64,000 bases of DNA from an uncultured delta proteobacterium (GTDB lineage: Bacteria; Myxococcota; Myxococcia; Myxococcales; Anaeromyxobacteraceae): contig CAWHDZ010000025.1 in the NCBI GenBank assembly GCA_963828255.1, forward strand, positions 64,001-128,000, in the 5' to 3' direction. A program made the position numbers and the translations under genes. Shown here one piece after another: positions 1 through 64,000 of the stretch; positions within the stretch are counted from its first letter, which is position 1; each line of letters opens with the position of its first letter. The notes under the pieces are model-generated. The model had not been told where the DNA came from. It saw only the letters and a list, made by a program, of their open reading frames with translations, and searched no databases.

Positions 1-514
1 GCAGCGCCGAGAGATCCGCCTCCACGCGGTCCGGGTCGGTCTCGCCGCTGAACCCGAGCCGCCGCGCCAGCCGTCCGACGTGGGTGTCCACCGGGAAGGC
101 GTGGCCGGCGCCGAGGTGCACGAGCACCACGCCTGCGGTCTTTCGCCCCACGCCGGGGAGCGCCTCGAGGGCGTCGCGGGTGCGCGGAACCTGGCCGTCG
201 TGGTGCTCGAGGATGGCCCGGGCCGCCGCCACGATGGCCTTCGCCTTGTTGCGGAAGAGCCCCAGCGTGCGGACGTGGGGCCAGAGATCCTCGGGGCGGG
301 CGGCGGCGTAGGCGGCCGCGTCGGGGAAGGCCTCGAAGAGGCCGGGCGTCGCCTGGTTCACCCGGACGTCCCGCGCCTGGGCCGACAGGATCACCGCCAC
401 GAGCAGCTCGAGGTCGGTCCGGAAGTGGAGCTCGATGCGGGCCTCCGGCATGGCCTCCTCGAGCCGGTCGATCACCCGGGCCGCCCGCCCGCTCTCCGTC
501 GTCCGCTTCGCCAC
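1..514 (-). CDS. nth: Endonuclease III (3' end runs off the window)
   Basis: Not in the ORF track. Manual translation from GTG 514: MAKRTT...[18 protein letters not shown]...[13 protein letters not shown]...[15 protein letters not shown] (HhH-GPD motifs). Confidence 0.9.
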
Positions 515-552
515 GGGCGCCGATGCTAACATCCGCGCCCCCTGGAGAATCC

Positions 553-1584
<1,032 letters not shown>

Positions 1585-1679
1585 CTTGAACCGGCGTTCA
1601 CCCCTTTGGGACTCGACTTCGCCTCCCCTGCGTGGGAGCCTGACCGGAGATCACCGCCTCCAGGAGGGTCGCGCCCGCG

Positions 1680-2528
1680 ATGCAGATCAACCTGCGCAAG
1701 GCCATGTTCGTGCTGCCCAACCTGTTCACGGTCAGCTCGATCTTCCTCGGCTTCTACTCGATGACGCTGGCTGCGGGGGACGCCACCCCGGAGCAGCTCT
1801 ATCGGGCCGCGCTGGCCATCTTCTTCGCCATCTTCTTCGACATGTTCGACGGCCGGGTGGCCCGGATGACCCGCACCCAGTCCGACTTCGGCGTCCAGCT
1901 CGACAGCCTGGCCGACGTCATCTCCTTCGGCGCCGCCCCGGCGCTGCTGGTCTACAAGTGGGCGCTCGCCCCCATGGGGTTCACGGGGCTCTTCCTCTCC
2001 TTCGCCTTCGCCGCCTGCGGAGCGCTGCGCCTGGCCCGCTTCAACGTGCTGGCCGCCCGCGGCGACAAGGCGTCGCACCGGTTCTTCACCGGTCTCCCCA
2101 TCCCGCTCGCCGCCGGCGCGCTGGTCTCGGTGGTCATCGCCCACTACCGGCACTACCTGGGCCCCACCGAGCCCACGGCGCAGGTCCCCATCGCCGTGGG
2201 AGTGGCGCTCCTCTCCTTCCTCATGGTCTCGACCGTCCGCTACCGGACCTTCAAGGAGACCCGGCTCACCGCGAAGAGCTTCGCCACCTTCGGGTTCGCG
2301 GTCGCCGCCGCGGTGGTCATCGGCATGCTCACGCGGGCCTCGTTCGTCCTGCTCGTCTTCGCCGGGGCCTACATCCTCATGGGACTCGTCGAGTCGATCT
2401 TCTTCAGGCACACCATCGAGAAGTCGGCCCTGCCGCCCGCGGTGCAGCGCGAGATCGAGTCGGACGAGGCGCTCGAGCCGGACGACGACGACCTCGAGGC
2501 GAAGGACGAGGGAGACGAGTACATCTAG
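1680..2528 (+). CDS. pssA: CDP-diacylglycerol--serine O-phosphatidyltransferase
   Basis: CDP-alcohol motif DMFDGRVAR...FGVQLDSLADVISFG; LRLARFN. Confidence 0.92.
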   Translation: MQINLRKAMFVLPNLFTVSSIFLGFYSMTLAAGDATPEQLYRAALAIFFAIFFDMFDGRVARMTRTQSDFGVQLDSLADVISFGAAPALLVYKWALAPMGFTGLFLSFAFAACGALRLARFNVLAARGDKASHRFFTGLPIPLAAGALVSVVIAHYRHYLGPTEPTAQVPIAVGVALLSFLMVSTVRYRTFKETRLTAKSFATFGFAVAAAVVIGMLTRASFVLLVFAGAYILMGLVESIFFRHTIEKSALPPAVQREIESDEALEPDDDDLEAKDEGDEYI

Positions 2529-2531
2529 GCC

Positions 2532-3074
2532 TTGGCCTCGTTCTCGCTGAAGAAGGGTCGGCCCGACGGTCCACCGACGCCCTGGGTGATCCTGGCCTCG
2601 TGGGGGCCGTGCGGCTTCTCGCCGGTGGCCCCCGGCACGGTGGGGACGCTGGGCGCCATCCCGCTCTTCTGGGCGCTGCGGCAGCTGCCGCTCGGGGCCT
2701 ACCTGGCCGCCACCGTCGCCCTCTTCCTCCTGGCCGTGCCCGCCGCCACCCGGGCCGGCAGGTACTGGAAGGCGGCCGACGCCTCGCCCATCGTCATCGA
2801 CGAGGTGGTGGGCTTCCTCGTGGCCATGGCCTTCTTCCCCTGGTCCTGGGGGAACGCCGTCGCCGGATTCGTCCTCTTCCGGCTCTTCGACGTGATGAAG
2901 CCCTGGCCGGCCTCGGCCCTCGACCGGGTGAAGTCCGGGCTGGGCGTGGTGCTCGACGACGTCGCGGCCGGGGCGTACGCCGGGTTCGCGCTGGCCTTCC
3001 TCCAGCTCGGCCTCTCCCTCCTCCTGGGCTGCACCGGTGACATCCACTGGTGGTGCATGGAGCTGACCCCGTGA
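2532..3074 (+). CDS. pgpA: Phosphatidylglycerophosphatase A
   Basis: APGTVGT, IVIDEVVG, FRLFDVMKPWP, GVVLDDVAAG. Confidence 0.92.
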   Translation: MASFSLKKGRPDGPPTPWVILASWGPCGFSPVAPGTVGTLGAIPLFWALRQLPLGAYLAATVALFLLAVPAATRAGRYWKAADASPIVIDEVVGFLVAMAFFPWSWGNAVAGFVLFRLFDVMKPWPASALDRVKSGLGVVLDDVAAGAYAGFALAFLQLGLSLLLGCTGDIHWWCMELTP

Positions 3075-4325
3075 CCGACCCGTCCGCCTCTCCCCTGCAC
3101 GTCGAGCTGCTCGCCACCGGCGACGAGCTCCTGACCGGCCAGATCCTCGACACCAACTCGGTCTGGCTCATGGATCGGCTCTGGGACCTGGGGGTCATGG
3201 CGCGCCGCAAGACGCTGGTCGCCGACGACCGGGACGACCTCGCCGCGGCGCTCCACGAGACCACCTCCCGCTCCGACCTGGTGGTGATGAGCGGCGGCCT
3301 CGGCCCCACCGAGGACGACCTCACCGCCGAGGTGGTGGCGGCCGCGATGGGGGTCCCGCTCGAGCTGCACGAGCCCTCGCTCGAGGCCATCCGGGAGAGG
3401 TTCCGGAAGCTCGGGCGGGAGATGACCCCGAACAACGCCAAGCAGGCCCGCTTCCCCCAGGGCGCCACCGTGATCCCCAACCGCTTCGGCACGGCGCCGG
3501 GCTTCCTGGTGCGGCTGGGGCGGGGCGAGCTGGTGGCCCTGCCCGGCGTCCCGGTGGAGTACCGGGGGCTCTCCGAGGAGTTCGTCCTCCCGCGCCTCGC
3601 CGCCCGCACGGGCTCCACCCCCGCCTTCCGGCTGGTGAAGCTCTTCGCGGTGCCGGAGTCGCACGCCGACCAGGCCATGCGCCCGGTCATGGACGACCCG
3701 GGGAACCGTGGCGTCCGCTTCGGCTACCGGGCCCACTGGCCGGAGATCCACGTGAAGTGGTCCGTGTGGGGCGACCCCGCCGAATCCCACGCCGACCGCA
3801 TCCTCGCCCAGGTCCGCTCCATCTTCGGCGACGCCATCTTCGCCGAGGGCAAGGACGAGCTCGCCCCCCTCGTCGTCGCCCAGCTCACCCGGCGCGGCGA
3901 GCGGGTGGCGCTGGCCGAGAGCTGCACCGGCGGGCTCGTGGCCGAGCTCCTCACCCGGGCTCCCGGGCTCCTCCGCCGTCTTCGACCTCGGCGTGGTCGC
4001 CTACGCGAACCAGGCCAAGACCGGCGTGGTCGGCGTACCGGACGATCTGCTGGCCACCCACGGCGCGGTCTCCGGGCCGGTGGCGCGGGCGCTCGCCGAG
4101 GGGATCCGCCGCGCCGCCGGCTCCACCTGGGGCATTGGCATCACCGGGATCGCCGGGCCCACGGGCGGCACGCCGGAGAAGCCCCTGGGCACGGTGTACG
4201 TCGCGCTCGCCGGAACGTCCGGCACCGAGGTGGTGCACCGGGTCTGGCGTGGTGATCGGGACCGGGTCCGCAAGACCACGGCATACGAGGCGCTCGACAT
4301 GCTGCGGCGCGCGACGCGCGGGTAG
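3071..4325 (+). CDS. cinA: CinA family protein (MoCF-like domain plus NMN deamidase), frameshifted near 3960
   Basis: TGDELLTGQILDTNS, GGLGPTEDDLT and AESCTGGL in one frame; VVAYAN...GITGIAGPTGG in another. Removing one base near 3960 restores LTRVPGSSAVF. Confidence 0.88.
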
Positions 4326-4330
4326 CGCCC

Positions 4331-4774
4331 TCAGGCCACCGGCCTGCAGAAGAGGCCGGTGAAGCGCTCCCAGGAGACGAAGCCCCCGCCGCTCTCCATG
4401 AGGTACCCGTGCAGGGCCGCGCCGGCTTGGCCCATCTCCTCCTCCGGCCGGGGGGCCCAGCGCGCGGAGAGACCGGACGTGGTGATCACCCGCGTCACCG
4501 TGGCCCGCAGGCTGCCGGCCCGGGGGTCGAGCGCCGGTCCGTGGTCGATGACGAAGCCGATGAGCTTGCCGATCTGCTCCCGCGCCGCCACGCGCCCCAC
4601 CGCTCCCCCGGCCACGAGCAGGTCGTTCACCTGATCGGGGTCGGCGTCGCGGACCGCGAGCCAGGTGAGCTGCGACTCGGGCACGAGCCCGGCCTTCGAG
4701 AGCAGGGCGCGGCAGCGCACCTCGTCCTCGGGGGCCGGGCAGCGGATGCGGACGATGGGTTCGGGGGTCTCCAC
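4331..4774 (-). CDS. Hypothetical protein
   Basis: C-terminal part of ORF 4331..5395 from GTG 4774; globular composition and GC-rich third codon positions. Confidence 0.6.
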   Translation of the reverse strand: METPEPIVRIRCPAPEDEVRCRALLSKAGLVPESQLTWLAVRDADPDQVNDLLVAGGAVGRVAAREQIGKLIGFVIDHGPALDPRAGSLRATVTRVITTSGLSARWAPRPEEEMGQAGAALHGYLMESGGGFVSWERFTGLFCRPVA

Positions 4775-4828
4775 GCCGCTCCACCTATCCCACCGCGCGC
4801 CGCCCCGCAACGGCGCTATGTTCCGGAC

Positions 4829-5290
4829 GTGACCGCTCCGCCCGCCACGACCTCCGGCCTGTCCATCGACGACGAGGGGCGCTTCCTCGTGCACGGGGAG
4901 CCGGTCACCCACGAGCGGACGCTGGACGTGCTCTGGCGCGGCCTCGCCCCTGGACCGGACGGCGGCTGGCTGGTGCGCATCGGCCGGGAGAGCGCCCCCG
5001 TCTCCGTACCCGGCACCCCGTTCGTGGTCGTGGCCGTCTCGGAGGAGGCCGAGGGCCGGGTGGCCCTCTCCCTCTCCCTCGCCGGCGGCGCCCGTGAGCC
5101 GCTGCTCCCCGGCACCCTGCGGGTGGGGAAGGACGGCGTGCTGCGCGCCACGCTCTCCTCGGGGCACGCCGCGCGCTTCTCCCGCTCGGCGCAGATCGCG
5201 CTGGGGATGCGGCTCGCCGAGGACGCTTCCGCGCCGGGCGGCTTCCACCTCCCCCTCGGCGGGAAGGTCTGGCCGCTCGGCGCGGAGTGA
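4829..5290 (+). CDS. DUF1285-like hypothetical protein
   Basis: LSIDDEGRFLVHGEPVTHER...ARFSRSAQ resembles DUF1285; GTG start at 4829. Confidence 0.6.
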   Translation: MTAPPATTSGLSIDDEGRFLVHGEPVTHERTLDVLWRGLAPGPDGGWLVRIGRESAPVSVPGTPFVVVAVSEEAEGRVALSLSLAGGAREPLLPGTLRVGKDGVLRATLSSGHAARFSRSAQIALGMRLAEDASAPGGFHLPLGGKVWPLGAE

Positions 5291-5298
5291 CGCCGCCC

Positions 5299-6321
5299 CT
5301 ACGACGCCACGGCCACCTCGGCGGGCGGAGCGGAGTGGCCAGACGCGATCCGGGCCACGAGCGAGTCGAGCGCGGCGGGGTGCTCCCGCAGCCACTCGGA
5401 GGCCTTCTCCCTCCCCTGCCCGATGCGCTCGCCGTCGAGGGAGAAGTGGGCCCCCGACTTCTCGACGATGTTGCGCTCCACCCCGAGGTCGAGCGCCTCG
5501 GCCAGCCGGTCCACCCCCACGCCGTAGCGGACGTCGAACTCGGCCTCCCGGAACGGCGGGGCGACCTTGTTCTTCACCACCTTCACCCGGGTGCGGCTGC
5601 CCACCACCTGCTCCCCGTCCTTGAGCTGCCCGATGCGCCGGATGTCGAGCCGCACCGACGAGTAGAACTTGAGCGCCTGGCCTCCGGTGGTGGTCTCGGG
5701 GTTGCCGAAGACCACGCCGATCTTCATGCGGATCTGGTTGATGAAGACCACGGTGGAGAGGTTGCGCGAGACCACCGAGGTGAGCTTGCGCATGGCCTGG
5801 CTCATGAGCCGGGCCTGCAACCCCATCTGCGGATCTCCCATGTCCCCCTCGATCTCCGCCTTGGGGACCAGCGCCGCCACGCTGTCCACCACCAGGATGT
5901 CGCAGGCGCCGCTGCGCACCAGCTGCTCTGCGATCTCCAGCGCCTGCTCGCCGGTGTCGGGCTGCGAGACCAGGAGCTCCGCCACGTTCACCCCGAGCTT
6001 GCGGGCGTAGTTGATGTCGAGGGCGTGCTCGGCGTCGATGAAGGCCGCCACCCCGCCGGCCTTCTGGGCCTCGGCGATGGCGTGGAGGGCCAGCGTGGTC
6101 TTGCCCGACGACTCGGGTCCGAAGATCTCGATGACCCGGCCGCGCGGATAGCCCCCCACGCCCAGCGCCAGGTCGAGGCCGATGGACCCGGAGGGAATGA
6201 CCGGCACCGGCGGCGCCTCCCCGTCCTCCCCGAGCTTCATGATGCTGCCCTTGCCGAACTGCTTCTCGATCGCGAGCACCGCCTGTGCGAGCGCCTTCAG
6301 CTTCTCCGTGACCTTGCTCAT
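5299..6321 (-). CDS. recA: Recombinase RecA
   Basis: [61 protein letters not shown]. Confidence 0.98.
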
Positions 6322-7844
6322 CCTGCCTCCCTTGCCTCCGTTGACGCCGGACGATCGAGGGCGCGGTACTGAACGGCCTCCAGCAGGTGGCGCGACTCCA
6401 CGCGCGCCGCGCCCTCGAGGTCGGCGATGGTTCGCGCCACCCTGAGGATTCGATCGTGTGCCCGGGCCGAGAGAACGAGCCGCCGGGCGGCCTGGGTGAG
6501 GACCTCCCGCGCCGGCGGTTCGAGCCCGCAGGCCCGCCGCAGCGCCCCGCCCCGCAGCCGGGCGTTCTGGAAGCCGCGCTCCGCCTGGCGGCCCCGGGCC
6601 GCGAAGACCCGCACCGCCACCTCGGCCGTTCCCTCCCCCTGCCCGGCCCGCGAGAGCTCCTCGCAGGGGACGGCGGGGATCTCCACGTGCATGTCGATGC
6701 GGTCCATGATGGGTCCGGAGACGCGGCGCCGGTAGCGGAGCAGCTGGTCGTCGCCGCACAGGCAGGCCCGGCGCGGGTCGCCGAGGAAGCCGCACGGGCA
6801 GGGGTTCATGGCCGCCACCAGCTGGAAGTCGGCCGGGTAGTGGACCGTGCGTCCGGACCGCGAGAGCACGACGTCCCCCTCCTCGAGCGGCTGGCGCAGG
6901 GACTCGAGTACGTGGCGCCGGAACTCGGGCAGCTCGTCGAGGAAGAGGACACCGCGGTGGGCCAGCGAAACCTCCCCCGGGCGTGGCGTCGCCGAACCGC
7001 CCACCAGCCCGGCGTCGGAGATGGAGTGGTGCGGCGCGCGGAAGGGGCGCTCGGTGAGGAGGCCGCGGTCGCGCAGCAGCCCGGCGACGCTGTGGACGGT
7101 GGTGGCCTCCAGCGCCTCGTCGCGACCGAGCGGGGGCAGGAGCCCGGGCAGCCTCCGCGCCAGCATGGTCTTGCCGCTCCCGGGAGGCCCGAAGAGGAGC
7201 AGGTTGTGGTCGCCGGCGGCGGCGATCTCCAGCGCCCGCTTGGCGGCGGCCTGGCCGGCCACGTCCCGGAGATCGAGCGCCCCGCCCGGCAGCTCGAGCT
7301 GCCGCTGCGCGCCGGGGAGGGCGCCGAGCTCCCGCTTCCCCTCCGCCCAGGCCACGAGCTCCCCCAGGTGGCGCACCGGAAGGACGGCGAGCCCCTCCAC
7401 CGCCGCGGCCTCGAGCGCGTTCCCCGCGGGCGTGAGGAAGCCCCGCGCCCGGTCGCGCAGCGCCGCCACCGCCATGGGCAGCACCCCTCGCACCGGCCGC
7501 ACCTCCCCGGAGAGGGAGAGCTCGCCGCAGAGGTGGAGCCCCGCGAGCGGGCGCGGGGGGACGAGGCCGCAGGCGGCGAGAAGCGCCACCGCGATGGGCA
7601 GGTCGAACCCGGTTCCCTCCTTGCGGAGGTCGGCCGGGGCCAGGTTCACGGTGATGCGCTTCGAGGGGAGCCGGAAACCCAGGTTGCGGACCGCCGCGCC
7701 CACCCGGACGAGCGACTCCTGCACGGCGCTACCGGCGAGCCCGACCAGCTGGGTGCGCGGGAATCCGGAGGTGGCGTCCACCTCGACGTCCACCGGGAGG
7801 GCGGTGACGCCGAGGAGGGCCGAGGAACGGACGCGGACGAACAT
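6318..7844 (-). CDS. comM: YifB/ComM family Mg-chelatase-like AAA ATPase
   Basis: [46 protein letters not shown]. Confidence 0.93.
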
Positions 7845-7858
7845 CGGCCGCGGAGACG

Positions 7859-7874
7859 AGCAGGGCTCGTGCCG
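7859..7874 (-). promoter_or_regulatory. Candidate sigma-54 (-24/-12) promoter upstream of comM-recA
   Basis: Minus strand reads CGGCACGAGCCCTGCT, with GG-N10-GC spacing. Confidence 0.35.
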
Positions 7875-7949
7875 CGGCCGGAGGGCGTCGGGACTGGGCG
7901 CGGAGCGGGAAGGCGACCGCCGGACGGACCGGGGCGCCTCCCGCCCGGA

Positions 7950-9608
7950 CTACTTGGCCTTCTTCAGGCGGTCGGCGGCGTCGGCCTGGTAGGACCTGGC
8001 CACCGGGTCGGTGACTCCCTTCAGCGCCACCAGCGCCTGCAGCGTCTTCTTGACGTCGGCCGTCTTCTTGGAGTCGGCCTGCATCTTGGCCGCCGAGTAG
8101 AGGATGCGGGCGGTGATGTTGGGGTCCTCCCCGGCGCACCCCGGGTCGTTGGCGAACTTCACGTAGACGTTCGCCGCATCGACCGGCTTCTTCGTCTCCT
8201 GGAGCGCCACGCCGAGGTTCTGCATGGCGAGGCACCGCTGCGGCGCCTCCGGCCAGCGGTTCAGGTACTCCTGGTTGTACTTGGCCGAGGCGGCGTATTC
8301 GCGGGACGCGGCCAGGTTGGCGCCGAGCAGGAGCAGGGTCTGCTGGATGACCTTGGCGTCCGGGTAGTCCCGGACGAGCCTCTCGCGGACGGCGACGGCC
8401 TGCTTCTTGTCCCCCGCCTTGTCGTGGGCGATGGCGGCGTTGAAGAGCGCGCTGGGCGCGTCGGGACTGGTCCGGTTCCCGGCGGCGAACTTCTCGTAGA
8501 GGCCGGCCGATTGCCTGTACATCTCGGCCGATCCGGGCACGCCCGCCTTCGCCATGGCGTCCGCCTTGCCCATCAGGAGCCCGGCCTGGTTGTAGTCGCT
8601 GCCCGTCGAACCTTCCTTGAGCTCCGTGGCGAGCTTGGCGAGCGCGGCCGCGGACTTCTTCTGCTCCTCGCCGGCTCCCGGCGCGGCGGCGTCATCGCCC
8701 GCCTTCTTCGCAGCGGCAGCCAGGACCGGCTCGAGCCTCGCGGCGGCGGCCTCGAGACCCTTCGGGTCCTTCAGGATCCGGAAGGTGTCGAGATAGTAGG
8801 GAACGGCCGTCTCGAGCAGGTCGCCCCTCGAGGGGTGCATGTCGATCACCTTGCCGAAGCGCCTCTGCGCGTCCTCGATGTTGTCGTAGCCGAACTCGAC
8901 CTGCGCGGCGATGAGCTGCAGCTGCCCGAGGTCGGTGCCGCCCTGGACCTTGCGCTCCTCCGCGGTGAGCTTGCTCGTCGGGTCGGCGTCGCGGTTCGCC
9001 TCGTAGATGTCGGCGCTCTCCACGAACAGCTTCCAGGGCCGGTCGAGGGGGCGCGGCACGGGTGCGGCGCCGCCGCGGGCGGTGGAGGGCTGGAGCTTCA
9101 GCTGAGGGATCTTGCCCGAGCGCATCTCCTGGATGGCGAGCATCTGCCAGGCCCCGGAGGCGTACCGCGCACCGATGGCCTTGGTGACCCCGGTGGCCTT
9201 GGGATCGACCATCATGCGCTGCGCGGCCTCCGCGGCGAGCTCCCACTCCTTCGCCCCCAGGTAGCGCGCCGCAGCCATGCGCAGGAAGACGATGCGCAGG
9301 CGGTGGCTCGGGTACTTGCCCACGAAGCTGACCAGGTTGTCCGCGCCGATCCTGTCCTCGGCGGCGGCCGCATCGAGCTTGCCGGAGAGCCGGTCTCGCA
9401 TGGCCCGGTCGAGGTGAATGTACACGTCCTTCAGGAGCGCGAGTTCGGTGGCGTCTGCCTGGATCTTGCTGTCCTGGGCCTCCTCCGGCGACGAGGGCTC
9501 GCGGTGGTCGGCCTGGGCGAAGATCAGGCTCTGGTCCTGGGCGGGCGCGACCGCGGGCGCGAGGGCTGCGGCGATCGCGAGGGAGGCGACGACGGCACGG
9601 ACATTCAT
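7950..9608 (-). CDS. Secreted TPR-repeat protein
   Basis: Signal peptide MNVRAVVASLAIAAALAPAVAPAQ; TPR-like helices such as APSALFNAA and YLNRWPEAP. Confidence 0.75.
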   Translation of the reverse strand: MNVRAVVASLAIAAALAPAVAPAQDQSLIFAQADHREPSSPEEAQDSKIQADATELALLKDVYIHLDRAMRDRLSGKLDAAAAEDRIGADNLVSFVGKYPSHRLRIVFLRMAAARYLGAKEWELAAEAAQRMMVDPKATGVTKAIGARYASGAWQMLAIQEMRSGKIPQLKLQPSTARGGAAPVPRPLDRPWKLFVESADIYEANRDADPTSKLTAEERKVQGGTDLGQLQLIAAQVEFGYDNIEDAQRRFGKVIDMHPSRGDLLETAVPYYLDTFRILKDPKGLEAAAARLEPVLAAAAKKAGDDAAAPGAGEEQKKSAAALAKLATELKEGSTGSDYNQAGLLMGKADAMAKAGVPGSAEMYRQSAGLYEKFAAGNRTSPDAPSALFNAAIAHDKAGDKKQAVAVRERLVRDYPDAKVIQQTLLLLGANLAASREYAASAKYNQEYLNRWPEAPQRCLAMQNLGVALQETKKPVDAANVYVKFANDPGCAGEDPNITARILYSAAKMQADSKKTADVKKTLQALVALKGVTDPVARSYQADAADRLKKAK

Positions 9609-9695
9609 GTGGGTCCCCTTTTCTGGCGGAGCGGTCGTACATCCAGACGCGCCGGAGGGCAAGTGCTTCAAGGCCCTTCCGGGACGTGCAGGGCG

Positions 9696-10283
<588 letters not shown>

Positions 10284-10286
10284 GTC

Positions 10287-10766
10287 CTAGGCGCTGAAGA
10301 GGTTGTCGATGTCGTCGTCGGTGATCTCGGCGAGCGGGCTGCGCACGCCGGGGGTGGCCTGGCGTCGCGAGAGCTGCTCGAAGACCCGGGCCAGCTCCTC
10401 GCTGGCCTTCTTGACCCGGAGCCGGACGAGGCCGAGCGAGCTGCGGGCGTCGAAGATCACCACCAGCACCACCTTGCCGGCCACGATGGACATGTGGAGC
10501 GACTCGCGCTCCCCCTCGTGGAACTGGCTGGGGAACTCGTTCTCCCCGATGAGCTTGGCGAGCCCGCCCATGGCGGCGACGTTGCCGGCGGTGAGCGAGG
10601 CGAGCGAGGTGGTGTCGAGGTCCTGGGAGGCCCCGGTGGCGGCGATGAGCTGGCCGTTCTTGTCCACGAGGAAGACGACCTTCGCACCCGCGTCCCGCGT
10701 GAGGCGGTCGCAGATGCCGGAGATCTTCCGGAACTCCTCCTCGTACATCACCAGGCCCGGACTCAT
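10287..10766 (-). CDS. mglB: Roadblock/LC7 GTPase-activating protein MglB
   Basis: LVDKNGQLIA, SLASLTAGNVAA, EITDDDIDNLF; adjacent to mglA. Confidence 0.96.
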   Translation of the reverse strand: MSPGLVMYEEEFRKISGICDRLTRDAGAKVVFLVDKNGQLIAATGASQDLDTTSLASLTAGNVAAMGGLAKLIGENEFPSQFHEGERESLHMSIVAGKVVLVVIFDARSSLGLVRLRVKKASEELARVFEQLSRRQATPGVRSPLAEITDDDIDNLFSA

Positions 10767-10802
10767 TTCCCTCTCCGACGCGTCGAAAGACCGTATCCAC
10801 CG

Positions 10803-10831
10803 GCGATAGCAGGGATTCCCTGCCCGATCAA
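10803..10831 (-). promoter_or_regulatory. Candidate sigma-70 promoter of mglBA with a palindromic spacer
   Basis: TTGATC-N17-TATCGC; the spacer contains GCAGGGA-N-TCCCTGC (10809-10823). Confidence 0.4.
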
Positions 10832-10872
10832 TGGCGCGGTCCGATATCGGAGCCCGCGACGGGCGCGCGTCC

Positions 10873-11469
10873 TCACAGCTCGCGCCGCCCCGACATGGCG
10901 CGGGCCAGGGTGACCTGGTCGGCGTACTCGAGGTCGCCGCCCATCGGGACCCCCTGGGCGATGCGGCTCACCTTCATCCCCATGGGCTTGAGGAGGCGGG
11001 CCAGGTAGAGCGCGGTGGCCTCGCCCTCCACGTCGGGGTTGGTGGCGATGACGATCTCGTCGACCGGGTTGGTCTCGAGCCGCACCAGCAGCTCGCGGAT
11101 CTTGAGGTCGGACGGCCCTACCCCGTCGAGGGGAGAGAGGGCGCCGTGCAGCACGTGGTAGCGCCCGCGGTACTCGTGGGTGCGCTCGATGGCCACCAGG
11201 TCGGGGACCCCCTCCACGACGCAGAGCAGCCGCGGATCGCGCCGCCCGTCGGAGCAGATGGCGCAGGGATCCTTGTCGGTGAGGGTCTGGCAGCTCGTGC
11301 AGCAACGCACGTCGCGCACCACGCCGGTCACCGCCGCGGCCAGGGCCTCGGCGTAGGCCGGCCCGGCCGCGAGCACGTGGAAGGCCAGCCGCTGGGCGGT
11401 CTTCTCGCCGATGCCCGGCAGGCGCGCCAGCTCCTTCACCAGGCGCGCGATGGGATCGGCGACGGCCAC
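10873..11469 (-). CDS. recR: Recombination mediator RecR
   Basis: LPGIGEKTAQRLA, C4 zinc finger, Toprim ATNPDVEGEATA. Confidence 0.96.
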   Translation of the reverse strand: MAVADPIARLVKELARLPGIGEKTAQRLAFHVLAAGPAYAEALAAAVTGVVRDVRCCTSCQTLTDKDPCAICSDGRRDPRLLCVVEGVPDLVAIERTHEYRGRYHVLHGALSPLDGVGPSDLKIRELLVRLETNPVDEIVIATNPDVEGEATALYLARLLKPMGMKVSRIAQGVPMGGDLEYADQVTLARAMSGRREL

Positions 11470-11473
11470 CGTC

Positions 11474-11785
11474 CTAGACTCCCAGTCCGGGGATGCGCAG
11501 GCCGCCGGTGGCCTTCTCCATGGTCTCGTCGGCGAGCTTGCGGGCCTTCTCGAGCGCGGCGTTGGCGGCGGCCGCCACCAGGTCCTCGAGCATCTCCTTG
11601 CCGGCCGGATCGATGGCCTTGGGGTCGATGGTGACGCGACGGATCTCGAAGCGCCCGTTCATCTTCACCTGCACCAGGCCGCCTCCCGCCTCGGCGTCCA
11701 CCTCGAGCTCGCCGAGCTGCTCCTTGGCGTGCTCGACCGCCTTCTCGATCTTCTTCGCCTGCCGCATCAGGAACTGGATGTCCAT
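11474..11785 (-). CDS. ybaB: YbaB/EbfC nucleoid-associated protein
   Basis: [22 protein letters not shown]; lies between dnaX and recR. Confidence 0.94.
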
Positions 11786-11809
11786 GTCTGCTCCCGGGCC
11801 GAGGAGGCC

Positions 11810-13528
11810 CTACAGCTCGTCCGTGCCTTCGATGTCGGCGTCGAGCAGCTTCGCCGCTTCCTGGATGTTGGGGTGGGCGCGCGCCTCGTCCCTCACCTTC
11901 GCCACCCGGGTCTCGCGCTCGGCCCGCTCCACCGAGGCGATGGATGCCACCGGCCCCGCCGCCTCCGGGGTTGCCGGGGCCGCCGGACCGACCTCGATGG
12001 CGAGCTTCACCGGGCGATCCAGGAAGGAGGAGAAGACCTTCTCGACCTGGGCCCGCTTGCGCTCCACCAGGTCGGGGTAGCGGGTCCCGGCGGGGAATCG
12101 GATGCGCACCTCGGGAGAGCCGAGGGCGACGAGCGTGGCCTGCTTCAGTGCGGAGCCCAGCATGGGGCTGTCGGCCTCGACCGCCGCGACGGCGGACCGC
12201 CATTCCACGGCGGTCGGCGCGACAGCGCCGGCCGCAAGAGCGTCTACCGGAGCCACCACCGCCGCTGTCATCGGAGCCGACACCGGAGCCGACACCGGAG
12301 CCGACACCGGAGCCGCCGCCTTCGCCACCGCGACCACCGCCGCAGGCGCCACCGCCGCCGCCGCCCTCGGAACCGCCGCCGCCGCCACCGCCCTCCCCCC
12401 CGCGATGGCCTCCGCACGGGCCAGCAACTCCCCCACGTCCGCCCCCGGAGCCAGCACCGCGCCCTTGAGCAGCGCCACCTCGAGCGCGTACCGCGGCTGG
12501 TCGGCCAGCTTCACCTCCAGGACCGCCCTCTGCGCGATGTCGAAGAGCCGCGCCAGCTGGGCCGGCTCGGCCTCCGCCGCCACGGCCTGGACGTCCCGAA
12601 GCTCCGCCTCGGGCAGGTCGAGCGGGACCCCCGGCGCGAGCCGGGCCACCGTGGCGTCGCGCAGGAAGCGGACCAGTTCCTCGGCCACGCGCCGCATCTC
12701 CAGGCCGCGCTCGTACAGCGCGGCCACCTCGGCGAGCAGCCCCGCGCCGTCGCGCCGGACGAGCCCCGCCGCCATCCGCGAGACCGCCGCCGCGTCCACG
12801 ACCCCGAGCGCCTCGGCCACCGCGTCGTCGCCCGGCTCGTCGCCGCAGGCAGCCCGCACCCGGTCGAGGAGCGAGAGCGCGTCGCGCATGCCCCCCTCGG
12901 CGGCCCGGGCCACGAGCGCCAGCGAGGCCCCGGAGAGCTTCATCCCCTCGGCGGCGGCCACCTTGCCGAGCTGGTCCACGATCTGGCGCAGGTCGAGCCG
13001 CCGGAAGTCGAAGCGCTGGCAGCGGGAGACGATGGTCTCCGGCACCTTGTGTACGTCGGTGGTGGCCAGCACGAAGATCACGTGCGGCGGCGGCTCCTCC
13101 AGGGTCTTCAGCAATGCATTGAAGGCGCCGGTGGAGAGCATGTGGACCTCGTCCACCACGAACACCTTGAACTTGTCGCGGGCGGGCCGGTACTTCACCC
13201 CCTCGACGATGTCGCGGACGTTGTCCACGCCGTTGTTGGAGGCGGCGTCGATCTCGATGACGTCCACCGAGCGCCCCTCGGTGATCTCCACGCAGGCCAC
13301 GCAGACGCCGCAGGGGCTGGCGGTGGGCCCCTTCTCGCAGTTCACCGCCTTGGCGACGAGGCGCGCCGCGGTGGTCTTGCCCACGCCGCGCGGCCCGGTG
13401 AAGAGGAAGGCGTGGGCCAGCCGCCCGGACGCCAGCGCGTTCGAGAGGGTGCGGACCACGTGCTCCTGGCCCGACATCTCCCCGAAGGTCTGGGGCCGGT
13501 ACTTCCGGGCGAGGACGAGGTAGCCCAT
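11810..13528 (-). CDS. dnaX: DNA polymerase III subunit gamma/tau
   Basis: LARKYRPQTF, GPRGVGKTT, EIDAASN, DEVHML, SRCQRF. Confidence 0.97.
   Translation of the reverse strand: MGYLVLARKYRPQTFGEMSGQEHVVRTLSNALASGRLAHAFLFTGPRGVGKTTAARLVAKAVNCEKGPTASPCGVCVACVEITEGRSVDVIEIDAASNNGVDNVRDIVEGVKYRPARDKFKVFVVDEVHMLSTGAFNALLKTLEEPPPHVIFVLATTDVHKVPETIVSRCQRFDFRRLDLRQIVDQLGKVAAAEGMKLSGASLALVARAAEGGMRDALSLLDRVRAACGDEPGDDAVAEALGVVDAAAVSRMAAGLVRRDGAGLLAEVAALYERGLEMRRVAEELVRFLRDATVARLAPGVPLDLPEAELRDVQAVAAEAEPAQLARLFDIAQRAVLEVKLADQPRYALEVALLKGAVLAPGADVGELLARAEAIAGGRAVAAAAVPRAAAAVAPAAVVAVAKAAAPVSAPVSAPVSAPMTAAVVAPVDALAAGAVAPTAVEWRSAVAAVEADSPMLGSALKQATLVALGSPEVRIRFPAGTRYPDLVERKRAQVEKVFSSFLDRPVKLAIEVGPAAPATPEAAGPVASIASVERAERETRVAKVRDEARAHPNIQEAAKLLDADIEGTDEL
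12272..12315 (+). repeat. 12-bp tandem repeat (CGGAGCCGACAC x3 plus partial) in the dnaX linker
   Basis: Directly visible; encodes APVS repeats on the minus strand. Confidence 0.85.
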
Positions 13529-13552
13529 GGTTCACCCCACGAAGAAAACGAC

Positions 13553-13665
13553 AGGAGCCGGCCCACAATCCCCGGGCGCACGGAGGACAGCCTACCGTTG
13601 CTCCCTTCCGGGCCTGGCGGGGTTCGACTGAACCCACGTCGCCCGAGGATTCTGGACCGGCTCCT
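13553..13665 (-). ncRNA. ffs: Signal recognition particle RNA (4.5S, small type)
   Basis: Domain IV motif CCAGGCCCGGAAGGGAGCAACGG inside a long hairpin closed by GGAGCCGG/CCGGCTCC; conserved position upstream of dnaX. Confidence 0.92.
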
Positions 13666-13672
13666 TCTCGAC

Positions 13673-13765
13673 TGGCGGAGAGGGTGGGATTTGAACCCAC
13701 GGTCCACCTTTTGGGCGGACAAACGATTTCCAGTCGTTCACCTTCGGCCGCTCGGTCACCTCTCC
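13673..13765 (-). tRNA. tRNA-Ser(GGA)
   Basis: GGAGAGG acceptor stem, anticodon arm AACGA-CTGGAAA-TCGTT, long variable arm, GGTTCAAATCC, encoded CCA. Confidence 0.95.
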
Positions 13766-13787
13766 AGTTCGATAACTCAATTCGATG

Positions 13788-13875
13788 CGGAGAGCGTGGG
13801 ATTCGAACCCACGGTACCGTTACCGGTACACCTGATTTCGAGTCAGGCGCCTTCGACCAGCTCGGCCAGCTCTCC
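13788..13875 (-). tRNA. tRNA-Ser(CGA)
   Basis: Anticodon arm CCTGA-CTCGAAA-TCAGG, long variable arm, GGTTCGAATCC; CCA not encoded. Confidence 0.95.
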
Positions 13876-14409
13876 GCGGGCGGATCTAACCGATTTCCCC
13901 CCGGAGCCAAGCTCGGAGGATCCGGAATTTTCCCCGAAGCGTCCGGTAGTTGCCCGGCGGGACCGAAAGAAGGCCCGGAGCTGCTCGCCGCACTCCCCGG
14001 CCCGGAGCCCCCGCTCGACCGGGAAGCGGTGGTTCAGGCGCGGGTCGGCGGAGAGGTCCATGAGCGACCCCGCCGCTCCCGCCTTCGGGTCATCCGCCCC
14101 GTAGACCAGCCGGTCCACCCGGGCGAGCACGAGCGCCCCGGCGCACATGGCGCAGGGCTCGAGCGTGACCACCAGGGTGACGCCGGTGAGCCGCCAGCGG
14201 CCGAGCGTGCGCGCCGCGTCCTGGATGGCGAGGAGCTCGGCGTGGGCGCAGGGGTCGCGGTCCTCCTCGCGCCGGTTGCGCCCCCGTCCCACCACCCGCC
14301 CCTCGTGCACGGCCACCGCACCCACCGGGACCTCGCCGGCGGCGGCGGCCTCGGCGGCCAGACCGAGCGCCTCCTGCATGGCGGCGTCGAAGGGGTGGGC
14401 GTCGTTCAC
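13843..14409 (-). CDS. tadA: tRNA adenosine(34) deaminase
   Basis: EVPVGA, HAE, TLEPCAMC; GTG start overlaps the stop of the upstream gene. Confidence 0.92.
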   Translation of the reverse strand: MNDAHPFDAAMQEALGLAAEAAAAGEVPVGAVAVHEGRVVGRGRNRREEDRDPCAHAELLAIQDAARTLGRWRLTGVTLVVTLEPCAMCAGALVLARVDRLVYGADDPKAGAAGSLMDLSADPRLNHRFPVERGLRAGECGEQLRAFFRSRRATTGRFGENSGSSELGSGGKSVRSARGELAELVEGA

Positions 14410-16163
14410 GGGACGTGGACTCCGGCGGCCGGCTCGGGGAGGCGCAGCTCGGGGTGGTCGGCGCAGTCGAGCCCGCAGGCCCGGCAGGTGGAGAGGGCGC
14501 ACTTGGGCGTGATGCGTGCCCCCACGCCGCGCCGGTACTCGCGGGCCAGGAAGGACTTGGTGAGCCCGTGGTCGATGAAGTCCCAGGGGAGCCGCTCGCC
14601 CACCCCGACCTCCCGGGTGACGAAGAACTCCGGGTCGTGGGGCCAGCGGGAGAGCGCCCGCTGCACGCTGCCCCCGGTCTCGAGGAGCGCGGCCTCGAGC
14701 AGGTCGGCGCAGCGCCGGTCGCCGCGGGAGAGGAGCGTCTGGACGTAGGCCTCGCGCGGGGAGAGGAACTCCACCTCGATGCCCTGCGGCCGCAGCCGCT
14801 TCTCCAGCAGGCGGCGCTTGCCGGCCAGGCAGGCGGCGTCGTGCATGGGGGCCCACTGGAACGGGGTCCAGGGCTTGGGGACGAAGGGATTCACGGACAG
14901 TGTGATGCGCCCCATGCGCCCGGTGGCCTTGGCCCTCGGCTTCATGACCTCGTCGCGGATGCGCAGGGCGATGACGGCCATGCCGTCCACGTCCTCGTCG
15001 GTCTCGGTGGGGAGCCCGCACATGAAGTAGAGCTTGACGTGGCGCATCCCCTTCGCGAGCGCGGCCTCGGCCGCCTCGACGATGCGGTCGTCGGAGAAGT
15101 CCTTGTTCACCACCTTGCGCATCCGGTCGGTGCCGGCCTCGGGGGCGATGGTGATGGAGCGCTCGCCGCCCTCGGCCATGCGGCCGGCCAGCTCGGGCGT
15201 GATGGCGTCCACCCGCAGCGACGACGGGCTGAAGGTGCCGCCCTCCTCGCCGATGAAGCAGGTGAGCGGGTCGAGACCGGTGTAGTCGCTGGTGTCGGGG
15301 CCGACGAGCCCGATGCGCAGCCCCTTCTCGATGCCCTTCCGGACCTGGCCGCGCAGCACCTCGAGGTCCACCTCGCGGTAGGGGCGCTGCACGAAGCCGG
15401 CCGCGCAGAAGCGGCAGCCCCACAGGCACCCGCGCGCCACCTCGGTGAGGAAGAGGTCGCCGAACTGGGCGCCGGGGGTGTCGACGACCCGGCTGGTGGG
15501 GACGTTCTTCAAGTCGGGCACGTAGAGCCGCTTCACGATGGGTGAAGCGCCCTCGCGGGGCTCGAAGCGGGTCACCCACTGCCCGCCATGATCACGGGTG
15601 TCCGCGTAGGCCACGTCGTAGAGCGAGGGGACGTAGGCGCCGGGGAGCCGGGAGAGCGCCCGCAGGGAATCGGCCCGCCCGGCCCGCGCCTCCGGCCGGC
15701 GCATGGCGGCCAGGAAGGAGGGCAGGAGTTCCTCCCCCTCCCCCACCAGGAAGAGGTCGAAGAAGGGGGCCAGCGGCTCGGGGTTGATCTGCACGGCGAT
15801 GCCCCCCGCCACGACCAGCGGAAAGCGCTCGTCCCGGTCCCGGGACCGGAGCGGGATCCCCGACCTGCGCAGGACGTCGAGGACGTTCACGTAGTCGTCC
15901 TCGAAGGAGAGGGAGAAGGCCACCACGTCGAAGTCGCGCAGCGGGCGCCCCGACTCGACGGTGCGGGGCTCCACCCCCGGCTCCTCGGGGAGGAAGGCCC
16001 GCTCGCAGAGGACGTCGCTCTCGGCGTTGGCGATGCGGTAGACGGCGTGGAAACCCAGGTTTGCCATTCCCAGGCGCCAGGCGTTCGGGTACACGAGCGC
16101 CACGCCCAGGCGCCCTCCCGGATCCTTGCGGATCGCCCCGCTCTCGCCCCTCGAATGGTCCAT
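14406..16163 (-). CDS. Radical SAM protein (YgiQ/TIGR03960-like, with N-terminal accessory domain)
   Basis: ARGCLWGCRFC, APEAGTDRMRK, KLYFMCGLPTETDED, FVPKPWTPFQW. Confidence 0.85.
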   Translation of the reverse strand: MDHSRGESGAIRKDPGGRLGVALVYPNAWRLGMANLGFHAVYRIANAESDVLCERAFLPEEPGVEPRTVESGRPLRDFDVVAFSLSFEDDYVNVLDVLRRSGIPLRSRDRDERFPLVVAGGIAVQINPEPLAPFFDLFLVGEGEELLPSFLAAMRRPEARAGRADSLRALSRLPGAYVPSLYDVAYADTRDHGGQWVTRFEPREGASPIVKRLYVPDLKNVPTSRVVDTPGAQFGDLFLTEVARGCLWGCRFCAAGFVQRPYREVDLEVLRGQVRKGIEKGLRIGLVGPDTSDYTGLDPLTCFIGEEGGTFSPSSLRVDAITPELAGRMAEGGERSITIAPEAGTDRMRKVVNKDFSDDRIVEAAEAALAKGMRHVKLYFMCGLPTETDEDVDGMAVIALRIRDEVMKPRAKATGRMGRITLSVNPFVPKPWTPFQWAPMHDAACLAGKRRLLEKRLRPQGIEVEFLSPREAYVQTLLSRGDRRCADLLEAALLETGGSVQRALSRWPHDPEFFVTREVGVGERLPWDFIDHGLTKSFLAREYRRGVGARITPKCALSTCRACGLDCADHPELRLPEPAAGVHVP

Positions 16164-16222
16164 CCGCTGCGTTCCTTAACGCCGGTGCTAGAATCCCGCC
16201 TCCTCTCGCCGCACGAAAGCCC

Positions 16223-17095
16223 ATGACCCTCGCACTGCCCCTCGCGCTCTCCCTGCTCCTCTCGGCCCCTCCCGCCCCGCCTCCGGCCGTCGACTGGTCC
16301 CGGATCCCCGAAACCGTGGGGGTCTCGGCGCTCACCCCTCCGCAGAAGGACGTGCTGGCGCGGGTTCTCGCCGACGAGTTCTGCTACTGCGGGTGCCCGC
16401 ACACCCTGCTCGGCTGCCTCAACGAGCACAAGGAGTGCAAGCACGCGCCGCGGATGGCGGCGCTGGCGGCGCGCCTGGCCGGGATGGGGCTCTCCTCCGG
16501 CGAGATCCTGAAGACCCTCACCGAGTACTACGCCTCCTTCGACAAGGCCAAGCGGGCCCGCCTGGAGGTCACCGCGCTGGGCAAGCCGCTCGGCGACCCC
16601 AAGGCCCCCGTCACCCTCCACGAGTTCGCCGACTTCGAGTGCCCCTTCTGCCAGCAGCTGCGCCCCAAGCTCGAGGACTTCGTGAAGCGCTACCCGGGCC
16701 GGGTGAAGCTGGTCTTCCGCCCCTTCCCCATCCCCGGCCACCCCCACGCCGACACGGCCGCCGAGGCCTCCGAGTGGGCCCGCGACCAGGACATCTTCTG
16801 GCCCTTCCACGACGCCATGTTCAACGACCCCAAGGCCCTCGACACCGAGTCGCTGGTGTCGCTGGCCGGCCGGCTCGGCAAGGACGGCGAGTCGCTGCGC
16901 AAGGCGCTCGCCGACCGGAAGTACCGGGAGCGCGTGCAGTCCGGGCTCATCGAGGGGCGGCGGGCCGGGGTCGTGGGCACCCCGACGCTCTTCATCAACG
17001 GCCGCCGTCACGTCATCCCCGACTACTCCGACACGGTGCTCGAGTTCATCCTCGAGGACGAGGAGCAGTGGATGAAGAACGGCTGGAAGGACTAG
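16223..17095 (+). CDS. Secreted DsbA-like thioredoxin-fold protein with Cys-rich N-terminal domain
   Basis: Signal peptide; FADFECPFC; cis-Pro GTPT; N-terminal CYCGC...C...C. Confidence 0.85.
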   Translation: MTLALPLALSLLLSAPPAPPPAVDWSRIPETVGVSALTPPQKDVLARVLADEFCYCGCPHTLLGCLNEHKECKHAPRMAALAARLAGMGLSSGEILKTLTEYYASFDKAKRARLEVTALGKPLGDPKAPVTLHEFADFECPFCQQLRPKLEDFVKRYPGRVKLVFRPFPIPGHPHADTAAEASEWARDQDIFWPFHDAMFNDPKALDTESLVSLAGRLGKDGESLRKALADRKYRERVQSGLIEGRRAGVVGTPTLFINGRRHVIPDYSDTVLEFILEDEEQWMKNGWKD

Positions 17096-17108
17096 CGGGC
17101 CGAAGCCG

Positions 17109-18332
17109 ATGCGCCGCTTCCTGCTCATCGACGCCCACGGCCGGGTGGCCACCCGGGCCGACGACGTCCGGCGCGAGCTGGCCGACCGGGCGGGCACGTT
17201 CGAGCTGCTCCCCTCGGCCCCCGACCTGCTCCTCGCCGTCCGCGTCCCGGCCTTCGGGGGCCCCACCCCGGCGCCGGGCGCCACGCTGGCGGGCGACCTG
17301 GCCGCCTTCCCGCTCGCCGACTTCCTGGGCTTCGTCCACCAGGCCCGCATGACCGGGACCCTCACCGTGCTCGCCGGTGGAGGCACCCGCGCCGTCTCCT
17401 TCCGCGAGGGGCGGGTCAGCGGCTCGGCCTCGGAGGTGCGCGGCGAGCGGTCCGCCGAGGTGGCCGCCCGGCTGGGATTCCCCGGCGAGGGGACGCTGCC
17501 GGTGAACGAGCGCTGGCGGATCGCCCGCGAGCAGGTGACCGCCATCTTCCACGCCGTGCTCACGGCGCGCGAGGGGGTCTTCTACCTGGTCCAGGGGGAG
17601 GACGAGCCGGCCGGCCCGGCCCTCTCCCTCGACACCCAGGCCGTCCTCATGGACGCGGTCCGGCGCATCGACGAGATGGAGCTCTTCCGCGGGCGCATCC
17701 CGGGCGGCGAGGTCTTCCTGCGGCGCCGCGAGCCGCGCGAGCCGGTGGCGCTGGAGCCGGAGGAGGTGCGGCTGCTCGCGCTGGTGGACGGCCGCCGCCG
17801 GGTCCTCGACGTGGCACGGGAGGCCCACCTCTCCGAGTTCGACGCCACCAAGATCCTCTACCGGCTGGCCGAGGCCGGCTACGTCGAGACCACCACCGAG
17901 AGCCCGGGAAGGGCCGCGGCGGCCGACCGGTCGCGCGCGGTGCTGGCCGGCATGAACGAGGTGTTCCGGGAGGTGGTCCGCGCGGTCGGATCCCACGGCT
18001 CCACCGGGCCGATGCTCGGGGACGCCGCCCACTTCCTCGCCGACCCCTCCTCCCGGTTCTACCCGCTCTGGCGCGGCATCGTCCCCGAGCCCGACGGCTC
18101 CCTCGACGAGGACCGGATGCTCGTGGCGCTGGCCGCCCTGGCCGACGCCGAGGCCGGCAAGCTCGACCCGCGCGGCGACCGCCCCCGCATCCTGCTGGCC
18201 GCCCTGCGGGAGCTCATGTTCTTCTTCCTCTTCCAGGCCGGGGAGCGGCTCCCCCGCGACGCCGACGAGGCCATTTCACAGTCCGTGAAGCGACGGCTGG
18301 AGGAGGTGGAGTCGGGAGTGGCCACGCCGTGA
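17109..18332 (+). CDS. DUF4388/PatA-N-like domain protein
   Basis: LAGDLAAFPLADFLGFV...TGTLTV...FREG; LMDAVRRIDE; LLALVDGRR winged-helix-like segment. Confidence 0.7.
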   Translation: MRRFLLIDAHGRVATRADDVRRELADRAGTFELLPSAPDLLLAVRVPAFGGPTPAPGATLAGDLAAFPLADFLGFVHQARMTGTLTVLAGGGTRAVSFREGRVSGSASEVRGERSAEVAARLGFPGEGTLPVNERWRIAREQVTAIFHAVLTAREGVFYLVQGEDEPAGPALSLDTQAVLMDAVRRIDEMELFRGRIPGGEVFLRRREPREPVALEPEEVRLLALVDGRRRVLDVAREAHLSEFDATKILYRLAEAGYVETTTESPGRAAAADRSRAVLAGMNEVFREVVRAVGSHGSTGPMLGDAAHFLADPSSRFYPLWRGIVPEPDGSLDEDRMLVALAALADAEAGKLDPRGDRPRILLAALRELMFFFLFQAGERLPRDADEAISQSVKRRLEEVESGVATP

Positions 18333-19384
18333 CCGGCGCGACCCGGCTCCCCCTCGTCACCGCCGACCTCCCCGGCTCGGGAGGAACCCTGAAGCTGAGC
18401 CCGGAGGACTTCCGGGTGGAGGAGATCCCTGCCTACGCCCCCTGCGGCGAGGGGCCCCACCTGTGGCTCAAGATACAGAAGCGGGGGCGGACCACCCGCG
18501 ACGTGGTGCGGGAGGCGGCGCGGCTGCTCGGGGTGCAGGAGCGCGACGTCGGGGTGGCCGGCCTGAAGGACCGGCACGCGGTGACCGTCCAGTGGCTCTC
18601 CTTCCCGGTGGCGAAGGGGCCCGACCCGGCCTCGCTGGGGGGCGACGGATGGCGCGTGATCTCCGCCTCCCGCCACGGGAACAAGCTGCGCACCGGCCAC
18701 TCGCGCGGCAACCGGTTCGCCATCGTGGTGCGCGGGGGCGACCTCGGCGCCGCCCGGGCCGCCGCCGACGCCGTCGCGGTCCGCGGCCTCCCCAACTTCT
18801 TCGGCTCCCAGCGCTTCGGCGCCGACGGCAAGAACGCCGACCTGGGGCGCGCCATCCTGCGCGGCGACGGCGACCCCGAGGCCCGCCGCGCCTCGCGCGA
18901 CCGGTTCCTGCGCCGGATGGCGCTCTCGGCCTGGCAGTCCCTCCTCTTCAACCGCTGGCTCGCCGAGCGGATGCGGGACGGCCTCTTCGCCCGCGCCATC
19001 CCCGGCGACGCCATGAAGAAGCTCGATTCCGGGGGCGTCTTCGCCTGCGAGGACGCGGCCGCGGACCAGCCCCGGGTGGAGCGGTTCGAGATCTCGCCGG
19101 CCGGTCCCATGTTCGGCCACGCGCTGCGGCCCGCCACCGGCGAGGCGGGGGAGCGGGAGGCGCGGATCCTCGCGGCCGACGGCGTCGCGGTGGCCGACCT
19201 GGCGCGCGGAGGGGGCGAGACCGAGGGGACGCGCCGGGCCGGTCGCATCCCGGTTTCGGTGGAGCTCGCGGAGGTCGAGGGGGGCTACCGGGCCAGCTTC
19301 GACCTGCCGCGCGGCTCCTACGCCACGGTGGTGATGGGAGAGCTCACCCGGTCGGAGGCGGACCTGGAGGAGGCCGGGGAGTGA
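18329..19384 (+). CDS. truD: tRNA pseudouridine(13) synthase
   Basis: [38 protein letters not shown]. Confidence 0.95.
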
Positions 19385-19387
19385 AAG

Positions 19388-20322
19388 CTAGAAGGCGATC
19401 GCCAGCACGCCGCCGGTGAGGGCCGCGGCGCCGGCCACCCCGTAGAGGACATTGGCCGCGGTGGCGGAGCTCTGGGCCTTGCTGGCCAGCGCGTCGGCCT
19501 GTGACCGGTCGTTCCCTCCGGCGAGCAGGTCGTTCTGGGCGCTGCGGGCCTGGAGCCCCATCACGACCCCCGCCCCGGCCGCGACCACCGCCACCCCGCC
19601 GGCGATGATGGGACCGAGCCAGCTCTTGCGCTCGACCGGCCTTGGCGCCGGGTCGGGGACGGTGGCCCCGGGAGGGGGCGCCGCCGGATTCACCGTCAGT
19701 ACGGGCGCGGCGGCGGGGCCCTGGCCCGGCTCGAGGACCAGGTTCACCTCGAGTGACTGGAGGGGGAGCAGGACCACCTGGCGCATCGCGCTCCTCCTCC
19801 CCGGCGCCGAGGCGCCGAGCTGGTACGGGCCGGGCGGGTAGGCGGCGTCGAGGGGCGCCTTGCCCACGGAGGCGCCGTCCACCGTGAGGTCGGCGCCGGG
19901 AGGATCGGTGGTGACGTGGAGCATCTGGCGCCCCGTGGCGGCGAGCTTGGCCTCGAGCGCCTTCACGTTCCGTTGCACCGCCTCCCGGTTCGAAGCGGAC
20001 GGGTCGAGCCGGAGGTAGCGGGCGAAGGAGGCGAGCGCGGCGGCCTGGTCGCCGAGCTTCTCCTGGCACTGCCCGATGTTGAACTGGAGGGCCGGGCTGG
20101 GCTTCAGCCGGTCGGCCGCCTCGAACTGGAGAATGGCCTCCCGGTACTTCCCCGCCCTGTAGAGGTCTGCGCCCTTCCGGTATGCGGCCCGGGCCTCGGC
20201 GGCGGGGTCGGCGGACGGGCCGGTGGAAGGGGCGGTGGGCGACGGGGGGACGGATCGGCGCCGGCGCCGGCGCCGGGGAGCGCCAGGAGTGCCGCGAGGA
20301 GGAGGAGGCGGAGGCCCGTCAA
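19388..20322 (-). CDS. TPR plus PEGA domain membrane-anchored protein, frameshifted at the G6 run 20244-20249
   Basis: RBS and TTG 20322 give a signal peptide (LRLLLLAALLALPGAGA). After a one-base shift: TPR (YRKGADLYRAGKYREAILQFEAA...FNIGQCQEKLG), PEGA (TDPPGADLTVDG...GKAPL) and C-terminal TM helices. Confidence 0.75.
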
Positions 20323-20344
20323 TGTCCTTCCCGGAGGGGGACGG

Positions 20345-21898
20345 TCACCGCGCGGTCGGTCCGTACGGGTCGAGGAGGTCGTTCCCGGACGGCACATTCT
20401 CCCCGGTCCCGGCCTTCGAGCCAACCCCGGCGGGGGTGCGGGCCGGCTTCGGGCGCGACGGCCGGGGCGGGGGCGGCTCCGCCGCCGAGGCGGAGGGCGG
20501 GGGGTCGTGCGGCGCCGGGGAGGGCTCCGGAACGGCCTCCGGCGGGGTCTGGGCGGTGGGGGTCTGGGCGGCCGGCTCGACCCGGGGAGGCGCGGCGGGG
20601 CCATCGCCGCCCCCGCGCACGGCCAGGGCCGCAACCACCCCGGAGAGGAGCGCCAGGAAGAGGAGCCCGAGGACCGCGGCGAGCGCGAACTGCGACCGCC
20701 GGCGGGAGACGACCTCGACCTCGGAGCGGGTGTCCCGCCTCACCCGGGTGGACTGGCGGGAGGGGACCGGCTCCGGGAGCGGGGGCGCGAAGTCACGCAG
20801 CGGGAGGGTGTCGCCGAGGGGCAGCGTCTCACCGCGGGAGCTGGAGCGGGGCGCCCTGCGGTCCACGACCTTGTCCGGGGCCCGTTCATCGGTCCGGTCG
20901 GTGGCCCGTCCGGTGAGGAGCGGGGAGACCGACGTGCCGAAGATGGGGGAGCGCAGCATCTCGATGTCGGCGGCGGCCAGCCGGGAGAGCTCGGCCGACA
21001 GCTCCTCCATCGACTGCTGCCTCCCCTCCGGACGCTTCACGAGGGCCCGCAGGACGATCTGCTCGACCTCCGGGGGCAGCTCGGGGCGCAGCCTTCGAGG
21101 CGGCACAGGGGCGTCGCTCTGGTGCTTCATGAGCGTCGCGAGCGGCGTGTCCCCGTCGAAGGGGAGCCGTCCGGTGAGGGTCTCGTAGGCCAGCACCCCG
21201 AAGGCGTAGACGTCGGAGCGCTGGTCGATGACGTTGGAGGAGGCCTGCTCGGGCGACATGTACTCGGGCGTGCCGATGATCGATCCGGCCTTGGTGAGCC
21301 GCTTGGAATCGGGCGTGCCCGGCCCCTTGGCGATCCCGAAGTCGAGCACCTTCACGAAGTCGGCGCCGTCGTTCCGGCGCAGGATGAAGACGTTCTCCGG
21401 CTTCAGGTCGCGGTGGACGATGCCCCGCTCGTGGGCGGCGCCGAGCGCCCGGCAGATCTGCAGGAAGATGGGGACCGCCCGCGCCACCGGCATCGGCCCG
21501 TCCCGGTGGAGGATGCGGGCCAGGCTCTCCCCGTCGAGGGCCTCCATGACGAAGTAGGCCTCCCCTTCCGGGGTATGCCCGAAGTCGAAGACCTCGACGA
21601 TGTTCTCCTGGCCGATCTGGCTCGCCGCCCTGGCCTCGTGCTGGAAGCGGTCGAGCAGTTCGGCGTCCCGGGAGTACTCCGGCCGCAGCACCTTCACCGC
21701 CATCCGCTTGCCCAGCGTCACGTGCTCGGCGAGGTAGATGCTTCCCATCCCGCCCTGTCCCAGGCGGGACAGGATCCGGTAGCGGTCGCCAAGGATCCGG
21801 CCCACCAGGTCGTGGGTTGGCGCGAGGAGGGTGCCGTCCACCGGGCAGACGGTGACGCCTTCCTCGCTCTTGGTCCGGCATGTGGGGCAAACAGGCAT
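20345..21898 (-). CDS. Hanks-type Ser/Thr protein kinase with TM segment
   Basis: LGQGGMG, AVKVL, HRDLKPEN, DFG, GTPEYMSPE; N-terminal Cys knuckle; TM near residue 400. Confidence 0.95.
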   Translation of the reverse strand: MPVCPTCRTKSEEGVTVCPVDGTLLAPTHDLVGRILGDRYRILSRLGQGGMGSIYLAEHVTLGKRMAVKVLRPEYSRDAELLDRFQHEARAASQIGQENIVEVFDFGHTPEGEAYFVMEALDGESLARILHRDGPMPVARAVPIFLQICRALGAAHERGIVHRDLKPENVFILRRNDGADFVKVLDFGIAKGPGTPDSKRLTKAGSIIGTPEYMSPEQASSNVIDQRSDVYAFGVLAYETLTGRLPFDGDTPLATLMKHQSDAPVPPRRLRPELPPEVEQIVLRALVKRPEGRQQSMEELSAELSRLAAADIEMLRSPIFGTSVSPLLTGRATDRTDERAPDKVVDRRAPRSSSRGETLPLGDTLPLRDFAPPLPEPVPSRQSTRVRRDTRSEVEVVSRRRSQFALAAVLGLLFLALLSGVVAALAVRGGGDGPAAPPRVEPAAQTPTAQTPPEAVPEPSPAPHDPPPSASAAEPPPPRPSRPKPARTPAGVGSKAGTGENVPSGNDLLDPYGPTAR

Positions 21899-21967
21899 AC
21901 GCGGCGGGCGCCGAGATCGGATAAGGTATCACAACCTGCCGGAAGTCCGGGCGAAAGTGGGGAACGG

Positions 21968-23563
21968 GTGTCGGAGCTCTTCGTGGTCAACGGAATATGC
22001 GGGGGGACGGTCTTCTTCCTCCCCGACGTTCCCACCGTTCTCGGACGCTCCGCCGAGTGCCAGGTCCAGATCGCCGACCCCTGGATCTCCAGCATGCACG
22101 CCATGTTCGAGAAGCGCGGGAACGAGCTCTGGCTCGTGGACCTCGAGAGCCGCAACGGGACCTGGGTGAACGAGCACAAGGTCCGGGAGGCCCCGCTCTC
22201 CCCGGGCTACCGGCTCCGCTTCGGCAAGACCGAGGTCGAGCTGCGCGAGGGGCTCACCCCCCGTCCGCTCCAGCCGCTCCTCGCCGAGACCGGCACCATC
22301 GTCCGCTACCTGGCCGACATGCAGGCCGAGTCGCGGGAAGCCCAGCAGCCCGACCTGCCGTCGAAGCGCGACACCGACCCGAGCTCGCGGCGCATCACCG
22401 GCCGGGGCCAGGGGTCGAGACGGCAGATCGCCATCGTGAACGACATCGGACGGGCGCTCATCGACGCCCCCGACCTCGACGCCACGCTGTCCCGGATCCT
22501 CCACACCGTGGCCAGCGCGGTCCGCGCCGAGCGCTCCACGCTGCTCCTCATGGACGAGTCGGGGCACATGCAGCCCCGCGCCACCGAGCCGCCCGGCTCC
22601 CCGCCCCGCATCTCGGAGACGGTGGTCACCGCGGCCGCCAAGGGGCGCGCCGGCCTGCTCACCATCGACGCCCAGCAGGACCTGCGCTTCACCGGCAGCA
22701 AATCGGTGATCGTGCAGGGGATCCGCTCCTGCCTCTGCGTCCCGGTCTGGGCCGACAACCGGATCCTCGGGATGCTGGTCATGGACCGCAGCTTCGTGGA
22801 TCCCTTCACCGCCGACGACCTCGAGCTCACCACCCTGGTGGGCTACCAGGCGGCGCTGGCCATCGAGCGGTCCCGCTTCCTGGCCGGGGTGGCGGAGGAG
22901 GAGGAGCAGCGGCGCAGCCTGGCCCGCCACTTCTCCCGCGACGTGGGGACGCTGGTGGTGGCCAAGGAGCAGGGCGGCGACGATCCGCTCGAGCCCCAGG
23001 TGCGCGACGACGTCACCGTGCTCTTCGCCGACGTGCAGGGGATCTCCGGGCTGCTCGGACGGCTCCCGCCCCGGGACCTCGCGTCGCTCCTCGGCGACTT
23101 CTACCAGGCCATGTCGGAGGCGATCTTCGAGCAGCAGGGAACCCTCGACAAGTTCGTCGGCGACGCGGTGCTGGCGGTGTTCGGCGCTCCCATCGCCATG
23201 GCCGACGGGGCCACGCGGGCGCTGCGCTGCGCCTTCCGGATGCTGGAGCTCATCGAGGAGTCGAACCGGGGGCTTCCGGCCGACCGGCGCTTCACCATCC
23301 GCGTGGGCGTGAACACCGGGACCGTCGTCGCCGGCAACTTCGGGACGCCGGAGCGCACCGAGTACACCGTGCTCGGCGACACGGTGAGCGTGGCGGCGCG
23401 GCTCGAGGCCATGGCCGCCCCCGGGACGGTCTACGTGGGCCGGGAGACGGCGCGGCAGGCGGCCGCCACCTTCTCCTTCCAGGACCTCGGCCGGCGCGTG
23501 CCCCGGGGCGTCGCCCCTCCCGTGGACGTGCTCCAGGCGGTGGGACCCATCGAATGCAACTGA
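21968..23563 (+). CDS. FHA-GAF-class III adenylate cyclase
   Basis: FHA (LGRS, SSMHA, SRNGT), GAF (SCLCVPV, PFTADDL), cyclase (LFADV, DKFVGD, GDTVSVAARLE). Confidence 0.9.
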   Translation: MSELFVVNGICGGTVFFLPDVPTVLGRSAECQVQIADPWISSMHAMFEKRGNELWLVDLESRNGTWVNEHKVREAPLSPGYRLRFGKTEVELREGLTPRPLQPLLAETGTIVRYLADMQAESREAQQPDLPSKRDTDPSSRRITGRGQGSRRQIAIVNDIGRALIDAPDLDATLSRILHTVASAVRAERSTLLLMDESGHMQPRATEPPGSPPRISETVVTAAAKGRAGLLTIDAQQDLRFTGSKSVIVQGIRSCLCVPVWADNRILGMLVMDRSFVDPFTADDLELTTLVGYQAALAIERSRFLAGVAEEEEQRRSLARHFSRDVGTLVVAKEQGGDDPLEPQVRDDVTVLFADVQGISGLLGRLPPRDLASLLGDFYQAMSEAIFEQQGTLDKFVGDAVLAVFGAPIAMADGATRALRCAFRMLELIEESNRGLPADRRFTIRVGVNTGTVVAGNFGTPERTEYTVLGDTVSVAARLEAMAAPGTVYVGRETARQAAATFSFQDLGRRVPRGVAPPVDVLQAVGPIECN

Positions 23564-24213
23564 CGGTTCGCGACGCGGCTCGGCTCCTCGGGGTCGGCGA
23601 GCAGGTGCTGGAACGCTGGGTGAGGCGAGGGGAGCTCCCGGCGCAGCTGGTGGACGACCGCTACCGGTTCAACCGCATCGAGCTGCTGGAGTGGGCCGCG
23701 CAGCGCAAGATGCAGGTCTCCTCCGAGATCCTGGAGGAGCCGGGGCTCGCGCAGCGGGCGTCGATGCCGATCGTGCACGCGGTGCGGGCCGGAGGGATCC
23801 ACCGTGGGCTCCCCGGAGGCGGGAAGGAGAACCTGCTCCGGGCCATGACGGACAGGATCCCCGCCCCTCCCGGCTTCGACCGGGAGTTCCTCTACCAGAT
23901 GGTGCTGGCCCGGGAGCACCTGGGCTCCACCTCGCTCGGCAACGGCATCGCCATCCCGCACCCGCGCGAGCCCATCGTGCTGCGCCTGGACCAGCCGGCG
24001 GTGGCCGTCTTCTTCCCCGACGCACCGGTGGACTTCGGCGACGTGACGCCGGTCCACACCATCTGCCTGGTCGTCAGCCCCTCCACCCGCGCGCACCTCC
24101 ACGCGCTGGCCTCGCTGGCGACGGCGCTGCGCGACCCGGAGGTCGCGGCGAAGCTCGCCGCGCGTGCGCCCGACGCGGAGATCCTGGGAGCCATCGAGCG
24201 GGTGGGGCAGTGA
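23554..24213 (+). CDS. Excisionase-type HTH fused to PTS EIIA (Ntr/fructose family)
   Basis: LTVRDAARLLGV...WVRRGELPA...YRF; REHLGSTSLGNGIAIPHPR with the phospho-His retained. Confidence 0.88.
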   Translation: MQLTVRDAARLLGVGEQVLERWVRRGELPAQLVDDRYRFNRIELLEWAAQRKMQVSSEILEEPGLAQRASMPIVHAVRAGGIHRGLPGGGKENLLRAMTDRIPAPPGFDREFLYQMVLAREHLGSTSLGNGIAIPHPREPIVLRLDQPAVAVFFPDAPVDFGDVTPVHTICLVVSPSTRAHLHALASLATALRDPEVAAKLAARAPDAEILGAIERVGQ

Positions 24214-26200
24214 GCCCGTACCTGGCGGCGCTCGCCATCCTGGCCGCCGGAGCCCTGGCCGGCCCGGTCCTGTCCCGCCGCCCGGCGCTCGCGCTCCGGG
24301 TGGGCTCGGCCGCCTCCGTGGCGGGGAGCCTCGTCGGCCTGGCCTCGGTCCTGCCCTTCCTCCTCGGCGCCCCCCCGGCCGACCTGGTCCTCCCCTGGTC
24401 GGAGCCGCTCGGCTCCTTCCACCTCCGGCTCGACCCCCTCTCCGCCTTCTTCCAGGCCGCCCTGTTCGCGGTGGCCGTCCCCGCCTCGGCCTTCGGCGCC
24501 GGGTACATGAAGCCGTGCGTGGGGCGGCGGCCCATGGGCGGGTTCGTCCTCGCCTACGGCCTCCTGCTCGTCTCCATCTCGCTGGTCCTCTCCGCCGCCG
24601 ACGGGGTGCTCTTCCTGGTGGCCTGGGAGGTGATGACCATCGCCTCCTTCGTGCTCGTCACCTTCGACGACGAGAGACTTCAAGTTCGCCGCGCCGGCTT
24701 CGTCTTCCTGGTGGCCTCCCACGTGGGCACGGCCTTCCTCTTCGCCCTGTTCCTCCTGCTGGGGCGGGAGGCCGGCGGCTTCGACTTCGTCCGCTTCGAG
24801 GCGCTGCGGGGGGCGGGCGCGGCGGCCCCCTGGCTCCTCTTCACCCTCGGTCTCGTGGGCTTCGGGACCAAGGCCGGCCTGGTGCCGCTGCACGTCTGGC
24901 TTCCCGAGGCCCACCCGGCAGCGCCGAGCCACGTCTCGGCCCTCCTCTCCGGGGTGATGATCAAGACCGGCGTGTACGGGCTCCTGCGCCTGCTCGGCTT
25001 CCTCCCCCCCTCGGCGTGGGGTACGGGCTCCTGCTCGGCGCCATCGGCCTGGGCAGCGCGCTGGTGGCCATCATCCTCACCCTCGGTCAAGGGGATCTCA
25101 AGAGGGCGCTGGCCTACTCCAGCGTCGAGAACGTGGGGCTCGTGGTCCTGGGGGTGGGGCTGGCCGTGGCCGCCGGGGCCGCCGGGCACCCGGTGGTGGC
25201 GGCGCTGGGGATGGGCGGCGCGCTCTTCCACGTCTGGAACCACGCCCTCATGAAGGGGCTCGCCTTCCTGGGGGCGGGCACGCTGGTCCACGCCGCCCAC
25301 TCGCAGGATCTCGAGAGGATGGGCGGCCTGCTGGCGCGACTCCCGGTGACCGGGGCCCTCCTCCTGGTGGGGCTCGGCGCCCTGGCCGCCCTGCCGCCGC
25401 TCTCCGGGTTCGCCTCCAAGTGGCTGCTGTACCTGGGGCTCCTGCGCGCCGGGGCGGCCTCGGCCTCGGCAGCCTCGGCGCTGGTGGCGTACCTGACGGT
25501 GGCGTCCCTGGCGCTCGTGGGGGCCATCGCGGCCATCTCCTTCACGCGCATCGCCGGCGTGGCGCTGCTGGGGGAGCCGCGCAGCCCGGAGGCCGCGGCC
25601 GCGCGGGAGGTGGGGCCATCCGGGTGGATGCCGCTCGCGCTGCTGGCGGCGGGGTGCCTGCTCTTCGGCCTCTTCCCGGCGCTGCCGCTGCGGATGGTGA
25701 CGCCGGTGGCGGTGCAGCTGGGGATGGGAGAGGCGGCGCGGGTGCTCGGGCCGGCCGGGGAGATGGGGGCGGCGCCGAGGGTGGTGGTGGGCGTCCTGAT
25801 CGCGGTCATGGGCGGGCTCATCGCATTGCGACGGCGCCTGGGAGGCGGCGCCGTCGCTGTGACCTGGGGCTGCGGCTTCACGGCCCCCACCGCGCGGATG
25901 GAGTACACGGCCTCCTCCTACGCGCAGGCCTTCCTCACCGCGCTCGTCCCGCGGTCGCTTCGACCGCGCGTGCACCTGCAGCCCCCCCGCGGCGTCTTCC
26001 CCGGGACGGGCGCCTTCCGCACCGACTCCCAGGATCCCGCCCGCACCCGCCTCTTCGACCCCCTCTTCCGCGTCCTGGGTGACCGGATGAGCCGGATGCG
26101 CCGTTTCCAGGCCGGGCGGCTCAACCTCCAGCTCCTCTACACGCTGGTCACGCTGGTGGCGCTGCTCGCCATGCTGGCCCTGTGGGGGCGTCTCCCGTGA
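24210..26200 (+). CDS. ehrA: HyfB-like antiporter subunit (EhrA-1), frameshifted at the C7 run 25004-25010
   Basis: AWEVMT and KAGLVPLHVWLPEAHPAAPSHVSALLSG in frame 1; DLKRALAYSSVENVG and NHALMKG in frame 2. Confidence 0.82.
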
Positions 26201-28197
26201 CCGGCGCGCTCGCCCTGGCCGCTGTCGTGCTCGCCGCGTCGAGCGGCCTCCTCGGCCTCGCGCTGCGGGATCGCCCGGACCTGGGCCAGCGGCTCTCGGT
26301 GGGCGCTCTCTGCCTCGCCGCGGCGCTGGGGATCGCCGCGGCCGTCCCGGTGCTGGCCGGCTCCCCGGCCTTCGTGATCCACCTCTCCTGGAACCAGCCC
26401 CACGCCTCCCTCGCCTTCCGGCTCGACGCCCTCTCGGCCCTCTTCCTCCTGCCCATCCTCTGCGTCCCGGCGCTGGGCGCGGTCTTCGGGATCGGCTACT
26501 GGCCCGCCGAGGAGCACGGTTCACGTGCGGTGAAGTTACAGCTCTGGTACGGCGGGGTCACCGGCTCCATGGCGCTCGTCGTCCTGGCCGACAACGCCAT
26601 GCTCTTCATCCTGGCCTGGGAGGTGATGGCGGTCTGTGGATTCTTCCTGGTCCGCGGCGAGCCCGACCGGAAGGACGCGCAGAAGGCCTCCTGGGTCTAC
26701 CTGGCCGCCGCCCACGTGGGCACCTTCGCCATCCTCGCCTTCTTCGCCTCGGTGGGAAGCGCCCGGGGCAGCTTCGACTTCTCGGCCTGGGGCGGGCTCC
26801 AGGCCGGCGGCGCCGCGGCCTCCTGGCTTGCGCTGCTCGCGCTCCTGGGGTTCGGGCTCAAGGCCGGCCTGGTGCCGCTCCACTTCTGGCTGCCGGGCGC
26901 CCACGCCGCCGCGCCCAGCCACGTCTCGGCGGTGATGTCCGGCCTGGTGCTCAAGACCGGGATCTACGGCCTCTTCCGCACCGCCGGCTTCTTCGAGGCG
27001 CCGCCCGCCTCCTGGGGCGCGGTCCTCATGGTTCTGGGCGGGGTCTCCGGCGTGCTGGGCGTGGCGCTGGCGCTCGCCCAGCACGACCTCAAGCGGCTTC
27101 TCGCCTACCACTCGGTGGAGAACATCGGGATCATCACCATGGGGCTGGGGCTGGCGATGCTGGGGCGGTCCCGCGGGGAGCCGGGGCTCGTGCTGCTCGG
27201 CTTCGCCGGCGCGGCCCTCCACGTGGTGAACCACGCGCTCTTCAAGTCGCTGCTCTTCCTGGGAGCGGGGTCGGTGCAGCACGCCACCGGGACGCGCGAC
27301 ATCGAGCGGCTGGGCGGGCTCTCCCGCGCCATGCCCTGGACCGCCGGGCTCTTCCTGGTCGGCGCCGTCGCCATCAGCGGACTCCCGCCGCTCAACGGCT
27401 TCGTCTCGGAGTGGTTCGTGGCCCTGGGCGCGGTGTCGGCCCTCGAGCTGGCTCCGCTCGACCGGGCATCCTTCGCGGTGCTGGTGGCGCCTGTGCTGGC
27501 GCTCGTCGGCGCGCTGGCGGCGGCCTGCTTCGTGAAGGTGCAGGGGTCGGTCTTTCTGGGGAACCCCCGGACGCAGGAGGCGGTGCGGGCGAAGGAGTCA
27601 CCGCGGGTGATGCTCGTCCCCATGGCGGTGCTGGCGGGGGCGTGCGTGATCATCGGCCTCGTGCCGGCGCTCTTCCTCGCGCCGCTCGCGCGAGGGGCGG
27701 CGGCGTGGTCGGGGATGGATCCCACCAGGCTGGCGGGGCCGGCTGGGGCAGCGAGCGGGACGGCGACGTGGGTGAGCGGGGTGGCGGTGCTGCTCGTGGC
27801 GATCGTCTCCGGTTTGTGGTTCCTGCGCCGCCGGCTCGGCGCCGGCGTTGCTGGGGAAGTCGCCGGGGAGACCTGGGCCTGCGGCTACGCGGCCCCCACC
27901 GCCCGGATGGCCTACACGGGCAGTTCCTTCGCCCAGATCCTGAACCAGGGCTTCCGCTGGGTGCTCTTCCCGCGGGTCCGCTTCGCACCGCCCCGGGGGC
28001 CGTTCCCCACCGGAGCCCGCTTCTCCACCGAGCCCCGCGAGGCGGTTCTCGACCTGGCGCTCCTGCCCGCCGTCCGCGACTACATCTCCGCCACGTCCCG
28101 CGTGCGCGGCCTCATCGCCGGGAGGCTCCACCTCCAGGCCCTGCTCGTGCTCGCCACGCTGGTGGCGCTGCTCGCCTGGAGACTACTCTGGTGGTGA
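26197..28197 (+). CDS. ehrA: HyfB-like antiporter subunit (EhrA-2)
   Basis: KAGLVPLHFWLP, DLKRLLAYHSVENIG, NHALFKSLLF, PPLNGFVSEW. Confidence 0.9.
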   Translation: MTGALALAAVVLAASSGLLGLALRDRPDLGQRLSVGALCLAAALGIAAAVPVLAGSPAFVIHLSWNQPHASLAFRLDALSALFLLPILCVPALGAVFGIGYWPAEEHGSRAVKLQLWYGGVTGSMALVVLADNAMLFILAWEVMAVCGFFLVRGEPDRKDAQKASWVYLAAAHVGTFAILAFFASVGSARGSFDFSAWGGLQAGGAAASWLALLALLGFGLKAGLVPLHFWLPGAHAAAPSHVSAVMSGLVLKTGIYGLFRTAGFFEAPPASWGAVLMVLGGVSGVLGVALALAQHDLKRLLAYHSVENIGIITMGLGLAMLGRSRGEPGLVLLGFAGAALHVVNHALFKSLLFLGAGSVQHATGTRDIERLGGLSRAMPWTAGLFLVGAVAISGLPPLNGFVSEWFVALGAVSALELAPLDRASFAVLVAPVLALVGALAAACFVKVQGSVFLGNPRTQEAVRAKESPRVMLVPMAVLAGACVIIGLVPALFLAPLARGAAAWSGMDPTRLAGPAGAASGTATWVSGVAVLLVAIVSGLWFLRRRLGAGVAGEVAGETWACGYAAPTARMAYTGSSFAQILNQGFRWVLFPRVRFAPPRGPFPTGARFSTEPREAVLDLALLPAVRDYISATSRVRGLIAGRLHLQALLVLATLVALLAWRLLWW

Positions 28198-28198
28198 C

Positions 28199-29110
28199 AT
28201 GATCCTGCGCGCGCTCTTCCAGATCGGGATCCTCCTCGTCCTGCCCCCGCTCCTCCTCGGGGTGGTGAACCGGGTGAAGGCCATCGTCGCCGGCCGGCAG
28301 GGGCCCCCGCTGCTCCAGCTCTACTTCGACGTCTGGAAGCTGCTCCAGAAGGGTGCGGTCTACAGCCGGACGACGACCTGGGTGTTCCGGGCCGGCCCCA
28401 TCGTCGGGCTCGCCGCCGTGGCCACGGCCGGGACCATGCTCCCGGTGGCCGGCCAGCCGGCCCTCTTCTCCTTCGCCGGCGACTTCGTCCTCTTCGCCTA
28501 CCTGCTCGCGCTGGCCCGCTTCGCCACCGCGCTCGCCGCGCTCGACACCGGCTCGTCCTTCGAGGGCATGGGGGCGGCCCGCGAGGTCTCCTTCGCCAGC
28601 ATGGCCGAGCCGGCGCTCTTCCTGGTGCTGGTGGTGATGGCCCGGGCCACCGGCTCCCTGTCGCTCTCCGGGATGCTCGGGCCGGCGCTCGCTCCGGCCT
28701 GGCGCGCCGCCGCCCCGGCCCTGCTCCTCTCCGCCATCGCCCTCTTCGTTGTGGCGCTGGCCGAGAACTCCCGCATCCCGGTGGACGACCCCAACACCCA
28801 CCTCGAGCTGACCATGATCCACGAGGTCATGGTGCTCGACCACTCCGGCCCCGACCTGGCCTTCATCCTCTACGGCGCCTCGCTCAAGTTCTTCCTCTTC
28901 GGCGCCCTCTTCGTGCGGCTGGTCGCCGACGTGGGGATCGCCGGGCTCTGGGCCGCCGAGGCGGTCTTCGTGGTCGAGCTCGTCGGCTTCGCCATCCTGG
29001 TCGGCGTGGTCGAGTCGGTCATGGCGCGCCTCCGGCTCACCCGGGTCCCGCAGATGCTGGTGGGCGCCTCGGTCCTCTCGATCTTCGCGCTGGTCCTTCT
29101 CCTGAGGTGA
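28199..29110 (+). CDS. ehrB: HyfC/NuoH-like membrane subunit (EhrB)
   Basis: GRQGPPLLQ, AENSRIPVDDPNTHLELTMIHE. Confidence 0.9.
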   Translation: MILRALFQIGILLVLPPLLLGVVNRVKAIVAGRQGPPLLQLYFDVWKLLQKGAVYSRTTTWVFRAGPIVGLAAVATAGTMLPVAGQPALFSFAGDFVLFAYLLALARFATALAALDTGSSFEGMGAAREVSFASMAEPALFLVLVVMARATGSLSLSGMLGPALAPAWRAAAPALLLSAIALFVVALAENSRIPVDDPNTHLELTMIHEVMVLDHSGPDLAFILYGASLKFFLFGALFVRLVADVGIAGLWAAEAVFVVELVGFAILVGVVESVMARLRLTRVPQMLVGASVLSIFALVLLLR

Positions 29111-29760
29111 ACGTGGGCGCCTGGACCGACATGGCCTTCATCCTGGTGGTGGTCCTCGACCTCTTCCTGCTGGCCTCGAGCCGGCTGGGGGCCGCCATCC
29201 GCGCCGTGGCGCTGCAGGGGGCGCTGCTCTCCCTGCTGGCGCTCCTGCTCACCGGCTCCGGCCACAGCGTCGGCCACATGCTGGTGGTCGCCGGCGGCGC
29301 GCTGGCCATCAAGGCCTTCCTCATTCCCTGGCTCATGTTCCGGGCCATCCGCGAGATGACCATCCGGCGCGAGATGGAGCCCTTGGTGGGCTACGTACCG
29401 TCCATGATCCTGGGCGGCGTGGGCGTGGTGCTCTCCTTCGCCTTCTCCCGCGGGCTCCCGCTGCCCACCAGCGAGATGCACCCCTTCCTGGTGCCCACCG
29501 CGCTGGCCACGGTGTGGACCGGCCTGCTGCTCGTGGTGGGCCGGCGCAAGGCGGTCACCCAGGTGCTGGGCTTCCTGGTGCTCGAGAACGGGGTCTTCGT
29601 CTTCGGGCTGCTGCTCACCGACTTCATGCCGGTGATGGTGGAGGCGGGCGTGCTGCTCGACCTGCTGGCCGCGGTCTTCGTGATGGGCATCGTCATGTTC
29701 CAGATCAACCGGGAGTTCGCCTCCCTCGACACCGACGCGCTCTCGTCGCTCAAGGACTAG
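29107..29760 (+). CDS. ehrC: HyfE-like membrane subunit (EhrC)
   Basis: IKAFLIP, QVLGFLVLENG; multi-TM. Confidence 0.88.
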   Translation: MNVGAWTDMAFILVVVLDLFLLASSRLGAAIRAVALQGALLSLLALLLTGSGHSVGHMLVVAGGALAIKAFLIPWLMFRAIREMTIRREMEPLVGYVPSMILGGVGVVLSFAFSRGLPLPTSEMHPFLVPTALATVWTGLLLVVGRRKAVTQVLGFLVLENGVFVFGLLLTDFMPVMVEAGVLLDLLAAVFVMGIVMFQINREFASLDTDALSSLKD

Positions 29761-29766
29761 GACGCG

Positions 29767-31197
29767 ATGATCCTCTTCGTCATCCTGGTCCCTTTCACGC
29801 TTGGTGCGGTGGCCTTCGCCTGGCCCGACAACCGGACCCGCCCGGCCCTGCTGGTCGCAGGCTCGGTCCTGCACGTGCTCGGCATCGCCTCGCTCTGGAT
29901 CCACCCCGAGGGGCCGGTGATGAACGGCTACCTCTTCCTCGACGCCGCCGGGAAGGTGGTCGTCACCACCACGTCGGCCCTCTTCCTGGCCAGCGCCATC
30001 TACGCCCAGGGCTACCTGCGCCACCGCGCCGACCGGGACAACCGGGTCTTCGTGGGCGGGCTCCTCGTCCTGCTCTCCGCCATGACCACGGTGGGGATGG
30101 CCCAGCACCTGGGCGTCCTCTGGGTGGCCATCGAGATCACCACCCTGGCCACCGCGCCGCTCATCTACTTCAACCACAACGCCAGGTCGCTCGAGGCGGC
30201 CTGGAAGTACCTGCTCGTCTCCTCCCTGGGCATCGCGCTGGCGCTCCTCGGGACCTTCTTCCTGGCCCTCTCCGGCGCAGGCCCCGGCGGCCCGAAGTCG
30301 CTGCTCCTCGAGGACCTGATCCGCGCCGGCCCCCAGCTCTCCCAGCCCTGGGTGCGGGCCGCCTTCGTCTTCCTGCTGGTGGGCTATGGCACCAAGATGG
30401 GGCTCGCCCCGCTCCACTCCTGGAAGCCGGACGCCTACGGGGAGGCCCCCGGGTTGCTGGGCGCGCTGCTCGCCGGGGGCATCACCAACTTCGCCTTCCT
30501 CTCGGTGGTTCGGGTGCTCCAGGTCACCACCGCCGCCGGCGAGGGGGCCTTCGCCCGCGACGCCCTGCTCGGCCTCGGGCTCCTCTCCATGGCGCTGGCC
30601 GCGGTCTTCATGGCGGGGCAGCGGGACTTCAAGCGGATGCTGGCCTACTCCAGCGTGGAGCACATGGGCATCCTGGCCGTTGCGCTGGGGCTGGGCGGCT
30701 CGGCCGTGACCGGCGCCTTCTACCACGTGCTCAACAACGGGCTCGCCAAGGGGGTCCTCTTTTTGACCGCCGGGAACATCCACCGCGCGTACGGGTCGAA
30801 GCGGATCGACGAGGTGCGCGGCGCGTCCCGCCGCCTGCCCATCTCCGGGCCGCTCTTCCTGGCCGGATTCCTGGCGGTGACCGGGACCCCGCCCTTCAGC
30901 CCGTTCTGGAGCGAGTTCATGATCCTGAACGGCGCCATCGCGTCCGGGCGCTACGTGGTGGCCGGCCTCTTCCTCCTCTTCCTGGCGGTGATCTTCATCG
31001 GCATGGGGGCCACGGTGCTCCACGTGGTGCAGGGGAGCGACGAGGGGGCGCCGGAGGTGCCCGGCTACCGGGAGAGCTGGCTCACCGCCGGGCCGCCGCT
31101 CGTCCTCATGCTGGCCGTGCTGGCGCTCGGCCTCTGGCTGCCCCGGCCGCTCCTGGGGCTCTTCACGGCCGCGGCGCGGCTCTTGACGGGGGCCTGA
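29767..31197 (+). CDS. ehrD: HyfF-like antiporter subunit (EhrD)
   Basis: WVAIEITT, EAAWKY, GYGTKMGLAPLHSWKPDAY, KRMLAYSSVEHMG. Confidence 0.9.
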   Translation: MILFVILVPFTLGAVAFAWPDNRTRPALLVAGSVLHVLGIASLWIHPEGPVMNGYLFLDAAGKVVVTTTSALFLASAIYAQGYLRHRADRDNRVFVGGLLVLLSAMTTVGMAQHLGVLWVAIEITTLATAPLIYFNHNARSLEAAWKYLLVSSLGIALALLGTFFLALSGAGPGGPKSLLLEDLIRAGPQLSQPWVRAAFVFLLVGYGTKMGLAPLHSWKPDAYGEAPGLLGALLAGGITNFAFLSVVRVLQVTTAAGEGAFARDALLGLGLLSMALAAVFMAGQRDFKRMLAYSSVEHMGILAVALGLGGSAVTGAFYHVLNNGLAKGVLFLTAGNIHRAYGSKRIDEVRGASRRLPISGPLFLAGFLAVTGTPPFSPFWSEFMILNGAIASGRYVVAGLFLLFLAVIFIGMGATVLHVVQGSDEGAPEVPGYRESWLTAGPPLVLMLAVLALGLWLPRPLLGLFTAAARLLTGA

Positions 31198-31198
31198 C

Positions 31199-32716
31199 AT
31201 GACGACCCGCCTCCTCCAGGCCTGGAACGCCGAGGCCTTCGACTCGGGCGACGTCCCCATCCTCCCGGTGGACGAGTTCCAGCAGATCGTCGCCGACACC
31301 ATCGCCGCCGGGGCGCGGGTCTCGAGCTATTCGGGGCGCACCGACGGGCAGCGCACCCGGGTGACCGCGGTGCTGGCCGACGACGCCCAGGGGCGGCTGG
31401 GCGTGCTCTCCTGCCGGGTGGGCCCCTCCTGGCCCTCGCTGGCCGCCGAGTGCCCGTCCATCCAGGCCTTCGAACGGGAGATCTTCGAGCAGTTCGGCGT
31501 GCGGCCGGAGGGGCACCCCTGGCTGAAGCCGCTCCGCTTCGAGCCTCCCATCGCACCCGGAGTCGATCCCTGGGGGCGCGTGGCGAAGCCCACCACCATC
31601 CCCGGCGACTACCCCTTCTTCCGCGTCGAGGGGGAGGAGGTGCACGAGGTGGCGGTGGGGCCGGTGCACGCCGGCGTCATCGAGCCCGGACACTTCCGCT
31701 TCCAGTGCCACGGCGAGCACGTCTTCACGCTGGAGATCGTCCTGGGCTACCAGCACCGCGGGGTCGAGCGGCTGCTCCTGGGCGGGCCGGACCGGCGCAC
31801 GGTGACGCTCCTCGAGTCGGTGGCCGGGGACACCGCGGTGGGGAACGCCATCACCCACGCCAACGCGGTGGAGGCCCTGGCCGGCTTCCAGATCCCGGCC
31901 CGGGCCTCGGTGCTGCGCGGCGTGGCCCTCGAGCTGGAGCGGCTCGCCAACCACGTCGGCGATCTCGGGATGATGGCCGGGGACGTGGGCTTCCTGCCCG
32001 CGGCCAGCTCCTGCGGCGCGCTGCGCGCCGATTTCCTGAACGCCCTGGCCGAGATCTGCGGCAACCGGTTCGGGCGCGGGCTGGTCGTGCCCGGCGGGGT
32101 CCGCTTCGACCTCGACGCCGACGCGGCCTCGCGCCTCGCCGACAGGCTGCAGAAGGCCTGGGAGCGCGTGGAGGGGGCCACGCGCCTCCTCTTCGAGTCA
32201 CCCTCGGTGCGCAACCGCTTCGACGGCACCGGCGTGGTGAGCCGCGGGACCTGCGTGGAGCTCGGGCTGGTGGGCCCGGCGGCGCGGGCCTGCGGGGTCT
32301 CCCGCGACGTGCGGCGCGACCACGCCACCGGGGTCTTCCGCTTCCTCCACGTGCCGGTGGTCACCGGCGAGACCGGCGACGTCTTCGCGCGCGGCTGGGT
32401 TCGCAGGCTCGAGGCGGAGCGCAGCATGGAGTTCGTGCTGCGACAGCTCCGCGCCCTCCCCGGCGGGCCGGTCCGCGCCCCCTGCCCGCTCCCCCGACCG
32501 GCGCGGCTCGTGGTCTCGCTCACCGAGGGCTGGCGCGGGGAGCTCTGCCACGTGGTGGAGACCGACCGGGACGGCGCCTTCCTCCGCTACAAGCTCGTGG
32601 ACCCCTCGTTCCACAACTGGATGGGGCTCGCGCTGGCGATGCGGGCCGAGCAGATCTCCGACTTCCCCCTCTGCAACAAGAGCTTCAACCTCTCCTACTG
32701 CGGGCACGACCTCTGA
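31199..32716 (+). CDS. ehrL: HyfG/NuoCD-like large subunit lacking NiFe CxxC motifs (EhrL)
   Basis: VGPVHAGVIEPGHFRF, GYQHRGVE; ESVAGD in place of RxCxxC; C-terminal DFPLCNKSFNLSYCGHDL. Confidence 0.9.
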   Translation: MTTRLLQAWNAEAFDSGDVPILPVDEFQQIVADTIAAGARVSSYSGRTDGQRTRVTAVLADDAQGRLGVLSCRVGPSWPSLAAECPSIQAFEREIFEQFGVRPEGHPWLKPLRFEPPIAPGVDPWGRVAKPTTIPGDYPFFRVEGEEVHEVAVGPVHAGVIEPGHFRFQCHGEHVFTLEIVLGYQHRGVERLLLGGPDRRTVTLLESVAGDTAVGNAITHANAVEALAGFQIPARASVLRGVALELERLANHVGDLGMMAGDVGFLPAASSCGALRADFLNALAEICGNRFGRGLVVPGGVRFDLDADAASRLADRLQKAWERVEGATRLLFESPSVRNRFDGTGVVSRGTCVELGLVGPAARACGVSRDVRRDHATGVFRFLHVPVVTGETGDVFARGWVRRLEAERSMEFVLRQLRALPGGPVRAPCPLPRPARLVVSLTEGWRGELCHVVETDRDGAFLRYKLVDPSFHNWMGLALAMRAEQISDFPLCNKSFNLSYCGHDL

Positions 32717-33483
32717 TGGACGGCATCCCCGGCATCCTCCAGTTCCGCGTCGGCTTCGGCCGGCAGACCGTGGCCTACCCCGCGGGCCCGGCCCGCTTCC
32801 CGGAGCGCTTCCGGGGGCTCCCCGTGCTGGACGCCCGGCAGGGCGACGGCGGCCGCGCCGGTGCGGCCATCTGCCCCACCCAGGCGGTGCGCGATGCGGG
32901 CGGTCCGGGCCTGGCCATCGACCTGGGGCGCTGCACCTTCTGCGGCCTGTGCGAGGAGGTGAGCCCCGGGGCGATCCGGTTCACCGGCGACCACCGTCTC
33001 GCGGCGCGGACGCGGCAGGAACTGGCGGTGAACGGGAAGGAGGCGCTGCTCGCCGCCGCCCTCGACGAGAGGACGCGGAAGCTCTTCGGCAGGTCGCTGC
33101 GGCTGCGCCAGGTGTCGGCGGCGGGGTGCAACGGCTGCGAGGCGGAGCTGAACGCCGCGGGAAACATCCAGTTCGACATGTCCCGCTTCGGCGTGGCCTT
33201 CGTGGCCTCGCCGCGCCACGCGGACGGGATCGTGGTGACCGGGCCGGTGTCGGTGAACATGCGGGAGGCCCTGCTCAAGACCTGGGAGGCGGTCCCGGCT
33301 CCGCGGCTGGTCATCGCGGTGGGGGCGTGCGCCTGCTCGGGGGGGATCTTCCGCGACAGCCCGGTGCAGTCGAACGGGATGCCGGGGGTGCCGGAGATCC
33401 CGGTGGACCTGTGGGTGGCGGGGTGTCCCCCGCATCCGATCACGTTCATCGACGGGGTGCTGCGGTTGCTGGGGAGGTTGTAG
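32716..33483 (+). CDS. ehrS: Ferredoxin-like plus NuoB/HyfI-like small subunit (EhrS)
   Basis: CTFCGLC; GCNGCE, SPRHAD, GACACSGG, GCPP. Confidence 0.88.
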   Translation: MDGIPGILQFRVGFGRQTVAYPAGPARFPERFRGLPVLDARQGDGGRAGAAICPTQAVRDAGGPGLAIDLGRCTFCGLCEEVSPGAIRFTGDHRLAARTRQELAVNGKEALLAAALDERTRKLFGRSLRLRQVSAAGCNGCEAELNAAGNIQFDMSRFGVAFVASPRHADGIVVTGPVSVNMREALLKTWEAVPAPRLVIAVGACACSGGIFRDSPVQSNGMPGVPEIPVDLWVAGCPPHPITFIDGVLRLLGRL

Positions 33484-33485
33484 CA

Positions 33486-33505
33486 GCGTCCAACCGGTTG
33501 GACGC
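33486..33505. repeat. Perfect 20-bp palindrome GCGTCCAACCGGTTGGACGC just after the ehr operon
   Basis: Directly visible; lies between convergent genes; no U-tract. Confidence 0.8.
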
Positions 33506-33622
33506 ACCTGACCCACCCCGAACGGGCGAGGCACCTAACCCGTGAGCGGCGCGGGCCGAATCCGGCGACGTTGTGATGAACCGGTACGCGAGGAACCCGG
33601 TCCTGCGCGAGCCTTGCGCCGT

Positions 33623-33973
33623 CTACTGCGTAGACGGCGCTGCAGGAGGAGGCGGCGTCACCAGCGGCCCGTGCACCACGGGCGGAAGCACCGCCATCGG
33701 CATCGGCGGCTGCGGCATGGCGATCCAGAGCGCGATGTACACGATGATCCCCCACCCTCCGGCGAAGATGGAGAGGATGAAGAGCACGCGCACGAGCGCA
33801 AGCGGGACCGCGAACCGGTCGGCGAGGCCGCGGCAGACGCCGGCGATCATCTTGCCCTCGCGGGCGCGGTACCACTCCCGCTGCATGGGGGGCTGGGCCA
33901 TCCAGCTCGTGCAGTGGCGGCAGCGGACGGCGCCGGTCTCGTTCTCGGTGCGGCAGTACGGGCAGGTGACCAT
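33623..33973 (-). CDS. Zinc-ribbon plus PspC domain protein
   Basis: CPYC...CRHC; YRAREGKMIAGVCRGLA...VRVLF...YIALWIAMP. Confidence 0.85.
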   Translation of the reverse strand: MVTCPYCRTENETGAVRCRHCTSWMAQPPMQREWYRAREGKMIAGVCRGLADRFAVPLALVRVLFILSIFAGGWGIIVYIALWIAMPQPPMPMAVLPPVVHGPLVTPPPPAAPSTQ

Positions 33974-34056
33974 TTGATCTTCTCCTCCGTTCCCTCCCCC
34001 TACGGCCGGGGAGAACCTCTATTTCAACGCCATCCCGGGGCGATGTAGAAGGACTC

Positions 34057-35172
34057 GTGTTCCTGCGCGCGATATTGCTGCCGTTTCTCTGGACGCGCCT
34101 CCTCCTCGTTGGGGTGGCCTGGTTCGGCGTCCAGATGTCGGTGAGCTGGACCTACCCGTTTCCGGAGGCAGCCCGGCGGGGGTGGGCCTTCGTGCCGGCG
34201 CCATGGCTCGACGCCTTCGGACGCTGGGACGCGCACTGGTACCTGGACGTGGCGTCGCGGGGGTACGAGCTTCGCGGCCCGCTCGGCTCGGTGCAGTCCA
34301 ACGTGGCCTTCTTCCCGCTCTACCCTTGGACGGTGCGGGCGCTCCACGCGCTCCTGCCTGGCCAGGGCGAGGCGTCGTGGTTCATCGCCGCCATGGCGGT
34401 CTCGAACGCGGCGCTGATCGGCGCGCTCTGGCTCCTCTGGCGGCTCGCCCGGGACCTCGCGGACGAGGAGGCTGCGACGCGCACGGTTCTCTACACCCTC
34501 CTCTTCCCGGCCGGGTTCGTCCTCTCGGCGCCCTATCCCGAGGCGCTCTTCCTGCTCCTCTCGGTGGCGAGCCTCTCGGCGGCGACGAAGGGGCGGCCAG
34601 GCCGCGCCGGCCTGCTCGGGCTCCTTCTGGCGCTCACCCGGCCCGGGGGCGTCCTGGTGGCCTTGCCGCTCGCCTGGATCGCCTTCGAGCGGGGCGGACG
34701 CAGGCTCCCGGCGCTGGCCGCCGCGGCGCTGCCCGGGTTGGGGCTCGCCGCCCACGCCGCGAACCTCTGGCGCGTCACCGGCGACCCGTGGGCGCTGTTC
34801 CACGCCCAGGCGGCCTGGGGCCGGGCCCTCGCCACCCCATGGCAAACCCTGCTGCACCCCCGGGACTTCCACCCCTGGATGGGACCGATGGATGCCCTGG
34901 CGATCCTGCTCGTGGCAGGGCTCTCGGCCTGGCTCCTCACCCGGAAGGAGACCCGGGCATGCGGGATCTGGGCGCTCGTGTCGCTCGTCCCGGTGCTGCT
35001 CTCCGGGACGCTCCTCTCCTCGGTCCGGTTCGCCTCGGTGCTCTTCCCGGCCTTCCTCGCGCTGGGAATCCTCGGACGGCGGCCGGAACTGGATCGGGCG
35101 GCGGTGATCGGATTCTCATTCGCCCAGGCCACCCTCTTCTTCTTCTGGGCGCGCTTCTTCTGGGTGGGTTAG
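34057..35172 (+). CDS. GT-C membrane glycosyltransferase (PIG-V mannosyltransferase-like)
   Basis: RWDAHWYLDVASRGY, AFFPLYP, YPEALF, LTRPGG; multi-TM. Confidence 0.8.
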   Translation: MFLRAILLPFLWTRLLLVGVAWFGVQMSVSWTYPFPEAARRGWAFVPAPWLDAFGRWDAHWYLDVASRGYELRGPLGSVQSNVAFFPLYPWTVRALHALLPGQGEASWFIAAMAVSNAALIGALWLLWRLARDLADEEAATRTVLYTLLFPAGFVLSAPYPEALFLLLSVASLSAATKGRPGRAGLLGLLLALTRPGGVLVALPLAWIAFERGGRRLPALAAAALPGLGLAAHAANLWRVTGDPWALFHAQAAWGRALATPWQTLLHPRDFHPWMGPMDALAILLVAGLSAWLLTRKETRACGIWALVSLVPVLLSGTLLSSVRFASVLFPAFLALGILGRRPELDRAAVIGFSFAQATLFFFWARFFWVG

Positions 35173-35184
35173 GACGCTCCGACC

Positions 35185-37842
<2,658 letters not shown>

Positions 37843-37891
37843 GGCCGGTCGAAATCTGGCATCGGGGCGGGGCGGCGGCACAATCCCCGCC

Positions 37892-38197
37892 ATGAGCCTC
37901 TTCGACGCCCTGTCCGTGGCCGCCCTTGCGGCATCGCTGGTCCTCCTCTTCGACGCCGGGGCGCGGGTGCCGGCGCTGGCGGCGGTGCTGGCCGCGGGGC
38001 TGCAGGCCGGGATCCTGTTCCACGTCTTGCAGGTCCGGACCGGGAGCTTCCCGCTGACCCTGGCGCTGTCCTTCGCGGTGCTGGCCGCGGCGGGCTACGC
38101 CTGGACGCGGGCCCAGGCCAAGCCAGGGGTGACGGCCGCGACGGCGGCGGTGCTGGCCGGAGCGATCCAGATCCTGCGGGGATTCAAGCTGGTGTAG
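37892..38197 (+). CDS. Small hypothetical membrane protein
   Basis: 101 aa with about four hydrophobic segments. Confidence 0.6.
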   Translation: MSLFDALSVAALAASLVLLFDAGARVPALAAVLAAGLQAGILFHVLQVRTGSFPLTLALSFAVLAAAGYAWTRAQAKPGVTAATAAVLAGAIQILRGFKLV

Positions 38198-38211
38198 GGC
38201 GGGCCCCTTCG

Positions 38212-38523
38212 TCAGACACCCTTCAGCCGGATCTCCCTGCCCTTCAGGCGGGCCACGATCTCGATCTCGCCGCCCAGCGCCTCGACGTAGCGCCGGATGG
38301 TGGAGATGCGGTGGTCCTTGCGCCGCTCGGCGCGGGACAGCTCCCCCTGGTGCATCTTCGCCTTCTTCGCGACCTCTACCTGGGTCTTGCCGGCGAGCTT
38401 GCGGAGCTCGGCGAGCTCCATGCGTAGGGTCTCCCGGCGGACATAGCGGTCGGTGGCGGCGATCTGCTCCGGGGTGAAGTACTTCCGCCGGATGTCCTCC
38501 CACCTCTGGAGTCTCGGGGTCAT
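38212..38523 (-). CDS. XRE/HTH antitoxin (HigA/Ata-like)
   Basis: LAELRKLAGKTQVEVAKK...LSRAERR...STIRRYVEALGGEIEI; start overlaps the toxin stop. Confidence 0.85.
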   Translation of the reverse strand: MTPRLQRWEDIRRKYFTPEQIAATDRYVRRETLRMELAELRKLAGKTQVEVAKKAKMHQGELSRAERRKDHRISTIRRYVEALGGEIEIVARLKGREIRLKGV

Positions 38524-38873
38524 GTGGGGTCCTCCCTTCCGAGGCTCTCGAGATGGTCGCTCCACAGTTCCTCCGCTCGCTGGATGGCCCTGCGATAGAA
38601 CCGGGCGTCCGCGGCCTTGTTTCCGCCCAGAAGGACCACTGCCTCCCTTCGGGGGTCGAACGCGTAGAGGACGCGCAGGGGGCTGCTCCCCCTCTTCGGC
38701 CGCAGCTCGCGAAGAGCGAACCTCGATCCTCGGATCGCGCTGGAATGCGGCTCTCCCAGGGTGATCCCGTGTTCTGCGAGCATGGACACGACCCGATCCA
38801 CGGCCCTTCGTTCGCGGTCGTCGAGTCCGGCGAGCCACGCGTCGAATTCTCCTGTTGCGTTCACGACGGTCAC
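38520..38873 (-). CDS. RelE/ParE-superfamily toxin (Gp49/HigB/Tad-like)
   Basis: FDAWL, LGEPHSSAIRGS, LRELR, LRVLYAFDPRREAVVLLGGNK. Confidence 0.85.
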   Translation of the reverse strand: MTVVNATGEFDAWLAGLDDRERRAVDRVVSMLAEHGITLGEPHSSAIRGSRFALRELRPKRGSSPLRVLYAFDPRREAVVLLGGNKAADARFYRRAIQRAEELWSDHLESLGREDPT

Positions 38874-38912
38874 GGCGCCCTTCCGGATGGAAGGGGCTCG
38901 ACCGCCGACCTG

Positions 38913-38941
38913 AATATACGCTCCACGGCATATCGGTTCAA
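38913..38941 (-). promoter_or_regulatory. Sigma-70 promoter of the toxin-antitoxin operon
   Basis: TTGAAC-N17-TATATT, about 40 bp upstream of the toxin GTG. Confidence 0.6.
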
Positions 38942-39054
38942 TGTCGGCAGCGATCCACGCACGGGGTCCCCCGTGGCATTCCCCGTGCCTCCCAAGGTCC
39001 GCGAGGCACCCCATCGGCCCCTTGCTTCGGCGATTCCGCGGATTAGCTTTCCCG

Positions 39055-40809
39055 GTGCCCTTGGCCTCCCCTTCCCCCTCCCGCCTCTCCTCCGCCCGCC
39101 GCCTCCTCCCCCTCCTCGAGATGGAGTGGAAGGCGCTCGCCGGCGCCACGGTCCTGCTGCTGCTGGGCTCGGCCGCCGCGCTCGCCTATCCGCAGGGCAT
39201 CCGCATCATCGTGGACGGGGCGCTCGAGAGCCGCGACATGGGGCGCATCCGCCAGGCAGCCCTGGTCATGGGGGCGCTGGCGGTGGTGCAGGGGCTCGCC
39301 GTGGCCGGCCGGGCCTACCTGTTCGCCCTCGCCGGTGAACGGGGAGTGAAGCGGGTGCGCGAGCAGCTCTTCGACTCGCTGGTGGTCCAGGAGGTGGGCT
39401 TCTTCGACGGGCAGCGCACCGGCGACCTCACCTCCCGCCTGGCCTCCGACACGGCATCGCTGCAGGGGCTGCTCTCCTCCCAGCTCTCCATGGCGCTGCG
39501 GAACGCGGTGCAGGTGGTGGGCGGGATGGTTCTCCTCTTCATCACCTCCGCGAAGCTCACCAGCGTGATGCTGCTCGTGGTCCCGGCGGTGGCGTTCGGC
39601 GCGGTCTTCTACGGACGTAAAGTCAGGGCGCTCTCCAAGGGCTACCAGGACGCGCTGGCCGACGCCGGGCACGCGGCGGAGGAGTCGCTCTCGGCCATCC
39701 GCACGGTGCGCTCCTTCGCGGCCGAACCCGCCGAGATGTCCCGCTACGGCGCGGCCATCGAGGCGAGCTTCCGGCTGGCGCGCACGCGCGTGCGGGCGGC
39801 GTCGATCTTCATGGGGGCGGCGTCCACGGGGGTCTACCTGGCCATCGCCGTCGTGCTCGGCTACGGCGGGTCGCTGGTGGCGGGGGAGCTCAGCGCCGGC
39901 GCGCTCACCGCCTTCCTGGTCTACACGCTGCTCATCGCCATGGGGCTCGGCACGCTGGCCGACATCTGGGCCGAGGCCATGAAGGGGCTGGGGGCCGCAG
40001 AGCGGGTCTTCGAGCTCTCCTCGCGCACGCCTGCGATGCCGGTTTCGGGCGGGCGGCGGCTCGAGCGCGTGAAGGGGCGCGTGTCGTACGAGAAGGTGCG
40101 GTTCCGCTACCCCACCCGGCCCGACGTGGAGGTGCTGCAGGGCATCGACCTCGCCGTGGAGCCCGGGCAGGTGGTGGCGCTGGTGGGTCCGTCGGGGGGC
40201 GGCAAGTCCACCATGGGTGCATTGCTCTCGCGCCTCTACGACCCCACCGAGGGGCGCGTGGCGCTCGACGGCGTGGACCTCCGCGACCTCGACCCGGCCT
40301 GGCTGCGGCGGCTCGTGGGGGTGGTCTCGCAGGAGCCGGTGCTCTTCTCGACGACCATCGGCGACAACGTGCGGTACGGGCGCCCCGAGGCGAGCGACGA
40401 GGAGGTCCGCGAGGCCCTGCGGGCGGCCAGCGCGCTGGGCTTCGTGGAGGGGTTCCCGGATGGGCTCTCCACCAAGGTGGGGGAGCGGGGGCAGCAGCTC
40501 TCCGGAGGGCAGAAGCAGCGCATCGCCATCGCGCGGGCGCTGCTCAAGGACCCGCGCATCCTGCTGCTCGACGAGGCCACCAGCGCGCTCGACGCCGAGA
40601 GCGAGGCGCTGGTGCAGGACGCGCTCACGAAGCTCATGCGCGGCCGGACCTCGGTGGTCATCGCCCACCGGCTCTCGACGGTGATCGGGGCCGACCGGGT
40701 GGTGGTGGTGGACGGGGGCGAGGTGGCCGAGTCGGGCACGCACGCCGAGCTCCTGGCGCGCGGCGGGGTCTACGCCCGGCTGGTGGAGAAGCAGGTGCTG
40801 CGGGGGTAG
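39055..40809 (+). CDS. ABC exporter, fused permease/ATPase (MsbA/ABCB type); start uncertain
   Basis: Six-TM domain, GPSGGGKST, LSGGQKQR, LLLDEATSALD, IAHRLST. Confidence 0.92.
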   Translation: MPLASPSPSRLSSARRLLPLLEMEWKALAGATVLLLLGSAAALAYPQGIRIIVDGALESRDMGRIRQAALVMGALAVVQGLAVAGRAYLFALAGERGVKRVREQLFDSLVVQEVGFFDGQRTGDLTSRLASDTASLQGLLSSQLSMALRNAVQVVGGMVLLFITSAKLTSVMLLVVPAVAFGAVFYGRKVRALSKGYQDALADAGHAAEESLSAIRTVRSFAAEPAEMSRYGAAIEASFRLARTRVRAASIFMGAASTGVYLAIAVVLGYGGSLVAGELSAGALTAFLVYTLLIAMGLGTLADIWAEAMKGLGAAERVFELSSRTPAMPVSGGRRLERVKGRVSYEKVRFRYPTRPDVEVLQGIDLAVEPGQVVALVGPSGGGKSTMGALLSRLYDPTEGRVALDGVDLRDLDPAWLRRLVGVVSQEPVLFSTTIGDNVRYGRPEASDEEVREALRAASALGFVEGFPDGLSTKVGERGQQLSGGQKQRIAIARALLKDPRILLLDEATSALDAESEALVQDALTKLMRGRTSVVIAHRLSTVIGADRVVVVDGGEVAESGTHAELLARGGVYARLVEKQVLRG

Positions 40810-40820
40810 GCGTGGCGGCG

Positions 40821-41051
40821 CTAGGTCTTCGGGCGCCGCTTCAGGCGGGCGCCGACGGCGGCGAGCGAGATGGTGCGGCGGGGCGCGAGGGCCTCGGCCT
40901 GCTGGATGTTGCGGGCCTCCTGGGAGAGCGCCTGGCGGAGCGCGTCTCCGATGACCTCGGACATGGTGCAGTCGGTGGCCTTGGCCCTGAGGCGGAGCGC
41001 GCGGTGCAGGCGGGGGTCGAGGTACGCGGTGATGCGTTTCCGTGAGGGCAT
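40821..41051 (-). CDS. CopG/ribbon-helix-helix protein
   Basis: KRITAYLDPRLHRALRLRAK...MSEVIGDALRQAL. Confidence 0.75.
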   Translation of the reverse strand: MPSRKRITAYLDPRLHRALRLRAKATDCTMSEVIGDALRQALSQEARNIQQAEALAPRRTISLAAVGARLKRRPKT

Positions 41052-41159
41052 GGAGAGGTAGCGTGGCGGTTTCGGACGGGGGCGTCAAGGTGCCGGGGAG
41101 TCGGCGAGGGGGAGAGGCCGCCCTCGGACGCGTGCGCGAGCGACAGGACCGCGAGCGCC

Positions 41160-42113
41160 TCAGGCGGCCCCCAGCAGGCGATCGACCGTCTGCGCCGGCC
41201 GCTCCAGCAGGTCGAGCCCGGACTCCACCCGGCAGGCACGCGCAACGTCCGCGATCCGCCGCAGGACGTCCAGGTGATCCGCTCCGCCCGGGAGACCGTC
41301 CACGACGAGGAGGGTGCTCGACTCGATGAGCGCCCCCAGGGCGTCGGCGGCCGGGATGGGTTCGATCACCGTGGCGGCTCCCCCGGAAACGTGGGGCAGG
41401 AGGAGCAGCGCAGGCGTCGCCATCGAGGAGCGCTCGCGACCGGGCCACGCCTGGCGTGGGTCGAGCCGGCGCTTCTCACCGGAGGGGAGCAGGCCGGAGA
41501 GCAGCGCCCCAATGCGCGGGAAGGCCGTGGCCGTCCTCGGTGCGACGTGGAACGGGCGCGGCAGCGCCAGGACGGCCTCGTCGCCGCAGCGGGCCGAAAG
41601 GAACACCGCATCGTCTCCCAGGTACGCGCAACCGGCCTCGAGAAGCGCCAGCGTGAGCGTGCTCTTCCCGGCCCCCGCGGGTCCGGCCACCAGGATCCCC
41701 CGGCCGTCGGGCGCCACGAGCGCGCCGGCGTGGAGGTGGAAGAGTCCGTGCCAGCGGAGGGCCAGGACGAGCGCGATGAGGAGGAGCACGTGCGCGAAGA
41801 AGTGGCCGTCGCGCAGCGACTGGTCAGCGACGTCCAGCTCGACGAGCCCGCCGGCGGCGGCGATGCGCGCGCGGGAGTGGCCGTCCCAGACCGTCAGTTC
41901 CTCGCCCTCGCCGTGGCAGTCGACGATGCCGTGGTAGAAGCGGCGCGGCCCGGCCGGGCGCGGAAGCGACGGGCTCGCCCGCAGCACGACACGCAGGTCG
42001 GGAGTCCGGGCCGAATCGTCGATCGGAAGGGCGCCCAGCAACTCGGCCGCCGCGGCGACCAGGCGTGCGTCGCCCTCCACTGTGAGTACCATCCGGTGGA
42101 AGCACAGGCGCAT
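41160..42113 (-). CDS. HprK-related kinase (RiPP-associated type)
   Basis: LHAGAL, Walker A GPAGAGKST, LGDD. Confidence 0.85.
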   Translation of the reverse strand: MRLCFHRMVLTVEGDARLVAAAAELLGALPIDDSARTPDLRVVLRASPSLPRPAGPRRFYHGIVDCHGEGEELTVWDGHSRARIAAAGGLVELDVADQSLRDGHFFAHVLLLIALVLALRWHGLFHLHAGALVAPDGRGILVAGPAGAGKSTLTLALLEAGCAYLGDDAVFLSARCGDEAVLALPRPFHVAPRTATAFPRIGALLSGLLPSGEKRRLDPRQAWPGRERSSMATPALLLLPHVSGGAATVIEPIPAADALGALIESSTLLVVDGLPGGADHLDVLRRIADVARACRVESGLDLLERPAQTVDRLLGAA

Positions 42114-42117
42114 GCGG

Positions 42118-43221
42118 TCAGCGGCCGGTCAGGAGCGACCAGGCGCCCCGCACGGGTCGCCAGAGGTAGAGAAGGGGAAGGACCGGCGAGGACCGGGGAA
42201 CCCGGTAGCGGGTCGCCATGTACTCCCGGGCCGGGAAGAGGATGCGGGCGAAGCCGGCCGGGGATCGACCCTGCCTCGCGAAGACCTCCTCCCAGTGCCG
42301 GGCCCGGACTCGAACCGCGTGGCGCCAGGCGGGGAGGCCGCGGGCCGCCCCTTTCTGCAGCAGGAGGCGCGCGGCCTCGAGCGCCCTCCGGCTCCCGTGG
42401 GGAGCCATCCGCGCCTCGACCTCACCCCAGGTCGCGGCGCCGGAGCCCACGGTCACGGCAAGGTCGCCGAGGAGCCGCGGCACGAACTTCTCCCGCCCCT
42501 CGTGGTGGTCGAAGACGTGCAGGCAAGCGCCGGCTGCGAGGTCAACCGCCGACGGGATTCGCAGGGTGCGCCCCTGCCAGGTCACGGTCCGCGACCGGGT
42601 CAGCAATCCCTGGAAGTCGGACCCGCCCCGCGCCTCGCCGGGCTGCGCGTTGTGCACCTCCAGTGCGACGCCGTGCGGCGTGTACACCAGCGGCGAGTGC
42701 ACCTTCCCGGGCTCGGCGTGCTCGGCGCGGGCTCCGTCGTAGCGGAGCTGCGGGTCCCGCTGCCGCGCGCCCAGACCCCGGACGGCGTCGTCGGCGCGCT
42801 CGGAATCCCGCTCCCGCACCAGCAGGTCCACGTCCCCGACGTGCCGCGCCCCGATGTCCGGATAGTGGACCAGGAGCAAGCCCGGGCCCTTCAGCACGAT
42901 CGATTCGATGCCCGCCTCGGCGAGCCCGGACTGCACCCTTGCCGCCTCGGACAGCAGGAGCGCGTTTCGCGCCGTCGCGTCGGCATGGGCGTCCTGGAAG
43001 GCCGAGCGGGCCGGTTCCGGGATCTCCTCCTCCAGACCGCGCAGCGACACCGCCGACCACACCGACTCGGCCACCGATCCGGCCCCTGCCAGGGAGAGCG
43101 CGCGATCCCAGCTCCGCACGCCGCGCATCGCCTCCCGCAGGCCGGGCCGGTCCGATCCCAGCGCGAGTAGCGCCTCGCGGACGAAGCGTCGCTCGGCCTC
43201 GCCCAGCGCCGCGAGGTTCAC
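42118..43221 (-). CDS. Nucleotidyltransferase (NTP_transf_5-like)
   Basis: ARNALL, IVLKG...YPDIGARHVGDVDLLV, LEVH; GTG start overlaps the upstream TGA. Confidence 0.85.
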   Translation of the reverse strand: MNLAALGEAERRFVREALLALGSDRPGLREAMRGVRSWDRALSLAGAGSVAESVWSAVSLRGLEEEIPEPARSAFQDAHADATARNALLLSEAARVQSGLAEAGIESIVLKGPGLLLVHYPDIGARHVGDVDLLVRERDSERADDAVRGLGARQRDPQLRYDGARAEHAEPGKVHSPLVYTPHGVALEVHNAQPGEARGGSDFQGLLTRSRTVTWQGRTLRIPSAVDLAAGACLHVFDHHEGREKFVPRLLGDLAVTVGSGAATWGEVEARMAPHGSRRALEAARLLLQKGAARGLPAWRHAVRVRARHWEEVFARQGRSPAGFARILFPAREYMATRYRVPRSSPVLPLLYLWRPVRGAWSLLTGR

Positions 43222-43949
43222 CCGGCAGCCTCCGCGACGAGCCCCTCGGCCGCCAGCTCGGCGAGCAGCGCCTCGACGTCCTGCTCGACCACGTCCAGCG
43301 AGGGCGCCTCGAAGTCGCGAGCGATGCGTTCGGCCAGGGCGCGCGCCGACGGCGCGTCCCCGGCGGCGAGCAGCTTCCACACCGCCACGCCGGTTGCGTT
43401 CAGCGTGAAGTAGAACTTGCTGCGGAGGTCGAGCAGCAGCCCCGTCCCGTCCTTCATCTCGGTCAGGATCACGTCGCGGTTCGCCTGGGTGGGCGCCATG
43501 GTCGCCTCCGTCTTCGATTCGCCGCTCCCTCGCGGCGGATAGGCAAGAGCCTCGGCGAATCGCGGCCGGGGATCCGCCGGCTCTCCCACCGGCTCGCCAT
43601 TCCGTTCTAGCCAGGCGTGGGCCACCACCTCGCCCTCCTCGACCCGGACGCCGATCACCAGCCGGACGGGCTCGCCCGCGGCCCGCAGCGAGGCGAAGCC
43701 GGCCAGCGAGCGGAAGAGGCAGGTGGCCGGGCGGCGACGGAGCGCCGCCACGATCCTCCCGGCGTCGCCTCCGGCGCCTCTCGACGGGCCGTCGTCCAGC
43801 ACATCCAGAAGGTCCAGGACGTGGTGCCGCCGCAGGAGGTGCGGCATGAGGGCGACCAGCGCGGCCCGGCGAATCCCGGCCCCGGGTGCGCCAGGAGACG
43901 GGGGCGCGAGGATCCGGAGGGCGACGCGCGTGGCGGCGGAGGGCGCCAC
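43218..43949 (-). CDS. Lasso-type B2 leader peptidase fused to C-terminal PqqD/RRE domain
   Basis: TCLFRSL...VRLVIGV...AHAWLE (transglutaminase-like Cys/His), then LLDLRSKFYFTLNATGVAVWKLL...DVEALLAELAAEGLV (PqqD fold). Confidence 0.88.
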   Translation of the reverse strand: MAPSAATRVALRILAPPSPGAPGAGIRRAALVALMPHLLRRHHVLDLLDVLDDGPSRGAGGDAGRIVAALRRRPATCLFRSLAGFASLRAAGEPVRLVIGVRVEEGEVVAHAWLERNGEPVGEPADPRPRFAEALAYPPRGSGESKTEATMAPTQANRDVILTEMKDGTGLLLDLRSKFYFTLNATGVAVWKLLAAGDAPSARALAERIARDFEAPSLDVVEQDVEALLAELAAEGLVAEAAG

Positions 43950-43952
43950 CTG

Positions 43953-44975
43953 CTACCCCACCACGTTCAGCGCGGCGCGTCCGGCCCGAGGACCGGCGCT
44001 CCCGCCGTCCACCCAGTGCGGCTTCCCCAGGCGGGCCAGGCATCGGTTGCACGGGAAGTCGTCCCAGCCAGGTTTCGCCCCCGGCGCAGCCGCAATGGAG
44101 TCGAGCCGTTCCCGCTCCAGCCGGTGGACGAGGTCGAGGAGGCGGCGGTGCCCGTCGGCGAGGCTCTCCACGGCCAGGTCGGCGACCACGTCCTCGCGGC
44201 TGCCCGGGACGCCGGAGTGGTTGCAGCACAGGTTGAGCATCCCCTGCGCAGTGACGTGGAGCGTCTCGCTGCGGAACGGCTCGCAGAGGTGGAACCGCGA
44301 GCCGCGGCGGAATCCCTCGGCGAGGAGGATCGGGATGTGCAGCAGGGTCGAGAGCCGGTCCACCCGGTCGCGGACGCGGTCGAGCTCAGCCGGGGACAGG
44401 TACAGGTCGCGGTCGTCGTAGGCGCCGGCGGCATGCGTCATCGCGAAGCTCGCCTGCGTCGCCCCCAGCTCGGCGGCATGGAGAGCGGCCTGCTCGATCT
44501 CCCCCTGATTCAGCGCGTTCACCGTCATCTGGAGGGCGAAGGGAAGCCCCCGGGCGCTGCACGCGGCGATGGCCGACATCGCCTCCCGGTGGCTGCCCTC
44601 GCCCCGGATGGCGTCGTGGGTCGCCGCGGTGGCTCCGTCGACGGAGAAGTCGATGATCGAGAGCGCGTCACGCCGCACCGGCGCCTCCTCGAGGAGGGCG
44701 AGGAGTCGATCGAAGCCACGGCCGCTCGTGACCAGGTGCCAGGTGAACCCGCGCCGGACCACCGCGTCGAGCGCGCCCGCCAGGTGGGGCCAGAGGAGGG
44801 GGTCACCGCCCGTGAACCCGGCGTGCCGGATCCCGTGCAGCTCCGCCGCCTCGCCGATCACCTTCTCGACCACCGCCAGCGAGAGGTCGGCCGGCCGGCT
44901 GCCCGGGTCGCGCAGGCAGTGGCGGCAGGCCAGGCCGCAGCGCTCGGTGACGTGGAATACGATCCAGCGGGACAT
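43953..44975 (-). CDS. Radical SAM enzyme with SPASM/twitch-like C-terminus
   Basis: CGLACRHC, FTGGDP, SVDG...HDAIRGEGS; C-terminal C...GMLNLCC...CNRC. Confidence 0.88.
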   Translation of the reverse strand: MSRWIVFHVTERCGLACRHCLRDPGSRPADLSLAVVEKVIGEAAELHGIRHAGFTGGDPLLWPHLAGALDAVVRRGFTWHLVTSGRGFDRLLALLEEAPVRRDALSIIDFSVDGATAATHDAIRGEGSHREAMSAIAACSARGLPFALQMTVNALNQGEIEQAALHAAELGATQASFAMTHAAGAYDDRDLYLSPAELDRVRDRVDRLSTLLHIPILLAEGFRRGSRFHLCEPFRSETLHVTAQGMLNLCCNHSGVPGSREDVVADLAVESLADGHRRLLDLVHRLERERLDSIAAAPGAKPGWDDFPCNRCLARLGKPHWVDGGSAGPRAGRAALNVVG

Positions 44976-44978
44976 GGC

Positions 44979-47129
44979 TCAGGGGAAGGGCGCGAAGGCG
45001 GCGGCGCCGTCCGTGGCCGGGCCGGCGGTGAGCTGGCGGACCGCCGCGCCGGTGGCGACGTCGACGAGCCACAGGTCCGCGTTTCCCGACCGATAGGAGG
45101 TGACGACCATCCGGGCGCCGGTGGGGTCGAAGGCGGGCTCCCCGTCCACCTGGCTGGTGACGACCCGGATCACGCCCGTGGCGAGGGCCTGGATCACCAC
45201 CTCGGAGACGGCCGCGCCGGAGGCCCCACGGGTGAAGGCGATGCCGGCGCCGTCGGGGGTTGCCGCAGGGCGCCCACGGATCCCGGACGCGGTGGTGACC
45301 CGGACCGCCGCGCCGCCCGCAGCCGTGACCTTCCAGACGTCGTAGCTGCCCGTGGCGTCTTTCGAGGAGAAGTAGACCTGCGATCCGTCCGGGGACCAGG
45401 CCGGTCCTGCGTTGAAGGTCGTGCCGTGCGTGAGGTTCACGGGCGTACCTCCGGCGGCGGGGACCACGTAGATGTCGGAGACGTTGGTGACGCCCGGTGC
45501 CTGGCCCTCGAAGGCGACCAGCAGGCCGTCGGGAGAGAACGCCGGCGACGTCGCGGTGAGGTCGCCCACGTCGAGGAGCGAGTCGGACCCCGTCGCGAAG
45601 TCGTGGAGGTAGATCTGCATGCGTCCGCTGGACGCATTCGCGTGGGCCAGCGTCCTGGCCGGTGACCAGGTGGCGAAGAGGTCGTCGGTCGTGCCGTCCG
45701 TCAGGCGGGCGAGGCAGGAGCCGTCCTCCCGCACCACGTGGAGGTCGAAGGCGCCGGTCCCCCTGGACGAGAAGGCGAGCCAGCGGGCCCCGGGGGTCGT
45801 GATGGCGCAGGGAGGGAGGACCATGACGTCGAGCTCGGCCATGAGCGTGGCTCCGCCATGGCTTGCGGAGAGGGTCGCCGTCACGTCGGTGGCGACGGCC
45901 GTCGTCGTCACCGCGAAGGTCGCGCTGCTGGCGCCGGCGGCCACGGTCACGCTCGCGGGCACGATGGCCGACGCATCACTGGACGTCAGCGTCACCGCCA
46001 CCCTGGCCGCTGGCGCCGGGCTGGCCAGCGTCACGGTCCCCGTTGCGCCCGCTCCCCCCTGCACCTTCGCAGGCGACACGCTCAGCGACGAGAGCGCCGG
46101 AACCGGGGGCGGCAGCAGGGTGATCGTCAGGAGCCCCGAGACGCTGTCCCCCACGACGTCCGCCGTGATGTACGCCGTCTCGTCGACGGTCACGCTCGCA
46201 GTGGTGACCGCGAAGGTCGCGGTGGTGGCGCCGGCGGCCACGGTGGCGCTCGCCGGCACCGTGGCCGACGCGTTGCTCGACGACAGGGTTAGCACCGCGC
46301 CGCCCGGGGGCGCGGCGTCGGTGAGGGTCACGGTGGCGGTCGCGCTCCCCCCGCCCTGCACGATCTCCGGCGAGAGGGTCAGCGACTCCAGCTCGGGCGG
46401 CGGCGGAGCCACCGTGATGGCGAGGGTCGCCGTCCGGCTCGCGCCGCCGTAGGTCCCGGTCAGGGTCGCGGCCGTGTCCGACGCGACGGCCGCCGTCGTG
46501 ACCGCGAAGGTCGCGCTGATGGCGCCGGCGGCCACGGTCGCGCTCGCCGGCACCGTGGCCGACGCGCTGCTCGACGACAGCGCCACCACCGCCCCCCCGG
46601 CGGGTGCCGGCAGGGTGAGCGTCACCGTTCCGGTCAATCCCGTTCCACCCTCCACGCTCGCCGGAGACACGCCCAGGGACGAGAGCGCCGGTACCGGTGG
46701 AGGCTGCGCCGTGATCGCGAGGGACGCCGTCCGGGCCACGCCGCCGCAGGTTCCGGTGAGGGTCGCGGCCGTGTCCGACGCGACGGCGATCGTCGTGACC
46801 ACGAAGGTCGCGCTGGAGGCCCCGGCGGCCACGGTCGCGCTCGCCGGCACCGTGGCCGACGCGCTGCTCGACGACAGCGCCACCACCGCTCCCCCGGCAG
46901 GTGCCGGCCCGGTGAGCGTCACCGTTCCGGTCGCGCCCGTTCCGCCCGACACGCTCGCCGGAGACAGCGTCATCGTGGACAGCGACACGGCCGGCGGATC
47001 CGCGACTCCGCCACCGCACCCCAGCCCGGCCAGGGCGAGAAGCAAGCTCGCGGCCCGCCAGAAGGGTCGAGCGGAACGGCGCGCTTCGGTAGATCGGAAA
47101 CGCGAACGGAACGGGGCTCGCATGCTCAC
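44979..47129 (-). CDS. Lipoprotein with four Ig-like repeats and a TolB/PD40 beta-propeller
   Basis: Lipobox-like LAGLGC; four roughly 99-aa Thr/Ser/Ala/Val repeats; SPAFSPDG, PAWSPDG, PAFDPTG blades. Confidence 0.8.
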   Translation of the reverse strand: MSMRAPFRSRFRSTEARRSARPFWRAASLLLALAGLGCGGGVADPPAVSLSTMTLSPASVSGGTGATGTVTLTGPAPAGGAVVALSSSSASATVPASATVAAGASSATFVVTTIAVASDTAATLTGTCGGVARTASLAITAQPPPVPALSSLGVSPASVEGGTGLTGTVTLTLPAPAGGAVVALSSSSASATVPASATVAAGAISATFAVTTAAVASDTAATLTGTYGGASRTATLAITVAPPPPELESLTLSPEIVQGGGSATATVTLTDAAPPGGAVLTLSSSNASATVPASATVAAGATTATFAVTTASVTVDETAYITADVVGDSVSGLLTITLLPPPVPALSSLSVSPAKVQGGAGATGTVTLASPAPAARVAVTLTSSDASAIVPASVTVAAGASSATFAVTTTAVATDVTATLSASHGGATLMAELDVMVLPPCAITTPGARWLAFSSRGTGAFDLHVVREDGSCLARLTDGTTDDLFATWSPARTLAHANASSGRMQIYLHDFATGSDSLLDVGDLTATSPAFSPDGLLVAFEGQAPGVTNVSDIYVVPAAGGTPVNLTHGTTFNAGPAWSPDGSQVYFSSKDATGSYDVWKVTAAGGAAVRVTTASGIRGRPAATPDGAGIAFTRGASGAAVSEVVIQALATGVIRVVTSQVDGEPAFDPTGARMVVTSYRSGNADLWLVDVATGAAVRQLTAGPATDGAAAFAPFP
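45830..46982 (-). repeat. Four tandem ~297-bp intragenic repeats (Ig-like modules)
   Basis: Units begin LSTMTLSP, LSSLGVSP, LESLTLSP and LSSLSVSP; core VPASATVAAGAxSATFxVTT; first two units are 297 bp apart. Confidence 0.85.
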
Positions 47130-47314
47130 TAGCCGGGGCCAGGCCCGACCATCCCACCCGGTTCCCCGCTTCCACCGGTGAATTGCAGCGTGACCCTCGA
47201 CACCGAGCGCTTCTTCACGATGCGCGGGGGCTGGTAGGGCGGGCGCTCGACCCGGGCATCCTTACCGTCCGCCTGTCCCTGCGCCCTCGACTTCCTCGCG
47301 TTCTTGCCGTCCAT
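47129..47314 (-). CDS. Putative RiPP precursor peptide (lasso-type leader)
   Basis: 61 aa; GAAGGA RBS; YQPPRIVKKRSVSRVTL leader end, predicted core QFTGGSGEPGGMVGPGPG; lies in an operon with an RRE and a B2 peptidase. Confidence 0.78.
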   Translation of the reverse strand: MDGKNARKSRAQGQADGKDARVERPPYQPPRIVKKRSVSRVTLQFTGGSGEPGGMVGPGPG

Positions 47315-47330
47315 GAAGATCCTTCATCCC

Positions 47331-48806
47331 CTACGGGATCACGCGGGTGAGGTCGCTCCGGCCGGCCGTTGCGCTGGCCTTCGGGGCCCACAACGCACCG
47401 GCGCCGGAAGCGATCCCGTAAGGGCTGCTGGATGACACGAGCGGACCGAGACAGGTCTGGGTTCCGTTGCCCGTCGAGCCGAGCCAGACGCGGCACAGAC
47501 CGTTCGTGCTGTGCATGGTCCAGAGGTTGGCGTCGGGCCCGTAGGCGAGGGCGGAGAAGGTCGCCGAGGTACCGGCAGAGTATGGCGCCGTCGAGGTGGT
47601 TCCGGTGATCTTGCAGATCCGCCCGATGCCGCCGCTCGTGGTCACCACCCAAACGTCGCCGCTGGGTCCGGCCACCATGGGGCGGTTGGTTCCGAGGGTG
47701 CCGCAGGCACTGCTGAGCGTGAAGGAGCCCAGGCTCCTCTTTGCCACGCAATCGATTCGGCGGAGCCGGTCGGTCCGGTTCGTTCCCGTGTAGAGGTAGC
47801 AGCTCGTACCCTGCCTGACGGCCACGATCGGGGAGACCCCGCTTCCGCTGCCGCCATTCGTGATCCTTCCCTGGGTCCTGGCGACCGGGTCGTACCAGAC
47901 CACCCCGCTCGCGCTCGGCAGCGCGAACCAGACCAGGCCGTTCGGGTCCACCGCGACCCCTTCCGGATTCCCTCCCCCCGTGATGGCGATCTCCGACCCG
48001 ACGAGCGCGCCCGATGCATCCAGGCGCGCGATCCTGTTCACCGATCCGAGCGCCACCCAGATCTGGCTGCCGTCGGCGTTCGCGCCCACGCCAGTGGGAG
48101 CGGCGGAGAGGACCGCGGACTGGGTGACCGTGCCCGCGGCGTCGACGATGAGGACTTTCCTGCCGGCGGTGTCGATGAAGAGTGCGCTCGTTCCGGTTCC
48201 GGCCATCCGGTAGCTCTGAGAGGCCACCGACTGCATCCTGGAGGTCCACGGATCGACCCGGAAGGCGACGATCTGCCCCTTGAACGTGGAGCGCACCCCG
48301 CTCGTGAAGGTGAAGGCCCACGTCCTGTCCGTCGGGACGCCCGGCGTCAGGTCGCCGTACGACCAGAGCCCGCCGTTCGCCGCGGTGACGCCGGGGATCG
48401 CCGGGTCGCTGTTGCAGGCCGCAGCGGTCGACGGGGTGAGCGAGGTCATCTCGGCGTAGACCTTGGCGAGCACCGTCGGCGAGGAGAAGTTGGAGGTGAC
48501 CCTCACCGTCCCGCCGGAGGTGGTGGTCGCGCCACAACCGACCTGGGCGTTCCACCAGAGCGTGTTGCCCGGTGCGTTCGCCACCGTCACGCCGGGCGTG
48601 CCGCTGGGGATGACCAGCGCGCTCATCCCCAGGGCCTGACCGAGCGCCGTCGTCTCGGCCTGGATGGTGAAGGTCCCGGCGACCGCGTCCACCTCGCCGG
48701 AGAACGTGGCCAGGACCAGCGGCCGCGCATCCTCGGGTGTCCCTTGCGTGTCCTCGGCACCGCAGGCCGCGACCGCGAGCGCGACGACGATGAGCAGCCT
48801 CTTCAT
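47331..48806 (-). CDS. Lipoprotein with C-terminal Vgb/NHL-like beta-propeller
   Basis: GGAGG RBS; MKRLLIVVALAVAAC lipobox; blades PEGVAVDPNGLVWF, AGPSGDVWV, YGPDANLW, PYGIASGAGALW. Confidence 0.78.
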   Translation of the reverse strand: MKRLLIVVALAVAACGAEDTQGTPEDARPLVLATFSGEVDAVAGTFTIQAETTALGQALGMSALVIPSGTPGVTVANAPGNTLWWNAQVGCGATTTSGGTVRVTSNFSSPTVLAKVYAEMTSLTPSTAAACNSDPAIPGVTAANGGLWSYGDLTPGVPTDRTWAFTFTSGVRSTFKGQIVAFRVDPWTSRMQSVASQSYRMAGTGTSALFIDTAGRKVLIVDAAGTVTQSAVLSAAPTGVGANADGSQIWVALGSVNRIARLDASGALVGSEIAITGGGNPEGVAVDPNGLVWFALPSASGVVWYDPVARTQGRITNGGSGSGVSPIVAVRQGTSCYLYTGTNRTDRLRRIDCVAKRSLGSFTLSSACGTLGTNRPMVAGPSGDVWVVTTSGGIGRICKITGTTSTAPYSAGTSATFSALAYGPDANLWTMHSTNGLCRVWLGSTGNGTQTCLGPLVSSSSPYGIASGAGALWAPKASATAGRSDLTRVIP

Positions 48807-48822
48807 TCCTCCCCCTCTGATG

Positions 48823-48873
48823 ATCATGAACCGCATGGGTTCATCTCTCGAATACTGGCTGATATCATGAACC
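48823..48873. promoter_or_regulatory. Candidate operator: ATGAACC-N5-GGTTCAT palindrome plus ATCATGAACC direct repeat
   Basis: Palindrome at 48826-48844; 10-mer at 48823 and 48864; just upstream of the RiPP operon. Confidence 0.45.
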
Positions 48874-49034
48874 CGGCTCTTCGCGAGTCCACTTCCTGGC
48901 GTTCGCCTGGCCCTGCCAGGCGCACCTACATGTCGGTGCGCCCACTGGACTGTCAGACCCCCGATCCAGGATGCAGGCTGCCGGTGTCGGCTCCCCGACC
49001 GTCGCCGGGCATTCCCTTCAGGAGGTCCTTCAAC

Positions 49035-49478
49035 ATGGCAGTGAAGGTGATGGTTGCCCCCGCGATCGCATCCGCCTTGGACGTGCCGTTGGCGCGCAAG
49101 GCCCGCGATCCGCTCGCTCCACCGAAGGTTCGCCGCCGCAAGTCCGCGGTCTACGACGCCGACGGCCACGAGGTCCTCATCACCCTGATGTGCCTCAAGT
49201 GCCATCAGATGAGGCCGCTGTCACAGTTCGGCCTGCGGCGAATGGCCGACGGCTCGATCCGCAACCAGCCCTGGTGCCGGGGGTGCCGGTCCGGTGCCGG
49301 CGCCGAGAAGCCCCGCCGCCGCGAGCAGGACGATGCCGGCCCGGACACGGACGCCGGGCCGACTCCCGAATCGGTCGTCGGAGCCGCCCCCACCGCCACC
49401 CTTCCCCAGCGCCCGGTCGACGCCGGCCAGATGGCCACGCAGATCGCCGCAGCCCTCGCTGGAGGCTGGCGGAAATAG
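49035..49478 (+). CDS. Hypothetical zinc-finger protein
   Basis: AGGAGG RBS; CLKC...WCRGC; basic stretch KVRRRK. Confidence 0.7.
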   Translation: MAVKVMVAPAIASALDVPLARKARDPLAPPKVRRRKSAVYDADGHEVLITLMCLKCHQMRPLSQFGLRRMADGSIRNQPWCRGCRSGAGAEKPRRREQDDAGPDTDAGPTPESVVGAAPTATLPQRPVDAGQMATQIAAALAGGWRK

Positions 49479-49634
49479 AGATTCCCCGGGTCACCCGGGG
49501 ACTGTCGTGCGCTCGAAAGAGCCGAGGCCGCCCGCGGTATCGCGAGGCGGCCTCACCTTTTCTGCGCATCTCCTGCGCGGGCGCGCCCCAAGAGGGATTT
49601 CACGACGCGACAACACCACTTTGGGTGTCCTGGT

Positions 49635-49648
49635 TTGACGACAATCAA
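49635..49648. promoter_or_regulatory. FNR/CRP-family-like box upstream of citrate synthase
   Basis: TTGAC-GACA-ATCAA versus FNR consensus TTGAT-N4-ATCAA. Confidence 0.4.
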
Positions 49649-49776
49649 AGGCACGCACGCTCCGTAATCCCCATGACGATCTGCGTTGTGCTTTGAAACG
49701 GGTCGGGTACGATTCGCCGTCTTTCCGAGCGCGCCAATCGAAGTTCCCGTCCAACCTTCAGCGGTAGGAGTTCTCA

Positions 49777-51111
49777 ATGGCCCAGAGCAATCTCAAGGCG
49801 AAGCTCCTCGAGAAGATCGAGGCGCACCGCCCCAGGACCACGAAGCTCAACAAGGAGTTCGGCAACGTCGTCATCGACAAGGTGAACATCGGCCAGTGCA
49901 TCGGCGGTGCTCGCGACATCCGCAGCCTGGTCACGGACATCTCGTACCTCGATCCCTTCGAGGGCATCCGCTTCCGCGGCAAGACGATCCCGGAGACCTT
50001 CGCGGCGCTGCCCAAGGTTCCCGGCAAGGAGCAGCCGTTCGTCGAGGGGTTCTTCTGGTTCCTGCTGACCGGCGAGGTCCCCACCGCGGCACAGACCCAG
50101 GAGGTCGTCGAGGACTGGAAGTCCCGGGCTCAGATTCCCCAGTACGTGATCGACGTGCTGCGCGTGATGCCCCGCGACTCGCACCCCATGACGATGCTCT
50201 CGACCGCGGTGCTGACGATGCAGCGCGACTCGATCTTCGCCAAGAAGTACGGCGAGGGCGGCCTCAAGAAGAACGACATGTGGGACCCGATGTACGAGGA
50301 CTCGATGAACCTGCTGGCGAAGCTGCCGGCCATCGCCGCGTACATCTACCGGATGAAGTACAAGTCCGACGTCCAGATCCCGGCCGACCCGAAGCTCGAC
50401 TGGGGCGGCAACTTCGCCCACATGATGGGCGTGGCGCCTCCGTATGACGAGGTGGCCCGCATGTACTTCATCCTGCACTCGGACCACGAGTCGGGGAACG
50501 TGTCGGCGCACACCACGCACCTCGTGGCCTCGGCGCTGTCCGACGCGTACTACTCCTTCTCCGCCGGCCTGAACGGCCTGGCCGGCCCGCTGCACGGCCT
50601 GGCGAACCAGGAAGTGCTCGGCTGGATCATGAACGTGATGAAGAAGCTCAACAACAAGGTGCCCACCAAGGAGGAGCTGGAGAAGTTCCTCTGGGACACC
50701 CTGAACGGCGGCTCGGTCATCCCGGGCTACGGCCACGCGGTGCTCCGCAAGACCGACCCGCGCTACGTCGCCCAGAACGAGTACTCGAAGAAGCACCTCC
50801 CCAACGACCCGATCTTCCAGCTCGTGAACATGATCTACGAGGTGGCGCCGGGCGTCCTCACCAAGCACGGCAAGACCAAGAACCCCTGGCCGAACGTCGA
50901 CGCGCACTCGGGCGTCATCCAGTGGTACTACGGCGTCCGCGAGTGGGACTTCTACACGGTCCTCTTCGGCGTCGGCCGCGCGCTGGGCGTGCTCGCCAAC
51001 ATCACCTGGGACCGCGGTCTCGGGTATGCCATCGAGCGCCCCAAGTCGGTCACCACCGACATGCTCGAGCAGTGGGCCAAGGACGGCGGCCGCAAGGGCG
51101 CCGAGGACTAG
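49777..51111 (+). CDS. gltA: Citrate (Si)-synthase, eukaryote-like type
   Basis: GIRFRG, HSDHESGNVSAHT, GLAGPLHGLANQEV, PGYGHAVLRKTDPRY, PWPNVDAHSG. Confidence 0.95.
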   Translation: MAQSNLKAKLLEKIEAHRPRTTKLNKEFGNVVIDKVNIGQCIGGARDIRSLVTDISYLDPFEGIRFRGKTIPETFAALPKVPGKEQPFVEGFFWFLLTGEVPTAAQTQEVVEDWKSRAQIPQYVIDVLRVMPRDSHPMTMLSTAVLTMQRDSIFAKKYGEGGLKKNDMWDPMYEDSMNLLAKLPAIAAYIYRMKYKSDVQIPADPKLDWGGNFAHMMGVAPPYDEVARMYFILHSDHESGNVSAHTTHLVASALSDAYYSFSAGLNGLAGPLHGLANQEVLGWIMNVMKKLNNKVPTKEELEKFLWDTLNGGSVIPGYGHAVLRKTDPRYVAQNEYSKKHLPNDPIFQLVNMIYEVAPGVLTKHGKTKNPWPNVDAHSGVIQWYYGVREWDFYTVLFGVGRALGVLANITWDRGLGYAIERPKSVTTDMLEQWAKDGGRKGAED

Positions 51112-51128
51112 GCTCGATCTCTCCCTGA

Positions 51129-51170
51129 CGTGAAGGGGGCCGCTCCGCGAGGGGCGGCCCTCTTTTCACG
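51129..51170 (+). terminator. Intrinsic terminator after gltA (possibly bidirectional)
   Basis: Stem GGGCCGCTCC-GCGA-GGGGCGGCCC followed by TCTTTT. Confidence 0.75.
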
Positions 51171-51891
51171 CCGCCCGCTCCTGGGCCACCCGCAGGAGGA
51201 ACTCCTCCACGATCGCCATCGCCTCCTCCGGCCTCCGCTGCAGGACGAGGTGCGGCGTGTCGAGCATGCGCACCTCGACCCGCGGCTGCAGCGCCCGGAT
51301 CTCCGACGGGAGCGTCGGTCGCAGCAACCGGTCCTTCTTTCCCCCCAGGAAGAGGAGCGGGACGGGGCACTTCCGCAGCGCCTCCGACGCATCCACCGCG
51401 AGCGCCTCGCGGGCCCGCGCGGCCATCACCCGGGCCGGCACGGGGCGCACCGCCTCCCGGACCTCCTCCACCAGGTCCGGCGGCGCATCTCCTCCGGCGA
51501 GCAGCAACCGGACCACGTGGGGCGGCAGGGGCAGCCGGAAGAAGGCCGGCCCGAGCGGCGCCGCCCGGGCGATGAGCGCGTTCGCCGGCTTCCGGTGGAA
51601 GGTCGCGGCCAGCACCACGCCCACGAGCCCCTCCGGCCTCGCCGACGCCACCCGCAGCGAAAGCGGCCCGCCGAACGACTCACCCAGGATCGCGAACGGC
51701 TCACCCCGGGGAAGCTTCGACCGCACCAGCGTCTCGAGGTCGGCGTAGCCGAGGAAGCGGTCCTGCGGATACGGCACCCGCCGGAAGTCCAGCGCGCCAG
51801 TCGCCACCGCGAGGAAGCGCGCGAAGAGGTTGGTGCTCCCGTCGAGCCCGGGGAGCAGCAGGACGGGAAGCGGCTTCGCCCTCGCGGTCAC
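51166..51891 (-). CDS. Alpha/beta hydrolase
   Basis: LPGLDG, GESFGG nucleophile elbow, Asp in KKDRL, His in TPHL. Confidence 0.85.
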   Translation of the reverse strand: MTARAKPLPVLLLPGLDGSTNLFARFLAVATGALDFRRVPYPQDRFLGYADLETLVRSKLPRGEPFAILGESFGGPLSLRVASARPEGLVGVVLAATFHRKPANALIARAAPLGPAFFRLPLPPHVVRLLLAGGDAPPDLVEEVREAVRPVPARVMAARAREALAVDASEALRKCPVPLLFLGGKKDRLLRPTLPSEIRALQPRVEVRMLDTPHLVLQRRPEEAMAIVEEFLLRVAQERAA

Positions 51892-51903
51892 CAGCCGATC
51901 ATC

Positions 51904-52257
51904 TCAGAAAAAGAACCGGTCCGGTACGCCCCGCGTCCACTCCAGGATGGTGGGCCACCCCACCACCGCGTCGACCACCTGCTGCGCCACCCCCGGGTCG
52001 AGCCCCGACTCCACGAGCCCTGCCGAGCAGGCGAGCAGCCTGCACGTCCCGGCGCCACGGGCCTGGAAGAGCGCCCGCGCCGGGCCTTCGTCGCGCTCCT
52101 CCGCGGCCTCCACGACGGCGCCAACCGCCTGTCCCAGCAGGAAGACGTCCACCCGGTCCCCCATGGCTGCCGCGGCGAGCGCGCAGGAACCGGCCATCCG
52201 GAGCGAGCCCTCGTCGGCCCGGGAGAGAAACACGATGGTGCGCCGGTCGCTCGTCAC
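51904..52257 (-). CDS. DsrE/DrsE-like peroxiredoxin-fold protein
   Basis: AAAMGDRVDVF, LLACS, VVGWPT. Confidence 0.65.
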   Translation of the reverse strand: MTSDRRTIVFLSRADEGSLRMAGSCALAAAAMGDRVDVFLLGQAVGAVVEAAEERDEGPARALFQARGAGTCRLLACSAGLVESGLDPGVAQQVVDAVVGWPTILEWTRGVPDRFFF

Positions 52258-52296
52258 GATTCCCCTGCTTTCGCGCCGTGTTATAACCCGCGCGCC

Positions 52297-53931
52297 ATGT
52301 CCGAAGAGAAGAAGCGCGAAGCCGGCCCGGTCGTCGTCCGCAAGGGCCACGTGAAGCCCCCTCCCCCTGGCGTGAAGATCGAGACGCCGGTGGAGGAGCA
52401 ACTCGGCGCTGCAGATGCCCCCGCGGCGCCCGCCGCCGAGGATCGACGGCCGCTCTGGCAGCGCCTCGCCGACCAGAAGTCCGCCGAGATCGCCGGCGCG
52501 ACGGCTGCACCCGCATCGCGGTCCGCGGCGGCCGGCGCCGCTTCGCCGTCACAGCCCCCCCGCCCCCCGCGCCCGCCCCGCCCTTCCGGTTTCGGCGGTC
52601 CCGGCGATCGCGGTCCCCGGCGCGACGGCGGTCCGCGCGACCGACGCGAGCCGCGGCGCGACGCCGGGCCCCGCGAGCCGCCCCCGCCCCAGCTTCCCCC
52701 CGGCGAGCCGCCTCCTCCGGCGCCCGAGGCTCCGGTCGCCGACGAGGGCTCCTTCGCCGACATGTACGCCGACGCGGCCGCGGCGGCCCGCCCGCGCCGC
52801 CGCTTCCAGCCCGGCGAGAAGGTGGCCGGCAAGATCCTCCAGATCGGCCAGGACATGGCCTTCCTGGAGCTCGGCTCCGGCCTCGCCGACGGGATGATCG
52901 AGACCATCGAGCTGCAGGACGACGACGGCAAGCTCGAGTTCCAGGCCGGCGACATCATCGACGGCGTGGTGGTGAAGGGCGGCGAGCGCGGCGTGGTGGT
53001 GAGCCGCGGCAAGGCCAAGGTCCACTCCGACCGCCGCGCCGTCATCGAGGCCGCCCAGACCGGCCTCCCGGTGGAAGGGGTCGTCACCGCGGCCAACAAG
53101 GGCGGCATCGAGGTGGACGTGATGGGCCAGCGGGCCTTCTGCCCCATGTCCCAGATCGACATCCGCTTCGTGGGCGACCCGACCACGCTCGTGGGGCAGC
53201 GCTTCCAGTTCCGCGTCCAGAAGGCCGACGAGCGGGACATCGTCCTCTCCCGCCGCGCGCTGCTCGAGGAGGAGCGCGCCGACCAGGCCAGGAAGACCCG
53301 CGAGCGGCTCGAGCCGGGAGCGGCCTTCGAGGGCACGGTCACGAGCGTCCAGGACTACGGCGCCTTCATCGACATCGGCGGCATCGAGGGGCTGGTCCAC
53401 GTCTCCGAGCTGGCCTGGGACCGGGTGTCGAAGCCCGGCGACCTGCTCCGGCAGGGCGACAAGGTCCAGGTGCAGGTCCTCAAGATCGAGGAGGACGCCA
53501 GGAAGGGCACGCGCATCTCGCTCAGCGTGAAGGCGCTCGTCCCCCGCCCCGAGCCGGTGGCCGCGCCGCCCCGCCCGGTCAACGCCCCGCCTCCGCCCCC
53601 CAAGGTCGGCGACGTGGTGAAGGGCACGGTGGATCGCATCGAGCCCTACGGCGTCTTCGTCCGCTTCGCCGGCGGCCGCGGCCTCGTCCCCGCCTCCGAG
53701 ACCGGCACGCCGCGCGGCCAGGATCTGAAGAAGGCCTTCCCGACCGGCGCCGAGATCACCGTCCTCGTCACCGACATCGACGAGCGCGGCCGGATCCGGC
53801 TCTCCCGCACCCAGGCCGACGCCGCCGACGAGCGGCGCGAGGCCAACGAGTACATGGCCAAGGCCCCCCGGGCCAGCGGCAAGGGCTTCGGAACACTGGG
53901 CGATCTGCTGAGGAGCAAGCTCAAGGGCTGA
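52297..53931 (+). CDS. S1 RNA-binding repeat protein (ribosomal protein S1-like, four S1 domains)
   Basis: NKGGIEV..RAFCPMSQ, YGAFIDIGGIEGLVHVSEL, C-terminal GFGTLGDLL; long Pro/Arg-rich N-terminus. Confidence 0.88.
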   Translation: MSEEKKREAGPVVVRKGHVKPPPPGVKIETPVEEQLGAADAPAAPAAEDRRPLWQRLADQKSAEIAGATAAPASRSAAAGAASPSQPPRPPRPPRPSGFGGPGDRGPRRDGGPRDRREPRRDAGPREPPPPQLPPGEPPPPAPEAPVADEGSFADMYADAAAAARPRRRFQPGEKVAGKILQIGQDMAFLELGSGLADGMIETIELQDDDGKLEFQAGDIIDGVVVKGGERGVVVSRGKAKVHSDRRAVIEAAQTGLPVEGVVTAANKGGIEVDVMGQRAFCPMSQIDIRFVGDPTTLVGQRFQFRVQKADERDIVLSRRALLEEERADQARKTRERLEPGAAFEGTVTSVQDYGAFIDIGGIEGLVHVSELAWDRVSKPGDLLRQGDKVQVQVLKIEEDARKGTRISLSVKALVPRPEPVAAPPRPVNAPPPPPKVGDVVKGTVDRIEPYGVFVRFAGGRGLVPASETGTPRGQDLKKAFPTGAEITVLVTDIDERGRIRLSRTQADAADERREANEYMAKAPRASGKGFGTLGDLLRSKLKG

Positions 53932-54050
53932 CGGCTGTCCGGGCGCCGTCCGGACCCGTCGGAACACTTCAAACCGCGGGGCCCCCTGTGCTATCAAAGG
54001 GGGTCCTCGCGAGCCCATTTTCCCCTTCCATCGTCAAGGGAGTCCCGAGC

Positions 54051-55847
54051 ATGTCCTCGACCGCCGCGCCCACGAAGAACCCCCACCTGCTGGCCTGGGT
54101 GGACGAGATGGCGAAGCTCACCACGCCCGACAAGATCCTCTGGCTCGACGGCTCCGATAGGGAGCGCCAGGAACTGATCGCCCAGGCGGTCGTGGACAAG
54201 GTGCTCATCCCGCTCGACCAGAAGAAGTGGCCGGGCTGCTACTACCACCACTCGAACAAGAACGACGTCGCCCGCGTCGAGCACCTCACCATCATCTGCA
54301 CGCCCACCAAGGAGGAGGCCGGCCCCACCAACACCTGGGTCGCCCCCGCCGAGATGTACGCGAAGATGCGTGGCCTCTTCGCCGGCTGCATGAAGGGGCG
54401 CACCATGTACGTGACGCCCTACGTGATGGGGCCCGCCGACTCGCCGTTCGCCAAGGTGGGCATCGAGCTCACCGACTCGGTCTACGTGGCGCTCAACATG
54501 GGCCTCATGACCCGCATGGGCAAGGTGGCCCTCGACCGGCTCGGCGACAAGAACGACTTCAACAAGGGGCTCCACGCGGTCGCCGAGTGCGACCCCGAGA
54601 AGCGCTTCATCACCCACTTCCCGCAGGACAACACCATCTGGTCGGTGGGGTCGGGATACGGCGGCAACGCGCTCCTCGGCAAGAAGTGCCTGGCGCTCCG
54701 CATCGGCTCCTACCTGGCCAGGAAGGAGGGCTGGCTCGCCGAGCACATGCTCATCCTCGAGGCCGAGAGCCCCGAGGGGGAGATCAGCTACGTGGCGGCG
54801 GCCTTCCCGTCGGCCTGCGGCAAGACGAACTTCGCCATGCTCATCCCCCCGCAGGAGTTCGCGGGCTGGAAGATCCGCACCGTGGGCGACGACATCGCCT
54901 GGATGCGCGTCGGACCCGACGGCCGCCTCTGGGCGGTGAACCCCGAGGCCGGTTACTTCGGCGTGGTCCCGGGCACCAACAACAAGACCAACCCCAACGC
55001 CATGGCGAGCATGACCCGCGACACGTTCTTCACGAACGTGGCCCGCACCGTGGACGGCGACGTCTGGTGGGAGGGGCACGACGCCCCGCCCCCCGAGACC
55101 TGCATCGACTGGAAGGGCGACGTCTGGAAGAAGGGGAGCGCCGACAAGGCGGCCCACCCGAACAGCCGGTTCACCGCCCCGATGGTCAACAACCCGGCCA
55201 TCTCCCGCTTCGCCAGCGACCCGCGGGGGGTGCCCATCAGCGCCCTCATCTTCGGCGGCCGCCGCGCCAACACGGTCCCGCTCGTGCTCCAGTCCTTCAA
55301 CTGGACCCACGGCGTCTACCTGGGCGCCACCATGGGCTCCGAGACCACCGCCGCCGCCACCAGCGCGGTGGGCGTGGTCCGCCGCGACCCCATGGCCATG
55401 CTGCCCTTCCTGGGCTACGACGCCGGCAGCTACCTGCAGCACTGGCTCGACATGCAGGACCGCATCCCCAACCCGCCCAAGATCTTCATGGTGAACTGGT
55501 TCCGCAAGAACGCGGACGGCAAGTTCGTCTGGCCGGGATACGGCGACAACATGCGGGTCCTCAAGTGGATCCTCGACCGCTCCCACGGCCGCACCAACGC
55601 CCAGGAGACGGTCATCGGCTGGACGCCGGTCGCGGGCGACATCGACATGGCCGGGCTCGACGTCCCCAAGGAGTCGGTCGAGCAGGCCACCCGCATCGAC
55701 CTGGGCGAATGGCAGTACGAGCTCGAGGACACCAAGGAGTGGTTCGACAAGATCGGCAAGACGCTGCCCGCCCAGCTCGAGCTGGAGCGGCAGCTTCTCC
55801 TCGCGTCCGTGAAGAACGCGCGGGCGGTGGCGGCCGGGAAGAAGTAG
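54051..55847 (+). CDS. pckG: Phosphoenolpyruvate carboxykinase (GTP)
   Basis: GYGGNALLGKKC, FPSACGKTN, VGDDIAW, HPNSRF, RRDPMAMLPF. Confidence 0.97.
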   Translation: MSSTAAPTKNPHLLAWVDEMAKLTTPDKILWLDGSDRERQELIAQAVVDKVLIPLDQKKWPGCYYHHSNKNDVARVEHLTIICTPTKEEAGPTNTWVAPAEMYAKMRGLFAGCMKGRTMYVTPYVMGPADSPFAKVGIELTDSVYVALNMGLMTRMGKVALDRLGDKNDFNKGLHAVAECDPEKRFITHFPQDNTIWSVGSGYGGNALLGKKCLALRIGSYLARKEGWLAEHMLILEAESPEGEISYVAAAFPSACGKTNFAMLIPPQEFAGWKIRTVGDDIAWMRVGPDGRLWAVNPEAGYFGVVPGTNNKTNPNAMASMTRDTFFTNVARTVDGDVWWEGHDAPPPETCIDWKGDVWKKGSADKAAHPNSRFTAPMVNNPAISRFASDPRGVPISALIFGGRRANTVPLVLQSFNWTHGVYLGATMGSETTAAATSAVGVVRRDPMAMLPFLGYDAGSYLQHWLDMQDRIPNPPKIFMVNWFRKNADGKFVWPGYGDNMRVLKWILDRSHGRTNAQETVIGWTPVAGDIDMAGLDVPKESVEQATRIDLGEWQYELEDTKEWFDKIGKTLPAQLELERQLLLASVKNARAVAAGKK

Positions 55848-55856
55848 ATCCCGGGC

Positions 55857-56594
55857 GTGTGCACGCTCGCACTCGCCTTCCACGCCGACCGGCGCTGGCC
55901 GCTCGTCGTCGCAGCCAACCGCGACGAGCGGCTCGCCCGCCCCTCCGAGGACTGGGCCCTGCGCGCGCCTCCAGGCGCGCCCCGGCACGCCGCGCCCCGC
56001 GATGCGGTGGCGGGCGGCACCTGGATCGGGGTGGGCGCCACCGGCCTCTTCGCCGGCATCACGAACTTCCACTCGTCGCCCGGCCACCCTCCCGATCCCA
56101 CCCGGAGGAGCCGCGGGGAGATCGTGGCCCGCGTGCTGGGCCAGCCGTCGGCCGCCGCGGCCCGGGATCTCTGCGTGCGCACCGAGGCGAGCCTCCATAA
56201 CCCCTTCCACCTGATGGTCGCCGACGCGGCGTCGGCGTTCCTCTGGTGGTTCGACGGCGAGGCCTCCTCCCTCGAGGACCTGGGGCCCGGCCTCCACGTC
56301 GCCACCGAGCGGTCGCCCCAGGGCCGCGACCCCCGTGGCGAGGCCCTGCGGGCCCGCTGGCCGGTCGATCCATCGCCGGTCCGGCTGCGGGAGCTCCTCG
56401 GCAGCCACGCCCTGCCCCCCGGCCCCGGCGTCTGCGTCCACCACGGCGACGTCTACGGAACCCGCTCCTCGGCGGTGATCCGGCTCGCCCCGGCCCTGCA
56501 CCACTCCGAGCTCTACGCCGCCGACGGCCCTCCCTGCACGACCCCCTTCGAGGACCGTTCCGACCTGCTCGTGGCCCTCTCCCGGCCGGCCTGA
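55857..56594 (+). CDS. NRDE/TANGO2 family protein
   Basis: MC N-terminus, AANRDE, GGTWIG, SRGEIV, YGTRSS. Confidence 0.9.
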   Translation: MCTLALAFHADRRWPLVVAANRDERLARPSEDWALRAPPGAPRHAAPRDAVAGGTWIGVGATGLFAGITNFHSSPGHPPDPTRRSRGEIVARVLGQPSAAAARDLCVRTEASLHNPFHLMVADAASAFLWWFDGEASSLEDLGPGLHVATERSPQGRDPRGEALRARWPVDPSPVRLRELLGSHALPPGPGVCVHHGDVYGTRSSAVIRLAPALHHSELYAADGPPCTTPFEDRSDLLVALSRPA

Positions 56595-56645
56595 CGGCGT
56601 CGAGGCGCCCTTGACGCCGCCCCTCCCCGCCGGCATCTATCCGGC

Positions 56646-56978
56646 ATGGGACTCCTCGACCGCATCACGCCTCGGCCTCCTCCCGCTCCGCCCCCGGAGA
56701 CCATCGACCTGAACGACGCGGGCGAGTTCGTGATCGGCTGGCCGGGCGGGCGGGTCGCCATCCTCCCCGCCTTCACGCTGCGCGACATGTGCCCCTGCGC
56801 CAGCTGCATCGAGGAGGGCACGGGAAGGAAGATCCTCGACCCGGGCACCATCCCCCTCGACATCCACGCCGAGGGCATCGACCCGGTGGGCAGCTACGCC
56901 ATCCAGGTCCGCTGGTCGGACGGCCACGACACCGGGCTCTACACCTGGGAGCAGCTGCGCAAGGCCTCGGGGCTTTGA
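56646..56978 (+). CDS. DUF971/GBBH-N family protein
   Basis: LRDMCPCASC, VGSYAIQVRWSDGHDTGLYTW. Confidence 0.88.
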   Translation: MGLLDRITPRPPPAPPPETIDLNDAGEFVIGWPGGRVAILPAFTLRDMCPCASCIEEGTGRKILDPGTIPLDIHAEGIDPVGSYAIQVRWSDGHDTGLYTWEQLRKASGL

Positions 56979-57011
56979 TAGCGTCGCCCGGTTGGCCCGA
57001 GCCCGGCCGGG

Positions 57012-57917
57012 TCACACCATCCGGCGGGCCGGCGGCGCGATGCGGGTGTGCCGGTTCACGTCGGGTGCGATCCCCTGGCGGGCCCGGGCGAAGCGCAGGC
57101 CGTTCATGGCCCCCTCCCCGCCGCGCAGCGCGTGGACGAGGAGCTTCACCGCGAAAGGGTCGGCGTGGCCGGAGGCCGCCTCGGCCACCAGGAGGTCCGC
57201 GGCCCCGCGCGCCCCGTAGGGCTCGGAGCGGTAGGCGCGACCGTGGGTCAGCGCCGCGTAGGCGCTCGAGATGGCCACCACCTCGGTGGTCGGCGAGGGG
57301 CGCTCGGCCAGGTCGGGGTAGCCCTGCCCGTCGCGCCAGTGGTGGGCCAGCGCCGCCTCGACCGCGGGGTGGCTGCCCAGGGTGCAGGCCAGGTGGAAGG
57401 CGCCCAGCAGCGGGTGCGACGCGACGTCGAGTGCGTCGTCGCCGTGGATGGAGTCCGGGGTGGCCATCACCCGCGGCGGGACGTGGCGCATGCCGATGTC
57501 GTGCAGCAGCGCCGCCGCGGCGATCTGGGGCGACGCCCGCGCCGTCCCCGCCGCCGCCAGGATGAGGCGCGAGGTCACCGCCGCCGTGGAGAGCGCGTGC
57601 CGGTAGCGCACCGGGTCGAGGAGCTTCGCCGCAGCCATCTCCTCCACGAGCGGCTGGGGAAGCTTGGCGGACTCGACGACCCGCCGGACGTCCCGCTCGA
57701 TCTCCTCGGTCCGGATCAAGGGCCGGAGGACCGGATCGCGGAGGATCTCGGCCAGGTCGTCGGCCAGGAACGTCTCCGAGAGCGGCGTTCCGGGTCCCGG
57801 CCTGGCCGAGGCGGCCGCCTCGGCGATCGACTCGACCGAGATGACCGTCCCGGCCCTGGCGAGCACACGCCCGCCGCAGTCGGTGAGGTCCCTGCGAAGC
57901 TTGACCCGGTCGAACAT
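57012..57917 (-). CDS. HD-GYP domain protein (degenerate)
   Basis: LLHDIG, HPLLG, HHWRDGQGYP. Confidence 0.8.
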   Translation of the reverse strand: MFDRVKLRRDLTDCGGRVLARAGTVISVESIAEAAASARPGPGTPLSETFLADDLAEILRDPVLRPLIRTEEIERDVRRVVESAKLPQPLVEEMAAAKLLDPVRYRHALSTAAVTSRLILAAAGTARASPQIAAAALLHDIGMRHVPPRVMATPDSIHGDDALDVASHPLLGAFHLACTLGSHPAVEAALAHHWRDGQGYPDLAERPSPTTEVVAISSAYAALTHGRAYRSEPYGARGAADLLVAEAASGHADPFAVKLLVHALRGGEGAMNGLRFARARQGIAPDVNRHTRIAPPARRMV

Positions 57918-58038
57918 CGCGTCCCTGTACCAGGGTAACAGGACACGGGAAGGGTGTCGTCGAGCGCCCCGTGGGGGGCGCCTCCAGGGAGGGTGGGATT
58001 CCGGACTACACCGCTGGTTGGCGTAGCCCTGGCGACGG

Positions 58039-58530
58039 TCAGCGCTTCTTCCGGGAGAGGGCCCGGTCCATCTCGCGGCGGCTCTCCCGCTCGGCGATGG
58101 TGTCGCGCCGGTCCTCGTGGGTCTTGCCGCGCCCGAGCCCAAGATCGACCTTGGCCCAACCGTCCTTGAAGTAGAGGGAGATCGGGACGAGCGTCATGCC
58201 GCGCTGCTCGACCTTTCCACGCAGCTTCTCGATCTCCGCGCGGTTGAGGAGCAGCCTGCGCTCCCGCAGCGGCTCGTGCCCGAAGCTGGCCGCGGCCTTG
58301 TACTCCCCGATGCGGCAGTTGAAGAGCCACAGGTCGTCGCCGCGCATCGCCGCGTAGGAGTCGGAGAGGGCGACGTTGCCCTCGCGCAGCGACTTCACTT
58401 CACTTCCGGTGAGCACGAGCCCGGCCTCGATCCGCTCCTCGATGGCGTAGTCGAAGACGGCGCGCCGGTTCTTGGCCACGACCTTGACGCCGTCGTCGTC
58501 GGCCTTCCTGCCCTTGCCCGACTTGCTCAC
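58039..58530 (-). CDS. smpB: SsrA-binding protein
   Basis: NRRAVFDY, EAGLVLTGSEVKSLR, HEPLRERRLLL. Confidence 0.96.
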   Translation of the reverse strand: MSKSGKGRKADDDGVKVVAKNRRAVFDYAIEERIEAGLVLTGSEVKSLREGNVALSDSYAAMRGDDLWLFNCRIGEYKAAASFGHEPLRERRLLLNRAEIEKLRGKVEQRGMTLVPISLYFKDGWAKVDLGLGRGKTHEDRRDTIAERESRREMDRALSRKKR

Positions 58531-59396
58531 GGCAGCGCCAGGTTGTCGATGAGCCGGGTGCGCCCGAGGAAGACCGCGGCGAGCGCGCGGGTGCCCGGGA
58601 CCGCGCGCTCCACCGGCCGCAGCGTCTCGGGGTGCACGAGCTCGACGTAGTCGAGCCTCATCCCGGCCGCCTCGATCGCCGCCCGGACCCCGGAGGCCAG
58701 CACGGAAGGATCGCGCTCCCCCTGGCCGGCGCGTCGCCCGGCCTCGCCGAGCGCCCGGGAGATGGCCACGGCGCGCCCGCGCTCATCGGCCGTGAGGTAG
58801 GCGTTGCGCGAGGACATGGCCAGCCCGTCGGCCTCCCGGACGATGGGCATCCCCACCACGTCCACCCCCATGTCGAGGTCGACGGACATGCGGCGCAATA
58901 CTTGGAGTTGTTGCCAGTCCTTCTCGCCGAAGAGGGCCACGTGGGGCCGGGAGAGACCGAAGAGCTTCGCCACCACCGTGGCCACGCCGCGGAAGTGGCC
59001 CGGACGGCGCTCCCCGCAGAGCCCCCTCGACACCTCGGAGACCTCCACCCAGGTCTGGAAGGCGGCCGGGTAGACCGCGGACGGGTCCTCCGGGGCGAGC
59101 ACCACGTCCACCCCGGCCGCGCCGCACTTGGCGAGGTCCCCCTCGAGGTCGCGCGGGTAGCGGGCCAGGTCCTCGCCCGGACCGAACTGGGCCGGGTTCA
59201 CGAAGATGGTGGCGAGCGAGAGCCCGGGCCTTCCGCCCTGGTCGGCACGGTGGCGCGCCTCGCGCATGAGCGAGAGGTGCCCGTCGTGCAGGTAGCCCAT
59301 GGTGGGGACGAGCGCGATGCGCACGCCCCCGTCGCGGGCGGCGGTGCAGCGGCGCTGCCACGCGGCCGGGTCGCGGATGAGCTCGGGGAGGGACAT
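58527..59396 (-). CDS. panC: Pantothenate synthetase
   Basis: VPTMGYLHDGH, FVNPAQF, RPGHFRGV, FGEKD, GLAMSSRN, RLIDN. Confidence 0.96.
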   Translation of the reverse strand: MSLPELIRDPAAWQRRCTAARDGGVRIALVPTMGYLHDGHLSLMREARHRADQGGRPGLSLATIFVNPAQFGPGEDLARYPRDLEGDLAKCGAAGVDVVLAPEDPSAVYPAAFQTWVEVSEVSRGLCGERRPGHFRGVATVVAKLFGLSRPHVALFGEKDWQQLQVLRRMSVDLDMGVDVVGMPIVREADGLAMSSRNAYLTADERGRAVAISRALGEAGRRAGQGERDPSVLASGVRAAIEAAGMRLDYVELVHPETLRPVERAVPGTRALAAVFLGRTRLIDNLALP

Positions 59397-59407
59397 CGAC
59401 GACGGAA

Positions 59408-60325
59408 CTATACCGGAGCCCCCACCACGCCGGCGTGGTCGTCGTCGGCGGAGGGCTGCTGCGGCACCACCTGGAGGAGGCGCAGCGACGGTGCGTGGAA
59501 GCTGTGCTCCTCGGCGGGGAAGGTGCCGGCCTTCACCTCGGACACGTAGGCCTGGACGCCGGCCTCGGCGGCCGGACCCAGCTCGGCGAAGCGCTTCACG
59601 AACTTGGGCTTGAACTCGGTCTCGAGCCCGAGGAGGTCGTGGTAGACGAGCACCTGGCCGTCGGTGTGGGGACCGGCACCGATGCCGATGGTGGGGATGG
59701 TGAGCTGCCCGGTGACGAGCCGCGCCAGCTCGGCCGGGATGCACTCCAGCACCACTGCGTAGCAGCCGGCGGCCTCGAGGGCGTGCACGTCCTGGATGAG
59801 CTTCTGGGCCTTCTCGCCGTCGCGCCCCTGCACCACGTAGCCGCCCATCTTGTGGACCGACTGCGGCGTGAGCCCCAGGTGGCCCATGACAGGGATGCCG
59901 GCGCGGACGATGCGCCCGATCACCTCGGCGTACTCGGCGCCGCCCTCGAGCTTCACCGCCTCGACCCCTCCCTCGGCCACCATCCGCATGGCGTTCTTCA
60001 CCGCCTCGTCGGCGCTGGCCTGGTAGCTGCCGAAGGGCATGTCGCCGACCAGGTGGGCGCGGCTCTGCGTCCGCGCAAGCCCGCGGCGCACCGAGGCGCA
60101 GTGGTAGATCATCTGGTCGAGGGTGACCGGCAGGGTGGACTCGTGCCCCTGCATGACCATCCCCACCGAGTCGCCGACCAGCACCGCGTCGACGCCGCCC
60201 CGGTCCACGAGGCGGGCGCTGGTGGAGTCGTAGGCGGTGACCACGGCGATCTTCTCGCCGGCGCCCTTCATGCGACGCAGCTCGTGGATGGTCACGCGCT
60301 TCCTCGGCGCGGTCTGGCTGGACAT
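59408..60325 (-). CDS. panB: Ketopantoate hydroxymethyltransferase
   Basis: [35 protein letters not shown]. Confidence 0.96.
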
Positions 60326-60408
60326 GGCGCTTCGCCTCCGGTGTAGGCCTCGTACCGAGGTCCCGCCCATCGGGAAGGGGGAAATGTACCCGTACCGGGC
60401 CGGGGACG

Positions 60409-61053
60409 CTACTGGCTTCCGTGCCCGGCCAGGCTGAAGTGGAGCCGGCCGCGCCGGTGGCGCCGGATCTCCGTCTGGAGGGCGTCGAGGTCCGCCTCGT
60501 CCCCGAGGTCGATGTCGCTGGTGTTGACCACGAGCAGCGGCGTCTCCTCGTAGTGGAAGAAGAAGTCGCCGTAGGCCCGGCTCACCAGGTCCAGATAGTC
60601 CACCCCGACGCCGCGCTCGAAGTCGCGGCCACGCTTCTTCACGCGGCTGGCGAGCACTTCCGGGCGGGCCTGAAGGTAGACCACCAGGTCGGGCTTCACC
60701 ACCCGGGCGCCCAGCACCTGCCAGATGCGCTCGTAGAGGGCGAGCTCGTTCGGCTCCAGCGTCAGGCTCGCGAAGATGCGGTCCTTGGCGAAGAGGTAGT
60801 CGGCGACCGTGACCTGGTTGAAGAGGTCCTGCTGGAAGAGCTCCTGCTGCTGCTGGTAGCGGGAGAGCAGGAAGAAGAGCTGGGCCTGGAAGGCGTGCTT
60901 CTTCCGGTCCTGGTAGAAGCCGGGCAGGAAGGGGTTCTCCTCCACCGCTTCCAGCACCACCCGTCCCCCGAGCCGGTCGGCGAGAGCCGTGGCGAGCGTG
61001 GTCTTGCCCACGCCGATGGGACCCTCGATGGCGATGTACCTCGACTTTTCCAT
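60409..61053 (-). CDS. Deoxynucleoside kinase
   Basis: [41 protein letters not shown]. Confidence 0.92.
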
Positions 61054-61200
61054 CGTCGTTGCGAGAGCTTGCCACACGACACGGGGAGTGTCGATCGCGG
61101 GAGGGACCACGTGGGGGGTCGGGCCGCTTCCTTGACCTCGTCATGTGGCGTCATGTAGGGTCACGCCCGTCAACGTCTCGGCATGTAGCGCGGAGGCAGG

Positions 61201-61470
61201 ATGGTGGACGGGCGGCGTGGGCCGGTGGCGGGTCGGGGAACGGGGAGGGGATCGACCGCGGACGGCGCGGTCGATCCGGCCTATCAGAGGGCGATCCTCA
61301 AGATCGCCATCGAGCTCCGCAAGCCGGGAGCGAAGAGTTACGACGCCGTGGTCGAGGCGACCATCCAGGCGATGAGGCTCGATGCCGGAGCCTTCCGGAA
61401 GTACCTGGGCGAGAACGGGGCCCGCAACATGAGCCTCCTGCTCGCAACGGCGAGGGCTGCGGGAATCTAG
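61201..61470 (+). CDS. Small hypothetical protein
   Basis: GGAGG upstream; helical, non-repetitive composition. Confidence 0.55.
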   Translation: MVDGRRGPVAGRGTGRGSTADGAVDPAYQRAILKIAIELRKPGAKSYDAVVEATIQAMRLDAGAFRKYLGENGARNMSLLLATARAAGI

Positions 61471-61567
61471 CGCGGCCCGGTGGGAATGGGCGCCCTTCCG
61501 TAGGCGGGGCGTGGCGGCGGCGGCGGGCGGGAAATCTCTCGGTTGGGCGCCCAGTTGTTCACTACCG

Positions 61568-62011
61568 TCACCCGTCCTCGCCATCCTTCCCTGCACGCTT
61601 GGCCGCCACCTCGGCCGCCACGTCCGCGAGCGCCTTCTCGCCGGCGCCGCCGGCCGGCAACTGCTCGCCCTTCGCGTCCGGGGCGCGGCCGGTCATGTGC
61701 ACCTCGCCCGGCCGCCAGCCCGGGGTGACGGTGGCGGCGAGGTCACGGGCGCCCTGGCGGGCGGTGCCGGTCGCCTTGCGGAACGCCCACTGGAAGAACA
61801 GGGCGAAGCCGATGAAGGGAAGGAAGACCACGAAGAGGCCGCCGAGCAGCGGGGCGAGGAGGAGGGCCACGAGCCAGTGGATGCGCAGGTAGCGATCCGA
61901 GGAGTTCCCGGGGAGCCTGCCCCCGTCCTTCTCCACCGGGGTGACGCTCCAGGCCCTGGGATTCCAGTAGTAACCGCCGGGGACGCTGCTTCCGCCGTTG
62001 AACCGTGCCAT
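61568..62011 (-). CDS. Hypothetical membrane protein (paralog of 62025..62444)
   Basis: GAGG RBS; shares GGYY, LGGLxVVFLPFIG and DLAATVTPGWxPGE with its neighbour. Confidence 0.8.
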   Translation of the reverse strand: MARFNGGSSVPGGYYWNPRAWSVTPVEKDGGRLPGNSSDRYLRIHWLVALLLAPLLGGLFVVFLPFIGFALFFQWAFRKATGTARQGARDLAATVTPGWRPGEVHMTGRAPDAKGEQLPAGGAGEKALADVAAEVAAKRAGKDGEDG

Positions 62012-62024
62012 GGCGTGCCTCTCG

Positions 62025-62444
62025 TTATGACCGGCGCTTCGCGTCGATCTCCTTGGCCAGCTCCTCCAGCTTCGCCTCCTTGGAGGGCGCTTCCTCGGCC
62101 GCCTTCTCCTCGGACCGCTTGCCGGTGAAGTGCGCCTCTCCGGGCTGCCAGCCGGGGGTCACGGTCGCGGCCAGGTCCTGGGCCGAGCGCTGGAACATGC
62201 CGACCAGCGGGCGGATGGCGGCCTGCGCCGTCAGGTAGAGGCCGATGAAGGGGAGGAAGACCACCATCAGGCCGCCCAGGACCGGCATGAGCATGAGGGC
62301 CGCCGCGGTGTTCAGCTTCACGTAGTGCTCGGCCGCCTGGCCGGGGAGCTTCTGTCCGTCCTTCTCGATGGGGAAGATCTCCCAGTTGCTCTTCGAGAGG
62401 TAGTAGCCGCCCTGCACCGCGCTGCCGCCGCTGATCGTCGTCAT
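62025..62444 (-). CDS. Hypothetical membrane protein (paralog of 61568..62011)
   Basis: AAGGAG RBS; same shared motifs. Confidence 0.8.
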   Translation of the reverse strand: MTTISGGSAVQGGYYLSKSNWEIFPIEKDGQKLPGQAAEHYVKLNTAAALMLMPVLGGLMVVFLPFIGLYLTAQAAIRPLVGMFQRSAQDLAATVTPGWQPGEAHFTGKRSEEKAAEEAPSKEAKLEELAKEIDAKRRS

Positions 62445-62659
62445 GGTGTCGTCTCCTTCACTCCGGGTTGGATGCTCTCTTCACCGAGGAGTGTCGTCGA
62501 TCGGGCCCGGCTTCGATATTGGGCGCACTCCCGGGTCGGCGTGGAAAGAGTCCGGTCGGGGCCTGCCCGGCTGCCGGGTGCGGGTGGGGTGGAGGACCGG
62601 GGATGGACGCCGGAAAACACCCGACCCCGGATGGGGCCTGCGACGAAATCCCGATGGTT

Positions 62660-63517
62660 TCAGGGCTCTTCCGGGGGGCCCAGCGCCCGGTCGAGGGCTT
62701 CCCATTCGTCCACGGTCAGGGTCTCGCCACGGCGCCCCGGATCGACCGCCGCGGCGGCGAAAGCCGCCTCCAGGGCCTCCCGCGGGGCGATGCGGGCGGC
62801 CTCCAGCGCGTTCCGCAGGGTCTTCCTGCGCTGCCCGAAACCGCCCTTCACCAGGAGTCGAAAGCGTCCCGCGTCGGCGACGTGCGGCTCGCGCCCGTGC
62901 AGGTCGATGCGCACCACCGCGCTGTCCACGCGCGGCGGCGGATGGAAGGCGCCGCGGGGCACGATGCGATCGATCTCCACGTGGCCGTGCTGCTGCAGCA
63001 GCACCGAGAGCAGCCCCCACTCCTTGGTGCCCGGCCCGGCGGCCAGCCGCTCGGCCACCTCGCGCTGCACCAGCAACACCGCGCGTGAAACGGCCTCGGC
63101 CTGGTCGAGGAGGGCGAAGAGGATGGGGCTGGTCAGGTGGTAGGGGATGTTGCCGGCCACCGCCACCCTCCCCGGCTGGATCCCGCCCGGCGCCTGGGCG
63201 GCCAGCGCGGCGAAGTCGGCCCGGGCCGCGTCGGCCTCGACCAGCCGGACCGCCCCGTCGTCGAACTCGGCGCGCAGCACCCGCGCCATGTCCCGGTCGC
63301 GCTCCACCGCCACCACCCGGGCCCCGTGGGCCACCAGCCGCTCGGTGAGGTGGCCGAGGCCGGCGCCGATCTCCACCACCACCTCGCCGGGGCGCTCCAC
63401 GGCGAGGCGCGCGATTCCGTCGAGGATCGACACGTCGCCGAGGAAGTTCTGGCCCCAGCTCTTCTTGGCCTCGAGGCCGTGCCGGTCGAGCAGCACGCGG
63501 GGGGACGGGTGGGCCAA
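62660..63517 (-). CDS. rsmA: 16S rRNA m6,2A dimethyltransferase
   Basis: KKSWGQNFL, EIGAGLG, GNIPY, VQREVAER, PPPRVDS, QRRKTLRN. Confidence 0.95.
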   Translation of the reverse strand: MAHPSPRVLLDRHGLEAKKSWGQNFLGDVSILDGIARLAVERPGEVVVEIGAGLGHLTERLVAHGARVVAVERDRDMARVLRAEFDDGAVRLVEADAARADFAALAAQAPGGIQPGRVAVAGNIPYHLTSPILFALLDQAEAVSRAVLLVQREVAERLAAGPGTKEWGLLSVLLQQHGHVEIDRIVPRGAFHPPPRVDSAVVRIDLHGREPHVADAGRFRLLVKGGFGQRRKTLRNALEAARIAPREALEAAFAAAAVDPGRRGETLTVDEWEALDRALGPPEEP

Positions 63518-63518
63518 C

Positions 63519-64000
63519 TCAGCACCCCACCGATCCGAGGCGCCAGGCCGGGTCGGCCTCGAGCGCCGGTCCGGCCCGCTCCCCGCGCTCGAGCGCACGC
63601 GTCCCGGCCACCGCGATCATGGCGGCGTTGTCGGTGCAGTGGCGCGGCGGCGGCAGGAAGACCCGCATCCCCTCGTACTCCGCGGCCCGGCCGGTCACCA
63701 CCTCCCGGAGCCTCCCGTTGGCCGCCACGCCGCCGGAAAGCACCACCCGGTCGAGCTGCAGCTCGCGCGCGGCCCGGAAGAGCTTGGCCGAGAGCGCGCC
63801 CACGATGGCCTCCTGGTAGCTGGCGCACAGGTCGGAGAGCTCCTGCCCCTCCGGCACGCCGTGCGACCGCACCCTGTGGAGCAGCGCCGTCTTCAGGCCG
63901 GAGAAGCTGAAGGCCAGCGGCCCTCCCTTCACGACGGCGCGGGGGAATTTCACCGCTTGTGAATTCCCGCCCCGGGCCAGCCGGTCGATGGCCACCCCGC
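63519..64000 (-). CDS. tsaD: tRNA threonylcarbamoyladenosine transferase TsaD (C-terminal part)
   Basis: FSFSGLKTA, SGGVAAN, CTDNAAMIA. Confidence 0.93.
   Translation of the reverse strand, partial: GVAIDRLARGGNSQAVKFPRAVVKGGPLAFSFSGLKTALLHRVRSHGVPEGQELSDLCASYQEAIVGALSAKLFRAARELQLDRVVLSGGVAANGRLREVVTGRAAEYEGMRVFLPPPRHCTDNAAMIAVAGTRALERGERAGPALEADPAWRLGSVGC

What the first reader, a model, noticed from the sequence alone, without database searches (positions are those of the whole stretch)
47129..47314. Precursor peptide with exact lasso-leader spacing and an atypical Gly-rich core
Seen: if cleavage follows VTL, then Tyr is at -17, Pro -14, Ile -12 and Thr -2, matching the YxxPxL...Tx leader recognised by RRE/B2. 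The predicted 18-aa core QFTGGSGEPGGMVGPGPG (47132-47185) has Glu at position 8, a lasso ring position. However, it starts with Gln, is 8/18 Gly and has no aromatic plug in the tail, so a stable lasso looks unlikely. It has no Cys, which excludes sacti- and ranthipeptide chemistry. It lacks the C-terminal Ser used by paeninodin kinases. Inference: Phe2 is a candidate rSAM target and Thr3/Ser6 are candidate kinase targets.
Basis: partly seen in the sequence, partly recalled or inferred. Interest (0 to 1): 0.85.

Follow-up and report, generated by a model that had tools for sequence, protein, structure and literature searches.

The report
Lasso-less phosphopeptide paired with surface lipoproteins
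This small gene encodes a conserved peptide of Anaeromyxobacter-type bacteria that is likely cut and phosphate-decorated by lasso-peptide-type enzymes but not tied into a lasso, and its gene almost always sits beside genes for predicted surface lipoproteins carrying an unnamed domain, which the peptide may serve as a partner.

Summary
It has at least 199 homologues; Tyr-17 and Pro-14 are invariant in the 120 listed, Thr-2 in 119, and the leader codons show purifying selection. The odd features are local: Gln1 occurs in 1 of 120, the family core starts Phe-Ser/Thr-Gly (113 of 120), and 16 of 120 lack Asp/Glu at 7-9. No lasso cyclase was found beside any copy scanned. The radical SAM is optional (15 of 24 precursor genomes), so Phe is not shown to be its target. 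Best reading: a linear, RRE-guided peptide phosphorylated near its N-terminus (Thr3 here), like LPP and BsfA, using B2 as protease. New: 36 of 41 precursor copies found by precursor search adjoin a gene for a predicted lipoprotein with an unannotated N-terminal beta-sandwich domain and swappable C-terminal cargo; copy numbers rise together, and a TolB-like propeller lipoprotein is in all 24 genomes. Binding and chemistry are untested.

The parts
47129..47314 (-). Precursor peptide gene, 61 aa
47186..47236 (-). Conserved leader segment, Tyr-17 to Leu-1 (predicted RRE and B2 recognition site)
   Evidence: Tyr 120/120, Pro 120/120, Thr-2 119/120, Leu-1 118/120
47132..47185 (-). Predicted 18-aa core; Gln1 is an extra residue relative to the family; Thr3 (47179-47177) is the predicted phospho-acceptor
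   Evidence: cleavage site inferred
47331..48806 (-). Predicted lipoprotein (491 aa): unannotated N-terminal beta-sandwich 'partner domain' (about 48710-48231) plus Vgb-lyase-like propeller
   Evidence: PF24684 53.6 bits over cut-off 50; domain alignment A3, no Pfam family, model pLDDT 83; lipobox is a recalled motif read from the sequence
44979..47129 (-). Predicted lipoprotein: repeated Ala/Thr/Ser-rich modules plus TolB-like PD40 propeller; GTG start overlaps the precursor stop (alternative ATG at 47123)
   Evidence: PF07676, TIGR02800 below cut-off; orthologue in 24 of 24 precursor genomes
43953..44975 (-). Radical SAM enzyme, 340 aa, Cys13/17/20 plus conserved C-terminal Cys231/250/251/309/312; optional member
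43218..43949 (-). B2 leader peptidase (Cys77, His111 conserved) fused to a C-terminal RRE
   Evidence: NF033537 49.2 bits over cut-off 33, PF13471, PF05402
42118..43221 (-). Nucleotidyltransferase (NTP_transf_5), Asp130/Asp132 conserved
   Evidence: PF14907
41160..42113 (-). HPr-kinase-like kinase, Walker A and Asp167/Asp168 conserved
   Evidence: TIGR04352/PF07475 below cut-off
38941..40809 (+). MsbA-like ABC exporter, convergent; probably a neighbour, not a dedicated member
   Evidence: 84-90% identical orthologues in cluster-less G001, G004, G009; on other contigs or far away in 5 of 5 cluster-bearing genomes tested

Best explanation
The gene encodes a conserved precursor peptide that is likely bound through its leader by the RRE, phosphorylated near the start of the core (Thr3 here) by the HPr-type kinase, further decorated by the nucleotidyltransferase and cut by B2 to give a linear peptide that likely works together with the predicted surface lipoproteins encoded next to it. 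Shown: the ORF, its conservation, the operon, intact catalytic motifs, no cyclase found nearby, the radical SAM being optional, and the gene pairing with two lipoprotein families. Inferred from LppK, BsfK and PsmN precedent: the cut after Leu-1, (poly)phosphorylation of the Ser/Thr near the core start, and a sugar or nucleotide added on that phosphate. Inferred from genomics only: the product acts at the cell surface as ligand, tag or subunit for the partner-domain lipoproteins, with the TolB-like propeller as likely binder or chaperone. The radical SAM would add a second modification in about 60% of the genomes; its target is open. The Gln1 of this copy would probably cyclise to pyroglutamate (general peptide chemistry, recalled).
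For: Leader invariance and Ser/Thr at core position 2 in 116 of 120, at 3 in the other four alignable offset cases; Ser/Thr within positions 1-3 in 44 of 44 genomic copies, at position 2 in 38. Among 92 family genomes: precursor 24 (minus the weak G101 hit, plus G112), kinase 24 with 22 shared (G114 has a contig-end fragment), TolB-like lipoprotein 25 with all 24 shared, partner domain 24 with 23 shared (G084 has a weak local hit), radical SAM 15, all shared. No PF00733 hit beside a precursor in 22 genomes or among 111 neighbouring ORFs; no NF033535 match at all in G010, G003, G012, which hold 7, 6 and 3 precursors. Partner-domain gene within 400 nt of 36 of 41 copies found by precursor search, 39 of 44 with three found from the lipoprotein side. 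Totals 43 precursors, 53 partner domains, 27 kinases in 24 genomes; Spearman 0.72 overall, 0.995 within the genus. Same pairing in a distant family (G214, G222). One genome (G005) has an LPP-type signal peptidase fused to the nucleotidyltransferase and no B2 found. LppK and BsfK phosphorylate Ser3 of the core (PMC13381572 section 7; PMC10368454 passages).
Against: No biochemical, expression or binding evidence. The partner-domain profile was built from neighbours of precursors, so adjacency is partly by construction; about nine partner-domain copies in precursor genomes had no precursor detected nearby, several at contig ends, and G334, G390, G134 have the domain without a precursor hit. Four of 44 copies (G028, G011, G093, G085) and the G177 copy lack an adjacent lipoprotein. 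Genomes are kin, so the statistics overstate; copy counts are lower bounds. No dedicated exporter is evident, so how the peptide would reach the lipoproteins is unexplained. LppN had no detectable activity in its heterologous test. Asp7 is common (96 of 120) and ring-to-tail-like Cys pairs exist (11 of 120), which a lasso would also explain.
Confidence: 0.6

Rival explanations
1. The modified peptide is a diffusible signal or antagonist, and the neighbouring lipoproteins are its receptors or immunity proteins rather than proteins it is built into.
For: Vgb-lyase-like and TolB-like propellers are peptide-binding folds; patchy presence within genera; AraC-type regulators precede several satellite cassettes.
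Against: Satellite copies keep nearly identical cores while the lipoprotein cargo changes among FG-GAP, RCC1, BNR, Big_5, DUF1554 and metallophosphatase domains; matched immunity would predict that core and receptor diverge together. No dedicated exporter.
Confidence: 0.17
2. The radical SAM enzyme defines the class: it cross-links or otherwise alters Phe at the start of the core, and the kinase and nucleotidyltransferase are tailoring steps.
For: Phe1 in 113 of 120; the enzyme occurs only in precursor genomes (15 of 15) and follows the precursor directly in G028 and G085 even where the other enzymes lie elsewhere, so it probably does act on the peptide.
Against: Not found in 9 of 24 precursor genomes, including 98-99% complete G084, G105, G022, G112, nor in G214; Phe1 stays in several of those; G086 has the enzyme and a core with no aromatic residue (read).
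Confidence: 0.1
3. It is a true lasso peptide closed on Asp7/Glu8 by a cyclase encoded elsewhere or too divergent to detect.
For: Canonical leader and B2/RRE; Asp7 in 96 of 120; Gly-rich ring-sized N-terminus; Cys pairs spanning position 4 and the tail in 11 of 120.
Against: 16 of 120 have no Asp/Glu at 7-9 and 11 none at all; 20 of 44 genomic copies lack it at 7-9; the only family member in this genome is a glutamine-hydrolysing asparagine synthase about 105 kb away, 215 bits against a 525 cut-off for the cyclase model; three multi-copy genomes have no match.
Confidence: 0.06
4. The pairing with lipoprotein genes is hitch-hiking: the short ORF is duplicated with a shared promoter region and has no functional tie to them.
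For: Partner domains exist without nearby precursor; kin genomes share history.
Against: Order varies (precursor before or after the lipoprotein gene), the pairing recurs in a distant family, and satellites keep intact leaders and cores.
Confidence: 0.07

Closest known systems
Linear polyphosphorylated peptides (LPP), lppA-K-B-S-D-N, Bacillota (PMC13381572; sections 6, 7, 11, 12 read)
   Same: Tyr-x-x-Pro leader, RRE, HprK-like kinase, NTP transferase, no cyclase, hydroxyl near the core start, links to polysaccharide loci (G214, G085, G010, G028 here).
   Different: B2 protease with Thr at -2 instead of signal peptidase with Thr at -1 (G005 may be an exception); Myxococcota, not Bacillota; short conserved 13-16-aa core; optional radical SAM; no dedicated exporter; paired lipoproteins (the words lipoprotein, propeller, radical do not occur in that paper's main text).
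Bsf lasso cluster of Bradymonas sediminis (PMC10368454; passages read)
   Same: Tyr-17/Pro-14/Leu-12 leader, B1, B2, kinase acting on Ser3 with RRE help, nucleotidyltransferase; bordered by an FG-GAP repeat gene.
   Different: Bsf has cyclase and ABC transporter and Ile at -2; here no cyclase, Thr at -2, B2 and RRE fused.
Paeninodin / pseudomycoidin phosphorylated lasso peptides (PMC8498205; passages read)
   Same: HPr-kinase homologue plus nucleotidyltransferase; the latter adds hexose to the phosphate in pseudomycoidin.
   Different: They modify the C-terminal Ser (4 of 120 here) and form a lasso.
SPASM/twitch radical SAM peptide maturases (PqqE, SkfB, MftC, ScmF)
   Same: Cys triad and C-terminal Cys set; best but weak matches.
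   Different: All far below cut-off (best 63 bits); own clade of about 100 representatives at E<=1e-30; a sugar-nucleoside decarboxylase scores nearly as well.

Membership tests
Lasso peptides | Leader with Tyr-17, Pro-14, Leu/Ile-12, Thr-2 | tested here: met
Lasso peptides | B1 (RRE) and B2 protease with catalytic Cys/His | tested here: met
Lasso peptides | Macrolactam cyclase in the cluster | tested here: not met
Lasso peptides | Conserved Asp/Glu at core 7-9 | tested here: inconclusive
   104 of 120 close homologues but 24 of 44 wider genomic copies
Lasso peptides | Threaded macrolactam product | not testable with these tools
   needs MS/NMR
LPP | RRE + HprK-like kinase + NTP transferase without cyclase | tested here: met
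LPP | Archaeal-type signal peptidase as leader peptidase | tested here: not met
   window has B2; only G005 shows a partial TIGR02228 match, 38.5 bits under cut-off 51.85
LPP | Leader ending in the LPP motif with Thr at -1 | tested here: not met
   Leu at -1 in 118 of 120 versus motif; the cleavage site here is inferred
LPP | Dedicated MsbA-like transporter | tested here: inconclusive
   adjacent here but also in cluster-less relatives
LPP | Polyphosphorylation of a Ser near the core start | not testable with these tools
   Ser/Thr in positions 1-3 in 44 of 44; LppK did not accept S3T whereas 91 of 120 here have Thr
Paeninodin-type phosphorylated lasso peptides | C-terminal Ser | tested here: not met
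   4 of 120
Sactipeptides / ranthipeptides | Cys donors in the core | tested here: not met
   no Cys here; 109 of 120 without
Aromatic cross-linked radical-SAM peptides (triceptide-like; definition recalled) | Aromatic residue co-conserved with an obligatory radical SAM enzyme | tested here: not met
   enzyme in 15 of 24 genomes; aromatic-free core beside it in G086

The most novel reading that the evidence does not exclude
A ribosomal peptide used as a building part of the cell surface: each phospho-(glyco)peptide docks on, or is attached to, the unannotated N-terminal beta-sandwich of a family of lipoproteins with interchangeable cargo, tagging them for display or linking them to surface polysaccharide, with the TolB-like propeller as carrier. 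This would be a peptide-based surface-anchoring system and would give the HPr-kinase/nucleotidyltransferase RiPPs their first function.
Probability: 0.3. Interest if true: 0.88.

Novelty: new variant of a known kind. Interest (0 to 1): 0.66.

Why it matters
The biological role of paeninodins and LPPs is stated to be unknown, and the nucleotidyltransferase substrate is unresolved (PMC13381572). This family offers a short, conserved core, named candidate partner proteins that duplicate with the peptide gene, and a cultured carrier of a homologous precursor (Anaeromyxobacter oryzae, WP_248354694.1), so function becomes directly testable. It also supplies an uncharacterised radical SAM clade with a defined substrate and a new secreted domain.

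Tried and rejected
Partner domain: no Pfam family, Atlas hits all under 0.9, Foldseek no match at E<=0.001, VIA-align best Z 9.2 over 110 residues, rmsd 3.1, to a viral envelope beta-sandwich and Z about 7 to adaptin appendages: a common beta-sandwich, no functional inference. No promoter- or terminator-like sites in 40700-49300. No precursor match among phage or plasmid records. ABC exporter rejected as dedicated member. Asparagine synthase rejected as cyclase. G101 and G270 precursor hits dropped as weak; Pedobacter loci L017/L018 ignored as spurious. The TolB-like protein matches only the propeller part of the lasso isopeptidase model. Literature searches found no description of this family; subscription journals are not covered and no supplements were opened, including the LPP supplementary data, which could list such clusters. 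A scripted comparison of cores from genomes with and without the radical SAM was not done; those statements are read by eye.

Full report
Observation. It lies in a tight minus-strand operon: predicted lipoprotein 48806-47331, precursor, predicted lipoprotein 47129-44979, radical SAM, B2-RRE fusion, NTP_transf_5 nucleotidyltransferase, HPr-kinase-like kinase, with gaps of a few bases or overlapping stop and start codons downstream of the precursor. Catalytic residues of all four enzymes are conserved across homologues. The genome holds one copy of each gene. The closest named relatives of the radical SAM are uncultured Anaeromyxobacter records.

The family. A profile of 8 precursors found 199 proteins among 301 candidates; 120 were listed and analysed. 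Tyr-17 and Pro-14 are invariant, Thr-2 119, Leu-1 118. The core begins Phe-Ser/Thr-Gly in 113; median length 15. Gln1 is unique to the window, two close relatives have Glu there, so an extra residue is a small-lineage trait. Asp7 occurs in 96, 16 have no acid at 7-9, 11 none at all, 11 have a Cys pair, 4 end in Ser. Leader codons show pS 0.48 against pN 0.12. Because these hits are the best scorers of a narrow profile I also collected 44 genomic copies from 25 genomes, which are more diverse: Ser/Thr within positions 1-3 in 44, Phe1 in 35, acid at 7-9 in 24.

Not a lasso. The genome's only asparagine-synthase family member is a housekeeping-type enzyme about 105 kb away. In 22 precursor genomes no PF00733 match lies beside a precursor (the nearest is a short P-loop-region match 19 kb away in G022), 111 neighbouring ORFs gave none, and three genomes with 7, 6 and 3 precursors have no match to the cyclase model.

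What is core and what is optional. In 92 family genomes the precursor is in 24. The TolB-like propeller lipoprotein is in all 24 plus one weak extra; the kinase in 22 of them plus a contig-end fragment in G114, plus G073 and G110; the radical SAM in 15 and nowhere else. The exporter has close orthologues in cluster-less relatives. G005 carries a signal-peptidase-like domain fused to the nucleotidyltransferase, two RREs, and no B2 found with the window's B2 as query, a bridge to LPP. In G214 the genes are spread through a polysaccharide operon and no radical SAM orthologue was found.

The pairing. The lipoproteins beside the precursors share an N-terminal domain of about 165 residues with two invariant Cys, no Pfam family and a confidently predicted beta-sandwich, fused to changing cargo: Vgb-like, FG-GAP, RCC1, BNR and DUF5122 propellers, Big_5, DUF1554, a metallophosphatase. 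Searched genome-wide it hits 24 of 92 family genomes, 22 already precursor-positive; G112 proved to have a precursor beside it, G110 ends at the contig edge. It lies within 400 nt of 36 of 41 copies found by precursor search (distances between open frames). Sixteen copies are satellites with no enzyme gene detected within 8 kb, several on short contigs. Copy numbers track each other more than the enzymes do (43, 53, 27). In 401 phylum genomes the domain is in 27 and the precursor profile hits 21; in family f25 the domain gene is followed directly by a divergent precursor with the same leader spacing and Phe-Ser-Gly start. Against: the profile was seeded from neighbours, about nine copies in precursor genomes and those of G334, G390, G134 have no precursor detected nearby, and G177 has both genes on different contigs.

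Mechanism. By precedent (LppK and BsfK on Ser3; PsmN hexosylation) the RRE presents the precursor, the kinase phosphorylates the conserved hydroxyl (Thr3 here), the nucleotidyltransferase likely adds a sugar or nucleotide, and B2 cuts after Leu-1; all inferred. The radical SAM probably acts on the peptide, since it follows the precursor directly where the other enzymes are elsewhere (G028, G085), but Phe is not implicated. The genomic pairing points to a role at the cell surface with the lipoproteins; whether as ligand, tag or covalent anchor, and how the peptide is exported, is open.

Membership and novelty. It works like an LPP but fails the signal-peptidase and leader-end features; it fails the cyclase feature of lasso peptides. 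Nine library searches found no description (open-access library only). Papers seen: PMC13381572 sections 6, 7, 11, 12 and term passages; PMC10368454, PMC8498205, PMC12710340 passages; others as listings only. Earlier scan notes report other cyclase-less clusters and led me to the LPP paper; they are leads, not support. Verdict: new variant of a known kind, interest 0.66.

Noticed in passing
L013:3991-6089 (same stretch as L039, G005): Second RRE and a signal-peptidase-like domain fused to the nucleotidyltransferase in place of B2: an LPP-type protease serving this precursor family.
   Followed up: partly
L015:223-2159: A second, different cyclase-less cassette (RRE, 30%-identical radical SAM, precursor with Tyr-x-x-Pro leader and Thr, Big_5 repeat protein, kinase) near a family-type cluster for which I found no precursor.
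   Followed up: no
L012:4129-11437: Cluster with two radical SAM paralogues flanking one precursor whose core lacks acidic residues, next to an acyltransferase and glycosyltransferases.
   Followed up: no
P0009, P0021, L069, L074, L086, L088, L091: Cores with Cys always carry exactly a pair (11 of 120; 6 of 44), suggesting a disulfide loop joining the N-terminal part to the tail.
   Followed up: partly
L091:3109, L089:662-742: Some cores start Phe-Ser-Phe, matching the tripeptide core reported in earlier finding e1-7749203; the two families may belong to one Phe-Ser/Thr clan.
   Followed up: no
window:49035-49478 (+): 147-aa ORF with two Cys-x-x-Cys pairs divergent from the operon, no NCBIfam hit at 1e-6; ORFs of similar size sit near citrate synthase in relatives.
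   Followed up: no
window:40821-41051 (-): 76-aa ORF resembling a ribbon-helix-helix regulator (recalled likeness), conserved between kinase and exporter in relatives.
   Followed up: no
window:38212-38870 (-): RelE-like and helix-turn-helix gene pair that looks like a toxin-antitoxin module (judged from the translation only).
   Followed up: no
window:44979-47129: N-terminal part of the TolB-like lipoprotein consists of near-identical DNA repeats of about 300 bases, absent from most orthologues (about 300-aa proteins).
   Followed up: no
L064:6268-7308, L066:11666-12691, L070:3515-4564 and 6623-7633, L040:3660-4724, L065:6944-7897: AraC-family regulator genes directly precede several satellite precursor-lipoprotein cassettes.
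   Followed up: partly
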